A stretch of 64,000 nt of DNA from Candidatus Nealsonbacteria bacterium. GTDB taxonomy: Bacteria > Patescibacteriota > Minisyncoccia > Minisyncoccales > JANBVM01. Below are positions 1-64,000 of the stretch, one piece after another. Both the position numbers and the translations under genes were made by a program. The DNA is taken from assembly GCA_047456315.1 (NCBI GenBank), contig CP179889.1, positions 512,776 through 576,775 of the forward strand. Direction: 5' to 3'. The notes beneath the pieces are model-generated. The model ran no database searches. It saw nothing but the letters and a program-made list of their open reading frames with translations, and was not told the DNA's origin. Every line of letters begins with the position of its first letter. Within the stretch, counting starts at the first letter, position 1.

Positions 1-402
1 ATATCCAATATCAAGATAAATTGCCCCAATTATTGCTTCAAAAACATTGGCTAAAATATATTTTCTGGCTTTACCAAATTCTTTTGACTGGCCCTTGGAG
101 AGCAGTACAAAATCACCAAACTTAAGCTCCTGGGCAATTTTAGAAAGCATTTTTGAATTAACTAAAGCTGCTCTCCAGTTTGTTAACTCCCCTTCTGGCT
201 TCTTAGGATAGTTCTGATAAAGATCTTCAGTAACAACCAACTCCAGCACAGCATCTCCTAAAAACTCCAACCGCTCATTGTGATGCAGATGAAAATCAAG
301 GTTTTCATTTAAATATGAACGGTGAACAAATGCCTGGGTTAAAAGATTTTTATCTTTAAAATCAAGATTTAATTTTTTCTCAAGAATTGAAATGTCTTTC
401 AC
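1..402 (-). CDS. rnc: Ribonuclease III, 5' part (gene continues past window start)
   Basis: Own reverse-strand translation VKDISILEKKLNLDFKDKNLLTQAFVHRSY...NERLEFLGDAVLELVV...FEAIIGAIYLD carries the RNase III signature ERLEFLGDA. Likely GTG start at 400-402. Absent from the ORF track because it is truncated. Confidence 0.85.
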   Translation of the reverse strand, partial: MKDISILEKKLNLDFKDKNLLTQAFVHRSYLNENLDFHLHHNERLEFLGDAVLELVVTEDLYQNYPKKPEGELTNWRAALVNSKMLSKIAQELKFGDFVLLSKGQSKEFGKARKYILANVFEAIIGAIYLDIGY

Positions 403-475
403 AAAAACTATAATTGGCAGTTAGTAACTGACAGCTCGATTTAACTATCAACTACAAACCATCAAGTATTTTATA

Positions 476-952
476 TTATTTATTTTTTTCTTTAATCTGC
501 TTCTTATCTTCTGGCTTTTTTTCATCTTCTTCGTAGCAGGGAAGATTCTTGTAAACTGTTCCCAACACTCCATTGATGAATTTTCCTGAATTCTCTCCGC
601 CAAAAGACTTTGCCAGTTCAATTGCTTCATTAATGGCTACTTTTGGTGGAACTGCTTTCTTATCTACGTAAAGCAATTCATAAATACCAAGTCTTAAAAT
701 ATTTCTATCAACTATTGAAATCTGGTCAATAGGCCACTGAGGAGCAGCTGTTTTAATAATATTATCAATTTCTTTTAAGTGTTTAATCACTTCTGTTACC
801 AGTTCCCAGACAAAAGTTTTATCTTCCAGTCCTGGACCAAACTCCTCAAGATTTCTTTCAATAATAGCGTTCAAATCCAGTTCTTTATTAGAAAAATCCC
901 ACTCATAAAGAGACTGCATTGCTATTGAACGCGAAAGATGACGGCTGGCCAT
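476..952 (-). CDS. nusB: Transcription antitermination factor NusB with Lys/Glu-rich C-terminal tail
   Basis: 158 aa; [13 protein letters not shown]...[18 protein letters not shown] pattern is typical of NusB. Confidence 0.85.
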
Positions 953-986
953 GAATTAAATTGTTAAGTAATTGAATTGTTAATAA

Positions 987-1277
987 TTATTTTCTGGACA
1001 AGGACTTCCAGTCCAGAGGTTTTTTCTCAGGTGCTTTTTCAGCCTCTTCTTTTGACTGGATTTCTTTTTCTCTTCTTTTCCTTTCTTTTTTATCTAACTT
1101 AGCAAAAACATCAATAATCTCTCTTCCTTTGTAATAACCGCAGGAAGAACAAAGACTATGGGATAATCGAAAAGCTCCGCACTTTGGACATTTGTTTAAA
1201 TTGGGTTCTTTTAAAAAAATATGCAGTCTTCTCTTGTCTCTTTTTGATTTTGTTCCTCTTTTCTTTGGTACGGCCAT
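987..1277 (-). CDS. rpmF: 50S ribosomal protein L32 with KE-rich C-terminal extension
   Basis: MAVPKKRGTKSKRDKRR N-terminus plus CPKCG..CSSCG zinc knuckle. The ORF track begins 8 codons earlier (1301), but the ATG at 1277 matches the L32 consensus start. Confidence 0.85.
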   Translation of the reverse strand: MAVPKKRGTKSKRDKRRLHIFLKEPNLNKCPKCGAFRLSHSLCSSCGYYKGREIIDVFAKLDKKERKRREKEIQSKEEAEKAPEKKPLDWKSLSRK

Positions 1278-1368
1278 AATAAAAAATGGCTCAATGGCCA
1301 CACTAATAAATGGCTAATTTTATAACTTTAAACTAAATTTATGGAAATTGCAAGTAGAAATGAACAGT

Positions 1369-3090
1369 TTAACTATATTTTATCACTGGTTTGAAACTTT
1401 TCCTGTGAATCTTGCAGGGCCCTAATTCTGCTAAAGCAGATATGTGTTTTTTTGTGCAATAGCCCTTATGACTTCTAAACCCATATTGAGGGTATTTCTT
1501 ATGTTCTCTTCTCATTAATCTGTCCCGACTCACCTTTGCAATTATTGATGCGGAAGCGCAGGAAAAAACCTTATTATCACCCTTAATGATTGATTTTTGA
1601 TGAGTGTCTAAATTGAGTTTTATTCTTCCGTCTAAAATTAAAAAGTCAATTTTCTGATCAAACTTTTTTTCTAAATTTTTAACTGCGCGTTTCATAGCTA
1701 ATTTTGTGGCTTCTAAAACATTAATTCTATCTACAACTTTCTCTGAAGCTTTTCCAATCCCCCACTTTATACCAGAATGATTTGTCAGAACTTTATATAA
1801 CTTTTCTCTTTTTTTTGGTGTAAGTTTCTTGGAATCCCGAACACCTAAATGATTAAATAGCTTAATAGTTGAATTGTTATTGAGTCTGACAATTACTGCA
1901 GCAGCAAATACTGGACCGGACAGACTGTTGCCCGTGAAATAGCCCGTGCCATTTCGTCTCACATAAAAATTATGATATTTAGGAAGTTGCAGACAAAAAA
2001 CTTTTCCTTTATAAAATATATTTTTCTTGTGCAAGGATTTTATTTGAGCTTTATTATTTCTCCGTAACCGAATTTCAAAACAGGGAGCTTGATTTTCTTT
2101 TTTGATTATTCTACCCTCTATACACCCTCCTCTTGGCATTCTCACGCTTGTATGATATGTCCAACCTCTTTTTAATAAAACTTCTTCAAAATCATCTTTT
2201 AATTTCTTAGATACAGTATAATATACACAAACCTCTTTTCTATTTTTCCCAGTATAACAAGCCCCATCTCCCAATATTAACCATTTTATAAGAATATTAA
2301 GTAATCGCGGAGACAATTCTTTAATATCTCGAGGTACAAATTTAGTATAGCAGTTTCCAAGTTGCTTTAAGTATGTATAAAGCTGCTTATTATAACATTT
2401 AAATCCTGTTGCAAATTTACTAAATCTAAAAGGGAATTTTTTGAGCAAAGAATAAATTTTTTTATAGCTATCCTGAGACGCATTTTCGTCTTGAGAAATG
2501 GTTACCCTGTACGAACCCTTCTTCTTGTCGTGGTAAACAGAACCTTCTGATAAAAATATACCCAAAAAAGCAACCCATAATTTAATATCTATAAGTTTTT
2601 CCTCATTTTTATCCACCGTAGGTAATCTAAAAAATTTTGTATCTATTCCTCTCCATTTTCCTCCTCGAGGTATAAAATCATTACCAGACAAGTCACTTAC
2701 TATTTTTCTTTCTTCTCTTGCTTTATATCCAATCAATTTCAATCTATTATTGTCTTTTTTATCTCTCATGAAAACCCTTCTAAGAACAACGAAATAATGG
2801 TCAGGGGTAACAACTATATTTATTCCCCTATTTTTTAATTCTAAAAGATTTCCCTCAAAGTCTTTTTCTATAATTTTCTCTATTTTTTGCCACCTTATAT
2901 AACCATCATTAGTAAAAGATAAAACTTGGTCTTTCTTTAGATTAATATCAGTGTAGAACTTCCAACCATTACTGGTTAATACCTCTGCATCAGACCTTTC
3001 GCAACCACGACCTACTTCATCTATCCCAGCTACAATCTTATATCCCTTTTTCCACAATCTTTTTTCTTCTGAAAAGCTTGGATATTTCAT
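1369..3090 (-). CDS. rnhB: Ribonuclease HII interrupted by an in-frame intein (exteins 29 + 185 aa = 214 aa)
   Basis: N-extein ends GIDEVGRG. The C-extein resumes SLSGPVFAAAVIV...DSKKLT...DGRIKL...ASIIAKVSRD...GYCTKKH, a normal RNase HII once residues 30-388 are removed. Confidence 0.9.
   Translation of the reverse strand: MKYPSFSEEKRLWKKGYKIVAGIDEVGRGCERSDAEVLTSNGWKFYTDINLKKDQVLSFTNDGYIRWQKIEKIIEKDFEGNLLELKNRGINIVVTPDHYFVVLRRVFMRDKKDNNRLKLIGYKAREERKIVSDLSGNDFIPRGGKWRGIDTKFFRLPTVDKNEEKLIDIKLWVAFLGIFLSEGSVYHDKKKGSYRVTISQDENASQDSYKKIYSLLKKFPFRFSKFATGFKCYNKQLYTYLKQLGNCYTKFVPRDIKELSPRLLNILIKWLILGDGACYTGKNRKEVCVYYTVSKKLKDDFEEVLLKRGWTYHTSVRMPRGGCIEGRIIKKENQAPCFEIRLRRNNKAQIKSLHKKNIFYKGKVFCLQLPKYHNFYVRRNGTGYFTGNSLSGPVFAAAVIVRLNNNSTIKLFNHLGVRDSKKLTPKKREKLYKVLTNHSGIKWGIGKASEKVVDRINVLEATKLAMKRAVKNLEKKFDQKIDFLILDGRIKLNLDTHQKSIIKGDNKVFSCASASIIAKVSRDRLMRREHKKYPQYGFRSHKGYCTKKHISALAELGPCKIHRKSFKPVIKYS
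1927..3003 (-). mobile_element. Intein (359 aa) with LAGLIDADG homing-endonuclease domain inside rnhB
   Basis: Starts with Cys (TGC at 3003-3001) directly after DEVGRG. Block B is TPDH. LAGLIDADG-like motifs are FLGIFLSEGS and WLILGDGACY. Ends ...HNFYVRRNGTGYFTGN followed by Ser (+1, AGT at 1926-1924). The penultimate residue is Gly rather than His. Confidence 0.8.
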
Positions 3091-3096
3091 GTATTT

Positions 3097-3105
3097 ATTA
3101 TAGCA
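3097..3105 (-). promoter_or_regulatory. Extended -10 promoter (TGcTATAAT) for rnhB, 6 nt before the ATG
   Basis: Minus strand reads tTGcTATAATaaatacATG. No Shine-Dalgarno sequence; implies a leaderless or near-leaderless mRNA. Confidence 0.5.
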
Positions 3106-3117
3106 AAATAAAGAAAT

Positions 3118-3146
3118 TTGACCTTGATGTTCATAACAAGTAAAAT
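3118..3146 (+). promoter_or_regulatory. Sigma70-like promoter for dnaE (TTGACC-17-TAAAAT), -10 ends 9 nt before the ATG
   Basis: TTGACC 3118-3123, TAAAAT 3141-3146, ATG 3156. Confidence 0.55.
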
Positions 3147-3155
3147 AATCTAATT

Positions 3156-6100
3156 ATGTCCAAATTCACTCATCTACATGTCCATAGTCACTACTCTCTT
3201 TTAGATGGTTTGCCTAAAATTGATGATCTTTTGGATTATACAAAAAAACTAGGCATGGATTCTGTTGCCATAACTGATCATGGCGTGCTTTATGGTGCTG
3301 TTGAATTCTTCAAAAAAGCAAAAAAATATGAAGTTAAACCAATAATTGGATGTGAAGCATATGTTGCCTTTAAAGGCATGCACCAGAAAAGAGCTCATAT
3401 TGATAATAGAATATATCATTTAGTTCTTTTAGTTAAAAATGAGATTGGTTATAAAAATCTGGTGAAATTATTGACAAAAGCACACTTAGAAGGATTTTAT
3501 TACAAACCAAGAATTGATGATGAATTGCTGGCCCAATACTCTGAAGGATTAATTGGTCTCTCAGCCTGCTTAAAAGGAAAAATTCCTCAGCTGGTTTTAG
3601 AAAATAAAATTAAAGAAGCAAAAGAAACAGCCCTAAAATACAAGAAAATATTTGGCAATAACAACTTTTATTTGGAACTTCAACATCATCCGAATATAGA
3701 AAAGCAAAAAAAAGTAAATGAGGTTTTAATCTCTTTTTCAAAAGAATTAAAAATTCCTTTAGTAGCAACAAATGATACTCACTATCTAAGACCAGAAGAC
3801 GCCGAAGCCCAGGACACTTTAATGCTTATCAATACCGGCGCTGACCCCAATGACCCTGAGCGCTTAACTATAAAGGCTGATGATTTTTCACTGAAAAAAC
3901 CAGAACAAATGATAAAAGACTTTAAAGATGTTCCAGAAGCTATTGAAAATACCTTGAAAATAGCAGAGCAGTGCAATTTTGAATTTAAACTTGGTGAAAT
4001 TAAACTTCCCAAATTTCAAACACCAAATAATGAAACCCCTCCTCAATATTTAAAAGAACTTTGCAAAGAAGGATTAAAGAAAAAATATGGTCATTTAGTT
4101 AAAAAAGAGGTTACGGATAGATTAAATTATGAGCTGGATATGATAGAAAGAATGGGTTTCTCATCATACTTTTTAATTGTTGCTGATTTTGTAAACTGGG
4201 CAAAAGAAAAGAGAATTGTTGTTGGTCCTGGCAGAGGTTCTGTTGGCGGCTCTTTAGTAGCATATCTGTTAAGCATTACAAGTATTGATCCTTTAAAGTA
4301 TGATCTTCTTTTTGAGCGTTTCTTAAACCCTGCAAGAATTTCAATGCCAGATATTGATCTGGACTTTGCTGACAGAAGAAGAAACGAGGTTATTAGTTAT
4401 GTCACCGAGAAATATGGCAAAGACAAAGTTGCCCAGATCATCACTTTTGGAACAATGGCATCCCGGGCAGTGATAAGAGATGTTGGAAGAGCTCTTAGTT
4501 ATCCTTATGATTATTGTGATCGGATTGCAAAAATGATTCCTTTCGGACACAGCCTAGATGATACTCTGGCAAAAATCCCTGAATTCCGTCAATTATATGA
4601 AACAGATTCAAAAGCTGAAATTTTAATTAATTTAGCCAAGAAACTAGAAGGAGTTGCCCGCCATGCATCAACCCATGCCTGTGGAATAGTTATTTCAGAT
4701 AAACCCTTGGATAATATTGTTCCCTTGCAATACCCTACCCAGAATCATAGTGAAATTGTTACTCAGTATGAAATGCATGCTATTGAAGATTTAGGATTGT
4801 TGAAAATGGACTTTTTAGGATTAAAGAATTTAACAATTATTGAAGATACACTTTCCAGGATTTATGCAATACACAAGAAAAAAATTGATATTGAAAACCT
4901 TCCGTTAAATGACAGACGAACTTATAAGCTGCTTCAAAAAGGACAAACTATTGGTGTTTTTCAGTTAGAATCAGCAGGGTTTCAAAGATATTTAAAACAA
5001 TTAAAACCTGATGAGTTTGAAGACATTATTGCCATGGTAGCGCTTTACAGGCCTGGACCAATATCTTTAATTCCTGAATACATTGCTAGAAAACAAGGAA
5101 AAAGCAAAATTGAATATATTCATCCAAAATTAAAAGATATCCTTAAAAAAACTTATGGTTTGCCGGTTTATCAGGAAGATTTAATGTTTATTGCCCAAAA
5201 ACTAGCTGGATTTTCCATGTCTGAAGCAGATGTTTTAAGAAAAGCTATTGGGAAAAAGATTAAAAAACTATTACTGGAACAGAAACAAAAGCTTATTACA
5301 GGAATAAAGGAAAATGGAATAAAAGAAAGTGTTGCTAGAAAAATATGGGAATGGATTCTGCCTTTTGCTCGCTATGGTTTTAATCGCGCTCACTCAACTG
5401 CCTATGCTACTATTGCCTACCAAACAGCATATTTAAAAACACATTATCCAGTTGAATTTATGTCTGCTCTTTTAACCGCAGAAAAATCAGACGTAGAAAG
5501 AATTGGGTTTTTAATTGATGAGTGTAAAAAAATGGGGATTGAAGTGCTTGCTCCTAATATTAATGAAAGCTGGAGAAACTTCAGCGTTATTCCTCATAAA
5601 AAACAGATGCGCTTTGGTTTGTTTGCAATTAAAAACGTAGGTGAAGGTATTGTTAATACAATTATTGATGAAAGAAAAGAAAGAGGCCCATTTCAATCAA
5701 TTAATGATTTCATCTTAAGAATAAACTCAAAGGGTTTAAATAAAAAATCTTTGGAAAGCTTAATTAAAGCAGGAGCTTTTGATAAGTTTGAAGAAAGAAA
5801 TCAGCTTCTTTTTAATTTAGAAAGATTGTTGAGCTATAGCAGAGAAACACAGAGAATGAAATCAAATGGCCAGATTGGGCTTTTTGATGGAATCCAGACT
5901 TCAACTGAAATAAAACTTGAGACAACAGAGGCAGCAACTAAAAGTGAAAAATTGAGCTGGGAAAAAGAACTTTTAGGGCTTTTTGTCAGCGCTCATCCTC
6001 TAGATGATTACAGGAATATTTTAGAAAAAAAGACAACAAAAATTGCTCAACTAGCCAAATTCCCTACCAGAAGAACCATTAGAATTGGAGGTATAATTTC

Positions 6101-6323
6101 AAAAATTAAAAAAATTATTACTAAAAAAGGCAGGCCAATGCTCTTTATGAGTTTAGAAGATTTATCAGATAAAATTGAGGTTGTGGTATTTCCATCAATT
6201 ATTGAAAAAAAGCCAACTCTCTTTAAAGAAAATAAGATAGTATTTGTTTCAGGGAAAATCAGCAACAGGAGCACCACTCCAAAACTAATCTGTGAAGATA
6301 TTGAAGAGATTATTGAAGCTTAA
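3156..6323 (+). CDS. dnaE: DNA polymerase III alpha subunit
   Basis: 1055 aa; PHP domain start FTHLHVHSHYSLLDG, GSVGGSLVAYLLSIT, PDIDLDF, and an OB fold near the C-terminus. Confidence 0.95.
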   Translation: MSKFTHLHVHSHYSLLDGLPKIDDLLDYTKKLGMDSVAITDHGVLYGAVEFFKKAKKYEVKPIIGCEAYVAFKGMHQKRAHIDNRIYHLVLLVKNEIGYKNLVKLLTKAHLEGFYYKPRIDDELLAQYSEGLIGLSACLKGKIPQLVLENKIKEAKETALKYKKIFGNNNFYLELQHHPNIEKQKKVNEVLISFSKELKIPLVATNDTHYLRPEDAEAQDTLMLINTGADPNDPERLTIKADDFSLKKPEQMIKDFKDVPEAIENTLKIAEQCNFEFKLGEIKLPKFQTPNNETPPQYLKELCKEGLKKKYGHLVKKEVTDRLNYELDMIERMGFSSYFLIVADFVNWAKEKRIVVGPGRGSVGGSLVAYLLSITSIDPLKYDLLFERFLNPARISMPDIDLDFADRRRNEVISYVTEKYGKDKVAQIITFGTMASRAVIRDVGRALSYPYDYCDRIAKMIPFGHSLDDTLAKIPEFRQLYETDSKAEILINLAKKLEGVARHASTHACGIVISDKPLDNIVPLQYPTQNHSEIVTQYEMHAIEDLGLLKMDFLGLKNLTIIEDTLSRIYAIHKKKIDIENLPLNDRRTYKLLQKGQTIGVFQLESAGFQRYLKQLKPDEFEDIIAMVALYRPGPISLIPEYIARKQGKSKIEYIHPKLKDILKKTYGLPVYQEDLMFIAQKLAGFSMSEADVLRKAIGKKIKKLLLEQKQKLITGIKENGIKESVARKIWEWILPFARYGFNRAHSTAYATIAYQTAYLKTHYPVEFMSALLTAEKSDVERIGFLIDECKKMGIEVLAPNINESWRNFSVIPHKKQMRFGLFAIKNVGEGIVNTIIDERKERGPFQSINDFILRINSKGLNKKSLESLIKAGAFDKFEERNQLLFNLERLLSYSRETQRMKSNGQIGLFDGIQTSTEIKLETTEAATKSEKLSWEKELLGLFVSAHPLDDYRNILEKKTTKIAQLAKFPTRRTIRIGGIISKIKKIITKKGRPMLFMSLEDLSDKIEVVVFPSIIEKKPTLFKENKIVFVSGKISNRSTTPKLICEDIEEIIEA

Positions 6324-6326
6324 GTA

Positions 6327-6355
6327 TTGACAAAAGTTTTTGAAAATCTTAAATT
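6327..6355 (+). promoter_or_regulatory. Sigma70-like promoter (TTGACA-17-TAAATT) feeding the thrS leader
   Basis: TTGACA 6327-6332, TAAATT 6350-6355. The leader-ORF ATG sits 6 nt downstream. Confidence 0.55.
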
Positions 6356-6361
6356 AAAAAT

Positions 6362-6421
6362 ATGTTAAGGAATTTAAAACAACTTAACACTACAACTACA
6401 ACCTCTTTTCTAAAGGGCTAG
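6362..6421 (+). CDS. Putative thrS leader peptide MLRNLKQLNTTTTTSFLKG (19 aa)
   Basis: ATG at 6362, five consecutive Thr codons ACT ACA ACT ACA ACC at 6389-6403, TAG stop at 6419-6421. Lies between a promoter and a terminator immediately upstream of thrS. Too short for the ORF track. Confidence 0.55.
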   Translation: MLRNLKQLNTTTTTSFLKG

Positions 6422-6451
6422 GCCTTAAATTTTTTAATTAATTCAAGAACT

Positions 6452-6479
6452 AGCCTCTTAATAAAGAGGTTTTTGTTTT
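6452..6479 (+). terminator. Intrinsic terminator / attenuator hairpin in the thrS leader
   Basis: Stem AGCCTCTT (6452-6459) / AAGAGGTT (6464-6471), loop AATA, then a TTTTTGTTTT tract. The 5' arm can alternatively pair with GGCTAG at 6416-6421. Confidence 0.6.
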
Positions 6480-6528
6480 ATTAGTCGAAAAAATATATAA
6501 TTAAATAATTAATTAAATACTAATAATT

Positions 6529-8328
6529 ATGGCTAAAAAGAAAGAAATAGATAAAGAACTAGAGGCAATACGTCACAGCGCTGAGCATGTTTTAACCCAA
6601 GCAATGATAAAACTCTATCCAGGGCTTAAAATGGCAATGGGTCCCGCTATTGAATCTGGTTTTTATTTTGACTTTGATTATGACAAACAAATCAATGAAA
6701 AAGATTTTCCAAAGATTGAGAAGGAAATGCAAAAAATCATTAAAAAGGATCTACCTTTTAAAAAAGAAGTTTTAACGGTAAAAGAAGCCAGAAAACTTTT
6801 CAGAGGCAACCCTTACAAACAAGAATGGTTGGATGAAATAGAAAAAAAGAAAGAAAAGGCAGTAATCTACAGGACTGGAGATGAGTTTGTTGATCTATGC
6901 AGCGGCCCTCATGTTAAATCTACTGGCAAGATTGGCACCCTTAAGCTTTTATCTATTGCTGGCGCTTATTGGAGAGGAGATGAAAAAAATAAAATGTTAA
7001 CCAGAATTTACGGCACTGCTTTTAAGACAAAAAAGGGGTTGGCTAAATACCTTACAAATCTAGAAGAAGCTAAAAAAAGAGACCATAGAAAAATAGGAAA
7101 AGAAACTGAGCTGTTTTTAATTGATCCAATGGCAGGACTAGGCCTTGTAATGTGGCAACCTAAGGGAGCATTATTATGGAAAATAATAGAAGATTTCTGG
7201 CACAAAGAACATCTTAAATCAGGATATGAATTGGTTAGGGCTCCGCATATTGGCAATCGCAAATTATGGGAAACATCAGGCCATTGGGATTTTTATTCTG
7301 ACAGCATGTACCCACCTCTTGAAGTTGACAAAAGTTTAACCGAAGCAAAAAAAGGAAAGAAGTCAAAAACAAAAGAAGAATATCTGTTAAAACCAATGAA
7401 CTGCCCTTTTCATGTTCTAATCTATAACTCAAAAATCAGAAGCTATAAAGAACTGCCAATACGCTGGGCTGAATGCGGCACTGTTTATCGCTATGAGAAA
7501 TCAGGAGAATTATCCGGGCTTACAAGAGTTCGCGGCTTTACGATTGATGATGCTCATATTATCTGCACTAAAGACCAGGTTAAAGATGAACTTAAAAAAG
7601 TCATTGACTTCATAATCTATATATTTAAAGCCTTTGGATTCAAAAAAGAAAATATTCACGTTTATCTATCTTTAAGAGGAGCAAAAGACAAAAAAAACTA
7701 TATTGGTGATGATCAAGGATGGAAGTTTACACAAAAAGTACTGGAAGAAACCATAAAAGAAAAAGGGTTGGATTATGAAAAAGAAGAAGGTGAGGCAGCT
7801 TTTTATGGACCAAAGTTTGATTTTAAAATTAAAGACTCTGTTGGAAGATTATGGCAATGCTCAACTCTGCAATTTGATTTTAACCTGCCTGAAAGATTTA
7901 AAATGACTTTTATCAATAAAAACGGAAAAAAAGAACAACCATATATGCTTCATCGGGCGCTCTTTGGTTCTTTTGAAAGATTTATTGGACTTTTGATTGA
8001 ACATTACAAAGGCGCCTTCCCTTTATGGCTGGCTCCTGAACAAATGTGGGTAATCCCGGTTGGCAAACAGCATATTAAATATGCAAAAGATATTATAAAA
8101 GAACTTGCTGAAAATGATTTCAGGTGTCAGTTGAAAGAAGAAAATGAAAGTGTTTCCAAAAAGATAAGGAAAGGTGAGATTCAGAAAATCCCCTACTTAT
8201 TAGTTGTTGGAGATGAAGAAAAAAAAGAAAAGTCAGTAAGAGTTAGAGAAAAAGGAAAAGATTTGGGGAAAATTAAATTGACAAGGTTTATTGAGAAAGC
8301 GAAAATTAAAATAGATAAAAAAAGATAA
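6529..8328 (+). CDS. thrS: Threonyl-tRNA synthetase lacking the N-terminal TGS domain
   Basis: 599 aa; starts at the N2 editing domain (HSAEHVL, CSGPHV), then RDHRKIGKE, class II motifs and an anticodon-binding domain. Confidence 0.95.
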   Translation: MAKKKEIDKELEAIRHSAEHVLTQAMIKLYPGLKMAMGPAIESGFYFDFDYDKQINEKDFPKIEKEMQKIIKKDLPFKKEVLTVKEARKLFRGNPYKQEWLDEIEKKKEKAVIYRTGDEFVDLCSGPHVKSTGKIGTLKLLSIAGAYWRGDEKNKMLTRIYGTAFKTKKGLAKYLTNLEEAKKRDHRKIGKETELFLIDPMAGLGLVMWQPKGALLWKIIEDFWHKEHLKSGYELVRAPHIGNRKLWETSGHWDFYSDSMYPPLEVDKSLTEAKKGKKSKTKEEYLLKPMNCPFHVLIYNSKIRSYKELPIRWAECGTVYRYEKSGELSGLTRVRGFTIDDAHIICTKDQVKDELKKVIDFIIYIFKAFGFKKENIHVYLSLRGAKDKKNYIGDDQGWKFTQKVLEETIKEKGLDYEKEEGEAAFYGPKFDFKIKDSVGRLWQCSTLQFDFNLPERFKMTFINKNGKKEQPYMLHRALFGSFERFIGLLIEHYKGAFPLWLAPEQMWVIPVGKQHIKYAKDIIKELAENDFRCQLKEENESVSKKIRKGEIQKIPYLLVVGDEEKKEKSVRVREKGKDLGKIKLTRFIEKAKIKIDKKR

Positions 8329-8358
8329 TTAAATTAATATAATTATTATTTATAAAAT

Positions 8359-10344
8359 ATGATAAATAAAATTAAATTGTTTTTTACTTTAGCAATTTTA
8401 GGACTAATCTTAGGAAATGCTATTAATGCTCAAGAAACAGACCTCTCACCAGAAATCAGCGACATTAGCTGTAGCCTTGAAGAACCATGTGCCGAGGGAT
8501 TAGAATGTTTCAGTTTTCCAGAAATAGGTTTGAGATGCGCCCAATCTAATCCTTGTAGTTATTATGAGTGTCCTGAAGACACTCAATGTTTTGAAGCTGA
8601 AAGCTATCCTGTTCAAATTATCTGTTCACTATCAGATGGAGCTGAAAATCCAGAAGAAACAATAGTTTCTGCTGAGGCCCAGCAAGAAGTGGATTTAGAC
8701 GAAAACATTCAGCCAGCTGATCTGGAGATTAACCAACCCACAATATTACCTGACAGCCCATTTTACTTCTTCAAAAACATGGGAAGAGCAGTAAGAACCT
8801 TTTTCACCTTTGACCCAGTTAAAAAAGCAGAATTAAAAGAACAGTTCACAGGTGAAAAGTTAATGGAGCTTAAAAGAATGGTTGAAGAGAATAAAAATGC
8901 AAATGCAATCAGAAATGCTGCTCAAAACTATCAGGAGGAACTACAAGGACTGAAAACATTTGCAGAAAGAATAAGAACTACTGCACAGGAAAACGAACAA
9001 GTGGAAAATTTCTTAGACAAATACATTCAGCATAATATTCTTCATCAAAGAGTACTTCAAAAATTAGAAACTCAAGTGCCCGATGAAGTTTTTGAAAAAA
9101 TACAGCAGGTCAGAAACAATCACTTGGATAGATTCAACGATATAATGATTAAACTTGAAGACAAAAATAAAATCCCTGAGAGATTAGAAAAAAACCTAGA
9201 AGCAATAAAAGGAAGCGACTTTAAAGATTTTAAAAACTTAGAAATTCTCGATGACTTAAAAGAAAAGTTTCCTGAAGATATTAGAAATAGAATTGAAGAA
9301 CGAAAAGATAGCATTTTAAACAACTTACGAGAAAAGTTGGAAAACCTTCCAGAAGAACGCCGTGACATCTTAGAAGAATATATTGAAAAAATCAGTGGAG
9401 ATAAAATTAAACAGCTTGATATTTTAAACGCCTTAGAAGGAACAGAGCTCTCAGACAAATTAAATACTGTAATTAAAAGAGTAAAAGAAATCAGTGTCCA
9501 AAGAATAGAAAGCCAATACCAAAACATAGTAACAAAAGAAAAAGTAGAGCTCACAATAACCCAAGCTACAGATTTATTAGCAAAAGTAAAAAGCTTAATT
9601 GTAGAAAAAAACACTACAGCTGAAGAAATACCAGAGATCTTCAGATTAATTGAAGAAGCTGAAGAAAAATTAGAAGCAGCTAAAACAGAATTTGACCAAA
9701 AAAATTATGGCAGAGCTTATAGCCTGGCAATCTCTTCTTCATCCCTTTCAAAAAACGCTATAAGGATTATGGAAATAAGGGCTGGGTTTAAAGAAGATGA
9801 AACTAACCGAGGATTACTAATTTGCGCTGATATTGTTTCCCCTGTCTGTGCTAAGGATGGAAGAACTTATAAGAATATTTGTGAGGCAAAAAAAGCTGAA
9901 GCAGAGATTGTCTATAGAGGAGAATGTAAAACCAATTTAGTTTGCGCTCAGGAAGGTGAACAAATAAACAGAAACCCTCTTCTTGGTCCAGCTGAAAGAA
10001 GGTGTTGCGAAGGATTAGAAGAAATCAGGGTCAGCAGAACTTATAGTATTTGCAAGCAGCCTGGCGCCTCTTTTGAATGTAAAGTTGATAGTGACTGCCC
10101 TCTCCCTCGCTGTCTAACAACAACAGCCACAGCATCAAAATGTGTTGAAGGTAAATGCATACTCCCTGTTTGTTATAAACCAGAAATATGTATCCAGGTT
10201 ATTACTCCAGCTAGAAATTCTAAAACAGGTGAATGCAGAAACTTCCCCACTCCATGCGATGTTCCAGCAGGATGGGAGAGAACTGCAGCTTGTAAAATCC
10301 CGCAACTACTAAAAAGTCAAACTCAATTAAAAATTAGTCAATAA
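8359..10344 (+). CDS. Secreted Cys-rich protein: signal peptide, DUF5667-like segment, long coiled coil, Kazal-like module, Cys-rich C-terminus
   Basis: Signal peptide MINKIKLFFTLAILGLILGNAINAQE. LPDSPFYFFKNMGRAVRTFFTF resembles DUF5667. CADIVSPVCAKDGRTYKNICEAKKAEAEIVYRGEC (9823-9927) matches the Kazal pattern C-x-PVC-x-DG-x-TY-x-N-x-C. Confidence 0.7.
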   Translation: MINKIKLFFTLAILGLILGNAINAQETDLSPEISDISCSLEEPCAEGLECFSFPEIGLRCAQSNPCSYYECPEDTQCFEAESYPVQIICSLSDGAENPEETIVSAEAQQEVDLDENIQPADLEINQPTILPDSPFYFFKNMGRAVRTFFTFDPVKKAELKEQFTGEKLMELKRMVEENKNANAIRNAAQNYQEELQGLKTFAERIRTTAQENEQVENFLDKYIQHNILHQRVLQKLETQVPDEVFEKIQQVRNNHLDRFNDIMIKLEDKNKIPERLEKNLEAIKGSDFKDFKNLEILDDLKEKFPEDIRNRIEERKDSILNNLREKLENLPEERRDILEEYIEKISGDKIKQLDILNALEGTELSDKLNTVIKRVKEISVQRIESQYQNIVTKEKVELTITQATDLLAKVKSLIVEKNTTAEEIPEIFRLIEEAEEKLEAAKTEFDQKNYGRAYSLAISSSSLSKNAIRIMEIRAGFKEDETNRGLLICADIVSPVCAKDGRTYKNICEAKKAEAEIVYRGECKTNLVCAQEGEQINRNPLLGPAERRCCEGLEEIRVSRTYSICKQPGASFECKVDSDCPLPRCLTTTATASKCVEGKCILPVCYKPEICIQVITPARNSKTGECRNFPTPCDVPAGWERTAACKIPQLLKSQTQLKISQ

Positions 10345-10374
10345 GATACAGGTTTGTAAGTTTTACAATAGAAG

Positions 10375-10402
10375 AACAGCTTAAATCAGGCTGTTTTTCT
10401 GT
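10375..10402 (+). terminator. Intrinsic terminator after the secreted-protein gene
   Basis: AACAGC-ttaaatcag-GCTGTT followed by TTTTCTGTT. Confidence 0.55.
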
Positions 10403-10413
10403 TATATCAGCTC

Positions 10414-10442
10414 TTGCCTGATATATCGCTACGAGTTATAAA
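10414..10442 (+). promoter_or_regulatory. Sigma70-like promoter (TTGCCT-17-TATAAA) for miaB-miaA, 8 nt before the ATG
   Basis: TTGCCT 10414-10419, TATAAA 10437-10442, ATG 10451. Confidence 0.45.
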
Positions 10443-10450
10443 TATTACAT

Positions 10451-12613
10451 ATGAAATATTTTATTCTTACCTATGGCTGCCAGATGAATATTTCTGATTC
10501 TGAAAGAATCGCCTCTCTTTTAGAGAATCTCGGCTATCAACCGGCTTTGATTAAAAATAAAGCTGATTTAATAGTGGTTAACATGTGTTCAGTAAGACAA
10601 TCTGCTGTAGATAGAATTTATGGAGCTGGTATAAAATTCCAAAAACTAAAGAAAAAAAACAAGAAACTAAAAACAATTTTAACAGGTTGCATTTCTAAAA
10701 AAGACCATAAAAAACTTATTAAAATATTCGATCTGGTTTTAAATATTAAAAGCTTAAACCAATGGCCGAAATATCTTGAAGCTGGGTTTTCGTCAAAACT
10801 ATGGCCCACTTTACTCCGTCAAACCAGTGAATATTTCAATGTACAGCCCAAACACACAAGCAAGTTTTCAGCTCTAATCCCAATATCTATTGGCTGTAAT
10901 AACTCCTGCGCTTATTGTATTGTTCCTTTTACTCGCGGGCCTTTAATTTGCAGAAGTCATAAAGAAATAATAAAAGAGGTTAAAAAAGCAGTTAAAAATA
11001 GTGCAAAAGAAATATGGCTTTTAGGACAAAACGTTAATGATTATAAATCCCCTATTAATTCTAAAGTAAATTTCGCAAAGCTTTTAAAAATGGTTAATAA
11101 TATTGATGGTGATTTTTGGATAAGATTTACATCTCCAAATCCAAAAGATTTCTCAGATAAATTAATTAACACAATAACCAAATTAGAAAAAGTCACAGAA
11201 TACCTTAACCTGCCAGTTCAGTCTGGGGATAATAAAATTTTAAAAAAAATGAATCGGACTTATACAATTAAAAATTACAAAAATTTAGTTGAGAAAATAA
11301 GGAAAGGAATCCCAGGCATTAGTTTATCAACTGATGTTATTGTTGGTTTTCCAACTGAAACAAAAAAGCAATTCCAAAATACAGCTAAATTATTTAAAGA
11401 AATGAAGTTTGATATGGCATATATTGCTAAGTATTCTCCCCGCCCCCACACAAAAGCCAGCAACTTAAAAGATAATATTTCTAAAAAAGAAAAGAAAAAC
11501 AGATGGATTGCTTTAACAAAAATTCTTGAAAAAACTGCTTTAGAAAACAATAAAAAATATATTGGGAAAGAGGTTAAAGTATTGATAGATGAATATAAGA
11601 AAGGATTCTTGTTTGGAAAAACTAGAACCTATAAAACAGTGAAAATTCCAGCAGTTGATAAAAATTTAGTTGGAAAAATTACGAATGTAAAAATCACTGA
11701 TGCTTTAAGCTGGGGACTGAAAGGAGTTTTAATTAAACCAAAACTAATTGTGATTTTAGGACCTACTGCAGCTGGTAAAACAGGTTTAGCTGTCAAATTA
11801 GCAAGACAATTCAATGGTGAAATTATTTCAGCTGACTCAAGACAAATCTACAAAGAAATGGCTATTGGTACTGCCAAGCCAACGAAAAAAGAAACAAAAG
11901 CTGTCCCCCACCACCTTATTGATTTTGTTTCTCTGAGTAAAGATTTTAATGTTGCAATATATAAAAACAAAGCGTTAAAAGTTATTGAAAAAATATATAA
12001 AAAAGGAAAGGTTCCGTTCCTGGTGGGCGGAACAGGACTATATATTAAAGCAATTGTTGATAATATTGACTTTCCAAAAGTAAAACCTAATAAAAAATTA
12101 AGGGAGCAGTTGGAAAAAAAGAGCACTGGAGAATTATTCAAAATCTATAAAAAACTAGATCCTCAAGGCGCTAAATTAATTGATAAAAACAATAAAAGAA
12201 GATTGGTAAGAGCAATTGAGGTCTCAAAATTAACAGGAAAACCATTCTGGGATCAAAGAAAAAAACAAATCCCTCTTTTTGAAGTTTTGCAAATCGGAAT
12301 AAAACTACCAAAAAAAGAATTAAAAAAGAGAATCTCAAAAAGAACTGATAAAATGTTTAAACTTGGACTTGAAAAAGAACTGAAAAAATTAAAGAAAAAA
12401 TATGTAAAATCACCCTTGCTTCAAACCATTGGCTATGCTGAATGGTTTCAGTATACGGATAAGGAAAAAATAAAAGAAGCTATTAAACTTCATACTCTTC
12501 AATTTGCCAAGCGCCAGATGACCTGGTTTAAAAAAGACAAAAAAATACTTTGGATTAAAAACTATTCCCAAGCTAAATCTCTAATCAAAAGCTTCCTTAA
12601 TAAAAAACTATAG
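10451..12613 (+). CDS. miaB-miaA: Fusion protein: MiaB (tRNA i6A37 methylthiotransferase) + MiaA (tRNA dimethylallyltransferase)
   Basis: Residues 1-428 are MiaB: YGCQMNISDSE, radical-SAM CNNSCAYCIVP, TRAM-like end KITNVKITDALSWGLKG. Residues 429-720 are MiaA: LIVILGPTAAGKTGLAVKLA..EIISADSRQIYKEMAIGTAKP. One uninterrupted frame. Confidence 0.85.
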   Translation: MKYFILTYGCQMNISDSERIASLLENLGYQPALIKNKADLIVVNMCSVRQSAVDRIYGAGIKFQKLKKKNKKLKTILTGCISKKDHKKLIKIFDLVLNIKSLNQWPKYLEAGFSSKLWPTLLRQTSEYFNVQPKHTSKFSALIPISIGCNNSCAYCIVPFTRGPLICRSHKEIIKEVKKAVKNSAKEIWLLGQNVNDYKSPINSKVNFAKLLKMVNNIDGDFWIRFTSPNPKDFSDKLINTITKLEKVTEYLNLPVQSGDNKILKKMNRTYTIKNYKNLVEKIRKGIPGISLSTDVIVGFPTETKKQFQNTAKLFKEMKFDMAYIAKYSPRPHTKASNLKDNISKKEKKNRWIALTKILEKTALENNKKYIGKEVKVLIDEYKKGFLFGKTRTYKTVKIPAVDKNLVGKITNVKITDALSWGLKGVLIKPKLIVILGPTAAGKTGLAVKLARQFNGEIISADSRQIYKEMAIGTAKPTKKETKAVPHHLIDFVSLSKDFNVAIYKNKALKVIEKIYKKGKVPFLVGGTGLYIKAIVDNIDFPKVKPNKKLREQLEKKSTGELFKIYKKLDPQGAKLIDKNNKRRLVRAIEVSKLTGKPFWDQRKKQIPLFEVLQIGIKLPKKELKKRISKRTDKMFKLGLEKELKKLKKKYVKSPLLQTIGYAEWFQYTDKEKIKEAIKLHTLQFAKRQMTWFKKDKKILWIKNYSQAKSLIKSFLNKKL

Positions 12614-14074
12614 GTTTTCTTTTAAGATTCTTTCTGCTGTTTTAGGATCTACTCTGCCTTTTGTTTTAGCCATTACTTGACCTATTAAGAACTGGATTGC
12701 ATTTCCTTTTCCTTTTTTAAAATCTGCTGCTGCTTTTTGGTTGGTTGAAATTATGTTTCTAACAATACCAATAATTTCATTTTTATCAGTCATTTGAGTT
12801 AATCCTTTCTCTTCAATAATATTTGAAGGATCAGCGCCAGTTTGAAACATTTCCAAAAGAATTGTTTTAGCAACTTTACTCATTATTGTTTTGTTCTCAA
12901 TTAAACTAATGAATTCAGCGAAATTCTCTGGAGTAATAAAAAAATCTTCACCTTCAACACCTCTTTCTTTTAATAAGGACTGAAGGTCAGTAATCATATA
13001 ATTTGCTGCTAGGGTTATCAGACCATGAAGCTTATCTTTAGCAAGATTAGGCTCAAACTCAGAAACCACCTTTTCAAAATACTCCCCCAAGTCCTTGTTA
13101 TAAACAAAAAATTCAACACTGTCCTCGTCCAGCTTATACTCACTAGACAGTCTTGTTCTTTTATTGAAAGGAAGCTCAGGGATTTCAGCTCTAATTTCAT
13201 TAATCTCATCTTTGCTAAACACTAAAGGCAGTAAATCAGGTTCTGGGAGATAACGGTAATCATGGGCTTCTTCCTTTTCACGCTGAGAAACTGTTATTAA
13301 TTTTTTCTCGTCCCAGCCTCTTGTTTCCTGAGCAACTTTTTTCCCTTTTTTTAACAACTCTTCCTGTCTTTTAATCTCATAATCAATTGCTTTTTCAACA
13401 ACCCTAAAAGAATTAAGGTTTTTAATTTCTACTTTTGTGCCTAATTTCTTTGAACCTTTTGGCTTAACTGATATATTCGCTTCTATTCTTAATTGACCTT
13501 TTTCCATATTAGCTTCAGAAACCTGGAGATAGCGAAGAAGCAAATGCAGTTCCTGGCTGAATTTCCTGGCCTCCAGAGCTGAGTTCATATCAGGCTCAGT
13601 CACCAGTTCCATTAACGGAATACCAGCCCTGTTAAAACTAACCAAGCTATAATCTGCTCCTTTACTATGAACTGAACTGCCAGTATCTTCTTCTAAATGA
13701 ACTCGGGTAATCCTTACAGTTTTTAACTCTTTTCCTTTGATTTTAAACTTTAATTCCCCTTTTTGAGCAATAGGCATGTCATACTGGGAAATCTGATAAC
13801 CTTTTGGCAGGTCAGGATAAAAATAATTCTTCCTGTCAAACTTTGAAACCATTGAAATCTCTGAACTTAAAGCCAGGCCAGTTTTAATAACCTTTCTAAC
13901 AGCTTGTTTATTGATAACCGGAAGTGTTCCAGGGTGTCCAAGACATATCGGACAGATGTTAATATTAGGATGCCTCTCATCAGCATCATTCTTACATGAG
14001 CAAAACATTTTAGAATTAGTGCCTAATTCCGCATGTACTTCCAGACCTATTACTGGTTGAAATTTAGATTCCAT
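12608..14074 (-). CDS. gatB: Asp/Glu-tRNA amidotransferase subunit B
   Basis: 488 aa; VIGLEVHAELGTNSKMFCSC...GHPGTLPV...and a YqeY-like C-terminal domain. Confidence 0.95.
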   Translation of the reverse strand: MESKFQPVIGLEVHAELGTNSKMFCSCKNDADERHPNINICPICLGHPGTLPVINKQAVRKVIKTGLALSSEISMVSKFDRKNYFYPDLPKGYQISQYDMPIAQKGELKFKIKGKELKTVRITRVHLEEDTGSSVHSKGADYSLVSFNRAGIPLMELVTEPDMNSALEARKFSQELHLLLRYLQVSEANMEKGQLRIEANISVKPKGSKKLGTKVEIKNLNSFRVVEKAIDYEIKRQEELLKKGKKVAQETRGWDEKKLITVSQREKEEAHDYRYLPEPDLLPLVFSKDEINEIRAEIPELPFNKRTRLSSEYKLDEDSVEFFVYNKDLGEYFEKVVSEFEPNLAKDKLHGLITLAANYMITDLQSLLKERGVEGEDFFITPENFAEFISLIENKTIMSKVAKTILLEMFQTGADPSNIIEEKGLTQMTDKNEIIGIVRNIISTNQKAAADFKKGKGNAIQFLIGQVMAKTKGRVDPKTAERILKENL

Positions 14075-14077
14075 AAG

Positions 14078-14737
14078 TTATTTATTAAGTTCTCTCATTA
14101 TCTTAACACCAGAACTAGTTCCAATAATATCAGCGCCTGACTCAACCGCACCTTTTAAATCCTTTAAGTTTTTTATTCTCCCCGATGCCTTTACCAATAG
14201 ACCAGAAGCTGATTTTTTCATTAATCTAAGATGATAAAACTTTTCTTTTAATTCACGATGTTCTAATGGATCTTTGCTGGTAGCAGTTTTAACGCAAATT
14301 GCTCCTGCTTTTTTAGCAACCCCACAAGCTCTAACAATTTCATCATCAGTCAAATAACCAGAACCAATAATCACTTTAGTGGGTAAAATCCCACAAATCG
14401 GCTTTAAATCCTTTAGGACCTTATCCCAGCGCCCGTGCTTTACATCAGGAATTGAATTAACAATATCAATGTGATTACCCCCGTCTTTTTTAATCTTTTT
14501 ACAAACTGCCAGTCTTTTTTTATGAGAACTATCCCCTATTGGCTCATCAACTAAAACCACAATTTTAACATCAAATCCTTTCATTTCTTTTTTCACAAAA
14601 CTCACCCATTCAGGCCTAACACAAATTCCACCAAAACCATACTTTCTAACCTCATCACAAAGCTTTTTAATGTCTTTTTTTGTTGCTTTAGCGCTAACAT
14701 TTGTATGGTCAATGATTTTTGCAATTTTTTTACTCAT
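14078..14737 (-). CDS. deoC: Deoxyribose-phosphate aldolase
   Basis: 219 aa; IDHTNVSAKAT...ICVRPEWV...VKTATS...VKASGRIK...GADIIGTSSG, a DeoC-type class I aldolase pattern. Confidence 0.8.
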   Translation of the reverse strand: MSKKIAKIIDHTNVSAKATKKDIKKLCDEVRKYGFGGICVRPEWVSFVKKEMKGFDVKIVVLVDEPIGDSSHKKRLAVCKKIKKDGGNHIDIVNSIPDVKHGRWDKVLKDLKPICGILPTKVIIGSGYLTDDEIVRACGVAKKAGAICVKTATSKDPLEHRELKEKFYHLRLMKKSASGLLVKASGRIKNLKDLKGAVESGADIIGTSSGVKIMRELNK

Positions 14738-15447
14738 AATTTTTTTCTAATTATTTTCCAAATTTGCTCGTGAATTACTTGAGGTGACAATAATTTACCC
14801 CCTTTAAAACATTCAATAATTTTAAAATCTTTTGGAAATTCTTTAGCAACTTCTAAATATGAACCTGCTGTAGCAGTAAGATGAATTGGATCTTTTTCAT
14901 GAACATCTCTTTTTTTTCGGCCTAAATAAATCTTTTTTTTAGCTTTTTCTCCTTTATCAGTAATTTTGCTAGACAAAACACGAGACACTGAAGGCGGAAC
15001 TTTTAAAATAAATGAGAAATCTGGTTTAGGAATATTAAAAAGTTCGTATTCTAATTGATATAACCATTTTAAAAATTTTTTTCTTTGTTTTTTGTCTCTA
15101 ATCTTCCCTCCTTGATGACCTATATTTGATCCAACATATCTGTCTGCAACTAAAATTCTTCCTTTTTTTAACCAATTCCTGATTTGAAAGCTGGCATCAT
15201 AACGATCACAAGCATAAAATATAGAAGCCCGATAAGGACCAACCTTTTTTGCGCTTCCATATTTGCCGTTTAAGTATTCTTCAACTAAACCTGCTGATTT
15301 TTTACCATATTGAGGAAAATCTATAAAAGCAGTTCTATATTTCTCTTTTTTAAGGCGATTGATTAATAATTTAGCTTGAGTTGATTTTCCTGAGCCGTCG
15401 ATACCTTCAAAAACAACAAATTTACCTGAATAAGAATTCTTGAACAT
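14734..15447 (-). CDS. tmk: Thymidylate kinase
   Basis: 237 aa; P-loop FVVFEGIDGSGKSTQAKLL and the DRY motif region. Confidence 0.9.
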   Translation of the reverse strand: MFKNSYSGKFVVFEGIDGSGKSTQAKLLINRLKKEKYRTAFIDFPQYGKKSAGLVEEYLNGKYGSAKKVGPYRASIFYACDRYDASFQIRNWLKKGRILVADRYVGSNIGHQGGKIRDKKQRKKFLKWLYQLEYELFNIPKPDFSFILKVPPSVSRVLSSKITDKGEKAKKKIYLGRKKRDVHEKDPIHLTATAGSYLEVAKEFPKDFKIIECFKGGKLLSPQVIHEQIWKIIRKKL

Positions 15448-15453
15448 GGTTTA

Positions 15454-15462
15454 ATTTTAGCA
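15454..15462 (-). promoter_or_regulatory. Extended -10 promoter (TGcTAAAAT) for tmk, 6 nt before the ATG
   Basis: Minus strand reads gTGcTAAAATtaaaccATG, directly after the NYN-gene terminator. Confidence 0.45.
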
Positions 15463-15478
15463 CAGCTTATTGGAAAAG

Positions 15479-15501
15479 AAAAAAAATAGGGTATTAACCC
15501 T
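15479..15501 (-). terminator. Intrinsic terminator after the NYN-domain gene
   Basis: Minus strand AGGGT-taat-ACCCT followed by A then T8, starting right after the stop codon. Confidence 0.6.
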
Positions 15502-16047
15502 TTATTCAATAGGATCAGAAAATCCTAAAAGTAAGTTTTCATTATCCTTTACCATATCTTCAACGAAAATAGTTTCGTCTGATATCTTTTCTAGAACTTC
15601 TGAACAGTGTTTTTTCCCGCTTATCACTGTTATTTGAACATTATTAAGTCTTCTTTTTATCAGCCCAAGAACTGCACCGAAATCTTTATCACCAGAACAG
15701 AGTATAATTTTTTTAGGTCTTTGAGAATTATCATCAACATCAAACAATATAGTAAGCATATCATTTAATATTGCTATATCTACATCTTTATTTGTCTCAA
15801 TGGAAATTAAACGTATTCCATAAACAGCCCGTAAATAAACTCTCAACAGATTTAAATGTTTTCTATAGGGCGATTCAACCTCGTTTGATTGCCAGTAAAA
15901 CCGAACATATAATTCCTCTTTTTCTTTCTTAAAAAATGCAAAGAATTTATTGTGATTTATCTTTCTGCGAAGATTTTCCTTTTCAATAAAATCCATATTT
16001 GGCTTGTCAAAAAAAAGAATTGTTCTTCCGTGTTTTTCTTCAGACAA
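15502..16047 (-). CDS. NYN/LabA-like domain protein (TTG start)
   Basis: 181 aa; ILFFDKPNM...KIILCSGDKDFGAVLGLIKRR..VQITVISGKK...ETIFVEDM resembles the NYN (LabA/DUF88) fold. AGAGGTG Shine-Dalgarno sequence 5 nt upstream of the TTG. Confidence 0.65.
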   Translation of the reverse strand: MSEEKHGRTILFFDKPNMDFIEKENLRRKINHNKFFAFFKKEKEELYVRFYWQSNEVESPYRKHLNLLRVYLRAVYGIRLISIETNKDVDIAILNDMLTILFDVDDNSQRPKKIILCSGDKDFGAVLGLIKRRLNNVQITVISGKKHCSEVLEKISDETIFVEDMVKDNENLLLGFSDPIE

Positions 16048-16079
16048 TTCTTCACCTCTTATATAAATAACTATAATTA

Positions 16080-16108
16080 AACATATCCAAATAAGCTTAA
16101 TTTGTCAA
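16080..16108 (-). promoter_or_regulatory. Sigma70-like promoter (TTGACA-17-TATGTT) for the NYN gene, with a leader of about 25 nt carrying an SD
   Basis: TTGACA is the reverse complement of 16103-16108. TATGTT is the reverse complement of 16080-16085. SD AGAGGTG at 16053-16059. Confidence 0.55.
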
Positions 16109-16146
16109 AGCATTAAAAACCTTCAAAAATCTCACAAGCTATCTAA

Positions 16147-17589
16147 TTATAATGATAGTTCTTTATCCTGAATATAATCCAGACCATTCTTTATAGCAAT
16201 TTCAGCTTTTTGAAGCTCAGTTCCCAAATCAAAAGCATGAGAAAGCTCAGAAACAGTTTCAGCTAGAATTAACTTATTATATATTTTAATAGCAGCTTTC
16301 TCTTCTAATCCATTTTGTTGAAATTCCTGTAAAAATTGATTGTCAGGAGAATAATGCCTTAAAATAATATCTTTTCCTTTAATACTAATAATGAAATAGC
16401 CACGCGGGTCAAGACAATAATCTAGTTTCTTAAAACCATGCTCTTGAATTATTTTTTTTGCTGCTGGTAATTCATTGTCATAGATATGAGCGCAATTAGA
16501 AAAAATAGTTAAAAGCCCTGGTTTCTTAGATAATTGTTCAGCTAAATAATACTGAACACGACGCAGACCAAATGCATTCAAAACCCAGCCAGAAAATATG
16601 GCATGGCTTCTAAAATATGCAGTTAAATTTAGCTTATCTTTTAATGTTGTTGCCTGAACTAAACACATACAAGGAGACCTAGAAGCTTTATGGTCAACGG
16701 TCATATCAAATGTCACGGCTAATGCAGCCCTATCATTAGGATGTTTTTTTAAATAAGGTATCATTACATCCTCTACTTGATTTATTCCTTTATAGTTCCA
16801 GAGCCGCTCACCATAACTATAGATTTCATCTCCCCTATCGCCCTTCATAATGCTTGACTGATACTTTTCTATGTCCTGTTTGCTAACCTGTAAAAAAGGA
16901 AATATTTCAGGCCTAAAAGGATCCTCATCGCTAATAACACTGGCAATATTAAAAATTTCTCTTACTTCATTCCCATACCAGCTCTTATTAACCGCTCCAA
17001 ACTTTAAGATAAGCTTTAAAATTCTAAGCCAGGCAGACCCAATATACTTTTCCCTTACCTTAAAAACTGACTGGTCAGTAGGAAAAGAAGTGGATTTTTT
17101 TTCTTTATGCTCAGTAAATGTTTGAGAATCAGCAAATGGTTTACCCTTCAGTAAACAGCTTTTTAGTTCTTTAGCTATTTTATCTGCATCTCTTATGCCT
17201 ATCAGGTTTTTAATCTTAACATTTCTCCTTATAAGCTCTATTGCTTCTTCTGGTATTTCTTTATGGATTAAAGCAAAATCAGTATCAACAATATTGTAGT
17301 TTTTATCAATGCCTTTTTGAAAAAAGTTAATTAAAGCTTGCCCTGAACTTGAAATATCCTGACCGCAAACTATTAAATAATGTATGGATGGATTAGCTAA
17401 AATATTCCTGACAATATAGTTAATGCCGCTTTTAGAATAGAGCTGGCCAGCCACACAAAAAAGGTTTTTATCTAACTTCTCAGTAATTTGTTTTGTCGGC
17501 GTCCATAAAGTTACAATAGCAACTTCGCTTTTAGGATTACCTAAAATCAAGTTATCTTTTGAATAAATTGGCCAATTCTTGTTTTCCAT
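16147..17589 (-). CDS. Thymidylate synthase (ThyA-fold) core embedded between an MtrA-like N-terminal domain and a DUF4346-like C-terminal domain
   Basis: 480 aa. The N-terminus parallels MtrA (NWPI..EVAIVTLW..VAGQLYSKSGINYIVRNILANPSIHYLIVCGQD). The middle has YGERLW, HPNDRAALAVTFD, SPCMCLVQ (catalytic Cys), FRSHAIFSGWVLNAFG and AHIYDNE. The C-terminus has LDPRGYFIISIKGKDIILRHY. Confidence 0.75.
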   Translation of the reverse strand: MENKNWPIYSKDNLILGNPKSEVAIVTLWTPTKQITEKLDKNLFCVAGQLYSKSGINYIVRNILANPSIHYLIVCGQDISSSGQALINFFQKGIDKNYNIVDTDFALIHKEIPEEAIELIRRNVKIKNLIGIRDADKIAKELKSCLLKGKPFADSQTFTEHKEKKSTSFPTDQSVFKVREKYIGSAWLRILKLILKFGAVNKSWYGNEVREIFNIASVISDEDPFRPEIFPFLQVSKQDIEKYQSSIMKGDRGDEIYSYGERLWNYKGINQVEDVMIPYLKKHPNDRAALAVTFDMTVDHKASRSPCMCLVQATTLKDKLNLTAYFRSHAIFSGWVLNAFGLRRVQYYLAEQLSKKPGLLTIFSNCAHIYDNELPAAKKIIQEHGFKKLDYCLDPRGYFIISIKGKDIILRHYSPDNQFLQEFQQNGLEEKAAIKIYNKLILAETVSELSHAFDLGTELQKAEIAIKNGLDYIQDKELSL

Positions 17590-17595
17590 AAAAGA

Positions 17596-18483
17596 CTAGA
17601 TTTTGATTATTTCCACTTTCCTGCTTTTTAAAACCCTGGCCCCATCAAACACAGCTGAACCCTGAGAATAAACTATTTTTTTAATTCCAGACAAAGCAAT
17701 TAATTTAGCACAGGCCGGACAGGGAAAATGAGTTACATAAATAACAGCATTCTTAAGAGATACACCCTTGCAAGCTGCCTTAGCAATAATAGAGGCCTCA
17801 GCATGAGAAACACTGCAAATCTCTGATAATTTACCTGGAGCAATATCATCTCTAACACACCCTATTTTATAACATTCGTCATTAGCTGGCATCATCTCAT
17901 TAAATGCTTTTAGAATAACACTATTTTTTTTAACCAAAACTGCTCCTACCTGACGCCACCAACATTTTGAATTCTGGGCCTGGTCCAATGCTTGTTTTAT
18001 GAATTTCTTATATTTTATTAATTCAGCTTTAGAAACCTTGGAGCTGCTTCTTTTAAAATTAACTACTTTATCATCATGCCACTTCAGCCTGATATCGTAA
18101 TATTTAATATGCTTTTTGTATTTATTATCAATTAAATAGTGTTTTGCAAAATCCTCACTCTTCTCACCCTTTAAGATAATTATCTTTTGAAAGCTTGTAT
18201 TTTTTATCAACTCAATAAAATTATCCTTATTTAACGAAACAAATTTCTTTATTGGAAGATAGGCATTAATGATTTTTTTTGCTTCTTTGCCAGGTATTTT
18301 TCTAATATCTGGCTCCAGTTTTGTCATTTGTTTAATGGTTTTACTATCTAAAAAGCCCAGATAAAAATGGGCTTTAAATTCTTTAAGAACCTTATTGAAA
18401 AAATCAATATATCCTTTATGAATAACCGGAAACTCACCAATAATTAAAATATTCTTAGTGTTCAATGATTTTACCATTTTCAA
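17596..18483 (-). CDS. dCMP (deoxycytidylate) deaminase with an uncharacterised N-terminal domain of about 155 aa
   Basis: C-terminal half: VGAVLVKKN...SHAEASIIAKAA...YVTHFPCPACAKLIALSGIKKIVY (HAE / PCxxC zinc motifs). N-terminal ILIIGEFPVIHKGYIDFF resembles a degenerate HxGH nucleotidyltransferase motif. Confidence 0.8.
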   Translation of the reverse strand: MKMVKSLNTKNILIIGEFPVIHKGYIDFFNKVLKEFKAHFYLGFLDSKTIKQMTKLEPDIRKIPGKEAKKIINAYLPIKKFVSLNKDNFIELIKNTSFQKIIILKGEKSEDFAKHYLIDNKYKKHIKYYDIRLKWHDDKVVNFKRSSSKVSKAELIKYKKFIKQALDQAQNSKCWWRQVGAVLVKKNSVILKAFNEMMPANDECYKIGCVRDDIAPGKLSEICSVSHAEASIIAKAACKGVSLKNAVIYVTHFPCPACAKLIALSGIKKIVYSQGSAVFDGARVLKSRKVEIIKI

Positions 18484-18928
18484 AGTATTTTAAATTATCT
18501 TTTAGCTCATCAATTAAATGGAGGACATTTGGAGCAATTTTAATCTTGTTTTTCAAAATATCATCCAATCTTATCCATTTGTGGTCAATAACATCATATA
18601 AGGGCTCAGAAGTTTTCATGTGCTCAACTTTCCCTCCCCTTATTTCACAAAGAAAATGAAACAAAACAAGCACAGCATCTTGATACTCACTCTCCCATTT
18701 TATAATCGGTGTTAAGGCTTTTACAGCCCTTACATCTAAATTTACTTCCTCCTTGGTCTCTCTTATAGCAGCCTGAAGAGGATCCTCGTACTTCTCTACT
18801 TCACCGCTTGGTGGAGACCAAAAATCCCTGTCTTTTTGCATGACCAGCAAAAGCTCTTTGTTCTCATTAAAACAAAAAGCAATAGAAACCATTATCACAT
18901 TATGAGTGGGCCATTGAATTTTTTCCAT
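18455..18928 (-). CDS. Nudix hydrolase
   Basis: 157 aa; Nudix box GEVEKYEDPLQAAIRETKEEVNL. Confidence 0.85.
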   Translation of the reverse strand: MEKIQWPTHNVIMVSIAFCFNENKELLLVMQKDRDFWSPPSGEVEKYEDPLQAAIRETKEEVNLDVRAVKALTPIIKWESEYQDAVLVLFHFLCEIRGGKVEHMKTSEPLYDVIDHKWIRLDDILKNKIKIAPNVLHLIDELKDNLKYFENGKIIEH

Positions 18929-18937
18929 AATCCAAAA

Positions 18938-19381
18938 TTAACCAATAGTAAAATGCACTGTGTCAGTTTTTTTAGTGGTTTTACCAATCTTAGGCACTAT
19001 CAAATGAAAATGAAGATGATTAACCGTAGAGCCAGTATAAATTGCCTCACCAAATCTTAGAGCAAGACCCCCGCCTTTTATCTTATACTTCTCTGTTGCC
19101 CATTTGATTAACTGAAAAACCTCAGAAAAATCAGAAGCACTTAATTGAGTAAAATCTTCTTTGTGTTTCTCTGATATTATTAAAAAATGATACTGAGTAT
19201 TTTCATAGGGCCAGCTGCTTTCAGTAATAAACCAATTCTTTCTTTTAAGTAGTATTGGCTTTTTATGATATTTAAAGTTTTCTTTGCAGAAAGGACACTT
19301 TCCTGTTTTTTTGATTGTTTTTAAAATATCTTTATACTCCTTTGACTTGGCAAACTCTAGATTAACAAACTTTTTTTTCAT
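18938..19381 (-). CDS. HIT-family nucleotide hydrolase/transferase
   Basis: 147 aa; histidine triad VNHLHFHLIVP and an N-terminal CPFC. Confidence 0.75.
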   Translation of the reverse strand: MKKKFVNLEFAKSKEYKDILKTIKKTGKCPFCKENFKYHKKPILLKRKNWFITESSWPYENTQYHFLIISEKHKEDFTQLSASDFSEVFQLIKWATEKYKIKGGGLALRFGEAIYTGSTVNHLHFHLIVPKIGKTTKKTDTVHFTIG

Positions 19382-19914
19382 GGTTTAATGTTTTTTAAAA
19401 GGTATTCCAAGCGCTGCTTAACTGTTTTCTCTATTATTTTAGTGGTTGAGGTTTTCTTTGCCTGACGCTTTAAAACTTTGAGATGGTTACAGAATTTAGC
19501 AATTTGCTTTCTTTGCTCTGTTGGATAAGCCTCCCCTAAGCTAGTTACAAAAACATCGGGCTTTATTGCCTTTATTAAATTCATTTGCCAGTGCCCGCTC
19601 TTATCAACATCATCTATCAAGGAAATATAATCAACAAAACTCTGGTAGCTTAACATTTCCATTCTTTCTCCCTGAGGAATAATTGGCCTCAAAGGATTCT
19701 TTTTATAGAGTTTGATAGCCCTGTCGCTGTCAACCCCCACTATTAAAATATCACCATGGTCTTTTGCTGAACTCAAATAACGAACATGACCAATATGGAG
19801 CATATCCCAGGAACCAATAGTGCAGACTATTCTTTGATTAAGTGTTTTGTGAGCTTTAATTATCTTAGACAATTTTTTGTAATCTAAAATAATCTTGTTT
19901 GTTTTGTTTTTCAT
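19378..19914 (-). CDS. Cytidylyltransferase-family protein (TagD / RfaE domain II-like)
   Basis: 178 aa; GSWDMLHIGHVRYLSSAKDHGDILIVGVDSD...RPIIPQGERMEML (HxGH nucleotidyltransferase). Confidence 0.75.
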   Translation of the reverse strand: MKNKTNKIILDYKKLSKIIKAHKTLNQRIVCTIGSWDMLHIGHVRYLSSAKDHGDILIVGVDSDRAIKLYKKNPLRPIIPQGERMEMLSYQSFVDYISLIDDVDKSGHWQMNLIKAIKPDVFVTSLGEAYPTEQRKQIAKFCNHLKVLKRQAKKTSTTKIIEKTVKQRLEYLLKNIKP

Positions 19915-19916
19915 AT

Positions 19917-20483
19917 TTAGATTGAAGATATTTTAGTCTTTAACTCTTTTCCATATTTTTTTAAAAAAATAAACGCTCGTGAAAAAATTAAAGAAAAGCC
20001 AGGAACAAAAAGCAGAACTGAAAGTAATTGATTTTTCAAAAAAGGAATTGCCATCAGATAACACTCAATCAAGCCACCTAAATCCATTGAATACATATTT
20101 GAGGTTAACCACCAGCCGAAATTAGTCCAAATGTAAAAAAATAAAACCGATAAAATTCCTAAACCCGTGCTTTTAAGATGCAGGTGCTTTGAATTTCTTT
20201 TTAGTATATTACCAAAAATCCCAATCAAAGCAAAAGCTGACCAGGTAAATAAATAAATGACACTGTTTCCAAAATAAAAATCAGAAAAAAACATAATATT
20301 TAAAGGAATTAAAATACTGTAAAATCCTCTAAAAAACACTCCTGATAATAAAGAAAGGGCTGTTACAGCTTCAAAGTTTGGAATATGAAACTGTTCATTT
20401 AAAAAAATACGAAAAACAACTCCAAAAAAAATAACTAGAGCTGCTAAAGGTATCTTTAGATAATCTTTTGAAATAATAGCCAT
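19917..20483 (-). CDS. Polytopic membrane protein (5-6 TM), possible vitamin/cofactor transporter component (DUF6580 / ECF-S-like)
   Basis: Hydrophobic throughout; NFEAVTALSLLSG motif. The ORF track starts at 20534, but the ATG at 20483 (MAIISKDYLK) removes the overlap with the upstream gene. Confidence 0.5.
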   Translation of the reverse strand: MAIISKDYLKIPLAALVIFFGVVFRIFLNEQFHIPNFEAVTALSLLSGVFFRGFYSILIPLNIMFFSDFYFGNSVIYLFTWSAFALIGIFGNILKRNSKHLHLKSTGLGILSVLFFYIWTNFGWWLTSNMYSMDLGGLIECYLMAIPFLKNQLLSVLLFVPGFSLIFSRAFIFLKKYGKELKTKISSI

Positions 20484-20487
20484 AAAA

Positions 20488-20964
20488 TTAAAAAGAAATA
20501 GGTGCAAATTTCCATTCAATACTGTCACCACCATTAGGCATCATCTTATCAGCTGCAATCATTGGCAGTTCTTCATTTACCCAATACTGCCAGTACTTAT
20601 TATCAATTCCATTGTTTATTTTATCAATACTATTTACTAAAACACCCATTTTATCATAATAAGTAGTCTCTATTTGAAAGTGATTTTTCAGAGCCAAATC
20701 TTCAAGTAATGAAAAAACAGTTGAATCTTTTAAAAGAAACAACTGCTCCTCAACAACACTGCCCTGACTAAAATTAATAATATAATTTACTTTTGGCAAA
20801 GGTCCCCTTAACTGAGCGTTGCCAATAACTATCTGGTTTAAAATCAAAGTATCAATTTCCCCGTCAACTCCCAAAAAACCATTTCTAATAAAAAACAAGC
20901 TTCCCAGTAAAAAAATTGTTAAAATAATTGCGCTTGTTTTTGAATTAATCTTAGAAAATAACAT
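20488..20964 (-). CDS. DUF4430-like secreted/anchored protein (transcobalamin beta-domain-like fold family)
   Basis: 158 aa; N-terminal TM/signal segment. C-terminus YWQYWVNEELPMIAADKMMPNGGDSIEWKF matches the DUF4430 end motif. Confidence 0.6.
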   Translation of the reverse strand: MLFSKINSKTSAIILTIFLLGSLFFIRNGFLGVDGEIDTLILNQIVIGNAQLRGPLPKVNYIINFSQGSVVEEQLFLLKDSTVFSLLEDLALKNHFQIETTYYDKMGVLVNSIDKINNGIDNKYWQYWVNEELPMIAADKMMPNGGDSIEWKFAPISF

Positions 20965-20972
20965 ATTAAATA

Positions 20973-21395
20973 TTATTCAATTTCAATTCCCATATTCTTG
21001 GCAGTGCCCTCCACTATCCTCATCGCTGCCTCAATATCTTCAGTATTAAAATCAGGCATTTTCTCTTCAGCTATCCTCTTAAGCTGGGCTTTAGTGATTT
21101 TACCAACCTTCACTTTGTTTGGCTGGCCAGAACCTTTTTCAATACCAGCTGCTTTTTTAAGCAGTTCAGAAACAATGGGTTTCTTCACTTTAAACTTATA
21201 GGTTCTATCTCCAAAAACACTAATCACAACAGGAATAATAAAACCCTGCTGATCAGCTGTCATATCATTGAATTTCTTACAAAAACCAGGAATATTTAAT
21301 CCATGCTGAGCTAAAGCTGGACCTACTGGAGGAGCTGGAGTGGCTTTGCCTGCTGGAATCTGTAATTTAATTTTTGCTATTACTTTTTTAGCCAT
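20973..21395 (-). CDS. rplK: 50S ribosomal protein L11
   Basis: 140 aa; [26 protein letters not shown]. Confidence 0.97.
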
Positions 21396-21398
21396 AGT

Positions 21399-21944
21399 TT
21401 ACATTTTTTTAATCTGTAAAGAGTCCAGTTCAACTGGCGTGTCTCTTCCAAACATATTTACTAAAACCTTTACTTTTCCTTTCTCCTGGTCAATTTCTGA
21501 AATCCTTCCATCAAAATCCTTAAAAGGACCATCTGTAATCTTTACTAAATCACCACGCTTAACCTCAATTTTATACTTTGGTTCTTTGTCCTCCATTCTC
21601 TCCATTAAAGAATCAATCTCTTTTTTAGAAACCGGAATAGGGGTGGTTCCAGCGCCAATAAAGCCAGTAACATTTGGGGTGTTTCTTACAACATACCAGG
21701 AATCATCAGTAACAATCATCTCAACTAAAACATATCCAGGATATATCTTTTCCTCAATTGTTTTTCTTTTGCCGTCTTTAATCTTTATTTTCTTTTCCTT
21801 AGGAACAATAACATTAAAAATCTTGTCTTCCATTCCTAAAGATTCAATACGCTGTTTAAGATTCTTGGCAACTGATTCTTCATATCCTGAATAAGTATGA
21901 AGAACATACCAGTTTCTTTTTTGTGATAGTCTTTGTTTTGGCAT
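21399..21944 (-). CDS. nusG: Transcription termination/antitermination factor NusG
   Basis: 181 aa; WYVLHTYSGYEESV NGN domain and a KOW domain GDLVKITDGPFKDFDGRISEID. Confidence 0.95.
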   Translation of the reverse strand: MPKQRLSQKRNWYVLHTYSGYEESVAKNLKQRIESLGMEDKIFNVIVPKEKKIKIKDGKRKTIEEKIYPGYVLVEMIVTDDSWYVVRNTPNVTGFIGAGTTPIPVSKKEIDSLMERMEDKEPKYKIEVKRGDLVKITDGPFKDFDGRISEIDQEKGKVKVLVNMFGRDTPVELDSLQIKKM

Positions 21945-21949
21945 AATAT

Positions 21950-22153
21950 CTAAATGACAAACTTATTTAAAAAATTGGTAAACAGAAAATCTATTCCTCC
22001 TAAAAATATTGCTGTTGCTACTGAAATACCAATAACAATCAAAGTATATCTTATGGTTTGTTTTGTTGTTGGCCAGTTGACCTTTTTAATCTCAACCCTA
22101 ACTTCTTTAAAAAAGTTATCTACTTTACTGAATATGGCACCTATATTTGGCAT
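21950..22153 (-). CDS. secE: Preprotein translocase subunit SecE
   Basis: 67 aa; EVRVEIKKVNWPTTKQT followed by a single TM helix; position upstream of nusG. Confidence 0.9.
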   Translation of the reverse strand: MPNIGAIFSKVDNFFKEVRVEIKKVNWPTTKQTIRYTLIVIGISVATAIFLGGIDFLFTNFLNKFVI

Positions 22154-22179
22154 AATTCTATTTACTTTGTGATTAACGA

Positions 22180-25100
22180 TTAAACATCAAGATTCTTTAC
22201 CTGTTTAGCATAAGACTGAATGAATTTCTTTCTTGGCAGAACCTCTTTGCCCATTAAAATATCAAATATCCTGTCTGCTTCTCTTTCATCATCAATATTA
22301 ACCTGAAGCAAGGTTCTATTTTCTGGATCCATGGTAGTATCCCAAAGCTCTCCAGCATTCATTTCTCCTAAACCTTTATACCTTTGAATAGAAATATTTG
22401 TGTTTTTCCCAAAGGACTTTATTATCTCCTTGCTCTGACTTTCAGTATAAGCATAATCTATTTTTTTACCAGCCTGGATTTTATATAAAGGCGGCTGGGC
22501 AAGATATAAGTATCCTCTTTCAATTAAAGGTTTAAAGTAACGGTAGAACAAAGTCAAGAGCAGTGTTTTAATATGATTACCATCTGAATTATGCAATAAA
22601 GTTCCGCCAAGACCAGCTACAAAGTTTTGGTCTCCGCAGACTGAAAAATCATAAACAAAATTATCAGGATTTTTAACTTTCTCAATATTTCTGACCTTAA
22701 GACCAATAAAATCTTGAGAGATTGGCTGTAAATATTTACCAATTAGTTTTTTGTAATTTACTTTTTTAAGGTACTCTTTTAACTTCAAACTATCCTTATG
22801 ATTCAACCAGACATTTTTAGTCTCAACCAAATATTCAACAGTAGACACTGACAAATCATAAGACTTAAAGTTAGAACGGATAAGTTTTCCATCTTTCCTA
22901 AAATGATTTTTAGATCGAGACACACTATATGCTGGAAATATTCCCCACTGCCTAAAAATAGTCATTATACCCTGAATAAGTTTTTCAGAAGACAGTCTCC
23001 AGCCATAAATAGCTTTTCTTGGCTTGTCTTTTGGCCAAACTGTAATAAAACCATCACTATGAAGCAAACCTTCAATTAAAGATTCTTGAACTGACTTTTC
23101 TACATTAAAAAAGGTATTAGGAATAAACTTTTCATTACATTTCTTTTTCAAAAGACCTAACTGAGTTAAAAGCAACTTAAATTCAAGAGAATGAAAATGC
23201 AGGTCAATGCTATTAGTATTTTTAGCATAATCTAAAATAGCTTTGGCTCCAAATTTCTTTTCAATAATTTGAGAAAGCTTTTTAATATACTGTTCTGAAT
23301 TTTCCTTATTTAAAGAAATTGAAAATCTGTTTGGATTTTTTTTCTGAAAAGCAGCATAACCATCACCTAAATAAAACCCGATTAAATAACTCAAATCTTT
23401 ACCCAGTTTAAACTTAGTTTTAATAAGCCTAGAATGATTTCTGTAATAGAATTGAACTTCTTCAGCGCTCTTTCCTTTCCAGCTCTTTATTGGAATATAA
23501 AGATTATAATCCAAACCCTTGGAATTTATTTCTATTTGGCTTAAATACTGCTTAAACTGATGAAATCTAGGCATTACATTATCGATCTTCTGTTCCCACT
23601 GCTGAACAACTCTATCATAAACTTTAATCAATTCTCCCATCACTCGTCTGGATATTCCAGTCAACTCTCTTTTTTTCTGAAGTTGATTCCAAGAACCAGA
23701 ATTTAAATCACACCAAGCCATTGCTGGCACTTGTTCTATACGATTCTGAGGAACTTTGACAGAAATATTCTCGAGACCAGAATTTAAAATAGCGTCTTCC
23801 AAATCCATAACATATTCTTTTTCTTGATGAGGAAGCTTTTTAGGAAAAACTAAAATATCTCCTTTTTTAACTTTATCTCCTTTTTTAGTAACAACCTTTC
23901 CATTTTCAAAAACATAAATACTATGGCAAGAAGTTATTTTAATAGGATAACCACAATAAGTCTTGATTTCATATAAAGGAGTACGACGAGGATGACGAAT
24001 AGTCTGATATATATCTTTTAAATCTGATTTCTTATTCTTGGAGTTATATGTTAAAACCTGATATTTTAAAGCATCATCACAATTTTCAATAAATTCCCCA
24101 ACTTCAGTTAAGAAAAACTCCTGTTTTTCTTTATTATAAATAAGAATTGGAGTATCACCAGTTACACTATCAGCATCACACATTATAACAATCCTGTGAT
24201 ATCTGGCTTTTTCAATATCAAAGTCATCAGAAACTGCAGTTCCTAATGCAATAATCAATGACTTAATTTCTTTAGAATTTAATATCTTATCAAGACGAGC
24301 TCTTTCAACATTCAAAATCTTACCACGCAAAGGTAATATAGCCTGAAAATGACGATCCCTGGCCTGACGACTTGAACCTCCGGCTGATTCTCCTTCGACA
24401 ATAAATATCTCTGATTCTTCTGGATTTCTGGAAGTACAATCTGCAAGTTTACCAGGCAGCGCCAAACCATCTAATATCTTTTTTCTTAAAATAGTATCTT
24501 TAGCAGCTTTAGCGGCTTTTCTTGCTTTCTGAGCTAAAGCAAATTTCAGAATAATTGCCCTGGCATCATTTGGATTTCTTTCCAAAAAATCAGCTAAAGC
24601 AACGCTTACAACTTGCTCAACTATTGGCTTGGCTTCAGAATTACCCAGTTTTGATTTTGTCTGGCCTTCAAACTGAGGATCTTTTACCTTAATTGAGATT
24701 ACTGCTGTTAAACCTTCTCTTGTATCTTCTCCAGTAAAGTTGCTATCAGTTTCTTTTAAGAATCCATTCTTTTTTGCGTAGTCATTAAAGGTTCTTGTTA
24801 GGGCAGACCTGAACCCAGTTAAGTGAGTGCCGCCTTCCTGAGTATGAACATTATTAGCAAAAGTTTTTTCAACACATTCAAGATCATCAGTATAGCGAAA
24901 AGCTGACTCAACCAAGATTCCATTCTTTTCTCCCGAACAATAAAAGATGGTTTGGTTAACAGGTGGAGATGTTCTGATTAGGTATTTAATATAAGAAATT
25001 ATTCCTCCTTCAAAATAAACAGCATAAGTTTTATGAGGCTTAACTCTTTGGTCAAAAAAAGTAATCCTTACTCCTTTTGTTAAATAAGCTTGCTGACGAA

Positions 25101-25719
25101 GGTAATTAAGTATTTTCTTTTCATTGAATTTTAATGTGTTAAAAATCTGCTCATCAGGTTCAAAGGTAATAATTGTTCCAGTGGTTCTAGATTTACCCAC
25201 TTTTCTGACCGCTGTTTTTTTCTTGCCCCGGGCATATTCCTGAGAATATCTGTAACCATCCCTGCAAACTTCTACTTTCATGTATTTAGATAAAGCACAA
25301 ACAACTGAGATACCAACACCATGAAGTCCCCCGCTGGTAACATAAGCTTTTCCTCCAAACTTACCTCCAGCATGAAGGGTTGTCATTATTGTTTCCAAAG
25401 CTGATTTTTTTGTTAAGGCATGTCTGTCAACAGGAATTCCTCTTCCATTATCTTCAACCTTAACTCTGTTATTGGGCAAAAGCCAAACTTTAATATCATC
25501 ACAATAACCCATTATCGCCTCATCAATACTATTTCCAACAATTTCTTTTATTAAATGATGCAAACCATCAGGACCTGTTGAACCAATATACATTGCTGGT
25601 CTTTTTCTGACTGGCTCCAATCCCTTCAATACAAAAATATCCTTAGCAGTGTAAGTTGATTTAGTTTTTTTAACTCTTTTTGCTCTAGCTTTTACTTTCT
25701 TTTTAGTTTTTTTAGCCAT
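22180..25719 (-). CDS. gyrB: DNA gyrase subunit B interrupted by an in-frame intein
   Basis: GHKL ATPase (EIVGNSIDEA, NGRGIP, GGLHGVG) and TOPRIM EGESAGGS. The extein junction ..IVIMCDAD | SDGNHIKTLLLTLFYR restores the DxDxDG motif. The ORF track starts at 25749; MAKKTKKK at 25719 is the more likely start. Confidence 0.92.
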   Translation of the reverse strand: MAKKTKKKVKARAKRVKKTKSTYTAKDIFVLKGLEPVRKRPAMYIGSTGPDGLHHLIKEIVGNSIDEAIMGYCDDIKVWLLPNNRVKVEDNGRGIPVDRHALTKKSALETIMTTLHAGGKFGGKAYVTSGGLHGVGISVVCALSKYMKVEVCRDGYRYSQEYARGKKKTAVRKVGKSRTTGTIITFEPDEQIFNTLKFNEKKILNYLRQQAYLTKGVRITFFDQRVKPHKTYAVYFEGGIISYIKYLIRTSPPVNQTIFYCSGEKNGILVESAFRYTDDLECVEKTFANNVHTQEGGTHLTGFRSALTRTFNDYAKKNGFLKETDSNFTGEDTREGLTAVISIKVKDPQFEGQTKSKLGNSEAKPIVEQVVSVALADFLERNPNDARAIILKFALAQKARKAAKAAKDTILRKKILDGLALPGKLADCTSRNPEESEIFIVEGESAGGSSRQARDRHFQAILPLRGKILNVERARLDKILNSKEIKSLIIALGTAVSDDFDIEKARYHRIVIMCDADSVTGDTPILIYNKEKQEFFLTEVGEFIENCDDALKYQVLTYNSKNKKSDLKDIYQTIRHPRRTPLYEIKTYCGYPIKITSCHSIYVFENGKVVTKKGDKVKKGDILVFPKKLPHQEKEYVMDLEDAILNSGLENISVKVPQNRIEQVPAMAWCDLNSGSWNQLQKKRELTGISRRVMGELIKVYDRVVQQWEQKIDNVMPRFHQFKQYLSQIEINSKGLDYNLYIPIKSWKGKSAEEVQFYYRNHSRLIKTKFKLGKDLSYLIGFYLGDGYAAFQKKNPNRFSISLNKENSEQYIKKLSQIIEKKFGAKAILDYAKNTNSIDLHFHSLEFKLLLTQLGLLKKKCNEKFIPNTFFNVEKSVQESLIEGLLHSDGFITVWPKDKPRKAIYGWRLSSEKLIQGIMTIFRQWGIFPAYSVSRSKNHFRKDGKLIRSNFKSYDLSVSTVEYLVETKNVWLNHKDSLKLKEYLKKVNYKKLIGKYLQPISQDFIGLKVRNIEKVKNPDNFVYDFSVCGDQNFVAGLGGTLLHNSDGNHIKTLLLTLFYRYFKPLIERGYLYLAQPPLYKIQAGKKIDYAYTESQSKEIIKSFGKNTNISIQRYKGLGEMNAGELWDTTMDPENRTLLQVNIDDEREADRIFDILMGKEVLPRKKFIQSYAKQVKNLDV
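22588..24168 (-). mobile_element. Intein (527 aa) with LAGLIDADG homing-endonuclease domain inside gyrB
   Basis: Starts SVTGDTPILIY (Ser1, AGT at 24168-24166). Block B is TSCHS. LAGLIDADG motifs are LIGFYLGDGYA and LIEGLLHSDGF. Ends VYDFSV..NFVAGLGGTLLHN followed by Ser (+1, TCA at 22587-22585). Confidence 0.85.
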
Positions 25720-25771
25720 AATTTTTAACTGAATTAAAATAAAAAACAATTCTTAACCAGAACTAATACTG

Positions 25772-27802
25772 TTATTTTCTTACCTCCCAGTCTGGTTCTT
25801 GTTCTAAAACTTTAATGATTTTATTCTGAATATTATCTATTTCTTTTGAAGATAAAGTTTTATCCTCTGCCTGGTAAACAATGTGAAAGGCCAGATTCTT
25901 TTTCCCTTCAGTAATTTCTTCTCCTTCATAAATATCAAATAAATCAATATCTCTTATTAAACTCCCGCCAACTGCATTAATTTTATTTAAAACCTGCTCA
26001 ACTAAAACATCTCTTGGCACTAAAACTGCAATATCTCTTACTGCAGATGGATATGGTGATATTGGCTGAAACTCAGCTTCTTCTGAACACAATTTCTGTA
26101 ATTTTTCAAAATCAAAATCAAATAGTATTGCCTTTGACTTTAGTTTTAATTTCTCAGTAATTTCAGAAGAAATCTCACCTAAAAATCCAATCTCTTCTTG
26201 TCCAACTTTAATTTCAGCGCATCTTTTAGGATGCCAGATAGAGGTCTTTGACTCTTCTGGAGTGGCTTTGTACTCATCATACCAGATATCACTTATTCCT
26301 AATTTATTTAAAAGCACATCAACAACTCCTTTTGTTTCATAAAAAGCATCTCCGCTAATAACACCTGTTAACATTCTTTTTTCACTTATCTTTGATTTTT
26401 TAAAAGCTTTGCCAATTTCAAACATTCTAATGTCCTTAAAATGCTTCTGGTTTTCATGCAAAACCTTTAACATATTAGGAATCAAGCTTGGCCTTAAATA
26501 TTGATACTCAGCGCTTAAGGGGTTCTCAAGCTCCAGCATATCTGAAATATTATAGCCAAATATCTTACCCTGATTTTTACTGACAAAAGAATAATTATAT
26601 GTTTCAGAAAATCCAGCTTCTTTTAATATGTCTTTTACCATGTTCTCCCAGAAAATATTAAAGTTTCTTGGAGGCGGAATTAGGGCGCCTCTAGGAAAAG
26701 CTAAGGAAATGTTTTCATAGCCATAGATTCTTCCAATTTCCTCAATTAAATCCTCCTCTATTAAAACATCTAATCTAAAGGTTGGAACTATAATTAAAAG
26801 CTGTTTACTGGTTGATTTTTTTGCAATATCAAAACCTAAACTTTTTAAAATACTTTTAACTTTTGAAGCTGGAATTTTCACCCCTAACAAGCTTTGTACA
26901 TAATTCAAATCCAGTTTGATTTTTTTAACCACTGGTTTTTTAGGATAAAAATCAATTAATCCTTTACAAACCTTACCCTGAGCCAATTCTTCTATTAAAT
27001 AACTGGCTCTTTTAATTGCAACTTCAGTTAAATTTAAATCAATTCCATGCTCAAATCTCCAAGAAGCATCTGTTTTCAAATCTATTGCTTTAGAACCCTT
27101 ACGAATGGTTTTAGCATTAAAATTAGCTGATTCTAAAACAATATTCCTGGTCTTTTTATCTATCTCAGCTTTTTTTCCTCCTTTAATTCCTGCAATTGCT
27201 AAAGGTTTCTTTATATCAGCAATAACTAAAATATTTTTATCCAATCCATACCTTTCATCATCTAAAGTTGTAATTCTGTCGCTCTTTTGAGCGCGCCTGA
27301 TAATTAATTTTCTCTCAGCAATCTTGTCTAGATCAAAAGCATGAAGGGGCTGGCCTGTTTCAAGCATCACATAATTTGCAATATCAACTATATTATTAAT
27401 TGGTTTCAATCCTAAAACCTTTAATCTTTCTTTAATCCAGCTAGGTGAAGGACCGACCTTAACATCAGTAATTACGCCAGCTGTATATCTGTGGCAATCT
27501 TTTCTGCTTTTAACCTGTACTTTTAAAAAATCTTTTGCCTTGTTTTTAGTTTCTTTAACGATTTGTTTTGGAAATTCAAGTCCGTAACTTAAAATAGCTG
27601 AAATTTCTCTTGCTATTCCTAAATGGGAAAAACAATCTGCTCCCCTATTGGGTAAAACATCAATATCAAGTGTAAAATCATTGCCTTGTTTTTCAACTTC
27701 CTCAACTTCAAAAAAATGCATTGATAAAATCTCTGCCAGTTTTTCTGGTTTTGGTAATTTCTTTTTGAAAAATGATTGTAACCAGTTATATGAAAACAAC
27801 AT
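25772..27802 (-). CDS. pheT: Phenylalanyl-tRNA synthetase beta subunit
   Basis: 676 aa; MLFSYNWLQSF start, B3/4, B5 and FDX-ACB-like C-terminal regions. Confidence 0.93.
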   Translation of the reverse strand: MLFSYNWLQSFFKKKLPKPEKLAEILSMHFFEVEEVEKQGNDFTLDIDVLPNRGADCFSHLGIAREISAILSYGLEFPKQIVKETKNKAKDFLKVQVKSRKDCHRYTAGVITDVKVGPSPSWIKERLKVLGLKPINNIVDIANYVMLETGQPLHAFDLDKIAERKLIIRRAQKSDRITTLDDERYGLDKNILVIADIKKPLAIAGIKGGKKAEIDKKTRNIVLESANFNAKTIRKGSKAIDLKTDASWRFEHGIDLNLTEVAIKRASYLIEELAQGKVCKGLIDFYPKKPVVKKIKLDLNYVQSLLGVKIPASKVKSILKSLGFDIAKKSTSKQLLIIVPTFRLDVLIEEDLIEEIGRIYGYENISLAFPRGALIPPPRNFNIFWENMVKDILKEAGFSETYNYSFVSKNQGKIFGYNISDMLELENPLSAEYQYLRPSLIPNMLKVLHENQKHFKDIRMFEIGKAFKKSKISEKRMLTGVISGDAFYETKGVVDVLLNKLGISDIWYDEYKATPEESKTSIWHPKRCAEIKVGQEEIGFLGEISSEITEKLKLKSKAILFDFDFEKLQKLCSEEAEFQPISPYPSAVRDIAVLVPRDVLVEQVLNKINAVGGSLIRDIDLFDIYEGEEITEGKKNLAFHIVYQAEDKTLSSKEIDNIQNKIIKVLEQEPDWEVRK

Positions 27803-27807
27803 AACTT

Positions 27808-28845
27808 TTAAAATTGTTTTAAAAATCTTAAATCTCCTTTGTAAAACAACCTGATGTCATTTATCTTGCATTTCATCATTGCTAATCTATCCAGGCCCAT
27901 ACCAAAAGCAAAACCCTGCCAGTTTTTAGGATTAAGCCCAGAGTTTTTCAAAACATTAGGATGAACCATACCAGCGCCCATCATTTCCTGCCAGCCGGTT
28001 CTGCCGCAAGCGGCACATCCTTTACCCAGGCAAACTGTACAGCTCATATCAACTTCAAAAGATGGTTCAGTAAAAGGAAAATAGCTTGGTCTCATTCGAA
28101 TCTTTACTGGTTTCTTAAAAAATCTTCTGTAAAACTCTTGAATAATTGTCTTAAAATTGGCAGCTGATATTTCCTTATCAATCATTAATCCTTCAAGCTG
28201 GTAGAAATTAAACTCATGATAAGCATCAGTTGCTTCATGACGGAATATCCTTCCTGGAACAATAATTCTAAGCGGAGGGTTGTTCTTCTCCATGTAGCGT
28301 ATCTGAACTGGTGAAGTATGAGTTCTCAGCAGCATTCCATTTTTTAAATAAAATGTATCCCACAGATCCCTTGCTGGATGATCTTTGGGAATATTTAAAG
28401 CATCAAAATTATACCAAACAGTTTCAACCTCAGGTCCTTCAATCACTGAAAAACCCATTAATTGAAAAATCTCTTCTGCTTCTCTTTTAGTCTGAGTTAA
28501 AGGATGAAGGTGCCCTAGGGCAGGTTTCTTTCCAGGAACAGTAATATCAATCCATTCTTTTTCATTAGATATTTTCAGTGCCTTTTCTTTGATTTTTTGT
28601 GTTTTTTCCTCAATTGCTTTTTTTAAAATCTGTTTCAGCTCATTTGCATCTTTACCTAATTTAACTCTTTTGGTTTTTGGCATTTTCTTTAAAGAACGCA
28701 AAACCTTGGATAATTCACCCTGTTTATCCAAATACTTCTTATAAACATTATTTAAATCCTTGAGATTTTTGCTGTTTTTAATCTCATTTTTAGCTCTTTT
28801 TTCAATGGTTTTGAGCATAATTTTAGCCATATTTCTTATGTTCAT
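27808..28845 (-). CDS. pheS: Phenylalanyl-tRNA synthetase alpha subunit
   Basis: 345 aa; HPARDLWDTFY, RTHTSPVQIR, FRHEATDAYH, GAGMVHPNVL, GFAFGMGLDRLAM. Confidence 0.95.
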   Translation of the reverse strand: MNIRNMAKIMLKTIEKRAKNEIKNSKNLKDLNNVYKKYLDKQGELSKVLRSLKKMPKTKRVKLGKDANELKQILKKAIEEKTQKIKEKALKISNEKEWIDITVPGKKPALGHLHPLTQTKREAEEIFQLMGFSVIEGPEVETVWYNFDALNIPKDHPARDLWDTFYLKNGMLLRTHTSPVQIRYMEKNNPPLRIIVPGRIFRHEATDAYHEFNFYQLEGLMIDKEISAANFKTIIQEFYRRFFKKPVKIRMRPSYFPFTEPSFEVDMSCTVCLGKGCAACGRTGWQEMMGAGMVHPNVLKNSGLNPKNWQGFAFGMGLDRLAMMKCKINDIRLFYKGDLRFLKQF

Positions 28846-28886
28846 TTTAGCTTAAAATTAAGCCAAAATCAAGCTAAACTGTGAAT

Positions 28887-28911
28887 AAAAAAAAGGCCCA
28901 CTTTTAGTGGG
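28887..28911 (-). terminator. Intrinsic terminator after the PyrE-like gene
   Basis: Minus strand CCCACT-aaa-AGTGGG then CC and T8. Confidence 0.6.
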
Positions 28912-28924
28912 AGCAAAAAAACAT

Positions 28925-29548
28925 TTACTGAGCCTTTTGGGCAAGATATTGTCGGCCTTTTCCAACATCTGTATTAATCTGAACTTTTTGAGCACATAAA
29001 GGACATTCTTCTTCGTCAAAAGCTTCAAAGGTTATATTAACCAAGGAAAACACTTCTGGCACCCCTAAGTCTTGACTTGTGATTGCGCCACGATTCCAAA
29101 GAAAGCCTACACCTACTACTATTCCATCCAAAGCCTTTACAGCATCTACTGTTTTTTGAACTGAACCTCCAGTAGTTGTTATATCCTCAACAACTAAGAT
29201 TCTTTTTCCTTTAACGCACTTATCATAGCCACGTTTGAAAATCTTTGTGTTGTTTGGTCCATCTTCAGAATAAATTGCCAAGATGTCCTTGCCAGAGAAC
29301 TGCGTTAGAGTAAAAGCTGTCCATTGGGTTAAAACTACACCACCTATAGCTGGACCAGCAACAATTTCTATGTTTTTGTCTTTAAAGTGTTCGGCTATTC
29401 TTTCGCAAAGCAATTTTACCTTTAAGGGAAACATGTAAAGAGAGTCCTTGTTTACATATACTTCACCGTGCTTACCAGAAGTATATATAAAATGCCCTTT
29501 TAATATTGCTCTTGTTTCTTCAAAAATCCTTATAATTTCTTCTTCCAT
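28925..29548 (-). CDS. pyrE: Type I phosphoribosyltransferase, orotate PRTase-like
   Basis: 207 aa; PRPP loop ILVVEDITTTGGS and N-terminal GHFIYTSGKHGEVYVNKD. Confidence 0.65.
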   Translation of the reverse strand: MEEEIIRIFEETRAILKGHFIYTSGKHGEVYVNKDSLYMFPLKVKLLCERIAEHFKDKNIEIVAGPAIGGVVLTQWTAFTLTQFSGKDILAIYSEDGPNNTKIFKRGYDKCVKGKRILVVEDITTTGGSVQKTVDAVKALDGIVVGVGFLWNRGAITSQDLGVPEVFSLVNITFEAFDEEECPLCAQKVQINTDVGKGRQYLAQKAQ

Positions 29549-29697
29549 TTTTAATTACCTAATAAATTTTAAAGAGCTGAATAAACTCCTGTTGTCCAAG
29601 ATTAAACAATTAAACAAGAGTCGTCAATAGAAGAATATATGAAAAAATATTTTTATATTTCCATACCTTATATGTTAAAATTAGCAAAATACATATC

Positions 29698-29908
29698 TAA
29701 AAAAGAAAAAGCAGGAGCTGTGGAGGAATAAGGTTATGTATTGACCTTAAAATCTCTAACTCCTGCATGATTGTAGGGATACTGAAGTTACTGTTAAATA
29801 TTTGAATCCAAAATTTTAAAAAGTGATAAAGCGATATAAGTCTCGCAGGCGAAATCTAATATCATGATGTTAGGATTCAAAATTCAACAGCCCAGTATCC
29901 TTTCTACC
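29698..29908 (-). ncRNA. Unclassified structured small RNA (about 210 nt) with its own promoter and terminator
   Basis: Minus-strand unit. Predicted TSS is near 29908. Rod-like helix: GUAG/CUAC, GGAUACUG (29893-29900) / CAGUAUCC (29777-29784), CUGUU/AACAG (29886-29890 / 29791-29795), UUUGAAUCC/GGAUUCAAA (29873-29881 / 29801-29809), GAUAU/AUAUC. A 3' hairpin GCAGGAG...CUCCUGC (29760-29766 / 29711-29717) is followed by UUUUUCUUUUUU. Confidence 0.5.
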
Positions 29909-29914
29909 TTTTTT

Positions 29915-29944
29915 ATTATACCACGCATTTTCTTATTTTGTCAA
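29915..29944 (-). promoter_or_regulatory. Strong sigma70-like promoter TTGACA-18-(TGg)TATAAT driving the small RNA
   Basis: TTGACA is the reverse complement of 29939-29944. TATAAT is the reverse complement of 29915-29920, preceded by TGg (extended -10). Confidence 0.6.
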
Positions 29945-29972
29945 TCACAAAACCCGAGCTACCAACTCGGGT
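29941..29972 (-). terminator. Hairpin terminator closing the tRNA/hydrolase transcription unit
   Basis: Minus strand ACCCGAG-ttggtag-CTCGGGT followed by TTTTGTGATTG. Confidence 0.5.
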
Positions 29973-29986
29973 CTTAATGCTTACTC

Positions 29987-30031
29987 TATACAATTACATC
30001 CGATTCTATACAATTTTATATAATGCGGGGA
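29987..30031. repeat. Direct repeat copy A (31 nt + GCGGGGA) of the tRNA-Asp 3' end and flank
   Basis: tatacaattacatccGattCTatacaatttt (29987-30017), a 7-nt insert atataat, then gcgggga (30025-30031). Matches 30715-30752 with 3 mismatches. Confidence 0.75.
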
Positions 30032-30144
30032 TGGTTGGACATAGTTAGAACTGGCTACTGGTCTAGGTTTTCGACCCTAAAAACAGTAAAATCTTTTTAG
30101 TTTCTTGAGGAACGGACTTTGTTAGAACCTTTTTGGTAGGTAAT

Positions 30145-30669
30145 TTATTTTAAAATACATTTCTCAAGCATAGGAAAATCAATAGCGTCAAAGTGATCAT
30201 CCCCATCAACTTTAATCAATTTACCATTAACATAGGTAGCTAAACTCTCTCCATGTTCCAATGGCACCCAAGGGTCTTTCGTTTGATTTAAAATAAAAAA
30301 TTCTTCACAGTTCTGTTTAATTTTCTGCCAATCAAAATTTGGTTCAAAAAAATTATTTGTTGGTTTAAAACTCAACTTCTCGATTGGTGTTGCAATTAAA
30401 ACACATCTCTTTATTTTTTCATCTATTTTTTCTAAGTAATTCAATATAACAGTTCCACCTAAGCTATGACCAACAAGAACTGACCTGCTGTCAGGGTCAA
30501 AATCTTCAATCACCTTTATCCATTGTTCTTTTTTAGGATGGAAAGTATTAGGCATATCAGGAACAAAAACTTTATGACCTAACTTTTCTAATCTCTCCTT
30601 TTCTTCTAAAAACCAATGTTCTTTTGAATTACTTTCCCATCCATGAAGTATTAGAATTCTTTTATTCAT
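30145..30669 (-). CDS. Alpha/beta serine hydrolase, YdeN/RBBP9-like
   Basis: 174 aa; ILILHGW, nucleophile elbow GHSLGG, C-terminal DDHF. Confidence 0.75.
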   Translation of the reverse strand: MNKRILILHGWESNSKEHWFLEEKERLEKLGHKVFVPDMPNTFHPKKEQWIKVIEDFDPDSRSVLVGHSLGGTVILNYLEKIDEKIKRCVLIATPIEKLSFKPTNNFFEPNFDWQKIKQNCEEFFILNQTKDPWVPLEHGESLATYVNGKLIKVDGDDHFDAIDFPMLEKCILK

Positions 30670-30683
30670 ATTTTGATTTTATC

Positions 30684-30704
30684 AAAAAACCGCCTGTTTG
30701 GCGA
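30684..30704 (-). terminator. Weak hairpin + T6 after the tRNA cluster
   Basis: Minus strand TCGCC-aaaca-GGCGG followed by TTTTTTG. The stem is only 4-5 bp. Confidence 0.35.
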
Positions 30705-30714
30705 TTTTTCTTAA

Positions 30715-30752
30715 TATACAATTACATCCAATTACATACAATTTTGCGGGGA
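30715..30752. repeat. Direct repeat copy B (tRNA-Asp 3' end plus 31-nt downstream flank)
   Basis: tatacaattacatccAattACatacaatttt (30715-30745) + gcgggga (30746-30752, the 3' acceptor end of tRNA-Asp). Confidence 0.75.
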
Positions 30753-30820
30753 CGACGGGACTCGAACCCGCAACCTCTGGATCGACAATCCAGAGCTCTA
30801 ACCAATTGAGCTACGTCCCC
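30747..30820 (-). tRNA. tRNA-Asp (GUC)
   Basis: Reverse complement GGGGACG TA GCTC AATTGGTTA GAGC T CTGGA TTGTCGA TCCAG AGGTT GCGGG TTCGAGT CCCGT CGTCCCC G. Canonical cloverleaf; CCA not encoded. Confidence 0.92.
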
Positions 30821-30849
30821 TTATTCAAAAATCACAAATAGTGATTTTG

Positions 30850-30922
30850 TGCCGGTGACAGGAGTTGCACCCGTAACCTTGAGCTTATGATGCTCCTGCT
30901 CTAACTGTTGAGCTACACCGGC
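30850..30922 (-). tRNA. tRNA with CAU anticodon (elongator Met or Ile2), atypical T-loop
   Basis: GCCGGTG TA GCTC AACAGTTA GAGC A GGAGC ATCATAA GCTCA AGGTT ACGGG TGCAACT CCTGT CACCGGC A. G1:C72 pair. T-loop is UGCAACU (G at position 55) and the D-loop lacks GG. Confidence 0.75.
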
Positions 30923-30936
30923 TCTACCAAAGAATG

Positions 30937-31007
30937 TTGCGGTGCCCCGAATTGCACGGGGGTCTCCAGCTTATGGGACTGGCGAGGTACTACTCCTCTA
31001 CACCGCG
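30937..31007 (-). tRNA. Initiator-like tRNA-fMet (CAU), atypical loops
   Basis: CGCGGTG TA GAGG AGTAGTA CCTC G CCAGT CCCATAA GCTGG AGAC CCCCG TGCAATT CGGGG CACCGCA A. The C1xA72 mismatch and A11:U24 pair are initiator hallmarks. The anticodon loop has C33, and the T-loop is UGCAAUU. Confidence 0.7.
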
Positions 31008-31050
31008 TCAAGTAAACACATTCTATATTTTTTCACCCTTAAAGTCAACG

Positions 31051-31563
31051 CTAAAGCACCTGTAAATTCTCCAGAGCCTCCTCATAAACCTGTAAAATCT
31101 TGCGAGCTTCTACTGGGTCTAAGTGGTAATCTGGATTAGCAACCATATTCAAACGAACCTGATGAGCTTTTTTGACCTGCTCAATATTTTCAAGAATATC
31201 AGGAGCCATGGGATCAAGACGCTCTTTTAAACTCTGACCCTTAAACCCCATTCTTATCAGTATCTCATTTAATAAATTATCTGCCTCAACAATAGCTAAC
31301 CTTGTTTCAGCTTCACTAATACGGGACTTTTCCCTGACTTTAACCCATCTTTTTTTTACAGTCGCCAAGCCATGATATTTATAAGTAAGAAACTCCATCC
31401 AGTCCCAAATCATTAACTGATGAAGCCAATCAGTTTTTATCAAGGCAAAAATAATAAATAATATAAATAACAAACTAAAGATTATGAAAACTAATTTCAG
31501 TATTAAAAGATTACCGCTTAAAGCAGGATTTAAAATAAATTGAATAATAGTTTCTAAGGCCAT
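31051..31563 (-). CDS. Hypothetical membrane protein
   Basis: 170 aa; N-terminal TM helix LLILKLVFIIFSLLFILFIIFALI, then a helical soluble domain. No recognised motif. Confidence 0.6.
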   Translation of the reverse strand: MALETIIQFILNPALSGNLLILKLVFIIFSLLFILFIIFALIKTDWLHQLMIWDWMEFLTYKYHGLATVKKRWVKVREKSRISEAETRLAIVEADNLLNEILIRMGFKGQSLKERLDPMAPDILENIEQVKKAHQVRLNMVANPDYHLDPVEARKILQVYEEALENLQVL

Positions 31564-31568
31564 ATAAG

Positions 31569-32987
31569 TTATTTTTCTAAAAATTCAGCTACTTTAATAA
31601 TCTTATCATCTTCAAAAGATTTTCCAATAACCTGAAGACCTACAGGAAGATTATCGGTTTCCCCGCAAGGCACTGAGATTGCTGGCAGTCCTGCTAATTT
31701 AACTGGAGCAGTAAAAATATCAGCCAGATACATCTCTAAAGGATTCTCTGTTTTTTCTTCTAACTTAAAAGCAGGAGTTGGAGTAGTGGGTGTAAAAATA
31801 ACATCAACCTGGCTGAAAGCTTTTTCAAAATCCTTTTTTATTAACTGCCTTACTTTCTGCGCCCTTAAATAATATGCTTCATAATAACCGGAAGACAAGG
31901 CAAAAGTTCCTATCATAATTCTTCTTTTTACTTCATTTCCGAAACCAGCCCCCCTGCTGTCCAGATAAACATCCAATAATTCCTTATTATCAGACAAAGA
32001 TAAGCCATACTTTATGCCATCATATCTGGCTAAATTTGCACTTGCCTCAGAGGGATTAATAATATAATAACAAGCTACTGCATATTTTGTCAGCGGCAGA
32101 TTAATTTCTTTAATCTTTGCACCTAATCTCTCGTATTTATTTATTGCTTGTTTTACTAATTCCAACACTCCTTTATCAATGCCCTCAATAAAATATTCTT
32201 TGGGAATTCCAATAACCAAACCCTTAATTGTTTCAATATCTGAATCAATAAGCAGTTTATTATTTACGCTTGTTGAATCCAGTTCATCTTTTCCCCTGAT
32301 AATATCAAAAACAATCTTACAATCTTCAACTGTTTTTGTTATTGGTCCTATTTGGTCTAAGGAAGATGCCAGCGCAATCAATCCATAACGGGACACTGCT
32401 CCATATGTTGGACTAAGTCCTACTGCCCCGCAAAACGAAGCTGGCTGCCTGACTGATCCTCCTGTATCAGAGCCCAAAGCAAAATGGCAAAAATTTTTAG
32501 CTACAGCAGCAGCTGAACCGCCGGAAGAACCGCCTGGAACCCTGGTTAAATCTTTTGGGTTTTTTGTTGGCCCAAAAGCAGAGTTTTCAGTAGAAGCGCC
32601 CATTGCAAATTCATCAAGGTTTGTTTTTCCCAGAACTATAACACCCTGTTTTTTTAATCTTTTAATACAGGTAGCGTTATAAGGGGCAATGTAGTTTTCA
32701 AGTATGTTAGATCCAGCAGTAGCTCTTGTCCCTTTAACTAAAATATTGTCTTTTACTGCTGCCAGAACTCCAGCAAGTAAAGGAATCTGCTTTTTTGAAG
32801 CAATTATTTTATCTGTTTCTTTTGCCTCTTCCAAGGCTTTGTCCTCAGAAAGAGTTAAAAAAGCATTAATGTCTTTATCCTCTTTTTTAATCTTTTCTAA
32901 ATGAGCTTTTGTTAATTCTAAAACAGAAAAGTTTTTATCGAGCAAACCCTGATGAACCTGTTTAATTGTAAGCTCGGTTAAATCCAT
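31569..32987 (-). CDS. gatA: Asp/Glu-tRNA amidotransferase subunit A
   Basis: 472 aa; amidase signature GGSSGGSAAAVA...GSDTGGSVRQPASFCG. Confidence 0.95.
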   Translation of the reverse strand: MDLTELTIKQVHQGLLDKNFSVLELTKAHLEKIKKEDKDINAFLTLSEDKALEEAKETDKIIASKKQIPLLAGVLAAVKDNILVKGTRATAGSNILENYIAPYNATCIKRLKKQGVIVLGKTNLDEFAMGASTENSAFGPTKNPKDLTRVPGGSSGGSAAAVAKNFCHFALGSDTGGSVRQPASFCGAVGLSPTYGAVSRYGLIALASSLDQIGPITKTVEDCKIVFDIIRGKDELDSTSVNNKLLIDSDIETIKGLVIGIPKEYFIEGIDKGVLELVKQAINKYERLGAKIKEINLPLTKYAVACYYIINPSEASANLARYDGIKYGLSLSDNKELLDVYLDSRGAGFGNEVKRRIMIGTFALSSGYYEAYYLRAQKVRQLIKKDFEKAFSQVDVIFTPTTPTPAFKLEEKTENPLEMYLADIFTAPVKLAGLPAISVPCGETDNLPVGLQVIGKSFEDDKIIKVAEFLEK

Positions 32988-32990
32988 GGT

Positions 32991-33278
32991 TTAAAGAATC
33001 TTTTTTGTTCTTAAATAATTATCTTTTTTCTCAGGCATTAAATCTATCAGTAAAGAGGTTTCTTCAATTGATTTTTTAAAACACTTATCCTCTCTTGTCG
33101 TGCCATATAATTTTATCAGTCCTTTTTTCAAATCAACTTTTGAGATATCAACTTCTTTGAGCTGTTCAATATAATCCAAAATTAAAGAAAGTTCTTTCTG
33201 GAACTTTACAATCTCATCTTTAGTTAGTTTAATTCTTGCCAATTTAGCAATATGTTTAACTTCTTTTTTAGAAATCAT
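32991..33278 (-). CDS. gatC: Asp/Glu-tRNA amidotransferase subunit C
   Basis: 95 aa; VKHIAKLARIKLTKDEIVKFQKELSLILDYIEQL; position upstream of gatA. Confidence 0.88.
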   Translation of the reverse strand: MISKKEVKHIAKLARIKLTKDEIVKFQKELSLILDYIEQLKEVDISKVDLKKGLIKLYGTTREDKCFKKSIEETSLLIDLMPEKKDNYLRTKKIL

Positions 33279-33290
33279 GATTTTTAAACT

Positions 33291-34343
33291 TTACCTTGGT
33301 GGCTCAAGCTCCCATGTTTCCACCAATACTTCATCTAAATCATCTAAATTCTCCAAGACCATACCAGCGCCACGAACAACTGCTGTTATTGGGTCTTCAA
33401 TAATCTTTGTTAGAATCCTTGTTTCTTTCTGAATTAAAAGATCTAGCCCATCTAAAAGAGAACCACCGCCTGCCATATAAATACCATTAACCATTATGTC
33501 AGCTATTAATTCTGGAGGAGTTTCTTCAATAGCTGTTTTTATTTCATCAACAATCACCCTGACAGATTTTTCTATTGCTCTTTTAATGTCTTTATTTGAA
33601 ACTATAACCTCTTCAGGCAAACCAGTAACAATATTTCTTCCTCTCATTGGCATTTCTTTCTTTTCTTTTGTAGGATAAGCAGAACCAATAGCAATTTTAA
33701 TCGTTTCTGCTGTTCTTTCACCTATCAAAAGCTTGTACTCCTCCTGAGCAAAACGGATTATGTCTTCATTTAATCTATCTCCTGCTACTCTTAAGCTTTT
33801 TGAGAGCACTATTCCACCTAATGAAATTACTGCCACTTCAGTTGTCCCGCCTCCAATATCAACAAGAAAATTACCCCCTGCTTCCTGAACAGGCAAACGC
33901 GCGCCAATTGCACTTGCCATTGCTTCTTCGATCAAAAACACCTCTCTTGCTCCAGCTGATTTAGTAGCATCAATAACTGCTTTTTTCTCTACTTCTGTAA
34001 CTCCAGAAGGAATACCAATAATTGTTCTGGGCCTGATTAGTTTTTTCTCCCGTGATTTTTCTAAGAAATACCGAAGCATCTGTTCAGTAACTTCAAAATC
34101 AGAAATCACTCCTGCTCTCAAAGGCCTGGTAGCAACAATATGAGACGGAGTTCTTCCTACCATTTTTTTAGCCTCTAATCCTATCGCTAAAATCTGTCCT
34201 GTTTTTTTATTAATTGCCACTACAGAGGGCTCTTGAATTACAATTCCCCTTCCATGAACATAAACCACAGAATTAGCAGTTCCTAAATCAATTGCAATGT
34301 CTTCTGAGAATTGCTGAAAAAATTTCTTAAACATTAAATTCAA
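33291..34343 (-). CDS. mreB: Rod shape-determining actin homologue MreB (paralogue 1)
   Basis: 350 aa; IAIDLGTANSVVYV, VDIGGGTTEVAVISLGG, YMAGGGSLLDGLD. Confidence 0.93.
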   Translation of the reverse strand: MNLMFKKFFQQFSEDIAIDLGTANSVVYVHGRGIVIQEPSVVAINKKTGQILAIGLEAKKMVGRTPSHIVATRPLRAGVISDFEVTEQMLRYFLEKSREKKLIRPRTIIGIPSGVTEVEKKAVIDATKSAGAREVFLIEEAMASAIGARLPVQEAGGNFLVDIGGGTTEVAVISLGGIVLSKSLRVAGDRLNEDIIRFAQEEYKLLIGERTAETIKIAIGSAYPTKEKKEMPMRGRNIVTGLPEEVIVSNKDIKRAIEKSVRVIVDEIKTAIEETPPELIADIMVNGIYMAGGGSLLDGLDLLIQKETRILTKIIEDPITAVVRGAGMVLENLDDLDEVLVETWELEPPR

Positions 34344-35581
34344 CTTAGTAAATATTTTATTAATTTATTAACTTTTACCAAGCTTACCTTTTTCTCTTTT
34401 CTTTTCTTTATTTCAACAGAATTATTTTTTAAAGTTTTTTTAGAAACAACAATTCTTAATGGAGTCCCAATTAAATCACAATCCACAAACTTTTCTCCAG
34501 CTGATTTATTCTTTCTATCGTCATACAGCACCTCGATTCCTGCCTCCTGTAAATCTTTATACAATTTCTTTGACACTTTTACCACATTTGCGGTATTTTC
34601 AACAGAAATCAGATGAATATCAAAGGGGGCAACTTCTTTGGGCCAGACAATCCCATTCTCATCATTATGAACCTCAGCAATACCTGCTATTAATCTGCCA
34701 AGACCAATTCCATAACAGCCCATTGAAACGAGCTTGCTTTTACCATCTTTATCCTGATAATAAAGGTTCATTGCTTTGCTGTATTTTGTTCCTAGATAGA
34801 AAACATGACCAAGCTCAATTGATTCTTTAATCTCCAGTAGTCCTCCGCAATGAGGACACTTTTTTGCGCTTTTAACCAGTTCAGTGTTCACTGCATAGCT
34901 GCATTTTTTACAAACCAAAATCTTATCTTCACCAACTTTAGATAAAACCATAAATTCATGAGAAAGCTTGCCGCCAATAGTTCCAGTACTTGCCTCAACG
35001 CAAACTACCTTCAGCCCGCATCTTTTAAAAATCTTGAAATATGCTTTTTTAACCTTCTCATAAAAAACACCTGAATCATGTTTATTAAGCTGAAAATCAT
35101 ACAAGTCCTTCATTAAAAACTCTCTTGTTCTTAGCAGGCCTCCTGTTGCCCTCATTTCATTTCTGAATTTGTTCTGAATCTGAAAAAGAGCGAAAGGTAA
35201 ATCATGATAGGATTTAACTCTTTTTCTGGCAATATCAACCATTTCTTCTTCATGAGTAGGACCAAGCGCAATCTGCTTATTGTGCCTATCTTTTAACTTA
35301 AACAAAGGAGGATCAATATTATCCCAGCGATCAGTCTCCTCCCAAAGCCTTTTATCCTGCAAAGCTGGTAAAAGTATTTCCTGCGCCCCTAAATCATTCA
35401 TTTCCTCTCTAATAATATTTTCAATCTTTTTAAGAATTAGAAAACCTAAAGGTAAAAATCTATAAACACCACTGATTGATTGTTCAATAAAATCGCCTTT
35501 AATTAAATATTTATGGCTTATAGTTGAAATACCTTTTGATATTGTTTTTTTAGTTTTAGCTAAAAGTTTTGATTGTTTCAT
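34340..35581 (-). CDS. proS: Prolyl-tRNA synthetase, minimal form (INS editing domain replaced by a CxxC..CxxC knuckle)
   Basis: 413 aa; GVYRFLPLG, FRNEMRATGGLLRTREFLMKDLY, GCYGIGLGRL. CKKCSYAV...CPHCGG at residues 224-245. Confidence 0.9.
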   Translation of the reverse strand: MKQSKLLAKTKKTISKGISTISHKYLIKGDFIEQSISGVYRFLPLGFLILKKIENIIREEMNDLGAQEILLPALQDKRLWEETDRWDNIDPPLFKLKDRHNKQIALGPTHEEEMVDIARKRVKSYHDLPFALFQIQNKFRNEMRATGGLLRTREFLMKDLYDFQLNKHDSGVFYEKVKKAYFKIFKRCGLKVVCVEASTGTIGGKLSHEFMVLSKVGEDKILVCKKCSYAVNTELVKSAKKCPHCGGLLEIKESIELGHVFYLGTKYSKAMNLYYQDKDGKSKLVSMGCYGIGLGRLIAGIAEVHNDENGIVWPKEVAPFDIHLISVENTANVVKVSKKLYKDLQEAGIEVLYDDRKNKSAGEKFVDCDLIGTPLRIVVSKKTLKNNSVEIKKRKEKKVSLVKVNKLIKYLLS

Positions 35582-35586
35582 GATTT

Positions 35587-36666
35587 TTAAAATATACGAG
35601 AAATATCATTGATTGTTACAAAAATCATTAGAATTATCAGCAGCATAAAAAAAACTGCTGTGATATTCTGTTCTATCTTTTCGGGAATAGGTTTTTTCCT
35701 TACTGCTTCAATGGTTAAAAACATCAATCTCCCCCCGTCAACAGCTGGAATCGGCATTAAATTAAAAACAGCTAAATAAATTGAAATCATGGCTAAGAAA
35801 TTCAAATAATAAACGACTCCTAATTCCTGGGCTTGGGCCAGCATCTGAAAAACCCCAATCGGTCCTGTCATCTGAACTCCAGAAGGATCACCAACAATAA
35901 CGTTTTTTATAGCTTTAGCGTAGCCGCCAATAATACCTATAGTTAAATCACCTGTAGTCACAATCCCCTCCCAAACAGCCAAATACAAAGGAGACTTTTT
36001 AATTGCAGTTCTAGTCAGAGCAATTCCCATTGCCCCTTCTCCAGAAGGTGGAGATACTCTGGGTGTCAGTGAAAAATAAAGAATCTCTTTTCCTCTTTCA
36101 ATTGTTAAACTAATTTCTTGACCCAAATAATTATTTGTAAAATCCTGTATTTGTTTTGTTTTCTCTGGAACAACCTTATCATCTAAAAAAGACAGCTCTT
36201 TAATTGTGTCACCAACCCTTAACCCTGCAATTTCAGCTGGTGAGTCCTTGGCCAGTCCAACAATCTGAACTTTAGGATCAATTAAATTACCAGCAGTTTC
36301 GTCATCAATTGCTACCGGCGCTCCAAGAGCAAAAACAACACTAAAAATTACTGCAGCAATTACCCAAAAAGATAATACTCCGCCTAAAACAATTAAAATT
36401 CTTTTTGAAACTGGTTGATTAGAAAAACTATCTGCACTATCTTTTTTTTCAATCTCGCCTGGCAGCCTCACAAAGGCCCCGAATGGCAAAAGATTTAAGG
36501 AATAAACGGTCTCCCCTATTTTCTTTCCAAATATCCTTGGAGGATAACCTATGCCAAACTCCTCCACCTTAACCCCAAACTTTTTTGCAAACAAAAAATG
36601 ACCAAATTCATGAAGAACTATCAATCCCATAAGACTAAAAAAAGCAATGATTATTGTTGCAATCAT
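35587..36666 (-). CDS. rseP: Site-2 protease RseP (M50 zinc metalloprotease with PDZ domain)
   Basis: 359 aa; HEFGHFLFAKKFGVKVEEFGIGYPP and NLMPIPAVDGG. Confidence 0.9.
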   Translation of the reverse strand: MIATIIIAFFSLMGLIVLHEFGHFLFAKKFGVKVEEFGIGYPPRIFGKKIGETVYSLNLLPFGAFVRLPGEIEKKDSADSFSNQPVSKRILIVLGGVLSFWVIAAVIFSVVFALGAPVAIDDETAGNLIDPKVQIVGLAKDSPAEIAGLRVGDTIKELSFLDDKVVPEKTKQIQDFTNNYLGQEISLTIERGKEILYFSLTPRVSPPSGEGAMGIALTRTAIKKSPLYLAVWEGIVTTGDLTIGIIGGYAKAIKNVIVGDPSGVQMTGPIGVFQMLAQAQELGVVYYLNFLAMISIYLAVFNLMPIPAVDGGRLMFLTIEAVRKKPIPEKIEQNITAVFFMLLIILMIFVTINDISRIF

Positions 36667-36673
36667 AAATAAA

Positions 36674-37249
36674 TTAAATTTCTATTTCCTTTTTTTTATT
36701 CTCTATCATTTTTTCAACCTTTTCATTATGCTCATCTATTAACTCCTGGAGCTTGTCCTTGCCTTTGAATTTGTCATCTTCGCTTATCTTCCCGTCTTTT
36801 TCTGCATCCTGAATTTCTCTCCAGGCCTCATCTCTCCATTTTCTGATTGTTCTTTTAACTATTTCTTGTTTTTCAGAAGTAAAATGAATCAAATCTTTTC
36901 TGAACTCCTCGCTTAAAGAAGGCAAATGAATTCTAATTATATTTTTATCAACAACTGGAGACGCACCAATGCTGGTATTTTTCTCCAGGGCCTTAACAAT
37001 CTCTTCAATATATGATTTATCCCAGGGCTGAATCACAATCTCTCTTGATTTAGGAATGCTTATTGTTGCTAACTGTTTTAAAGGGAATCTCTGGCCAAAA
37101 CAATCTACCTCAATATTTTCAACTAAAGAAGGACTTGCCCTTTCTGTTCTTATCTTCTGCAGTTCTTTCTCTAAAAAACCAATGGATTTCTCCAGTTTAG
37201 GATTTATTTTATCAATAATATCTTTATAAGAAACTTTATCATCTGCCAT
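36674..37249 (-). CDS. frr: Ribosome recycling factor
   Basis: 191 aa; RTERASPSLVENIEVDCFG...IRIHLPSLSEE. Confidence 0.92.
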   Translation of the reverse strand: MADDKVSYKDIIDKINPKLEKSIGFLEKELQKIRTERASPSLVENIEVDCFGQRFPLKQLATISIPKSREIVIQPWDKSYIEEIVKALEKNTSIGASPVVDKNIIRIHLPSLSEEFRKDLIHFTSEKQEIVKRTIRKWRDEAWREIQDAEKDGKISEDDKFKGKDKLQELIDEHNEKVEKMIENKKKEIEI

Positions 37250-37271
37250 AAGCTTAAAATTAAATTAGTGA

Positions 37272-38120
37272 TTAGAATTCCATCATCAGCACTTCCAGGG
37301 CTAATCTTGTATTAATATTTGTGGTGGAAAGAAGAAACATTGTTCTTTCTAAATTATTAAGAATCTTCCTTGTTTTAGACATTAAAGATGAATTAGAGCA
37401 AGCTATCAGCTTTTTCCTGAAATAAGACAGCCAAACAGATAATGTTTCTTTTAAATCATCATTTTCTGAAAGCTCTTTTGCGTACTGAAAACGTAAATAT
37501 ATTGGTGATTTAATAACATTAACCAGCTCACTTATTTTCTTTTGTCTTTTTTGCAGCTCTTCTGGATTTTTTAAAAAATCAACTGCAACACCAGGCCTCC
37601 CCAAACAAATCTGAGTTATTTCTTTAATTTGCTCTTGCTTGAGTTTTTTAACCTTCAAATAATCACTTATCTCGCTTATTGCTACTGGATAAAATTTAAT
37701 TGTCTGGCATCTTGATATAATAGTTGGCAAAAGAAATTTCGGGCGCTCTGTAATTAAAATGAGCAAGGATTTATTTTTGGGTTCTTCTAAAGTTTTTAAA
37801 AAACAATTCTGAGCCTGTCTTGTCATTGAATGAGCCTGGTCAATAACAACTGACAGAAGCGGTGCTTTCACTGGTTTTAAAGATAATCTCCAATTGATAT
37901 CTCTTATCTGATTAATTTGGATCTGACGCCCCTCTGGAACAATTAAAGAAAAGTCTGGATGATGAAAGATATTTTCCTTAAAAATTGAAGAAATAAGTTC
38001 AAAAGCTATTTTCTTTTTTCCAAGCTTCTCGCTGCCGGTAAATAGCAATGCATGAGGAATATCCTCTGTCTCAACTATTTTTTTAAAAAATTCCTGTTGT
38101 TTTTTATGACCAATTATCAT
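37272..38120 (-). CDS. holB: DNA polymerase III delta' subunit
   Basis: 282 aa; IPHALLFTGSEKLGKKKIA, AQNCFLKTLEEP, ISRCQ. Confidence 0.8.
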   Translation of the reverse strand: MIIGHKKQQEFFKKIVETEDIPHALLFTGSEKLGKKKIAFELISSIFKENIFHHPDFSLIVPEGRQIQINQIRDINWRLSLKPVKAPLLSVVIDQAHSMTRQAQNCFLKTLEEPKNKSLLILITERPKFLLPTIISRCQTIKFYPVAISEISDYLKVKKLKQEQIKEITQICLGRPGVAVDFLKNPEELQKRQKKISELVNVIKSPIYLRFQYAKELSENDDLKETLSVWLSYFRKKLIACSNSSLMSKTRKILNNLERTMFLLSTTNINTRLALEVLMMEF

Positions 38121-38133
38121 AATAAAGGATTGG

Positions 38134-39138
38134 CTACTTTTTACTCATTATGCTCTTTTTATACATATCAAGATTCGACAGCATAGAACCAGCTCCTTTG
38201 GCTACACAAAGCAAAGATTCATCAGCACAAACAGCTGGCACTCCAACTAATTTTTCAATCATTTGAGGCATGTTTCTGAGCAGCGCTCCTCCTCCAGTTA
38301 AAATCATACCTTTATTAATTATATCAGCTGAAAGCTCTGGAGGCGTATCACGAAGCACTGATTTAATTGCCTGTATAATTTCTGCAAGAATGTCAGAAAT
38401 TGCCTCACAAACATCATTTGAGGAAATAATAATATTCTTAGGCAGACCCATAACTATGTCTCTGCCTCTAATTTCCATCTTTTCTTCAGATTTTTCCTTG
38501 TCAAAAAGAGCAGTTCCAATCTTAATCTTTATTTCTTCTGCAGTCTGCTCTCCAATCGCCAGATTGTATTTTTTCTTAATAAAATCAGTAATAGCAAAAT
38601 CCATCTTATCGCCTGCCACTCTTATTGAATGGAAATTAACAACGCCACCCAAAGAAATCACTGCTGCTTCAGTTGTCCCGCCCCCAATATCAACAACCAT
38701 ATTTCCAGAGCAACTATTAATAGGCACTCCAGCACCAATAGCCGCCAATATCGGCTCTTTAGCCAAATAAACCTCCCTTGCCCCAGCATTCAAACCCGCT
38801 TCAATTACTGCTCTTTTCTCAGTAGAAGTAATGCCTACTGGAATACCAACCATTAACTCAGGCCTAAAAAACCTGAAGCGACCTATTGCCTTATCAATGA
38901 AATACTTGAGCATTGCTTGAGTTACCCGAAAATCAGCAATCACTCCATCTTTTAAGGGCCTGTAAATTCTAATATTGTCAGGAGTTCTGCCCATCATTTC
39001 TTTAGCGCGTCTACCCACAGCCATGATTTCATTCTCAACCAAAGCCACTGCCACCACTGATGGTTCTTGTAAAACTACTCCTTTATTCGGCAGAAACACA
39101 ACCGAATTGCAGGTTCCTAAATCAATACCAATTTTCAT
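38134..39138 (-). CDS. mreB: MreB (paralogue 2)
   Basis: 334 aa; IGIDLGTCNSVVF, VDIGGGTTEAAVISLGG, LTGGGALLRN. Confidence 0.92.
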   Translation of the reverse strand: MKIGIDLGTCNSVVFLPNKGVVLQEPSVVAVALVENEIMAVGRRAKEMMGRTPDNIRIYRPLKDGVIADFRVTQAMLKYFIDKAIGRFRFFRPELMVGIPVGITSTEKRAVIEAGLNAGAREVYLAKEPILAAIGAGVPINSCSGNMVVDIGGGTTEAAVISLGGVVNFHSIRVAGDKMDFAITDFIKKKYNLAIGEQTAEEIKIKIGTALFDKEKSEEKMEIRGRDIVMGLPKNIIISSNDVCEAISDILAEIIQAIKSVLRDTPPELSADIINKGMILTGGGALLRNMPQMIEKLVGVPAVCADESLLCVAKGAGSMLSNLDMYKKSIMSKK

Positions 39139-39265
39139 AATTAAAAAGCATAGTTGTCTTAACTTTCAGTTTTAGTATAAGTTAAACTCTTTTATTTTGC
39201 AAACTTTCTCATAATAATATAATAACAAAAGCTTATTAAATAACAGTATAAAGTAAGTAAAAAGC

Positions 39266-39295
39266 TTGCATTGTCTCAAGAACTAAATATATAAT
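39266..39295 (+). promoter_or_regulatory. Sigma70-like promoter (TTGCAT-18-TATAAT), -10 ends 7 nt before the ATG
   Basis: TTGCAT 39266-39271, TATAAT 39290-39295, ATG 39303. Confidence 0.5.
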
Positions 39296-39302
39296 ACTAA
39301 CA

Positions 39303-40577
39303 ATGGAAAAAAGGGTCAGAAGAGTTTTGTTTGTCATATTTTTTTTGATTTTTATTATAGTTGCGCCGATATTAATCCTTTATGTGCAGGGATACAGGTT
39401 TGATTTTGAAAACAAAAAATTAACCCAAACAGGCGGTCTTTTTATTAAAACAACAGCTCCAAAACAAGCAGAGATTTATTTAGATGAAGAATTAATCAGA
39501 AAAACAGATTTCTTTTTTAGCTCTGCTTTAATTGAGAATCTTTTACCTAAAACATATAACATTAAGGTTCAAAAACAAGATTATTATGCTTGGGAAAAGA
39601 ATCTAGAAGTAAAAGAAAAACAGGTTGTTGAGGCCAGAAGTATTGTTCTTCTGCCAAAAGATCCAGAGTTTGAACTTTTAGCAACTGAAGTTGAAAATAT
39701 CTGGTTTTCAGAAGATAAAACCAAAGCAATAATAAAAGAAACTGATAACAATATCTGGACTCTTAAATTATATAATCTGGAAAAAAACGTAAGAAGCCAG
39801 CTAATAAAAGAAACCGATATTTATAAAACTGGGGCTGATTTAATTGATTTGCATTTCACTAATAATGATAATCTTATGCTTCAGGTTGGAAGCAAAGAAC
39901 AAGTAAGTTATTTTGAGCTTGAAATTGACAGTATTCCTCCGCTTCTAACAAAAGCAAAAGCACCCCAGCCCCTTATTGAAGATGCCCTGGCTTATGAGTC
40001 ATTAAATGGAGCTATTTATTACCTTGATTCTTTAGGAGACCTTTACAAAACTAATGCTTCTTTGACAAGCAATGAAAAAATAACCAGCCAAGCTTTCAAT
40101 ATAAGCCAGGAAACCGAATACAAGCTATACATATTTGAAAAAGCTGTTTTTATCCAAGAAGGAAAAACAATCCATCTTTTAAACCAGGAAAAGAAAATAT
40201 TTGAACAGTTTTCTGAAAATATTAAATCTCTAAAGATTTCTCCTGACAAACGAAAGGTGGTATATTTTTCTGATTCAGAAATAAAAATACTGTTTTTAGA
40301 AGAACAAAACTTTCAGCCAAGATTCAGCAAGGGAGAAAATATGTTTTTAATACGCTTATCTGAACCAATAAACGATATTTTTTGGCTGAATTCTGATTAT
40401 TTAATCCTCATAACCAACAACGTATTAAAGATTATTGAAATTGATAACAGAGACAGGGTGAACATTATTGAGATAGTAACAGTCAAAAACCCTGAAATCT
40501 TTTTAAACCGCAAAACAAAAAAATTCTATCTATTGGATAGAGGAAATTTTTTTGTTTCTGAAAAAATAATTATTTAA
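39303..40577 (+). CDS. Membrane-anchored PEGA-domain protein with beta-rich C-terminal region
   Basis: 424 aa; TM helix VLFVIFFLIFIIVAPILILYV. PEGA-like GGLFIKTTAPKQAEIYLDEE...YNIKVQKQDYYAWEKNLEV. Confidence 0.65.
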   Translation: MEKRVRRVLFVIFFLIFIIVAPILILYVQGYRFDFENKKLTQTGGLFIKTTAPKQAEIYLDEELIRKTDFFFSSALIENLLPKTYNIKVQKQDYYAWEKNLEVKEKQVVEARSIVLLPKDPEFELLATEVENIWFSEDKTKAIIKETDNNIWTLKLYNLEKNVRSQLIKETDIYKTGADLIDLHFTNNDNLMLQVGSKEQVSYFELEIDSIPPLLTKAKAPQPLIEDALAYESLNGAIYYLDSLGDLYKTNASLTSNEKITSQAFNISQETEYKLYIFEKAVFIQEGKTIHLLNQEKKIFEQFSENIKSLKISPDKRKVVYFSDSEIKILFLEEQNFQPRFSKGENMFLIRLSEPINDIFWLNSDYLILITNNVLKIIEIDNRDRVNIIEIVTVKNPEIFLNRKTKKFYLLDRGNFFVSEKIII

Positions 40578-41335
40578 GCTTTTTTAGTTTGAATTCTTTT
40601 TTTAAACTGCTCCCACTTAATAGGTTCTCCTCCTGCTGTATGGCAAATTTCCCGGTACTGACAGTACCTGCACTGCCAGTTTTGAGGCCAATCAGCAAGC
40701 CTTGATGGAATTGTATCAGCATCAATCTTTACTTTAAGTTCAGATAATTCTTGAAGCAGTCTTTTAGCCCGGTTTGAATCATAATTTAATATAAATTCCT
40801 TTAATTCCTGAGTGTCTTTGCTCACATAAAGAAGAATCCCCTTTTTAATCTTGAAAAAATGAAGATAAAGCTGAAGCTGGTCAATATTCTCCGGTTTTGC
40901 TGATTCAAGCTTCCTAAAAATCAAACTATTCATGCTTTTAATATCAACAATATATAATTCCTTGCCATCGCTAATTATTGCATCAGCTCTTCCTCCAATT
41001 ATTGTTCTGGGAGGAATATCAACTTCAGAAGCAACAACATGAATGCCTCTGGCGCTAAACAGGGATTTCATAATAAGCATGTGAATATAATCTCCATGGT
41101 CAAATAAACGTAAAATCCTTGCTTCTATTTCTTTTTTAGGAGCATTTTTAAACTTAAAAAACACTGATCTGGAACATTTACCAGCATCAGTGATATAGAA
41201 TCTGGTTTTTTCCCTGTCTTTGTGCCTCTCTAAATAAAATTGATTAATTAAATCTCTGAGCATGATAGTACTTAATATTCTATATTTTCTAAATGAAAAA
41301 CACAATATTATTAAAAAAGACTTGAAATGTTCCAA
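40574..41335 (-). CDS. PD-(D/E)XK nuclease with Cas4-type 4-Cys cluster (orphan Cas4/RecB-like)
   Basis: DAGKC...D..YIVDIKS...CRYCQYREIC (Cx..CxxCx5C). The ATG at 41263 (MLRDLINQFY) is probably the true start, because a TTGTGT-17-TAGAAT promoter-like match lies inside the longer ORF. Confidence 0.7.
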   Translation of the reverse strand: MEHFKSFLIILCFSFRKYRILSTIMLRDLINQFYLERHKDREKTRFYITDAGKCSRSVFFKFKNAPKKEIEARILRLFDHGDYIHMLIMKSLFSARGIHVVASEVDIPPRTIIGGRADAIISDGKELYIVDIKSMNSLIFRKLESAKPENIDQLQLYLHFFKIKKGILLYVSKDTQELKEFILNYDSNRAKRLLQELSELKVKIDADTIPSRLADWPQNWQCRYCQYREICHTAGGEPIKWEQFKKRIQTKKA

Positions 41336-41363
41336 ATCTTTTTCCTTAAATGCTTAATAGAGA

Positions 41364-41885
41364 TTATCTCTTCTTCCACTGCGGCGCTCTTCTGGCACGT
41401 TTTAAACCAGGCTTCTTTCTTTCTCTCATTCTTGAATCACGTTTCAAAAATCCAGCCTTTTTTAATCTTTTTCTAAAATCTGGATTAAAGAGAAGCAGGG
41501 CTCTAGCTGTGCCATGACGAACTGCCTCAGCCTGGGCATTCAATCCCCCTCCCCTGATAACAACAGAAATATTAAACTTATCAAGACACTTCATTTTTTC
41601 CAAAGATGCTAAAGCAGTTTTCTGAAGTTCAAAAGTTGGAAAATATTTTTTAAAAGGTTTTTTATTAATTGAAAAACCATTTTCTCCTTTTGTGAAAATT
41701 CTAATTCTGGCTACCGCTCTTTTTCTCCTTCCAACTGCTTCAATATATCTATCTGATTCAACTGCCTTCTCTTTCTTAACTTCTTTGGCTGCTTTTTCTG
41801 GCTTTTCTATCTTCTTCTTCTTTTCCTTGGTTTTTTTAACAGCTTTTGTTTTCTTTTTAGTTTTTGTTGTTTTGGCTTTAGGCAT
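41364..41885 (-). CDS. rpsI: 30S ribosomal protein S9 with Lys-rich N-terminal extension
   Basis: 173 aa; GRRKRAVARIR...GGG..AQAEAVRHGTARAL...RDSRMRERKKPG..KARRAPQWKKR. Confidence 0.95.
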   Translation of the reverse strand: MPKAKTTKTKKKTKAVKKTKEKKKKIEKPEKAAKEVKKEKAVESDRYIEAVGRRKRAVARIRIFTKGENGFSINKKPFKKYFPTFELQKTALASLEKMKCLDKFNISVVIRGGGLNAQAEAVRHGTARALLLFNPDFRKRLKKAGFLKRDSRMRERKKPGLKRARRAPQWKKR

Positions 41886-41887
41886 AA

Positions 41888-42247
41888 CTATTTACTAATC
41901 TTTTCAAACTTTAATCTTTTCAATTGTTCAGACCTTAATTTATTTTTAGGCAGCATTCCTGAAACAGCTTTTTTTAAAACCTCATCAGGTTTCTCTTTAA
42001 AAAGCTTTTTCAAAGGAGTTATTTTTAATCCGCCCATATATCCTGAATGCCTGTAATATTTCTTCTGCTCCATTTTTTTGCCAGTAATTTTTATCTTTGA
42101 AACATTTTTAATAACCACAACATCACCCATATCCTTATAAGGAACAAAATCTGGTTTATGTTTCCCTCGCAAAAGCAAAGCAACCCTGGTTGCCAATCTT
42201 CCCAAGACCTTGTTTTCTGCATCAATTGTATGGGTTTTACGCTCCAT
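41888..42247 (-). CDS. rplM: 50S ribosomal protein L13
   Basis: 119 aa; IDAENKVLGRLATRVALLLRGKHKPDF...YYRHSGYMGG. Confidence 0.95.
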   Translation of the reverse strand: MERKTHTIDAENKVLGRLATRVALLLRGKHKPDFVPYKDMGDVVVIKNVSKIKITGKKMEQKKYYRHSGYMGGLKITPLKKLFKEKPDEVLKKAVSGMLPKNKLRSEQLKRLKFEKISK

Positions 42248-42249
42248 AA

Positions 42250-42600
42250 TTATTTAACTAATTCTATTATTGCTATTTTTGCTCCATCTGATCTTCTGGG
42301 CGCAAGCTTAATAATTCTTGTGTAACCGCCTTTTCTTTTTTTGTACCTTGGAGCAATCTCATCAGTTATCTTTTTTACTACATCTTTTGAGAAATTTCTA
42401 GCCAGCATCCTTCTAGCGCTAATTGTCCCGATCTTTCCTTTGGTAATTTGTTTTTGGGCAAAAACTGAAACCTCCTTAGCTTTAGCTAAGGTGGTCTGTA
42501 TCTTTTCTCTTAAAAAAAGTTCTCTGGCTAAAGACCTTAAAAGAGCTTTTCTCTGATTACTCTTTCTTTTAAGTTTTCTTCCTTTTTTTCTTTTTCTCAT
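42250..42600 (-). CDS. rplQ: 50S ribosomal protein L17
   Basis: MRKRKKGRKLKRKSNQRKALLRSLA...GGYTRI. The ORF track extends to 42624; the ATG at 42600 matches the L17 consensus start. Confidence 0.93.
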   Translation of the reverse strand: MRKRKKGRKLKRKSNQRKALLRSLARELFLREKIQTTLAKAKEVSVFAQKQITKGKIGTISARRMLARNFSKDVVKKITDEIAPRYKKRKGGYTRIIKLAPRRSDGAKIAIIELVK

Positions 42601-43351
42601 CTTCCTTTTTTTCTTTTTTAACAAGCTTTTTCTTTTTTACTTCCTTTGTTTCTTTTTTAACAGGCTTTTTTACCAGACCCTGGAAAAACAAATCAAAATG
42701 CTTTAGTAAAATATCTGAGGCCTTGGAAAATGCATCCTCTGGAGACATTATTCCATCAGTTTCTATTTCTAAAAACAATCTGTCGAAATCTGTTCTCTCA
42801 CCCACTCTCATATTTTCTGTTTTAATAGCAATTCTTTTAATAGGAGTAAATATTGCATCTAGGGTAATAACTCCAATTTCCTGCTTTTCCTTTTTTCTTG
42901 ATTCTCTTGGCACATAACCCAGTCCTTTTTCAACTTGAATTTCCATTTCCAAGCTTGCCTTGTTTTCTGTTAAAGTTGCAATATGGCAATCTTTATTAAC
43001 TAGCTCCAGCTGACTGGGCAGCTTGAAATCAGAACCCTTTATTTCTTTTTCACCCTTAACTTTCAAAATAGCTTTCTGGGGCTCGTCAGATAAAATCTTG
43101 AACCTCATCTGTTTTAAATTAAGCATAATATTGACAACGTCTTCCAAAACACCAGGGATTGTTGAAAACTCATGAGAAACATTCTTTATCTTCATCTGGG
43201 TAACTGCGGCTCCGCCTAAAGAAGAAAGAAGCACTCTTCGTAAAGCATTGCCAATCGTTACTCCATAGCCAGGATAAAGAGCCTCTATTTCAAATATGGC
43301 TTTGTTCTTTTGTTTTTTAATAATTTTTGGTTTAAGAGGCAGCGGGATCAT
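42569..43351 (-). CDS. rpoA: RNA polymerase alpha subunit, N-terminal domain only, with a Lys-rich tail in place of the alpha-CTD
   Basis: 260 aa; GYGVTIGNALRRVLLSSLGGAAV. The NTD ends near residue 224 (LLKHFDLFFQ), followed by a 36-aa tail GLVKKPVKKETKEVKKKKLVKKEKKEDEKKKKRKKT. Confidence 0.92.
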   Translation of the reverse strand: MIPLPLKPKIIKKQKNKAIFEIEALYPGYGVTIGNALRRVLLSSLGGAAVTQMKIKNVSHEFSTIPGVLEDVVNIMLNLKQMRFKILSDEPQKAILKVKGEKEIKGSDFKLPSQLELVNKDCHIATLTENKASLEMEIQVEKGLGYVPRESRKKEKQEIGVITLDAIFTPIKRIAIKTENMRVGERTDFDRLFLEIETDGIMSPEDAFSKASDILLKHFDLFFQGLVKKPVKKETKEVKKKKLVKKEKKEDEKKKKRKKT

Positions 43352-43423
43352 AGTTTTTTAAAACAAGAAACAAGATACAGATAACAGGATTTTATTTTGT
43401 TATATGTTTTTTGTTCCCTGTCA

Positions 43424-44056
43424 TTAACGTGAATAAAACTCAAATATTGATAATATGTCTACTGGGGGAGCCACTTCCTCTAGGGTGGGCTCACCAATTA
43501 TTTCTGCTTCTAATTTATCCTTGTTCAATTTTAACCAACTGGGAGTTTTATGCTTTTTCATTAATTGCTTGAATTCTTTGATAATATTTTTCTTTAATTT
43601 CTGCTCTTTCACAGAAAGAACATCTCCTTTTTTAAGCTGGCAGGAAGGAATATTTATTGCTTTTCCATTAACCTTAAAAAATCCATGTGAAACTATAGTT
43701 CTTGCTTTTCTTCTTGACAGGGTAAAACCTAATCTAAAAACTATATTATCTAATCTAGATTCTAAATTTTTAATCAAAAGCAAAGGAGCATCTTCCATCT
43801 TCCCTTTTTTTGTCAAAAGCTTTTTCACATAATTCTTAAATTGCTTCTCTGATAAATTATACCAGTTTTTAAGCTTCTGTTTTTCCCTTAACTCTTTGGC
43901 ATACTCAGAAGGACGACTCTTCCTTCGTTTCCCTTTCTGACCAGGAGGATAAGGCCTTCTTACCATTGAGCACTTTGGTGAAAAGCAACGCTCACCTTTT
44001 AAAAAAAGTTTCTCTCCTGCCCGTCTACAAATTTTACAAATTGATTGTTTTACCAT
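43424..44056 (-). CDS. rpsD: 30S ribosomal protein S4 (zinc-finger form)
   Basis: 210 aa; CKICRR..C..PKC N-terminus, RLDNIVFRLGF, and an S4 domain. Confidence 0.95.
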   Translation of the reverse strand: MVKQSICKICRRAGEKLFLKGERCFSPKCSMVRRPYPPGQKGKRRKSRPSEYAKELREKQKLKNWYNLSEKQFKNYVKKLLTKKGKMEDAPLLLIKNLESRLDNIVFRLGFTLSRRKARTIVSHGFFKVNGKAINIPSCQLKKGDVLSVKEQKLKKNIIKEFKQLMKKHKTPSWLKLNKDKLEAEIIGEPTLEEVAPPVDILSIFEFYSR

Positions 44057-44058
44057 AC

Positions 44059-44511
44059 CTACACTCTTCTTGGTTTCTTAGGCCTGCAGCCGTTATGAGG
44101 AACAGGTGTAATATCTTTAAAAGAAATAATATCAAAATCCCTGCCAGCTAAGCTCCTGATTGCTGATTCTCTGCCAGAACCTATGCCTTTTACAAAAACC
44201 CTTATCTTGTTTATTTTCAACTTATAAATTGCATGAATCATTGCCTCTGCCACCTTGGAAGCAGCAAAAGGAGTTCCTTTTTTTGTTCCTTTAAAACCCA
44301 GCCTACCTGCAGAAGTCCAGTAAAGCACCTGACCCAAAGGATCAGTCAAAGTTAAAATAGTGTTGTTATACGAAGAAAAAACACAAAGCCTACCTTCTCT
44401 TATCTTTTGAGTGGTTTTAACTTGAACATCTTTTCTAACTGCTGCTTCTACCTTATCTCTCTCTTTTAGCAGCTCCTCTTTACTTTTTACAACAACACGT
44501 TTCTTTCCCAT
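44059..44511 (-). CDS. rpsK: 30S ribosomal protein S11
   Basis: 150 aa; NNTILTLTD..G....WTSAG..GFKGTKKGTPFAA...PVPHNGCRPKKPRRV. Confidence 0.96.
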   Translation of the reverse strand: MGKKRVVVKSKEELLKERDKVEAAVRKDVQVKTTQKIREGRLCVFSSYNNTILTLTDPLGQVLYWTSAGRLGFKGTKKGTPFAASKVAEAMIHAIYKLKINKIRVFVKGIGSGRESAIRSLAGRDFDIISFKDITPVPHNGCRPKKPRRV

Positions 44512-44529
44512 TTTATACTAAAATAAATA

Positions 44530-44919
44530 TTATTTAGGTGTTGGAGGCGCCTTTCTGCCAGAACCAACTGTTTTTCTAACATTTCCTCTTACTGTTCTTG
44601 TATTTGTCCTTGTTCTCTGGCCCCTGACAGGCAAACCCCTAATATGTCTTAATCCCCGCCAGCATCCAATATCTTTTAATCTTTTAACACTTATCATTAT
44701 TTCTCTTCTCTTTTCTCCTTCAACTTTGTAATTTTTTTCAATTGCTTGTTTTAAAAGATTGATCTCATCTGAACTAAGATCCTTTGCTTTGGCTGAAGGA
44801 TTAATGCCTGTTTTTTCTAGGATTTTTTTACTCAAAGAAAGACCTATTCCGAAAATATAGGTTAAGGCAATTACTATTCTTTTTTGTTCTGGTATACTAA
44901 CACCAGCAATTCTTGGCAT
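44530..44919 (-). CDS. rpsM: 30S ribosomal protein S13
   Basis: 129 aa; [26 protein letters not shown]...[12 protein letters not shown]. Confidence 0.96.
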
Positions 44920-44938
44920 CTTATAAGATATTAATTAG

Positions 44939-45055
44939 TCAACCTTGTCGCTGTTTATGTTTTGGGTTTTTCTTGCAGATAATATAAACCCGGCCTTTTC
45001 TTCTAACAACCTTGCAGTGCTTACAAAATTTTTTTACTGATGACTTGACTTTCAT
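44939..45055 (-). CDS. rpmJ: 50S ribosomal protein L36
   Basis: Own translation [38 protein letters not shown] (38 aa, TGA stop). Too short for the ORF track; canonical position between infA and rpsM. Confidence 0.93.
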
Positions 45056-45094
45056 TTAACTTTAAATTAATGGATTTTATCTAAATGACAAACA

Positions 45095-45116
45095 TTCTCG
45101 AATAAAAATTCGAGAA
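45095..45116 (-). other. Perfect 9-bp hairpin between infA and rpmJ
   Basis: TTCTCGAAT-aaaa-ATTCGAGAA. The U-tract on the minus strand is weak (TGTTTGTC). Function unknown. Confidence 0.4.
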
Positions 45117-45146
45117 GCTTATTAGTTTCCTTAAATGTTTTACTTC

Positions 45147-45371
45147 TCAGCGGTTCCTGTAAACAATCCTCCCTCTCTTTTCGTCATAAGGACTCAATTC
45201 CACAGTTACCTTGTCTCCAGGCAGAATCTTAATCCGATACATTCTCATTTTCCCAGCTAAATGGCACAAAGCTTCTTTGCCATCTTCTAATTCAACCCGG
45301 AAGTTAGCGCTGGGCAAGGCCTCTAAAACTGTTCCAAATTTTTTGATTTTTTTTGCTTTCTTTTTTTCCAC
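45147..45371 (-). CDS. infA: Translation initiation factor IF-1 (GTG start)
   Basis: 74 aa; [51 protein letters not shown]. Confidence 0.95.
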
Positions 45372-45383
45372 GAGTAATTGATT

Positions 45384-45412
45384 ACTTTACCAAAAACCTG
45401 CACTTTGGTCAA
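45384..45412 (-). promoter_or_regulatory. Sigma70-like promoter (TTGACC-17-TAAAGT) upstream of infA
   Basis: TTGACC is the reverse complement of 45407-45412. TAAAGT is the reverse complement of 45384-45389. 12 nt to the GTG. Confidence 0.45.
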
Positions 45413-45422
45413 CCCTATTTTT

Positions 45423-46724
45423 TTAGATCGAGTTATCTATGAAACTGTAATTAATATTGATTTTTTCAATATCTTTAGGCGCATTTTTAACCCAAAAAGG
45501 CCAGAATTCAACTTTTGCCTTTTCAATTTCTGGCTGGTTCTCTAAAAATACAGTTGTTCCAGCCAGAGACTTTCCCATTAGCTCTCTTTTAAGAAGCTTT
45601 AAGTTAATATCAGAATAAACTTCAACTGATATCTTTAAAATAACTACTGCTTTTTCAGTATCAAAATTAATGGTCTGAGGTGTGTAATCTATCTTCAAGC
45701 TCTCTTTATAAAGTGTTTTGTTATCAATATCCTGAAAAGAAACAAGCTGTCTTACATACTCTTCAATATCTTTTTTCTCAAATAAGAAGGTTTTGGACTT
45801 GGCTTTTACTTTGAAACTAAAGGTTTCTGCTTCATCACCTGCTTTAGTTAAAGAAAATTTTTCCAGAACTTCTGTTTCTAGAATATCATCTAAAAAGATT
45901 TGGTTGTCTGGAATTTTACTTCTCAAGTCATTCTCAGAAGCACTCTTGGTCTTTTTAATTAAAGATTCCTCTGCCAACTCTAAATCTTGCTCCGTAACCT
46001 GTAAAGAATCCCCTCCTCCTGTCATTGGTTTTAAAGATTCTCCATAAAACTTAGTGTATCTTGGCGTGCCCCTGAAAACATATATTGAGAAATGAGTTGG
46101 TTCTATATTATAATCTTCTCCTGACTCAGCAGCAATTACATCAACATCAACATATCTAGCAATAAGCTTTCCATTTTTAAGCTCAGCTCCTGGCACAATT
46201 ATCTTATCCTTTGACTTAAATAATTTGCCTTCTGATGACACAAACCTGGTTCCTTTAAGCCAGGTTTCAGATTTAGTAGAATATTCATTATAAAGACGTA
46301 TTGTTCCTTCTGCTTTTTTTAAGGTTGTTCCTGTTGAATCAAATTCCTCATAAAGAACTTTCTGGGTTTCAAACACAGAGGCAGGAATAACCCTATAAGT
46401 TAAATCAACTTCATCAGCTTTTGTATCAATTGTCAGTTCAGTTTCAAAACTAAGTAATTCTGTTTTAGGCCAGATTACAATTTCAGCTTTTGATATCTGA
46501 AAAGCAACAAAAACAAACGAAGCTAAAAGAACAGGAATAATAACCCAGCCCACCCTAAAGCCCTTCTTTTTAATCTCTTCACCAGCAGCTATGGCTTGAG
46601 CTTTTTTCTTTATCTTTTCAATAGCTTCTTTCTCAAAAATCTTTTCCTTAAAGGTTGTAACAGTTGGCTTTTTATCCTTCTCTATCTTTTCTGGAGGTAT
46701 AATATCAAATATCTTTTTAGTCAT
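45423..46724 (-). CDS. Hypothetical membrane-anchored protein (weak baseplate-J-like resemblance in the central region)
   Basis: 433 aa; TM helix GWVIIPVLLASFVFVAFQI. The central segment GTRFVSSEGKLFKS..IIVPG...VDVDVIAAESGEDYNI loosely recalls baseplate J/gp47-like repeats. Resemblance not verified. Confidence 0.55.
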   Translation of the reverse strand: MTKKIFDIIPPEKIEKDKKPTVTTFKEKIFEKEAIEKIKKKAQAIAAGEEIKKKGFRVGWVIIPVLLASFVFVAFQISKAEIVIWPKTELLSFETELTIDTKADEVDLTYRVIPASVFETQKVLYEEFDSTGTTLKKAEGTIRLYNEYSTKSETWLKGTRFVSSEGKLFKSKDKIIVPGAELKNGKLIARYVDVDVIAAESGEDYNIEPTHFSIYVFRGTPRYTKFYGESLKPMTGGGDSLQVTEQDLELAEESLIKKTKSASENDLRSKIPDNQIFLDDILETEVLEKFSLTKAGDEAETFSFKVKAKSKTFLFEKKDIEEYVRQLVSFQDIDNKTLYKESLKIDYTPQTINFDTEKAVVILKISVEVYSDINLKLLKRELMGKSLAGTTVFLENQPEIEKAKVEFWPFWVKNAPKDIEKININYSFIDNSI

Positions 46725-46730
46725 TAGATT

Positions 46731-46758
46731 ATTATATAGAAATCTTTTGTGTTTGAAA
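46731..46758 (-). promoter_or_regulatory. Sigma70-like promoter (TTTCAA-16-TATAAT), -10 ends 6 nt before the ATG at 46724
   Basis: TATAAT is the reverse complement of 46731-46736. TTTCAA is the reverse complement of 46753-46758. Confidence 0.45.
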
Positions 46759-46928
46759 AGATGAAATAAAAAAACCTCGTTATCTAAACGCCTTGTTTAT
46801 GTTATAGCTGTCAATAACAACAAAAAGTCTGCCCTAACTCCGAGGAACAAACGATATTAGGAAAACAAAAACTGCCTCAAAAGAGGTAGTTTTTGCCTTT
46901 TTCAAAACCACAATCAAATTGTGGACTT

Positions 46929-46964
46929 AAAAAAAAGAGAGGAGAGAAAAAGAAAATTCTCTCC
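46929..46964 (-). terminator. Intrinsic terminator after the 66-aa ORF
   Basis: Minus strand GGAGAGAA-ttttcttt-TTCTCTCC then TCTC and T8. Two further hairpin + T-run elements follow at 46908-46924 and 46872-46889. Confidence 0.65.
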
Positions 46965-46968
46965 ATAA

Positions 46969-47169
46969 TTAATCTTGATAAAGTTTCTGCATTTTCGCAG
47001 TAACTTTCTCTATTTTTTTAATGAGGAATTTCTTCCTCAATAAAAACGAAGAATTCCTCATTTTTTCATCCAAGAGAGAAAGCTCTTTAGAGAACTTTTC
47101 TACTTTTTTGAAAAACTCTTCAGGGAGAGAATCTACGATTTTCTCCCTCTCTTTTCCGATACCTGTCAT
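46969..47169 (-). CDS. Hypothetical small helical protein (66 aa)
   Basis: The ORF has its own promoter and terminator. No recognisable motif. Confidence 0.5.
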   Translation of the reverse strand: MTGIGKEREKIVDSLPEEFFKKVEKFSKELSLLDEKMRNSSFLLRKKFLIKKIEKVTAKMQKLYQD

Positions 47170-47176
47170 GATTATA

Positions 47177-47204
47177 ATTATACACTATTTATAAAATTTG
47201 TCAA
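47177..47204 (-). promoter_or_regulatory. Sigma70-like promoter (TTGACA-16-TATAAT), -10 ends 7 nt before the ATG at 47169
   Basis: TTGACA is the reverse complement of 47199-47204. TATAAT is the reverse complement of 47177-47182. Confidence 0.55.
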
Positions 47205-47266
47205 CCCCAAACCTGTTCAACGACTGCCCTGATTTTCCTACAATCGAAACAAAATCCTTTGAAAAC

Positions 47267-47527
47267 TTATTTGTATAAATTACTATGGCTATCAATAGCA
47301 ATAAAAACGGCTCTATCTCTGACCAGCCGTTTATATACTGCCCTTAAATCCCCTGTCACGTTAATGCTTCTATATCCTTTATACTTTCCTTTTAAAGGAT
47401 GATTATTAAGAATTGGGTCAAATTCATCTTTAAAGAAAATCTGTATTTTTTCTTTAAATTTATTTCTCTCTCTTTTCTGTAATTTTTTGTATTGTTTTTC
47501 AAAATTCTTATGAAATCTGATATTCAT
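47267..47527 (-). CDS. Type II toxin, RelE/YafQ-family mRNA interferase
   Basis: 86 aa; FEKQYKKL...NNHPLKGKYKGYRSINVTGDLRAVYK. 4-nt overlap with the upstream antitoxin. Confidence 0.8.
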   Translation of the reverse strand: MNIRFHKNFEKQYKKLQKRERNKFKEKIQIFFKDEFDPILNNHPLKGKYKGYRSINVTGDLRAVYKRLVRDRAVFIAIDSHSNLYK

Positions 47528-47799
47528 AAGCTGTCGAGATAATCATTAGCTTCATCGCCAGAAGAAAACGCTGGGGAAAGATTTTTTCCCTCCTCAATAT
47601 CTTTCTCAACCTTACCAATAAAAAGTTCGAATTCAGGAATCATTCTAGGAATAGCCGAAAAATATACTTCTCTAGTTCTAATAAAATTTCTAAGAGAAGC
47701 ATTGATAACATCACTTAAAGAAAGACCCAGCTCTTTGGCGAGTTTTTGAGCATTATTTTTTATTCTTTTATCTGTTTTAATATTAATTACCTCTTTCAT
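47524..47799 (-). CDS. Type II antitoxin, RelB/DinJ-like (ribbon-helix-helix)
   Basis: 91 aa; INIKTDKRIKNNAQKLAKELGLSLSDVINASLRNFI. Confidence 0.75.
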   Translation of the reverse strand: MKEVINIKTDKRIKNNAQKLAKELGLSLSDVINASLRNFIRTREVYFSAIPRMIPEFELFIGKVEKDIEEGKNLSPAFSSGDEANDYLDSL

Positions 47800-47807
47800 A
47801 TATCTAA

Positions 47808-47836
47808 AGTATATACGATAGCTATACCTGTGTCAA
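47808..47836 (-). promoter_or_regulatory. TA-operon promoter (TTGACA-17-TATACT) with palindrome ATAGCTAT in the spacer (candidate operator)
   Basis: TTGACA is the reverse complement of 47831-47836. TATACT is the reverse complement of 47808-47813. Palindrome at 47818-47825. The -10 ends 8 nt before the ATG. Confidence 0.55.
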
Positions 47837-47857
47837 CATCGTCAAACTTTAAACAGC

Positions 47858-49699
47858 TCATTCAACAACTGCCCTTATCCTCCTTATCCCAGCTCCAACT
47901 GATTCTTCTTTAATAATTTTAAAACTACCTAATTCACTGGTTTTTTTAACATGAGGACCTACGCAAATTTCTTTTGAAAACTTATTAATAGAATAAACTG
48001 TTACTTTGTCAGGATATTTTTCCTTAAAAAACGCTAAGGCACCGGACTTAACTGCATCAGAATAACTCATTTCCTGTTTTTTAACTTCTAAATCCTGTTT
48101 AATTTTCTGATTAACCAAATCTTCAACTTTTTTAATTTCATTGGTTGTCATTTTTTCTGGATGGGAAAAATCAAAACGCAATCTTTCATGAGTAATATCA
48201 GAGCCCATCTGTTTAACATGATCACCTAAAACAGCTCTCAGCGCCTGATGAAGCAAGTGTGTTGCGGTGTGAAGTTTTATGGCTTGATAAGTTGCCTCTT
48301 TGCCAACTCCTCCAAACTTCTTTTCCGCTCCAGCCCGTGATATTTGCTGGTGTATTTTAAAGGCCTTTTTAAATCCTTTTTCATCAACAGTTAATCCTTT
48401 TTCATCAGCCAGCTCTTTTGTTAACTCCAAGGGAAAACCATAAGTATCATACAAGTGAAACGCGTCAATACCTGAAATATTACCTTTAGCCGCAACTCTT
48501 CCAAATTGCTTTAATCCTTCCTGAAGAGTAGTTTCAAACCTTTCTTCTTCATTTCTAATAATTGTTAAAATATTATTCTCCTGGGACTTTACTTCAGAAT
48601 AAATATCCTTGTAAGTTTCAATTACTTTCTTAGCCAAAGGAATTAAAAAATTCTCAGGCATATCAATCAATTTTCCAAACCTGATTGCTCTTCTTATAAG
48701 CCGCCTTAAAATATATCCTCTTTCTGTATTAGAAGGAATAAGACCTTCAGAAGCCAAAAAAACAGTGCCTCTAATATGGTCAGCAATAATTTCAAATGAT
48801 TTTATATTGTCTCTATACTCTTTCCCGCCCGAAAGATTTTTAATTTCATTTATCACATTAATAAACAAATCTGTTTCAAAAATATTATCTTTTTTTTGAA
48901 CAACCGCAACCGTTCTTTCTAATCCCCCGCCAAAATCAACATTTTTTTGTGACAGTTTTTTAAATCCCTTCTCTGTTTTTACATATTCCATAAAAACGCT
49001 GTTGCCAATCTCAATGAATCTTCCGCAATCACAATTAAGATGACAGAGTTGGTTTTTCCAAACAGATTGTTCATGACGCTTTAAATCTTCTCCTAAATCA
49101 TAAAAAACCTCGCTGTCTGGTCCTCCTGGTTCGCTTACTGGCATATTTTGAGGCAGGCCTGACCTAGACCACCAGTTTTTAGTTTCATCATAGTAAAAGA
49201 TTCTTCCATCCTTCATTCCATTTTTTTCAGAAAAATCAATATCTTTTGCTTTAATTCCAGCACTGGAAAATAATTTTTTCCAAATCTCAACAGATTCACT
49301 GTCCCTGCTTATTTCTTTGATTCCACGGAATACTGTCACATATAATCTTTTAGGGTCAATCTTTAATTCTTTTGTTAGAAACTCAAAATACCAGCTCAAT
49401 TGTTCTTTTTTAAAATAATTTCCTAAAGACCAATTACCAAGCATTTCAAAAAAAGTGGTGTGACAATTATCACCCACTTCTTCTATGTCTTCAGTGCGAA
49501 AACACTTTTGAGAATTAGTTAAACGAACACCTTTAGAATGTTTTTCACCTAATAAATATGAAATCAAGGGCTGCATTCCAGAACCAATAAAAAGAGTGGT
49601 TGGATCATCTTTTGGAATTAAAGAAGCACTTGGAATAATAGCGTGACTTTTAGACTTAAAAAATTCCAGATATTTATCTCTGATTTCTTTTGAGGTCAT
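47858..49699 (-). CDS. alaS: Alanyl-tRNA synthetase lacking the C-Ala domain
   Basis: 613 aa; catalytic core, editing-domain HTATHLLHQALR..., and CVGPHV. The protein ends right after the editing domain (..GIRRIRAVVE). Confidence 0.92.
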   Translation of the reverse strand: MTSKEIRDKYLEFFKSKSHAIIPSASLIPKDDPTTLFIGSGMQPLISYLLGEKHSKGVRLTNSQKCFRTEDIEEVGDNCHTTFFEMLGNWSLGNYFKKEQLSWYFEFLTKELKIDPKRLYVTVFRGIKEISRDSESVEIWKKLFSSAGIKAKDIDFSEKNGMKDGRIFYYDETKNWWSRSGLPQNMPVSEPGGPDSEVFYDLGEDLKRHEQSVWKNQLCHLNCDCGRFIEIGNSVFMEYVKTEKGFKKLSQKNVDFGGGLERTVAVVQKKDNIFETDLFINVINEIKNLSGGKEYRDNIKSFEIIADHIRGTVFLASEGLIPSNTERGYILRRLIRRAIRFGKLIDMPENFLIPLAKKVIETYKDIYSEVKSQENNILTIIRNEEERFETTLQEGLKQFGRVAAKGNISGIDAFHLYDTYGFPLELTKELADEKGLTVDEKGFKKAFKIHQQISRAGAEKKFGGVGKEATYQAIKLHTATHLLHQALRAVLGDHVKQMGSDITHERLRFDFSHPEKMTTNEIKKVEDLVNQKIKQDLEVKKQEMSYSDAVKSGALAFFKEKYPDKVTVYSINKFSKEICVGPHVKKTSELGSFKIIKEESVGAGIRRIRAVVE

Positions 49700-49700
49700 A

Positions 49701-50210
49701 TTAAGTGTATCTGTCTGCTACTGTTGAAGCCACATAAGCCTCAGGCTTTATTTTAGCTTCAAAACCATTTCCTTTAATAAGCCCCACCACTTCTTTTATC
49801 ATGTTTTTTGTATCACCATTCTCTCCTATATCAGCATGAATGTAACGGAACTGATAATTATAGTTTTTATTTATCCCTTGAATTCTTTGATTAAGAGCTT
49901 CTCTTAATTCTAAAGACAGTTCGCAGGATATTAAAACCTCTTCTAATATTCTTTCTTTCAAAGAATAAAACCTTCTATTGTTATAGTTGATTTTCTTTAA
50001 GAAAATCCTGCCACCCTCTCCTACTCTTAAAACAACAATTGCTACTGGAAACTGAGGATTTTCCTGAGAAGAAGAATCACAGCCAACAATAATGTCATAA
50101 AAACTTTCTGGTTTTAACTCTATGTAATTAAAAATCTCATCAATAACTTGATTGAATTCTAATTCTCCAATAGTTGGATTATAAAAATGGCCTTGTAAGA
50201 TATTTGCCAT
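49701..50210 (-). CDS. DUF458 / YkuK-like RNase H-fold protein
   Basis: 169 aa; FYNPTIGELEF...YDIIVGCDSS pattern of the YkuK family. Confidence 0.6.
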   Translation of the reverse strand: MANILQGHFYNPTIGELEFNQVIDEIFNYIELKPESFYDIIVGCDSSSQENPQFPVAIVVLRVGEGGRIFLKKINYNNRRFYSLKERILEEVLISCELSLELREALNQRIQGINKNYNYQFRYIHADIGENGDTKNMIKEVVGLIKGNGFEAKIKPEAYVASTVADRYT

Positions 50211-50286
50211 AAACAGATTAAAATAAGGGTTTAACCCTTTTTTACAAAATTATAGTATTTTTAAATATAGCAATAAAACCCGATTA

Positions 50287-50973
50287 TTAGCAAGCTTCTA
50301 TAGATTGAACTATACTTATAAATTCTTTTGGTCTTAAAGAAGCTCCTCCTGCCAAAACTCCATTAAACCCTGATTCAATAATAAAACCTTTGACGTTATG
50401 AGGATTAACACTGCCTCCATATAAAATAATGGCATTGTTGCCCATAATCTTTTTTATCTTATTATTAAATAATTTGGCTTGTTTAAAGCTCGGGGTTTTA
50501 CCAGTACCAATGGCCCAAACAGGCTCATAAGCTATTATTACTTTTTGTTTTGCAACTCCTTTTAATCCTTTTTGAATCTGAGAAATATTACCAATGCATA
50601 AAACCGGTTTCAATCCTTTTTTCAAAGCTGCTTTCAGTCTCTGATTAATCAAGTTATCTGTTTCACAAAGATATTTTCTCCTTTCAGAATGGCCTAAAAT
50701 AACGTATTCGCATCCTAAATTCTTTAACATTGCTGGCGAAACTTCTCCAGTAAAAGCTCCTTTTTTTGCCCAGCAACAATTTTGGGCTCCAAGTTTCAAC
50801 TCTTTTCTTAATCTGCTTATTACTCCTAAATAAACAAAGGGCGGACAAATTATTACTTTGGTATTTTTAACAACTCCCAATCCTTTTTTTATTGAATTAA
50901 AAAGGTTTTTTGCCTGATTTAAGGTTATTGGATTGCATTTCCAGTTTGCTACAACAAGTTTTTTCATAATCAC
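50287..50973 (-). CDS. tpiA: Triosephosphate isomerase
   Basis: 228 aa; VVANWKCN, ILGHSERR, AYEPVWAIGTG, GGSV. Confidence 0.92.
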   Translation of the reverse strand: MIMKKLVVANWKCNPITLNQAKNLFNSIKKGLGVVKNTKVIICPPFVYLGVISRLRKELKLGAQNCCWAKKGAFTGEVSPAMLKNLGCEYVILGHSERRKYLCETDNLINQRLKAALKKGLKPVLCIGNISQIQKGLKGVAKQKVIIAYEPVWAIGTGKTPSFKQAKLFNNKIKKIMGNNAIILYGGSVNPHNVKGFIIESGFNGVLAGGASLRPKEFISIVQSIEAC

Positions 50974-52016
50974 TTTTTAAGCTGAGCTCTTAAATACCAT
51001 GCTGCTTTTTCCGGCTCAATTGTTGAAATCTCCATTCTAGTTCCTATTTCAAAGCCAGCTGGAGTAGCTGTCTTAGGAAGCACTGTCCAGTGCCAGTGGT
51101 AATATGAGTAATCTTTGCCATCACAAGGAGCAGTATGCAAATAAAAGTTATAAGCCGGATCTCTCAATCCTTTATACAGTGCTCTCATAACTGCTCCAAA
51201 AGCTTCTGCTAACTGCTCTTTTTCATCCCCATTAATTTTTTCAAAATATGCCAAATGTTTTTTAGGAGAAATAATGACCTGAAAAGCTGCTTTGGAGGCA
51301 AAAGGACAAATTGCCAAGAATAAGTCATTTTCAAAAACAATTCTTTTCTTAACTTTTTTCTCCCACAAGTTCATTTCGCAATAAATACATTTTTTATTTT
51401 CTTTAAAATAATTACTTGAATTTATCAGTGCTTTTCTTAAATCAAGATCAATTAAAGGAGTGGTAATAATTTGAGAATGAGGATGAGGCTGAGAAGCGCC
51501 AGCTTCAATGCCGTGGTTGTGAAAAATTGAAATATAATTTACAAATTTCTTTTTCATTAAATCCAAATATCTCTTTTGATAAACCTCAAAAACTTCTTTT
51601 ATCTGAGAGGTTTCAAAATGGGGAAAGTGTTTTTTATGGTCTTTTGTTAAAACCAATTCAGCAAAACCAACAGCATTCATAGCTTTATAAAACTTGCCTT
51701 CTTTTCTTTCTTCCAGATTTGAATAAGGAAGAAGAGCTGGGTACTTGTTAGGAATAACAATAGTTGTCCATTTTTCAGGAATTTCTCCTATTTTAAATAA
51801 AACTTCTTTGCCTTTAAAATAAGCTAAAACCGGCCTTTTCTGAAGTTTAAGATCATAAAAAGGACATTCTTTTTTAGAGATTTTGGATTTTACTCTTTTT
51901 CTTTTTTTATAGAAACCTGGCTTTCTTGCCCTGCCTGTAGCAATTATCACCCAGTCTTTAGAAACCAGATCAAATCTTAATTCTGAAGGAAATTTCGTTT
52001 TCTTCTCACCTTTCAT
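50970..52016 (-). CDS. Galactose-1-phosphate uridylyltransferase-like (GalT-branch HIT) protein
   Basis: 348 aa; CPFY, ASQPHPHSQI (HxHxQ), and a second half-domain with HWHW. Confidence 0.75.
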   Translation of the reverse strand: MKGEKKTKFPSELRFDLVSKDWVIIATGRARKPGFYKKRKRVKSKISKKECPFYDLKLQKRPVLAYFKGKEVLFKIGEIPEKWTTIVIPNKYPALLPYSNLEERKEGKFYKAMNAVGFAELVLTKDHKKHFPHFETSQIKEVFEVYQKRYLDLMKKKFVNYISIFHNHGIEAGASQPHPHSQIITTPLIDLDLRKALINSSNYFKENKKCIYCEMNLWEKKVKKRIVFENDLFLAICPFASKAAFQVIISPKKHLAYFEKINGDEKEQLAEAFGAVMRALYKGLRDPAYNFYLHTAPCDGKDYSYYHWHWTVLPKTATPAGFEIGTRMEISTIEPEKAAWYLRAQLKK

Positions 52017-52737
52017 AAATACCCTGAATCATGTTCAATCTTATTTTAAACAAATCAATTGCCATTTTAACCATGCTTTTAAACTTCACTGAGCTTCTTT
52101 TGTCATTGACCCAGTAAACCGGAATTTCCTTTATTTTATATCCCAGCTTTTTAGCAATAACCAGCATTTCAGCGTCAAAAGCAAAACGCGAAATCCTGGT
52201 TTTTGAAAATACATCTTCTGCAGCTTTCTTTGTAAAACCCTTAAATCCGCACTGGGTATCTGGAATACCCCAGAGCCCGGCCATAATCTGAACAAGCAAA
52301 TTAAAAGTATTGCCTATCATTGTTCTCCAAAAAGGCTGAGGAACAGCTAACTTAGCGCCCTCAATGTCACGTGAGCCAATTATTATTTCATGTCCTTTTT
52401 CAAACTCTGGCCACATTTTTTCAATCTGGTCAATTGAGGTTGAATTATCAGCATCAGTAAAAAGACGATATTTTCCATTAGCTGCCAGCATTCCCTGCTT
52501 AACAACATAACCCTTGCCATGATTCTCTTTATTGTCAATAATCTTTAGGTTTTCAATCTGAGAGCTTAAATCTTTAACCACACCAGCAGTATTATCTTTT
52601 GAACCATCGCTAATAACTAAAATCTCCCAATCATAGGATTGTTTTTTCAAATACTGATGAATCTCTGGCAATGTTTTTGGCAGTTTCTTTTCCTCGTTAT
52701 AAGCGGGAATAATAACTGAAAGATATGGTTCTGGCAT
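52006..52737 (-). CDS. Family 2 glycosyltransferase (dolichyl/polyprenyl-phosphate glycosyltransferase-like)
   Basis: 243 aa; LSVIIPAYNEE, VISDGSKDNT, TDADNS. Confidence 0.8.
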   Translation of the reverse strand: MPEPYLSVIIPAYNEEKKLPKTLPEIHQYLKKQSYDWEILVISDGSKDNTAGVVKDLSSQIENLKIIDNKENHGKGYVVKQGMLAANGKYRLFTDADNSTSIDQIEKMWPEFEKGHEIIIGSRDIEGAKLAVPQPFWRTMIGNTFNLLVQIMAGLWGIPDTQCGFKGFTKKAAEDVFSKTRISRFAFDAEMLVIAKKLGYKIKEIPVYWVNDKRSSVKFKSMVKMAIDLFKIRLNMIQGIYER

Positions 52738-52821
52738 GTTTTAATATTTTACCATAATCTAAAAAAGAAACAAAAAATGAGCGCCTGAAGCACTCATTAA
52801 ATCCAAAAAACTTGCACTGCT

Positions 52822-53574
52822 TTATTCCAAAGCAGTCAATATCTCAGCTCCTTTTTCAGTAATAGCAATAGTATGCTCAAAGTGGGTTGATAATGAGCCG
52901 TTTTCTGTCTCAAACCCAAAACCATCGCTAGACTTGATAATCTTTCCATTCCCTGACATTGCGAGCATCGGCTCCAGGCAAAAAACCATGCCTTTTTTTA
53001 TCTCTAGTCCAGCCTTTCTTTTCCCATAATTTAAAATCTGGGGTTCTTCATGTAAATCCCTGCCAATCCCATGGCCACATAAATCTTTTACCACAACAAA
53101 TCCCTGGCTTTTAATATGCCTTTCAATTGTATTTGAAATATCCCCAAAAGTGTTTCCAACTTTAGATTTTTTAATTCCCCTTTTAAGAGCTTTTTTTGCT
53201 GCTTTAATAAGCCGGCTTGCTTCAGGATCAACTTCTCCAATACTAATTGTAATTGCCATATCAGAATGGAATCCATTTTTAAAAAATCCCAGATCCAATG
53301 ACAAAACATCTTTTTCTTTCAAAACCCTTTCAGATGGAACACCATGAACAATTTGCTCATTAACTGAAGTGCAAAGCGTTGCTGGAAACCCCTCATAGTT
53401 TTTAAATGACGGCTTGCCTTCATATTTTAAAATAAGGCTCTGAGCAAGCCTCTCTAATTCTAGAGTAGTAATTCCTGGCTCTACTTTATCTTTTAATTTA
53501 TTTATTATGGAAGCCAGAATCTTGCCATTTTCTCTCATTATTTTAATTTCTAAATCACTTTTTATTGGAATCAT
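52822..53574 (-). CDS. map: Methionine aminopeptidase type I
   Basis: 250 aa; VHGVP, DLGFFKNGFHSD, CGHGIG, EHTIAIT. Confidence 0.95.
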   Translation of the reverse strand: MIPIKSDLEIKIMRENGKILASIINKLKDKVEPGITTLELERLAQSLILKYEGKPSFKNYEGFPATLCTSVNEQIVHGVPSERVLKEKDVLSLDLGFFKNGFHSDMAITISIGEVDPEASRLIKAAKKALKRGIKKSKVGNTFGDISNTIERHIKSQGFVVVKDLCGHGIGRDLHEEPQILNYGKRKAGLEIKKGMVFCLEPMLAMSGNGKIIKSSDGFGFETENGSLSTHFEHTIAITEKGAEILTALE

Positions 53575-54260
53575 TTTAAAGCTTTTAAAATACTTTCAAA
53601 AACAACGGCTGGTTCTGGAGAGCCATCAATTTTAATAATTTTTAATTCTTCTTTTTTGAAAAATTCAATTAAAGGACTGGTCCTGTCTTCGTATTGCTTT
53701 AATCTCACTTTAATTACTTTCGGATCATCATCTTTTCTAATAATTAACTTTGAACCGTCAAAAGGGCATTTAGTAAGCTTTTCCGTCTCCTTGTTGTAAA
53801 TCACAGTATGACGAGCAAGCTCGCAAGCTCTTCTATGAGAATTTCTAAAAAGAGATTCTTTTTCGCTTAAATCAATTAAAACAACCTGTAAATTATCAGC
53901 TCCGCAAAGATCTTTTAAAAATGGAATCAACCCTTCTCCTTCATATAATGTTCGAGGAGAACCATTCATAATTATCCCCTCTTCTTCTTTAATCAGATTT
54001 TTAACCTCTTCCTTTATCCAAAAAGTTATTAAAGGAGGGCTCATTAAAATTCCAGAATTAAACCTATTCTCTTCTTCTAAAAGAGAATACTTTTCCCCTT
54101 CTATAATCTCAAAACTACCTTTTTTAACGTTTGTCAGTTTTTTCCGAATAATCTTGGAGGTTTCAAGATGATAAAAACCAAACTTTTCAGATAAAAGCTC
54201 TGCTTGAGTTCCTTTTCCTGCTCCTGGCGCTCCTAAAATAATTATTACTTTTTTATTCAT
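53571..54260 (-). CDS. adk: Adenylate kinase
   Basis: 229 aa; P-loop ILGAPGAGKGTQAELL and a LID region with partial Cys/His ligands. Confidence 0.9.
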   Translation of the reverse strand: MNKKVIIILGAPGAGKGTQAELLSEKFGFYHLETSKIIRKKLTNVKKGSFEIIEGEKYSLLEEENRFNSGILMSPPLITFWIKEEVKNLIKEEEGIIMNGSPRTLYEGEGLIPFLKDLCGADNLQVVLIDLSEKESLFRNSHRRACELARHTVIYNKETEKLTKCPFDGSKLIIRKDDDPKVIKVRLKQYEDRTSPLIEFFKKEELKIIKIDGSPEPAVVFESILKALK

Positions 54261-54272
54261 TTTTTTTAATTT

Positions 54273-55550
54273 TTAAAATGTTTCATATTCTCTCATTTCC
54301 AGCTGAGCTTCAATTTCTCTCATTGTTTCCAGAGCAACAGAAACTAAAATAAGGATTGAGGTTCCGCCAACTAAAAAACTAAAAACAGCAATATTTGTTA
54401 TTACTTGAATAATTGTTGGCATAAGAGCAACAAGTCCTAAAAACAAAGCTCCAACAGGTAAAATCCTGTTTAAAACAAATTCTAAAAACTTGGCAGTTGA
54501 CTCACCAGGCCTGATACCGGGAACAAAACCACCCATTTTCTTCAAATTATCAGCAATTGATTTTGGTTCAAAAGTAATAAGAGTATAAAAATATGTAAAA
54601 ACAAAAACCAGGGCAAAATAAGTAAGGCCGTAAGCCCAGATATTATTGAAAAACCCTTCAACAAGCTGGGATATCCTGCCCAAAAAACCTCCTGCCCCGG
54701 TAAAAAAACTGGTAATCATGGAAGGAAAGGTTAAAATTGACAGGGCAAATATAATTGGCATTACTCCTGCCGGATTAACACTTAAAGGAAGATAAGTAGA
54801 TGAACCGCCATAAACCATTCTGCCTTTAACTCTCTTGGCATATGAAATAGGTATATTTCTTCTTGCCTCATTAATTAAAACAACTCCAGCAATAATTAAA
54901 AGCGCCATTACAAAGAATATCAAATAAGATGCAAGCATTGATGGTTCATAGACAGCTATCATTTGTCCAATATTTCTTGGAAAATCAGCAATAATTCCGG
55001 CAAAAATTAGCAAGGATACTCCATTGCCAATCCCTTTTTCTGAAATCAGCTCTCCTAGCCACATTAAAAAAACACTGCCTGCAGTAATTGTTAAAATAGC
55101 GCTAATCTTGGCAGCAAAACCAAATTCTGCAATTATCCCCTGCTTTGTAAATAGTGTTAGCATTGAAAAGGCCTGAAGAACAGCTAAAGGAACAGTTAAA
55201 ATCCTTCCGTATTGTTCAAATTTTTTCTTGCCCTCTTCCCCGCTTTCTCTGTAAAGCTCCTCTAATTGAGGAAAAATCATTGTTAAAAGCTGAAGGATTA
55301 TTGTTGCAGTAATATAAGGACCCAAGCCAAGCATAACAATAGAGAGCCTTTCCAAAGCGCCACCAGTAAAAAGATTTAAAAGACCAAGAACCTGAAATTG
55401 TTCAAAAAAACTCTTCAGGTTCTCAGGATTGATGCCAGGAATTGGAATATTTGCCATTATTCTAAAAAGGGCAAAAACTCCTAAAACAAAAAGAATCTTG
55501 TTTCTTAAATCCTTTATTTTAAATAATTGAATAACTTGATCGTACCACAT
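54273..55550 (-). CDS. secY: Preprotein translocase subunit SecY
   Basis: 425 aa; 10-TM pattern with LGLGPYITATIILQLL and GNGVSLLIFAGI. Confidence 0.96.
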   Translation of the reverse strand: MWYDQVIQLFKIKDLRNKILFVLGVFALFRIMANIPIPGINPENLKSFFEQFQVLGLLNLFTGGALERLSIVMLGLGPYITATIILQLLTMIFPQLEELYRESGEEGKKKFEQYGRILTVPLAVLQAFSMLTLFTKQGIIAEFGFAAKISAILTITAGSVFLMWLGELISEKGIGNGVSLLIFAGIIADFPRNIGQMIAVYEPSMLASYLIFFVMALLIIAGVVLINEARRNIPISYAKRVKGRMVYGGSSTYLPLSVNPAGVMPIIFALSILTFPSMITSFFTGAGGFLGRISQLVEGFFNNIWAYGLTYFALVFVFTYFYTLITFEPKSIADNLKKMGGFVPGIRPGESTAKFLEFVLNRILPVGALFLGLVALMPTIIQVITNIAVFSFLVGGTSILILVSVALETMREIEAQLEMREYETF

Positions 55551-55574
55551 TTATATATATTAAAATTTAACTGC

Positions 55575-56018
55575 TCACTGCTTAATTATTCCTTTTGCTT
55601 TTTTAATCTTCTCTTCTGCTGATTTTGAAACCTGGCAGTTTTTAATAATCAATTCTTTTTTTAATTCTCCCCTGTCTAAAATCTTAACCTTGGGAATTTT
55701 CCCTTTTATTCTACTAATTAGCTTTTTTTTAAGCAAGGTGCTTGGAGAAATTAAATCTCCTTTTTTAAAGTTTTTTTCCAATGTTTTCAAATCAACAGTT
55801 GCTGGCTTTGGAGATCTAATCTTAAATCTATATCCCCTTAACTTTGGATATTTTTTAATCAACTGCCTGATTGAAGGCACCATCTGACGGCCGGCACGGG
55901 ATTTCTGACCCTTAATGCCTCTGCCAGAATAAGTTCCTCTTTTTCCGCCCCTTCCAATTCTTTTTCCCTTTTTCCTTTTATGAGTTGGTTTTAATTGATG
56001 AATCTGCATAGTTAACAA
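55575..56018 (-). CDS. rplO: 50S ribosomal protein L15
   Basis: 147 aa; RIGRGGKRGTYSGRGIKGQKSR. Starts 2 nt after the rpsE stop, so no rpmD lies in between. Confidence 0.93.
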   Translation of the reverse strand: MLTMQIHQLKPTHKRKKGKRIGRGGKRGTYSGRGIKGQKSRAGRQMVPSIRQLIKKYPKLRGYRFKIRSPKPATVDLKTLEKNFKKGDLISPSTLLKKKLISRIKGKIPKVKILDRGELKKELIIKNCQVSKSAEEKIKKAKGIIKQ

Positions 56019-56020
56019 AA

Positions 56021-56491
56021 TTATTTTTTTGTTTTTAATTGTTTCAGCGCCTTAATTACTGCCATTGCATTATTAAGCTTGTTAGTTGTGGTTCCTAAAA
56101 CTTTGGAAGAAATGTTTTTCATTCCAGCCAAAGAACAAATCACTCTTACTGTTCCTCCTGCCACCAGACCTCTTCCTTTTTTCTGAGGCTTTAAAAGCAC
56201 TTTAGCTGAACTGAATTTAGCAAAAACCTCATGAGGAATTGTGTCATTTACAATAGGTATTTCAATTATTTTCTTTTTTGCCAGCCGGGTTGCTTTTTCA
56301 ATTGCCTTAGCAACATCAAGACCAGCAGCACTGGCTACCCCCACTTTTCCTTTTTTATTTCCTACCACCATTACTGCTCTGAATCGTATTTTCTTACCAC
56401 CTGCTCTTGTATGTGAAACTCTGGCTAAATCTAAAAGCTTTGAATCAAATTCATCCTTAATTCTCTTATATTTTCTCATTACTCTTCTCAT
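56021..56491 (-). CDS. rpsE: 30S ribosomal protein S5
   Basis: 156 aa; RVSHTRAGGKKIRFRAVMVVGNKKGKVG...GRGLVAGGTVR. Confidence 0.95.
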   Translation of the reverse strand: MRRVMRKYKRIKDEFDSKLLDLARVSHTRAGGKKIRFRAVMVVGNKKGKVGVASAAGLDVAKAIEKATRLAKKKIIEIPIVNDTIPHEVFAKFSSAKVLLKPQKKGRGLVAGGTVRVICSLAGMKNISSKVLGTTTNKLNNAMAVIKALKQLKTKK

Positions 56492-56495
56492 ATAT

Positions 56496-56906
56496 TTAAA
56501 ACTTTAAACCTTCTTCTCTTGCCCCATCAGCCAAAGCTTTAACTCTTCCATGGTATTTATATCCTCCCCTGTCAAAAACAATACTCTCGATCTTTAATTC
56601 TTTGGCTTTTTTAGCAATTACTTTTCCAACCTCAAAAGCTACTGATAATTTAGAAGAAAGAGGTTCTTGTTTTCTTTCTTTCTTGTCATCTGAAGAAGAT
56701 TTCTTGACTTTTACTTTTTTAACTTTAATTTTAAAATCACTTGCTGAAGCCAGCACTTTGTTTTTTTCATCATCAATTAATTGAGCGTAAATGTGCTTAC
56801 CTGAACGAAAAACACAGAGTCTGGGTATTTTACCTGTTCCAGAAATCTTACCTCTTACTTTTTTATGCCTTTTTATTCTTTGGCTTCTTTTCTTTTTTGC
56901 ACTCAT
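56496..56906 (-). CDS. rplR: 50S ribosomal protein L18 (with internal Lys-rich insertion)
   Basis: 136 aa; [18 protein letters not shown]...[26 protein letters not shown]. Confidence 0.95.
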
Positions 56907-56917
56907 GTTTCTTAAAA

Positions 56918-57466
56918 TTATCCTGCTACTGTAGCAGCAACTTTCTTGCCAGCTTTTCTTCTAATCTGCTCACCCTTATACCTGATTCCTTTTCCTTTAT
57001 ATGGTTCAGCTGGTCTTACTTTTCTGATTTTTGAAGCAATTATACCAACCACCTCCTTATCAATGCCTGAAACAGTAATAATGTTTTTCTCAACTGATAC
57101 TTTAATCCCTTCAGGCGGTTTTATTTTAACAAAATGAGTAAAACCGACAGACAAAACTAATTCCCCTTCCTCTGTCTTTGCCTTATAACCCAAACCATGA
57201 ATCTCTAATTGCTTTTCATAACCATCAACAACTCCCTTAACCATATTTGCCAGAAGAGCCCGGGTCAGTCCCCAAAAAGCCTTGCTTTGTTTGGTTTGTC
57301 TTTTAATTGAAACAAGAATCTTTCCTTTCTCTTCCTTAACCTTAATCTCAGGCCTAATTTCACGTGAAAGTTCACCTTTAGGACCTTTAACAGTAACTCT
57401 CTGTTTATCAATCTTTATTTCCACGCTTTCCGGTATTTCAATTGGTTGTTTCCCTATTCTGCTCAT
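56918..57466 (-). CDS. rplF: 50S ribosomal protein L6
   Basis: [12 protein letters not shown] consensus start at 57466 (ORF track 57484). Confidence 0.95.
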
Positions 57467-57470
57467 ATAA

Positions 57471-57857
57471 TTACCATATTTCAAATAAAATTTCTCCTCC
57501 CAGATTCTGTTTTCTGGCCTCTTTATTAGTCATTAGACCTTTGGAAGTTGAAATGATTGATAAGCCATAACCACCTCGAATCTTTCTGATTTTTCCTGCT
57601 GTAGTATAAATTCTCTGTCCTGGTTTGGAAACTCTTTTAAGAGAAGATATAGCTGGCTCTTTGTTGTCATACTTTAACTTTATTTCAATTGATTTTCTCG
57701 TTTTTCTTCCTTTTTTTTCTACTTCTTCAACAAGATTTTCTTTTTTTAAAATCTTTGCAATCTCAAACTTTATTTCAGAATAAGGAATAACCACTGTTTC
57801 TTTTAAAACAGCTTGGGCGTTTCTAATTGATGTTAACATGTCTGCTATTGGGTCCAT
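57471..57857 (-). CDS. rpsH: 30S ribosomal protein S8
   Basis: 128 aa; DPIADMLTSIRNA...GGEILFEIW. Confidence 0.96.
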   Translation of the reverse strand: MDPIADMLTSIRNAQAVLKETVVIPYSEIKFEIAKILKKENLVEEVEKKGRKTRKSIEIKLKYDNKEPAISSLKRVSKPGQRIYTTAGKIRKIRGGYGLSIISTSKGLMTNKEARKQNLGGEILFEIW

Positions 57858-57861
57858 ATAT

Positions 57862-58047
57862 TTACCAGCTACTTTTTTTAACTCCTGGAATCAGACCTTT
57901 ATTTGCCATTTCCCTAAAACAAATTCTGCATAAACCAAACTTTCTCATATAGGCTCTTCTTCTTCCACATCGAAAACATCTGCGAACTATTCGTGTTGTA
58001 AACTTTGGTTTCTTTTTTGCTCTAGCAATTTGGGATTTTTTTGGCAT
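57862..58047 (-). CDS. rpsZ: 30S ribosomal protein S14, zinc-binding type Z
   Basis: 61 aa; CFRCGR...CRICFRE. Confidence 0.95.
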
Positions 58048-58049
58048 AA

Positions 58050-58607
58050 CTATTTTTTAATTGGAAAACCCATTAATCTAAGAAGCTCTAAACCTTCTTC
58101 TTTATTCTTGGCTGTTGTTATTACAGTAATCTCCAGGCCAAATATATTCTTTGCTCTTTCAGGTAAAATCTCAGAAAAAGAAATATGCTCTTTAATTGCA
58201 ATGGTTAAGTTTCCGCTTTTATCAACTGATTTTGCATCAATTCCTTCAAAGTCCCTGGAACGAGGAAGAGTGATATTAATCAATCTTTCTAAAAAATCAA
58301 ACATTCTCCCTCTTCTTAAAGTAATCTTGGCCCCAATCTCCATTCCCCTTCTAAGCTTAAAACCAGAAACTGACTTTCTTGCTTTTGTCAGCACTGGTTT
58401 CTGGCCAGTAATCATGGTTAAATCTTCTAAAATAAAGGCTAGAAACTTTTTCTTTTCATCAGAGCCTTTTTCAGCAATCATTTTTCCAAAACCAGTATTA
58501 ACTACAACTTTAACAATTTTAGGAACAGCCATCCTGTTTTTATAACCAAGCTTTTCCATCATTTTAGGAATCACCTCTGTATTGTATTTTTCTTTTAAAC
58601 CAATCAT
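58050..58607 (-). CDS. rplE: 50S ribosomal protein L5
   Basis: 185 aa; [16 protein letters not shown]...RDFEGI. Confidence 0.96.
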
Positions 58608-58909
58608 ATTTGTTTATTGCATTTTTTGCAAATGCGGTATTTCTTATCTCCTACAAGCTTATAACCCACTCTTGTTGCTTTATTGCATTTTGAACAAATC
58701 ATTTTCACGTTAGAAACATTGATAGGAGCTGGTTTTTCAATAATCTGACCCTTTTCCCCTGATTTTTTTGGTTTCTGGTGTTTTTTAATTAAATTCACTC
58801 CTTCAATCAAAACCTTGTTCTTTTGAGGAAAAGCTTTTAAAATCTTACCTTTCTTTCCTTTGTTCTTTCCAGAAATAACCAATACTGTATCTCCTTTTTT
58901 TATCTTCAT
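58604..58909 (-). CDS. rplX: 50S ribosomal protein L24 with C-terminal CxxC..CxxC
   Basis: 101 aa; KOW MKIKKGDTVLVISGKNKGKKGKI; C-terminus CSKCNK...CKKCNK. Confidence 0.94.
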   Translation of the reverse strand: MKIKKGDTVLVISGKNKGKKGKILKAFPQKNKVLIEGVNLIKKHQKPKKSGEKGQIIEKPAPINVSNVKMICSKCNKATRVGYKLVGDKKYRICKKCNKQI

Positions 58910-58918
58910 AGAATGTTT

Positions 58919-59290
58919 TTAAACTAAATACTGGGCTATGGCTGCTACTTCTGTGAAACCTTTTTCTTTTACTTCTCTTGCCATGGGGCCAAAAACCCTT
59001 CCTCCTTTTGGTTTTTTTGTTTTGGCTTCTAAAATAACACAGGCATTATCATCAAAACGAATATAGCTGCCATCAGGTCTTTTGTATTCCTTTCTTTGCC
59101 TTATTATCACTGCTCTTAGAACATCATGTTTTTTCACCTCTTTTCTTGGCTCAGCGCTTTTTACTGTTCCAACTATAACATCACCAAGCCGGCCATAGCG
59201 CCTCCCGCTTCCACCTAAAACATGGATACATTGAATCGTCTTACCTCCGCTATTATCAGCTATTTTTAACATTGAACGTAATTGAATCAT
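58919..59290 (-). CDS. rplN: 50S ribosomal protein L14
   Basis: 123 aa; MIQLRSMLKIADNSGGK... Confidence 0.97.
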   Translation of the reverse strand: MIQLRSMLKIADNSGGKTIQCIHVLGGSGRRYGRLGDVIVGTVKSAEPRKEVKKHDVLRAVIIRQRKEYKRPDGSYIRFDDNACVILEAKTKKPKGGRVFGPMAREVKEKGFTEVAAIAQYLV

Positions 59291-59295
59291 AATTC

Positions 59296-59577
59296 TTATT
59301 CTTTAATAGTTTCTTCTTGTTTAACTTCTTTTTTCTGTTTAACTGTTTCTTTTTCTATTACCCTCCATTTTTTATGCTTGCTGATTGGACGACACTCTTC
59401 AATAATAACCCTGTCTCCTGTTTTAAACTCTTGCTTTTCATCATGAGCCTTATAATTCTTGCTAATCTTATACCTTTTCTTGTACTTTGGATGGGCTTTT
59501 ATACGCTCAACCCTGACAACAACTGTTTTTTGCATCTTATCTGAAACAATTATACCTTTTAACCTTTTTTTTGGCAT
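59296..59577 (-). CDS. rpsQ: 30S ribosomal protein S17
   Basis: 93 aa; [18 protein letters not shown]...YKAHDE...[14 protein letters not shown]. Confidence 0.95.
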
Positions 59578-59581
59578 AAAT

Positions 59582-59767
59582 CTACTTTATTTGTTTTAGT
59601 ATGGTTAATATCCTGGCAATATCTTTTTTAATCTTTCTAATTTCTCTGACATTCTTAACTGTTCCTCCAGCTAAATTAAAATATAGTATGCGCATCTTTT
59701 TTCTTGATTCCTTAAGTAATTTATCCAATTCTAATTTTGATTTTTTTCTGATTTCAACAGCTTTCAT
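59582..59767 (-). CDS. rpmC: 50S ribosomal protein L29
   Basis: 61 aa; helical; position between rplP and rpsQ. Confidence 0.9.
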
Positions 59768-59770
59768 ATT

Positions 59771-60187
59771 TTATCGGCTTTTTTTAATAAATTTAGTTTT
59801 TACTGGTAATTTATCTGCTGCAGTTCTAAGCGCCTTAATGGCTAATTCTTCTTTTATCCCTTCTAATTCAAAAAGCACTCTCCCGGGCTTAACGGCGCAA
59901 GAATAATGCTTTAAGGAACCCTTTCCTCCTCCCATTGAAAACTCTGTTCCTTTTGATGTTATTGGCTTGTCAGGAAAAATCCTGATCCAGAGTTTGCCTC
60001 CTTTTTTAAGATGCCTGATAATTGCACGTCTGGCTGCCTCAATCTGCCTTGCGCTAATCCATCTGGCTTCAAGTGTTTTCAAACCATAGGAACCAAAAGA
60101 AAGTTCAGTTCCTCTTTTTGCCATTCCTTTTGATCTTCCTTTAAATCTCTTCCTATATTTTGTTTTCCGGGGCTGCAGTATCGCCAT
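59771..60187 (-). CDS. rplP: 50S ribosomal protein L16
   Basis: 138 aa; [15 protein letters not shown]...[10 protein letters not shown]. Confidence 0.96.
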
Positions 60188-60866
60188 GTTCTTTAAATTT
60201 TTCTCCTTTATATATCCAAACCTTTACTCCTATTACTCCATAAGAGCATTTTGCTATTTTATGGGAATAATCAATATTTGCCCTTATTGTTTGTCTTGGA
60301 AGAAGCCCTTCTTTAAGCCATTCTTTTCTGGCAATAGCAATTCCATTTAATCTGCCAGTTAATTCAACTCTTGCTCCTTTAACTCCTTTCTGAGCTATTA
60401 CCTTGCCCAGGGTTTGCTTTAAAACACGTCTGTAACGCATTCTTTTCTCAATCTGGCCAACCATAAATAAAGCAACTAAAGAAGCATGAATCCAGGGGTT
60501 TTTAATTTCTCGTATCTCAAGCCTTAATCCCATCTTCTGTCTTTTATCCCTATCTTTTTTACTCCTGGTAAAGGTTTTTCTTAGAACATTATCTATTAAC
60601 TCTTTTTTAAGTTTTTCAACTCCCTCGCCTCCTCTTCCAATAATTAATCCTGGTCTGGAGCTAGAGATTATTACATTGATTCTTCCTGGTGACCTTTCAA
60701 TTTCAATTCTTCCTACTCCAAGCTTGCCAATTTTCTCATCAAGAAATTTTCTAATTTTAAAATCCTCCTCCAGATATGAGGCAAAATTATCCTCGTAAAA
60801 ACCGCGGGATTCCCAATCCTCTGTTCTTTGTATTCTAAATATTTTTGGATGGACTTTATGTGACAT
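60153..60866 (-). CDS. rpsC: 30S ribosomal protein S3
   Basis: 237 aa; [11 protein letters not shown]; KH domain [15 protein letters not shown]. Confidence 0.96.
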
Positions 60867-60877
60867 AATATTAATAA

Positions 60878-61396
60878 TTAAAATGCTTTTCTTCTGAAGA
60901 ATCTTCTTAATCCTTTTCCTTTTTTAGCTCTGACCTTTTCTGGCTCAAACTTCTGCCTTGTCTTTTTCTCAACCGCTTCTTTTTTTTCTTCTTTTTCTTC
61001 TGGTAATTCCTTTTCTTTTACTATTTTTACCTTTGCTTTTGTTTTCTTCTTCTTAGCTTTCTTATCAATTTCATCTAAAACAAGAGTTATATGAGAAGTC
61101 TTTTTAAAAATTATATCAGCTCTGCCTCTGGCCCTGGGAAACTGTCTTTTGTGCTTTATTCCTTCATCAACAATAATCTTGGAAATATATAAGTTATTTT
61201 CATCTACCTGGAAATTACTCTTAGCGTTAGCTATTGCTTGCTTTAAAAGCTTTAAAACAGGCAAAGCTGCTCCTTTTCTGGTAAAAGTTAAAAGGATCTC
61301 TGCTTTCTTGGCTGTTTTCCCTCTGACCAGATTAGCAACTAATCTTACTTTTCTTGGCGCAATCCTTAAATATTTTAATTTAGCGGTTGAAATCAT
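60878..61396 (-). CDS. rplV: 50S ribosomal protein L22 with KE-rich C-terminal extension
   Basis: 172 aa; LRIAPRKVRLVANLVRGK...RARGRADIIFKKTSHITLVL. Confidence 0.95.
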   Translation of the reverse strand: MISTAKLKYLRIAPRKVRLVANLVRGKTAKKAEILLTFTRKGAALPVLKLLKQAIANAKSNFQVDENNLYISKIIVDEGIKHKRQFPRARGRADIIFKKTSHITLVLDEIDKKAKKKKTKAKVKIVKEKELPEEKEEKKEAVEKKTRQKFEPEKVRAKKGKGLRRFFRRKAF

Positions 61397-61405
61397 AACT
61401 ATTAA

Positions 61406-61714
61406 TTATTTCTTGCTAGTATCTTTCTGACTGGTTTTTTTCTCAAGCTCTTTCTGCATCCTTCCACCATGTCTTAAGAATTTAGTTGTTGGCGAAAACT
61501 CACCGAATTTATGACCAATCATGCCTTCATTAACTTTTACTGAAATAAATTGTTTTCCATTATGAACTAAAAAAGTATAGCCAATCATTTCAGGTGAGAT
61601 AGTTGAACGCCTGGACCAAGTCTTAATTGGTTTTGTCTTATCACCCTCTAATCTCTTAAGCTTTTTCAATAAATTCTCATCAATATATGGACCTTTTTTT
61701 AAACTTCTTGTCAT
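61406..61714 (-). CDS. rpsS: 30S ribosomal protein S19
   Basis: 102 aa; [12 protein letters not shown]...[26 protein letters not shown]. Confidence 0.96.
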
Positions 61715-61716
61715 AG

Positions 61717-62517
61717 TTATTTCTTTTTTCTTCTTTTTAAAATTAATTTATCTGTCCATCTTTTTCTTCTTGTTCTAACTCCTAAAGCTGGTTTTCCCCA
61801 AGGAGTTTTTGGATACTTCATTCCAATCGGACTCTTTCCTGTACCTCCTCCATGAGGATGATCAGGCGGATTCATTACTGTTCCTCTGACAGTGGGACGC
61901 CAACCTTTTAATCTTTTTCTTCCTGCTTTGCCCAGCTTCTCAAATCTTTTCTCTGGATGAGAAACCTGACCAATTGAAGCAAAACACTCTCCAGGCACTT
62001 TTCTAACCTCACTAGAAGGCAGTTGAAGATGAGTGTATCCTCCTTCATTAGCTAGAACCTTGGCTGAGGTGCCTGCTGATCTTACTATTTTCCCTCCTTC
62101 TCCTTTAGCTAATTCAATATTGTAAACTTGGGTGCCAACAGGAATGTTTTTTAGTTTTAACCTGTTTCCGTTTTTCAACTCAGCATTATCAGAACATATT
62201 ATCTCATCTTCTATTTTTATTCCAGCCGGAGCTAAAACATATCTTTTATCACCATCATCATATTCAACTAAAATCAAATAAGCGGTTCTGTATGGATCAT
62301 ATTCAATAGCAATTACTTTTCCTTTATGACCTATTTTCTCTTGGCCAAAATCAACAATTCTGTAGCGTCTTTTCACGCCTCCTCCCTTATGACGAACAGT
62401 AATTGTTCCTGAGCTTCCTCTGCCAGCTCTTTTCTTTAAAGTCAAAAGCAGTCCTTTTTCAGGCTTTTTCTTGGTTAATAATTTCCTGCTTTTAAATTGT
62501 TTTGGTCCTTTTTTCAT
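61717..62517 (-). CDS. rplB: 50S ribosomal protein L2
   Basis: 266 aa; [16 protein letters not shown]...[15 protein letters not shown]. Confidence 0.97.
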
Positions 62518-62530
62518 TTTAAAAATTTAA

Positions 62531-62965
62531 CTATCTTGGGGAAATTTCAATTTTCTGTCCTTTTTTAACCTCAACAATTGTCTTCTTGTAACCTCCCTTT
62601 ATTCCTTTTATTCCCTTAAAGATTCTTTTCTTTGAGGGCACTTTAATAATCTTTACGCTTACAACGTCTACATTATATAAATTCTCTACTGCCCTTTTAA
62701 TCTCAGTTTTGTTTGCTCTGTCATAAACCTTAAAAACATACTTGCCATTTTTAGCTAAATCTGTTGCTTTTTCTGTTATATGCGGAGCTTTTAAAATCCT
62801 GTAAGCGAATCCTTCATCAGTTTTTCTCCTTGCTTTTTTAATGGTCTTAACTGTTTCTTTTTTAATTTCTTTCTTAGCTTCAGCAGCAGGAACCAAAGAA
62901 GGTTTCTTTTCTTCTTTCTTTTTTTCTGGTTGTTTTTTTCTTTTAAAAAAATCTCTTAATGCCAT
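62531..62965 (-). CDS. rplW: 50S ribosomal protein L23 with Lys-rich N-terminal extension
   Basis: 144 aa; ILKAPHITEKAT...YVFKVYDRANKTEIKRAVENLYNVDV. Confidence 0.94.
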   Translation of the reverse strand: MALRDFFKRKKQPEKKKEEKKPSLVPAAEAKKEIKKETVKTIKKARRKTDEGFAYRILKAPHITEKATDLAKNGKYVFKVYDRANKTEIKRAVENLYNVDVVSVKIIKVPSKKRIFKGIKGIKGGYKKTIVEVKKGQKIEISPR

Positions 62966-62967
62966 AG

Positions 62968-63669
62968 TTATTTGCTTTCTGGTTTTTTCTTTTTATCTTG
63001 CTTTTTCCTTTTTTTATCTAAAATTTTAGAAGAAGTTGCTTTGGCTAAAAAAGTTCCTTCTATTACTTCAATGCTTTTTTTAGGCATAATCAAATATTTA
63101 AAAGACATAATGTCCAAGCAATTCAAATCTCTGGCCTGAATAGTCCTTGCATAAGGAATATTTTTGGTTGCTAAAACTATATTCTTATTTAATTCCGGCA
63201 AAGCAATTAAGGAAGTTTCTTTTTTAGGAACAACCTTGTTTAAAACTTCAAGCATTAACTTTGTTTTAGGTTTATCAACTTTTAACTCATCTAAAACAAT
63301 CAATAAGTTATTCTTTGCTTTAGCTGATAATACCATGAATAAGGCTAACTTTCTCATTTTTTTAGGAATTCGTTTCTTAAAAATCCTGTCTTTTCTTGGG
63401 CCAAATGTTACTCCTCCACCTATCCAGATTGGCGAACGTATTGAACCATGCCTTGCTTTACCTAAACCCTTCTGTCTCCATGGCTTTCTTCCTCCTCCTC
63501 TTACCTCGCCTCTGTTCTTGGTATGAGCTATTGGTCTTCGCCTGTTAGCCATTTGCGAAACAACAACCTGATGAATTAAATCATTGTTTGCTTTAACTTC
63601 AAAAACTCTCTTTGGCAGCAAAGTTTCTTTTAATTTTTCACCTTGTTGACTATGTATTGTAACTTTCAT
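62968..63669 (-). CDS. rplD: 50S ribosomal protein L4
   Basis: 233 aa; HTKNRGEVRGGGRKPWRQKGLGKARHGSIRSPIWIGGGVTFGP. Confidence 0.96.
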   Translation of the reverse strand: MKVTIHSQQGEKLKETLLPKRVFEVKANNDLIHQVVVSQMANRRRPIAHTKNRGEVRGGGRKPWRQKGLGKARHGSIRSPIWIGGGVTFGPRKDRIFKKRIPKKMRKLALFMVLSAKAKNNLLIVLDELKVDKPKTKLMLEVLNKVVPKKETSLIALPELNKNIVLATKNIPYARTIQARDLNCLDIMSFKYLIMPKKSIEVIEGTFLAKATSSKILDKKRKKQDKKKKPESK

Positions 63670-63677
63670 AAATATCT

Positions 63678-64000
63678 CTACTTAGACCTGATTTCCAATA
63701 AAGTTCCTTTTCTTCCAGGAACAGCTCCCTTTACCATTAAAACATTATTCTTTTTATCAATTTCAACAACTTTTAAGTTTTTAACTGTTATTCTGTCAAA
63801 GCCCATTCTGCCAGGCATTTTCTTTCCTTTAATAACTCGTGAAGGTGTTGAAGCTCCTATTGAACCTATTGATCTGATTGAGCCCTTTGATCCTCTGGTG
63901 CTTGGCTGCCCCCTAAAACCCCATCTTTTAACTCCACCAGCAAACCCTTTTCCTTTTGAAAAACCTGATATTTTAACTGACTTAATATCTTCAAATAAAG
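63678..64000 (-). CDS. rplC: 50S ribosomal protein L3, 3' part (gene continues past window end)
   Basis: Own translation of the reverse strand ends ...VLMVKGAVPGRKGTLLEIRSK* (TAG at 63678-63680). Canonical position upstream of rplD. Confidence 0.9.
   Translation of the reverse strand, partial: LFEDIKSVKISGFSKGKGFAGGVKRWGFRGQPSTRGSKGSIRSIGSIGASTPSRVIKGKKMPGRMGFDRITVKNLKVVEIDKKNNVLMVKGAVPGRKGTLLEIRSK

Follow-up and report, generated by a model that had tools for sequence, protein, structure and literature searches.

A predicted orphan small RNA gene upstream of a PyrE-like phosphoribosyltransferase gene in Candidatus Nealsonbacteria

Organization of the locus and limits of the unit

The window analyzed here, meaning the whole 64-kb stretch of DNA, comes from a member of Candidatus Nealsonbacteria (CPR). 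On its minus strand lie, in order, two tRNA-Met genes, a tRNA-Asp gene, a gene encoding a 174-aa serine hydrolase, a conserved repeat element with a trailer and a hairpin, the RNA unit that is the subject of this work (29698-29944), a gene encoding a PyrE-like phosphoribosyltransferase (PRTase), pheS, pheT and gyrB. The PRTase matches TIGR01367 with 128 bits, its best PDB match is an OPRTase, and its gene ends in a terminator of its own (28911-28897). The neighboring genes are likewise organized as single promoter-to-terminator units.

The RNA unit sits at the border between the core genes PRTase-pheS-pheT and a hypervariable region adjoining tRNA-Asp, and the region from tRNA-Asp to pheS differs in every genome examined. 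At the same place, the relative L001 presents a 122-aa ORF under a homologous TTGACAAAT promoter, followed by pyrF; L009 carries a 77-aa ORF; and L011 carries an 86-aa ORF, a DUF134 gene and pyrF. As judged by tblastn, these small ORFs are related neither to each other nor to the RNA.

The initial annotation had described the unit as an orphan promoter-to-terminator unit for a structured non-coding RNA, and this description holds for its promoter, its fold, its terminator-like end and its lack of coding potential (Table 1). In a consensus scan the promoter (29944-29915) scores 12/12 and carries a TGn extension, being the sole such site within 27-33 kb. A pattern search for perfect TTGACA-N16-18-TATAAT sites returned two in the 64-kb window, compared to 0.03 expected by chance. 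The earlier claim that this is the best promoter in the window is hence correct as to the perfect 12/12 match, but that match is shared with the second site (47204-47177), and the promoter studied here is unique only for its TGn extended -10.

The upstream terminator proposed at 29972-29952 was recovered as a genuine hairpin (-17.7 kcal/mol; z -5.1 in folding against shuffled sequences); it is not listed by the consensus terminator scan. The terminator at the 3' end of the unit is also missing from that list, because its loop is longer than 8 nt. Promoter, terminator and PyrE-like gene follow one another on one strand, with the PRTase ATG (29548) lying, as annotated, 150 nt beyond the U-tract of the unit.

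Table 1. Coordinates of the features of the RNA unit and its flanks
Feature	Position	Strand	Basis or remark
Upstream hairpin and UUUU, ending the preceding unit (hydrolase and repeat element)	29945-29980	-	folding
-35 hexamer TTGACA	29939-29944	-	consensus scan; identical in the sister strain
Extended -10, TGgTATAAT (TG 29923-29922, TATAAT 29920-29915)	29915-29923	-	18-nt spacer to -35
Predicted TSS (~29908) and rod 5' arm	29873-29908	-	TSS predicted from the -10 position
Rod 5' arm: GUAG and 28-nt arm	29907-29904 and 29900-29873	-	folding
Apical domain, 63 nt: unpaired UAACAUCAU, hairpin GAUAU...AUAUC, U-rich single strand	29810-29872	-	unpaired probabilities
Rod 3' arm	29773-29809	-	folding
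3' hairpin, 56 nt, with 9-bp G+C-rich basal stem GCAGGAGUU/AGCUCCUGC	29711-29766	-	folding
U-tract UUUUUCUUUUUU	29699-29710	-	with the 3' hairpin, an intrinsic-terminator-like 3' end
PRTase promoter/leader module, separate from the RNA (predicted)	29549-29642	-	alignment; HMM from relatives

Predicted fold and coding potential

Folding of the whole RNA of ~210 nt (29908-29699) with RNAfold yielded an MFE of -64.7 kcal/mol, compared to -38.2 +/- 4.3 kcal/mol for shuffled sequences (z -6.2), and none of 200 shuffles reached an equal value. Taken alone, the rod folds with -42.7 kcal/mol (z -6.9) and the 3' hairpin with -22.0 kcal/mol (z -4.7). The rod is an irregular helix of 32 bp in which nt 2-36 of the transcript pair with nt 100-136, and its helices, from the base, are GUAG/CUAC, GGAUACUG(G)/(U)CAGUAUCC, and a 20-bp run that includes the perfect UUUGAAUCC/GGAUUCAAA; a 6-nt linker separates it from the 3' hairpin. 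All helices named in the initial annotation (GUAG/CUAC, GGAUACUG/CAGUAUCC, CUGUU/AACAG, UUUGAAUCC/GGAUUCAAA and GAUAU/AUAUC) were returned by RNAfold, which also reproduced the large unpaired region, located at the apex, and, ahead of UUUUUCUUUUUU, the GCAGGAG...CUCCUGC hairpin. The MFE and centroid folds agree on a single long closing rod with an unpaired region at its apex and a cap hairpin of ~12 bp.

The stability of the rod stands out despite its 32% G+C. Among sliding 142-nt segments on both strands (n=6386; mean MFE -21.6, sd 6.6), the only more stable ones correspond to the tRNA cluster, the unit driven by the second perfect promoter and three G+C-richer coding stretches (32.3-32.5, 38.7-38.9 and 52.1-52.3 kb). 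The fold is also strand-specific, with -42.7 kcal/mol on the minus strand versus -33.4 kcal/mol on the plus strand, a difference of 9 kcal/mol in favor of the transcript strand.

To relate the unit to known families, we ran cmscan against Rfam, a check suggested alongside the initial annotation. No family matched the RNA, either at the gathering threshold over the whole window or with permissive filters at E<=10 over 29500-30200, where the matches within 29698-29944 were limited to chance-level snoRNA hits (E 0.7-2.7). These results bear directly on the suggestion that the unit encodes a compact, CPR-specific form of a 6S-type RNA that sequesters protein, or another decoy for RNA polymerase or a different protein. 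The length class (~140-210 nt), the rod shape with one large unpaired region or loop and the strong housekeeping-type promoter are all shared with 6S RNA (RF00013 and relatives), and no 6S RNA is annotated or detected in the 64-kb window; this window represents 10% of the genome, however, and a canonical 6S gene may lie elsewhere. In contrast to 6S RNA, the unit gives no covariance-model match to the 6S families at E<=10, and its unpaired region is apical, closed by a cap helix of ~12 bp that is too short to be the second helix, whereas that of 6S RNA is a central bubble flanked by two long helices. Conservation would moreover be expected of such an RNA, yet it is missing at the syntenic place in relatives with 84-86% PheS identity and, as described below, diverges at an approximately neutral rate. 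A 6S-like identity, as initially suggested, is hence very improbable. Our literature searches found no paper combining CPR with 6S RNA.

In agreement with the initial annotation, no convincing ORF is present, since none of at least 30 aa occurs on the transcript strand of the unit. Two 23-codon ORFs can be delineated (AUGs at 29864 and 29768), and both lack a Shine-Dalgarno sequence as well as a hydrophobic stretch of membrane-spanning length. The ORF at 29864 is frameshifted in the sister strain by a 2-nt indel in the loop, which argues against coding. The ORF at 29768, MQELEILRSIHNLIPPQLLLFLF, runs across the terminator hairpin and stops just past the U-tract; it differs between the two strains by a single substitution, which is synonymous (CAG>CAA).

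Long-range pairing between the 5' and 3' parts is a typical feature of type I toxin mRNAs, which are short and strongly transcribed. The unit shares with hok, fst and txpA a compact, short transcript with a 5' end paired to its 3'-proximal part, and either of the two 23-codon ORFs might be taken to encode a very small protein or toxin held untranslated by this pairing. Such a reading appears extremely unlikely given the frameshift in the first ORF, the lack of Shine-Dalgarno sequences and of a conserved hydrophobic ORF, and the fact that, unlike the type I systems, the locus shows no antitoxin RNA gene: the plus strand presents no convincing antisense promoter, its match reaching only 9/12. 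With a promoter and a terminator of its own and no coding potential, the unit presents the sequence features expected of an independent bacterial sRNA gene.

Relation to the PyrE-like gene

The ~95 nt immediately 5' of the PRTase gene can be aligned with the corresponding sequences preceding the PRTase genes of L001 and L011 and the L001 pyrF gene, with a mean identity of 77%. The features common to these sequences are a T-run, TTGAC, ATTTAA, a small hairpin (CAGGAGUUU...AGCUC) and a ribosome-binding site, and a profile HMM built only from L001 and L011 sequences recovers 29634-29544 in the window (E 1.7e-6). The module (29642-29549), whose promoter activity is predicted from these sequence features, is located 3' of the RNA's terminator and also occurs in genomes without the RNA: the L001 PRTase is 84% identical to that of the window, and the L001 and L011 orthologs are preceded by pyrF and a short leader, with no RNA. 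The PRTase gene would thus have a self-contained control region, with the RNA as a distinct unit placed 5' of it.

The initial annotation had also raised the possibility of a terminator-type riboswitch or attenuator for the PRTase gene. In this scenario, transcripts from the strong promoter would end at the hairpin and U-tract or else continue into the PRTase gene, the choice being set by a ligand, by UTP-sensitive pausing or by translation of the 23-codon ORF with its AUG at 29768. The arrangement of promoter, terminator and, 150 nt further on, a PyrE-like gene on the same strand is compatible with it. The MQELEILRSIHNLIPPQLLLFLF ORF spans the terminator hairpin as in E. coli pyrBI/pyrE, and its sole difference between strains is synonymous. 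By eye, GGAGUUA in the 5' arm of the terminator could pair with UAACUUC, which is unpaired in the rod 3' arm; in addition, the -10 of the PRTase gene itself is weak and not listed by the consensus scan.

Several observations stand against such control in cis. The L001 and L011 PRTase orthologs lack the RNA and directly follow pyrF, and the ~95-nt promoter/leader beyond the terminator is conserved across lineages. Rfam returned no riboswitch (PRPP/ykkC or purine), PyrR or leader match. The putative leader ORF lacks a Shine-Dalgarno sequence, an aptamer closed by a 32-bp helix would be far too stable to switch, and 150 nt between an attenuator and the start codon is atypical. In comparison with known pyrimidine attenuators (the PyrR site, RF00515, and E. 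coli pyrBI/pyrE), the locus has in common a terminator 5' of a pyrE-like gene and a terminator-spanning short ORF, but it differs in having no PyrR motif, no RNA at orthologous genes, a separate leader lying between the two and no Shine-Dalgarno sequence; those systems contain nothing comparable to the 140-nt rod. The PRTase leader and the negative Rfam result together make a riboswitch or attenuator role unlikely; we retain it as an improbable alternative because of the terminator-spanning ORF, the pyrE-like nature of the downstream gene and the weak internal -10.

We also examined whether the 3' hairpin could derive from the pyr leader hairpin of L001, with which it shares the 11-mer ATGCAGGAGTT. 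This derivation is not supported, as the alignment is no better than that of shuffled sequences (41 and 28 of 300 shuffles) and the leader HMM gives E=21 at the 3' hairpin.

Distribution, divergence and interpretation of the unit

One sister strain (L008; complete 675-kb genome, CP179890.1) has a PheS 99% identical to that of the window, whereas the next relatives have PheS identities of 86% or lower. The stretch 29958-28800, which contains the entire RNA unit, is 97.7% identical in the sister strain, and the unit itself 98%. Homology between the two strains begins at 29958, inside the 3' arm of the upstream hairpin; above this position they are wholly different, with an HD-domain gene, a repeat element and a 100-aa ORF replacing the hydrolase gene in the sister strain.

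Within the RNA, the two strains differ by four substitutions and two 2-nt indels. In the sister strain, an A>G change turns an A-U pair into G.U, a G>A change in the terminator hairpin turns a U.G pair into U-A, and a G>C change removes a terminal wobble pair. The remaining substitution (C>T) and one of the indels fall in the loop of the apical hairpin, whose stem becomes one pair longer, and the second indel is in the linker. The fold is kept (-63.9 versus -64.7 kcal/mol), with promoter, rod and terminator intact in both strains; 10% of random mutation sets of equal size preserve the MFE as well, so that this preservation of structure is not significant. The RNA diverges by 1.9 substitutions per 100 nt, plus the two indels, compared to 2.2-2.9 per 100 at third codon positions of pheS, pheT and the PRTase gene. 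A divergence close to the third-codon-position rate in a comparison of two near-identical copies does not demonstrate purifying selection, and neither does it provide evidence of decay.

Beyond the sister strain, none of our searches identified a further copy. In 228 kb of related contigs from 30 sources, a covariance model of the rod detected the two known copies and no others. With filters off, the same model gave one match in eight related loci (70 kb), at 5068-5196 of L011 (22.6 bits), which we rejected as a homolog: it contains ~25 non-canonical pairs and overlaps the 3' end of pyrF, its terminator and the PRTase promoter. Scanning these eight loci against Rfam, like the scans of the window, yielded only tRNAs and chance-level matches. 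No exact match was obtained for a 27-mer of the RNA in metagenome contigs or for three RNA patterns in viral contigs, and a distant blastn search against phages and plasmids returned only AT-rich chance matches (E ~0.9). Neither the exact hydrolase protein nor the exact PRTase protein is on record in further strains. The proposed homology and covariation analysis thus produced one sister copy with the fold kept and no homolog among the more distant relatives searched.

The unit is single-copy in the 64-kb window and has one copy in the 13 kb of the sister locus. No copy was seen at the syntenic loci of relatives whose PheS is 84-86% identical or in the 228 kb of related contigs, a sample that covers partial genomes of those relatives. 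Among the sequences searched, the RNA unit is confined to two near-identical strains. This confinement, together with its location at a hypervariable site, weakens the case for an important conserved function.

The main rival to a functional RNA is a transcribed relic or selfish remnant left by cassette turnover, in which an ordinary cassette promoter would read a leftover inverted duplication or MITE-like palindrome devoid of function, and the hairpin and U-tract would merely halt transcription ahead of the PRTase promoter. A homologous or analogous consensus promoter after the repeat element drives unrelated small ORFs in the other genomes (122 aa in L001, 77 aa in L009, 86 aa in L011 and 100 aa in the sister strain), and rapid gene turnover between tRNA-Asp and pheS, a region different in all genomes examined, fits equally well with this account. 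It is likewise consistent with the about neutral divergence, the non-significant preservation of structure and the lack of a homolog beyond the species in the searches made; moreover, the rod arms are ~80% alike and contain indels, like those of an ageing inverted duplication. Conversely, the unit is present as a single copy in the 64 kb of the window and the 13 kb of the sister strain, shows no target-site duplication (its GUAG/CUAC flanks being inverted, not direct), is unrelated to the adjoining dispersed repeat family and contains no protein remnant detectable by tblastn with the neighboring small ORFs, and both strains retain an intact promoter, rod and terminator. On balance, we regard a relic as possible but unlikely.

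More specific origins were also considered. MITEs and Correia/REP-type repeats resemble the unit in their length (~125 bp), their imperfect inverted arms of 28-33 bp and their intergenic location, but the unit has a perfect promoter and a terminator of its own; its identification as a MITE or dispersed palindrome is made less likely by its single copy in the 77 kb of this species covered (the window being ~10% of the genome) and by its inverted flanks (GUAGAAA/CUACAAU), which show no target-site duplication. A diverged copy of the adjoining repeat unit was rejected, nhmmer giving no match in 29698-29910, as was a decayed copy of the small ORFs found at the same place in relatives, for which tblastn returned nothing and which are mutually unrelated. 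Lastly, a retron ncRNA (msr-msd) was discarded, since no reverse transcriptase is adjacent and the neighbors encode a serine hydrolase, the PyrE-like PRTase and PheS/PheT.

With the 6S and riboswitch readings set aside, a novel sRNA is the only one of the three identities put forward in the initial annotation to survive, and we tentatively favor an independent, lineage-specific small non-coding RNA gene of Candidatus Nealsonbacteria as the best explanation of the locus. The sequences establish its promoter, fold, terminator-like end and lack of coding potential, along with its occurrence in two strains and nowhere else among the sequences searched; its transcription, transcript ends and any function in trans are inferred. 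The sigma-70-type consensus promoter with its extended -10 would start transcription near 29908. Both ends of the first ~135 nt would then pair into the 32-bp irregular rod, presenting the 63-nt apical domain with two exposed single strands, and the long 3' hairpin and U-tract would stop the transcript at ~29699, generating an RNA of ~210 nt. Our preferred mechanism is that of a stable trans-acting regulatory RNA, in which the rod might protect the RNA or serve as a stalk for RNase III processing, and the apical strands or the CCUCC-containing 3' hairpin might contact a target RNA or protein. A search for candidate targets, in which four accessible segments were compared with 66 translation-start regions of the window, returned none that beats shuffled controls, a result that says little, as the window covers ~10% of the genome.

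As such, the unit is a predicted orphan bacterial sRNA. Species-specific, intrinsically terminated sRNAs are known from variable or island regions, as exemplified by DicF, IsrK and the Staphylococcus aureus Spr RNAs. The unit resembles these RNAs in having its own promoter, a length in the range of 100-250 nt, no coding potential and a hairpin followed by a U-tract, as well as in its narrow phylogenetic range and its location in an accessory region near a tRNA gene. It differs from them in its 32-bp near-continuous duplex, as opposed to a few short hairpins with an open seed, and in its CPR host.

CPR/Patescibacteria have very small genomes that are believed to encode little regulation. Literature searches on this group retrieved no described sRNAs and almost nothing on regulatory RNAs; a Patescibacteria metatranscriptome paper contained nothing on non-coding RNA, and no paper was found mentioning the accessions. 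If strongly expressed, the RNA would be among the first concrete sRNA candidates in CPR/Patescibacteria. Being limited to one species and showing no sign of constraint, it is unlikely to settle a general question alone.

Two further elements detected in the course of these analyses may be more interesting than the RNA unit itself. The second perfect promoter (47204-47177) drives a predicted rod-like RNA of ~250 nt (47172-46915; z -6.4), which carries a leaderless 66-aa orphan ORF matched in no other genome. It is conceivable, though quite improbable, that this unit and the RNA studied here represent a class of strongly transcribed, 5'-3'-paired rods of ~210-260 nt belonging to the strain-specific accessory genome of Nealsonbacteria episymbionts and acting as precursors processed by RNase III or as dsRNA or protein decoys. 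Such decoys could include a permuted 6S-like mimic that targets RNA polymerase, or an RNA involved in conflict with phages or with an archaeal host.

The other element is the block at 30134-30025, directly 3' of the hydrolase stop codon, which belongs to a dispersed and highly conserved repeat family. The ~75-nt element has ~48 copies in 30 related contigs, each located 0-210 nt 3' of a co-oriented ORF, and several copies consist of two tandem ~75-nt units. The preceding ORFs are functionally diverse (DUF5667 in 8 cases, hydrolases, YceG, HD, methyltransferase and others), and the trailer and terminator found after tRNA-Asp also follow most copies. The element matched no Rfam family and yielded no consensus secondary structure. 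It may be of wider interest for gene-end organization and gene exchange in reduced genomes. The organism itself is present in sequencing run DRR463592.

Dispersed repeat element downstream of diverse genes

The intergenic region between the serine hydrolase gene and the predicted ~210-nt structured RNA unit contains a dispersed, strongly conserved repeat element, the last ~75-nt unit of which has the consensus AGATTTTACTGATTCTACGGCTGAAAACCTAGACCAGTACTCAGTTCTAACTATGTCCAACCATCCCCGC. Approximately 48 copies are present in related Nealsonbacteria-like contigs, with up to five on one 35-kb contig and with two tandem units in several copies. Every copy sits behind a gene in the same orientation, at a distance of 0-210 nt from its stop codon; these preceding genes are highly diverse in function. 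An Rfam search with the element returned no match, and a search for a consensus structure found none. A permissive Rfam scan of 29500-30200 yielded a weak Na+-riboswitch match that falls within the element and is probably due to chance.

The 3' terminus of the element, GTCCAACCATCCCCGC, is similar to that of tRNA-Asp, GTCCCGTCGTCCCCGC. Most copies continue from this terminus into the same trailer as the tRNA-Asp gene (AAAATTGGATAAAATTGTATGTAATTGTATA, in which AATTGKAT recurs at 10-11 nt intervals), and most copies also share the terminator of that gene, CGCCAGAAAGGCGGTTTTTT. Furthermore, the gene separating tRNA-Asp from the first repeat element varies from genome to genome, encoding a hydrolase, an HD protein or a DUF5667 protein. 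Judged from these sequences, the tRNA-Asp-like site looks like a place of cassette exchange or accretion; no integrase was seen near it. The hydrolase gene with its trailing element also occurs on contig SDBT01002510.1 (protein 90% identical), where the two lie 4.7 kb away from that genome's own tRNA-Asp, a recurrence consistent with their having moved, or having been kept, as a single unit.

Coordinates of features in the window and in related contigs (L008, sister-strain locus; L001 and L011, loci of relatives with 84-86% PheS identity; other L-numbers, related Nealsonbacteria-like contigs)
Feature	Position	Strand	Remarks
Dispersed repeat element	30134-30025; trailer to 29973	minus	copies also in L001, L008-L035
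tRNA-Asp 3' region vs repeat-element end	30760-30685 vs 30033-29973		same in L008, L013, L020, L023 and others
Hydrolase gene with trailing repeat element	window 30145-30669 vs L028 8990-9514		L028 = SDBT01002510.1
Third tRNA, tRNA-Met (CAT)	30936-31007	minus	ARAGORN
~95-nt promoter/leader module	window 29642-29549; L001 2080-2165 and 2910-2995; L011 5135-5222
Second perfect promoter and rod-like unit	47204-46915	minus	TTGACA-16-TATAAT
RelB-like antitoxin (91 aa) and YafQ/ParE-like toxin (86 aa)	47267-47799	minus
gyrB with intein	22180-25749	minus	GyrB 1189 aa; intein PF14890, residues 549-1054

Leader module of pyrimidine genes

A conserved promoter/leader module precedes the pyrE-like genes and, in the L001 relative, also pyrF, through an almost exact duplication. 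The module includes a small hairpin, (G)CAGGAGUUU...AGCUCC, in which two partners are conceivable for the CUCC arm: the GGAG arm of the hairpin itself and the ribosome-binding site, GGAGG. The module is a candidate translational control element for the pyrimidine genes of these CPR bacteria.

Second perfect-promoter unit and neighboring genes

The promoter at 47204 is the sole perfect promoter of the window other than that driving the RNA unit (29944-29915). Its predicted ~250-nt transcript folds as a rod (-87.1 kcal/mol, z -6.4), with the 5' end paired to the terminator region. The unit also contains a leaderless 66-aa ORF (47169-46969), which matches solely this same genome in database searches and is uncalled even in the 99% sister strain. 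The unit may represent either a small orphan protein or another structured RNA specific to the strain. The RelB-like/YafQ/ParE-like gene pair is located directly upstream.

The third tRNA was undetected by the whole-window Rfam scan at gathering threshold, and the identical sequence in the sister strain scored 48.6 bits with Rfam; the miss is probably a filter effect of the larger search. The GyrB intein is also present in the sister strain, and relatives with 84-86% PheS identity encode intein-free GyrB proteins of 654-667 aa.

Follow-up and report, generated by a model that had tools for sequence, protein, structure and literature searches.

An RNA polymerase alpha subunit with a lysine-rich tail in place of its C-terminal domain in a Nealsonbacteria-type lineage

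We find that the RNA polymerase alpha subunit encoded in the window (the whole 64-kb stretch of DNA that was analysed) is a genuine single-piece RpoA of Candidatus Nealsonbacteria (Patescibacteria/CPR) that lacks the C-terminal domain (alpha-CTD). The loss is lineage-wide, with the N-terminal domain (NTD) retained, in the Nealsonbacteria-type lineage. In bacteria the alpha-NTD nucleates RNA polymerase assembly, and the alpha-CTD reads UP elements, is a docking site for class I activators and for many of class II, and makes RNAP associate with DNA much faster; to our knowledge the alpha-CTD is usually regarded as universal in bacteria. The most likely reading, which we hold with somewhat better than even confidence, is that of a minimal RNA polymerase which makes neither UP-element nor class I activator contacts and in which the basic tail may serve as a non-specific DNA tether.

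The alpha subunit gene and its product

The features considered here are the following:

42569..43351, minus strand: rpoA coding sequence, CTD-less RNA polymerase alpha subunit of 260 aa (ORF, Pfam, NCBIfam)
42680..43351, minus strand: alpha N-terminal domain, codons 1-224, the platform for dimerisation and beta/beta' assembly (Pfam, PDB, AlphaFold2)
42572..42679, minus strand: lysine-rich, predicted-disordered tail in place of linker and alpha-CTD, codons 225-260 (composition, pLDDT)
42569..42600, minus strand: rpoA/rplQ overlap of 32 nt, in two frames (...EDEKKKKRKKT-stop / MRKRKKGRKLK..., read from the sequence)
42250..42600, minus strand: rplQ (ribosomal protein L17), directly 3' of rpoA and overlapping it (PF01196, E=1.6e-30)
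43424..44056, minus strand: rpsD (S4), upstream neighbour of rpoA (Pfam)

An earlier reading, made from the sequence only, had described a protein of 260 aa with an NTD recognisable to about residue 224, and the ORF, Pfam, NCBIfam and AlphaFold2 results agree with it. The reading frame opens with ATG, and the intact NTD occupies residues about 9-226, with Pfam matches to PF01193 (residues 26-219, E=1.1e-20) and PF01000 (residues 54-169, E=1.3e-32). The protein passes the cut-offs of two NCBIfam rpoA equivalogs, TIGR02027 (258.6 vs 227.8) and NF003519 (282 vs 277), in alignments that cover model positions ~2-246 of ~300-320 only, and it scores below the cut-offs of six further NCBIfam subfamily models. 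A Candidatus Nealsonbacteria MAG contains a protein, annotated under the name RpoA, that matches it at 100% identity. From the conservation of the NTD we infer that it would assemble as alpha2 with beta and beta'.

The same reading had reported the alpha-CTD as missing, and this holds: Pfam gives no match of the window RpoA to PF03118 even at E<=1, and a purpose-built HMM from 96 CTD sequences does not find the domain in it either. As a positive control for the Pfam search, E. coli RpoA matched PF03118 at E=3e-24. The proposed comparison with RNAP structures and models points the same way. RpoA chains in the PDB match the window protein over the NTD and linker only (best E for their NTDs, 2.6e-56), and the AlphaFold2 model is folded at residues 9-226 (pLDDT 65-88) and of low confidence in the tail (pLDDT 40-48 at residues 231-260).

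The gene lies at the expected alpha-operon site, flanked by rpsD and rplQ, in the canonical order infA-rpsM-rpsK-rpsD-rpoA-rplQ-rplM-rpsI (infA-S13-S11-S4-rpoA-L17-L13-S9 by Pfam). Within the 3' end of rpoA, an ATG at 42600 starts rplQ and opens the conserved N-terminus MRKRKKGRKL, which is also kept in two relatives (L071 and L072). The rplQ start follows the end of the NTD after only ~80 nt, too little for a CTD of ~65 aa; the claim that the overlap with rplQ leaves no room for a hidden piece is correct.

Distribution of the loss among relatives

None of the 120 closest homologues in the database, which are 227-316 aa long and 69-100% identical, has PF03118 in precomputed Pfam annotation, and all are likewise CTD-less by the 96-sequence HMM; they include proteins on contigs of 636-695 kb. 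Among Patescibacteria loci in GTDB, the CTD is kept at 74 of the best 80, a list ranked by similarity to a full-length query, which biases it towards genes with a CTD and makes it unsuitable for estimating frequency. These CTD-bearing loci include Kaiser-, Nomura-, Zambryski-, Taylor-, Ryan-, Azam-, Moran- and Gribaldobacteria. On this count we reject the idea that CTD loss is general to Parcubacteria/CPR. An alignment with RpoA of other CPR bacteria had been suggested, and the absence of the CTD stands for close homologues and fails for most Patescibacteria sampled. The trait belongs to a clade, neither to one genome nor to all CPR, and it is recurrent.

About a dozen long, apparently CTD-less representatives (e.g. 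P0137, P0217 and P0224) were left out of the statistics. They have Arg- or Ala-rich junk tails and look like frameshifted high-GC genes.

A separate CTD-less RpoA family, of Falkowbacteria/Veblenbacteria type (P0164 family, which includes L082), lacks PF03118 in 120/120 members. Its proteins share with the window RpoA the operon position and the layout, an alpha-NTD joined through a flexible spacer to a short basic element at the C-terminus, but they belong to another clade (about 45% identity) and stand apart in an NJ tree, where no bootstrap replicate (0/100) unites the two CTD-less families exclusively. The end of the window protein is diffuse poly-Lys and lacks a GRP core, whereas 108 of the 120 members carry, after an acidic spacer, a canonical C-terminal AT-hook, KKRGRPKK. 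In L082, from a genome of 55% GC, the motif lies outside any overlap. The RGRP motif occurs in none of 166 linkers of CTD-bearing proteins, and a GRP core is present in 1 of the 120 close homologues of the window RpoA (P0065).

The basic tail, its possible function and alternative explanations

The tail (residues 225-260) reads GLVKKPVKKETKEVKKKKLVKKEKKEDEKKKKRKKT, exactly as the sequence-only reading gave it for nt 42572-42679. It holds 19 K and 1 R among 36 residues, and with 20 K/R and 6 D/E its net charge is +14. Given 12.9% Lys across the 69 predicted proteins of the window, the probability of at least 19 K is 1e-8, and the tail has the highest K/R density per 30 aa (18/30) among these proteins. 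It shows the predicted disorder and high positive charge of a putative non-specific polycationic DNA-binding tail; the AT-hook core (GRP) is not found in it.

Lys-rich extensions also occur on other proteins of the window, namely S9, L22, L23 and the GyrB N-terminus, in a genome of 33% GC. They are a general habit of this genome, common on its nucleic-acid-binding proteins (S9, L22, L23).

In the window family the tails have a median length of 35 aa, a K+R fraction of 0.45 and a median net charge of +11. The linkers of the 74 CTD-bearing Patescibacteria loci have K+R 0.15, D+E 0.25 and a median net charge of -3. The sequence and length of the tails are poorly conserved (3-63 aa), and some relatives are nearly tailless (L071 with 4 aa and an ATGA overlap, P0036 with 3 aa, P0118 with 11 aa), so that the tail is dispensable in at least some lineages. 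Relatives with almost no tail, such as L071 and P0118, speak against a strict requirement for it.

The nearest CTD-bearing relatives (P0123 and P0124) have basic linkers, with 9 and 21 K/R vs 2 and 3 D/E, and an interdomain linker that was basic in this way is the probable ancestor of the window tail. That the tail is merely a retained linker is only partly true: typical linkers are acidic, though those of P0123 and P0124 are basic.

It had been argued that CTD loss excludes UP-element and class I activator contacts. With the alpha-CTD truly absent, such contacts in their canonical form are indeed impossible for this protein. By what is known of the E. coli alpha-CTD, UP elements would be unreadable through that domain and class I-type activators docking on it would be unable to recruit the enzyme; without these two contacts, promoter use would rest on sigma-DNA contacts. 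More weakly, the alpha dimer may use its pair of flexible basic tails to tether DNA electrostatically, without sequence specificity, at sites close to the promoter or upstream of it, partly standing in for the fly-casting of tethered alpha-CTDs. Comparative evidence, that is, basic tails here and an AT-hook in an independent CTD-less clade, makes a DNA-contact role of the tail plausible.

The sequence-only reading saw a fit between CTD loss and "very regular -35/-10 promoters" in the window. This regularity is not supported: 34 promoter-like sites were counted vs 31 +/- 5.7 in shuffles, which is chance level, and only 5 near-consensus sigma70-like sites occur in the 64 kb. The 25-nt stretches that precede the five best of these sites are 57% AT vs 67% for the window, in a tiny sample (n=5).

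We also propose, tentatively and with a little less than even confidence, that the alpha-CTD was discarded at least twice in Patescibacteria and each time swapped for a minimal flexible DNA tether, a convergent "mini alpha-CTD": diffuse poly-lysine in the Nealsonbacteria-type clade and a conserved AT-hook on an acidic spacer in the Falkowbacteria/Veblenbacteria-type clade. If this is true, RNA polymerase would have retained a fast way of catching AT-rich DNA, through the minor groove or electrostatically, while giving up activator docking, which would amount to a stripped-down form of promoter recognition in bacteria.

The likeliest alternative, although we think it rather unlikely, is that the CTD loss is real and the Lys-rich tail functionless, a remnant of a basic linker together with read-through into the A-rich translation-initiation region and the first codons of rplQ. 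AT pressure would, on this account, give Lys-rich low-complexity ends throughout the genome, and the similar extensions of S9, L22 and L23 agree with it, as does the tail-coding DNA, which is 61% A vs 36% for the NTD-coding part. The terminal ~10 residues, DEKKKKRKKT, come from reading the start region of rplQ in another frame, and 76/120 homologue tails finish in a motif matching that start; being dual-coded, this motif needs no tail function to be conserved. The variable and sometimes near-zero tail length and the already basic linkers of the nearest CTD-bearing relatives also fit, and in the relative L002 a 1-nt frame change in the linker yields a basic end (KRNQKRLLLN) at once. Against a functionless tail, all 120 window-family tails are net positive (minimum +1) vs 3/74 linkers of CTD-bearing relatives, and the independent CTD-less clade keeps a DNA-binding motif at this place, in a 55% GC genome as well. 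The rplQ overlap is rejected as the cause of the entire tail, since it accounts for only 10 of the 36 residues and K-rich tails are also found in L072 and L077, where rpoA does not overlap rplQ.

The tether reading also has to be set against a CTD that is encoded elsewhere as a separate small gene and supplied in trans, which we regard as quite improbable. Stand-alone PF03118 ORFs do exist in public data: one of 98 aa lies on an unrelated high-GC contig (L001), and a relative (L002/L003) has, after the part of rpoA that codes for the NTD and before rplQ, a CTD ORF of 55-62 aa in another frame. Such a gene had been named as a finding that would overturn the sequence-only reading. None turned up in a six-frame translation of the 64-kb window, which spans only ~10% of the ~650-kb genome (best E=0.71, HMM scan), nor in the 4 kb on either side of rpoA in six further genomes of the CTD-less kind. 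A low-sensitivity search of a 5.8-billion-protein database with a CTD profile from 5 Patescibacteria sequences returned 388 candidates and 3 short matches, none of them attributed to Nealsonbacteria. An untethered CTD would, moreover, be unable to recruit RNA polymerase in the known way.

Slightly less probable still, and in our view very doubtful, is a basic tail that binds RNA or a partner (nascent transcript, ribosome for transcription-translation coupling, nucleoid, condensate) and not DNA. Polylysine tails bind any polyanion, and the similar extensions on S9, L22 and L23 presumably have rRNA as their ligand. However, the alpha C-terminus is directed at upstream DNA in solved RNAP structures, and the AT-hook of the parallel clade is specific for the DNA minor groove.

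Finally, a sequencing or assembly frameshift or deletion that shortened a normal rpoA, such as one near 42680 hiding a longer ORF, has a negligible probability and is for practical purposes already refuted: the tail contains A7 runs prone to indel errors and L002 has a probable 1-nt indel between its NTD and CTD frames, but CTD-coding sequence is absent downstream in every frame, rplQ begins 80 nt past the NTD and fills the downstream DNA, and the same architecture recurs in 120/120 homologues from independent assemblies (NCBI, JGI, ENA, Logan).

Comparison with known systems

Entire clades of a very large bacterial radiation appear to live without the alpha-CTD, and for them a regulatory repertoire lacking alpha-CTD-dependent activation is predicted. 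Poly-Lys and AT-hook tails offer natural minimal-tether variants for probing the physical contribution of a tethered DNA-binding module. For annotation, Patescibacteria RpoA proteins of ~240-290 aa should escape flags as truncated or partial.

In the open-access literature we found a single sentence that brings the alpha-CTD together with Patescibacteria/CPR terms, stating that its loss "is also present in Parcubacteria" (PMC8321222). The main text of the work cited there for the Parcubacteria loss, Nelson & Stegen 2015 (PMC4508563), does not mention RNA polymerase. We found no open-access description of the replacement of the CTD by a basic tail or AT-hook.

Compared with canonical bacterial RpoA (E. 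coli, B. subtilis, Thermus; e.g. PDB 6wvj_A and 1iw7_A), the window protein is homologous over the full length of the NTD, occupies the same rpsD-rplQ operon slot and passes the TIGR02027 and NF003519 cut-offs. It is shorter (260 aa vs ~310-330 aa) and lacks the helix-hairpin-helix alpha-CTD of ~65-85 aa (PF03118) with its 261/265/287 determinants. Archaeal RpoD and eukaryotic Rpb3 are also assembly-platform subunits without an alpha-CTD, but the window protein is of bacterial type, reaching only 25.7 bits (E=7.8e-6) vs a cut-off of 153 with the archaeal model NF001988.

The WhiB proteins of Actinobacteria carry a C-terminal AT-hook DNA-binding motif on an RNAP-bound factor (PMC6954389) and are alike in idea, in that RNA polymerase gains a DNA contact through a short basic motif tethered to it. 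They differ in being separate, sigma-bound Fe-S proteins outside alpha that coexist with a normal alpha-CTD.

CTD-less alpha subunits have been described or cited for extremely reduced endosymbionts (Hodgkinia, Tremblaya) and for Euglena chloroplasts (PMC8321222). There, as here, the alpha-NTD alone is kept in a reduced genome, the absence in our case being seen in the gene and the 64-kb window. Unlike those examples, the present one comes from Patescibacteria with genomes of ~0.65 Mb, in which the loss has recurred and is specific to certain clades, and in place of the CTD stands a basic tail here and an AT-hook in the parallel clade.

The alpha subunit encoded by rpoA

The feature under study lies in the canonical gene order infA-rpsM-rpsK-rpsD-rpoA-rplQ-rplM-rpsI:
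42569..43351, minus strand: rpoA ORF, encoding 260 aa

Pfam returned only the two families of the N-terminal assembly domain (NTD) for this protein, PF01000 (E=1.3e-32, residues 54-169) and PF01193 (E=1.1e-20, residues 26-219). The alpha-CTD (PF03118) was not found in it at a threshold of E<=1, while the same search recovered PF03118 in the positive control, E. coli RpoA, at E=3e-24. The protein scores above the cut-offs of both NCBIfam rpoA equivalogs, TIGR02027 and NF003519, with alignments that cover no more than the first ~246 model positions out of ~300-320, and 60 PDB alpha chains match it over the NTD and linker only. AlphaFold2 (50-sequence alignment) folds residues 9-226 (pLDDT 65-88) and gives residues 231-260 a pLDDT of 40-48. 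These results show an alpha subunit whose assembly domain is intact and which lacks the alpha-CTD, as a sequence-only reading had claimed.

That reading also held that the overlap with rplQ leaves no room for a missed piece, and the gene boundaries agree. Because rplQ starts at ATG 42600 (conserved start MRKRKKGRKL), the two genes overlap by 32 nt, and the NTD end is only ~80 nt from rplQ, which leaves no space for a CTD. A true loss is supported at the level of the gene and of the 64-kb window, ~10 % of the genome, in which a six-frame scan with a 96-sequence HMM found no alpha-CTD (best E=0.71). Free-standing alpha-CTD genes exist in some bacteria, since a high-GC 2.6-kb metagenome contig (L001, 1820-2116) carries a stand-alone 98-aa PF03118 protein in a non-ribosomal context.

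The window RpoA is 100 % identical to that of a Candidatus Nealsonbacteria MAG (647,540-bp contig) and 99 % identical to a second one on a 675,639-bp contig. Its best 120 database relatives (69-100 % identity, 227-316 aa), drawn from NCBI, JGI, ENA and Logan assemblies, all contain PF01000 and PF01193 only, and none matches the 96-sequence CTD HMM. The sequencing frameshift that the sequence-only reading had considered is therefore excluded, as 120/120 relatives from separate assembly sources are CTD-less. The CTD-less alpha is real and is a lineage trait rather than a peculiarity of the window genome.

Distribution of the alpha-CTD in Patescibacteria

We searched 1.84 billion cluster representatives exhaustively with HMMER. 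Among the best 150 matches, 96 have a CTD and about 40 are plausibly CTD-less, with tails of 20-65 aa; about a dozen were rejected as frameshift junk. Some database representatives, P0122 (569 aa), P0126 (526 aa) and P0241 (664 aa), have a second alpha-NTD stretch or a long addition at the N-terminus and may be tandem duplications, fusions or mis-assemblies.

GTDB species genomes were scanned with a full-length alignment, and in 74 of the best 80 Patescibacteria loci rpoA includes a normal CTD (among them Kaiser-, Nomura-, Zambryski-, Taylor-, Ryan-, Azam-, Moran- and Gribaldobacteria, "Paceibacterota"), the other six having none in rpoA or within +/-4 kb; these proportions are not frequencies because the ranking favoured full-length genes. 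The loci do show that much of Parcubacteria keeps the CTD and that the loss is clade-specific. Many GTDB loci (L004-L083) whose RpoA similarity marks them clearly as Parcubacteria-like carry the titles "uncultured Candidatus Saccharibacteria" or "Bdellovibrionales" (binchicken/TPA assemblies); these titles look unreliable and were left out of taxonomic conclusions.

In a neighbour-joining (NJ) tree built on the NTDs (206 columns), the window family forms one coherent CTD-less clade whose nearest neighbours (proteins P0123 and P0124, loci L004 and L005) are all CTD-bearing, and a second CTD-less clade is separate from it. The two CTD-less clades grouped exclusively in 0/100 bootstrap replicates, and in 74/100 the CTD-bearing P0123 joined the window family in a group that excluded the second family. 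At least two independent losses are therefore indicated, with only moderate support from NJ on 206 columns.

The lysine-rich tail and its possible origin

Residues 225-260 of the window RpoA read GLVKKPVKKETKEVKKKKLVKKEKKEDEKKKKRKKT, identical to the Lys-rich tail described from the sequence alone. Of the 36 tail residues, 19 are K and 1 is R (P about 1e-8 for the Lys excess, given 12.9 % Lys in window proteins), and the tail holds the densest 30-residue K/R stretch among the 69 predicted window proteins. Across 120 window-family proteins the tail measures 3-63 aa (median 35), with a median K+R fraction of 0.45 and a median net charge of +11, negative in none. Sequence conservation is poor along the tail apart from its C-terminal end, where a (D/H)(E/A)KKKK(R/G)KK(T/A)-like motif closes 76 of the 120 proteins. 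The window copy of the motif comes from the start codon and first nine codons of rplQ, read in the other frame, and because of this dual coding the conservation of the ~10 terminal residues needs no tail function. K-richness is independent of the overlap, since the tails of two CTD-less relatives whose rpoA does not overlap rplQ, L072 (36 % GC) and L077 (25 % GC), have 18/45 and 15/35 K/R. Nor is the tail obligatory, since that of locus L071 (ATGA stop/start overlap) has merely 4 aa.

Three other window proteins carry extensions comparable to the RpoA tail:
41364-41885, minus strand: S9, Lys-rich N-terminal ~51 aa, outside the Pfam domain
60878-61396, minus strand: L22, Lys-rich C-terminal ~65 aa, outside the Pfam domain
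62531-62965, minus strand: L23, Lys-rich N-terminal ~56 aa, outside the Pfam domain

The N-terminus of GyrB is also Lys-rich, and such extensions are a habit of nucleic-acid-binding proteins in this Nealsonbacteria genome. Given this habit, the near tail-less relatives and the weak conservation of the tail, a neutral by-product is the main rival to a function in DNA binding, and we hold it to be a possible though not the favoured explanation.

GyrB itself (22180-25719, minus strand) owes its 1179 aa to a PF14890 intein inserted after the Toprim domain, at about residues 539-1044. Elsewhere in the window, one 720-aa ORF (10451-12613, plus strand) fuses a MiaB-like methylthiotransferase (UPF0004, Radical_SAM and TRAM) to MiaA (IPP transferase), two consecutive tRNA A37 modification steps in a single polypeptide.

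Linkers of the 74 CTD-bearing Patescibacteria are typically acidic, with a median K+R of 0.15, D+E of 0.25 and net charge of -3, and only 3/74 are net-positive. Exceptions are the two CTD-bearing proteins closest to the window family, which have basic linkers (9 K/R vs 2 D/E in P0123, 21 vs 3 in P0124). In the simplest history, a basic linker would have been retained upon deletion of the CTD-coding segment, which would have moved the rpoA stop into rplQ. A frame change may be another route to a basic end. In one relative (L002, 1-560; L003, 3-170) the CTD, a 55-62-aa ORF with a weak PF03118 match just upstream of rplQ, does not share the reading frame of the NTD, and the L002 NTD frame runs on into the basic end KRNQKRLLLN. 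Apparently a 1-nt indel at or near an A-run lies behind this difference, and the arrangement could reflect fission of the gene, an intermediate on the way to a pseudogene, or a mis-assembly.

Promoters, possible DNA contacts and a second CTD-less family

The very regular promoters described by the sequence-only reading were not borne out, with 34 promoter-like sites in 38-48 kb vs 31 +/- 5.7 in shuffles. Only five sites in 64 kb have >=11/12 matches, and AT content over the 25 nt preceding them is 57 % vs 67 % overall, five being too few to argue either way. Two perfect TTGACA-N16/18-TATAAT sites (47204-47177 and 29944, both minus strand) have no UP-like A/T tract in the upstream 25 nt, which are unusually GC-rich (40-48 % AT vs a mean of 67 %).

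In E. coli, RNA polymerase assembly and basal transcription do without the CTD, while UP elements and class I activation need it. By this biochemistry the window polymerase would be devoid of canonical UP-element reading and class I activation, because both depend on the CTD. Less certainly, the two basic alpha tails may tether DNA non-specifically. A physical rationale is offered by a 2026 preprint, which reports that removing both alpha-CTDs slowed RNAP-DNA association ~55-fold; any small flexible DNA-binding tether was proposed to speed association likewise (bioRxiv 10.64898/2026.07.21.739884).

The second CTD-less family, which we regard as the most informative comparison, was collected with P0164, a Falkowbacteria/Veblenbacteria-type RpoA. 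Its 120 listed matches (P0289-P0407, 241-318 aa; sources name Falkowbacteria and "Patescibacteria group") include none with a CTD. The tail is an acidic, variable spacer of 30-60 aa, and in 108 of the 120 listed members the chain ends in a canonical AT-hook, K-K-R-G-R-P-K-K. In a Veblenbacteria locus of 55 % GC (L082), RpoA (4001-4786) also closes with KKRGRPKK, upstream of rplQ with no overlap, so base composition and dual coding cannot explain the AT-hook. The RGRP motif occurs in 0/166 linkers of CTD-bearing proteins.

In the open-access literature, alpha-CTD loss in Parcubacteria has received one passing sentence, in a paper that describes CTD-less alpha subunits from Hodgkinia and Tremblaya, with a citation for Euglena chloroplasts (PMC8321222). 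The main text of the work cited there for Parcubacteria (PMC4508563) never mentions RNA polymerase, a 2024 Patescibacteria perspective mentions neither RNA polymerase nor sigma factors nor promoters, and we found no description of Lys-rich or AT-hook tails on alpha in the open-access literature. Three aspects of the pattern appear to be new: a loss that recurs within Patescibacteria and is clade-specific, the systematic replacement of the CTD by a basic C-terminal element (poly-Lys in the window, a conserved AT-hook in the parallel clade), and a tail that is dual-coded in part with rplQ.

The AT-hook architecture makes it considerably more credible that the basic ends of CTD-less alphas act as DNA tethers; for the diffuse poly-Lys tail of the window, such a role is suggested by analogy. 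AT-hooks bind AT-rich DNA in its minor groove, which the alpha-CTD likewise contacts at UP elements. The flexible spacer and small DNA-binding element, attached to the alpha-NTD, make RpoA of the second family, in architecture, a miniature of the alpha-CTD arrangement.
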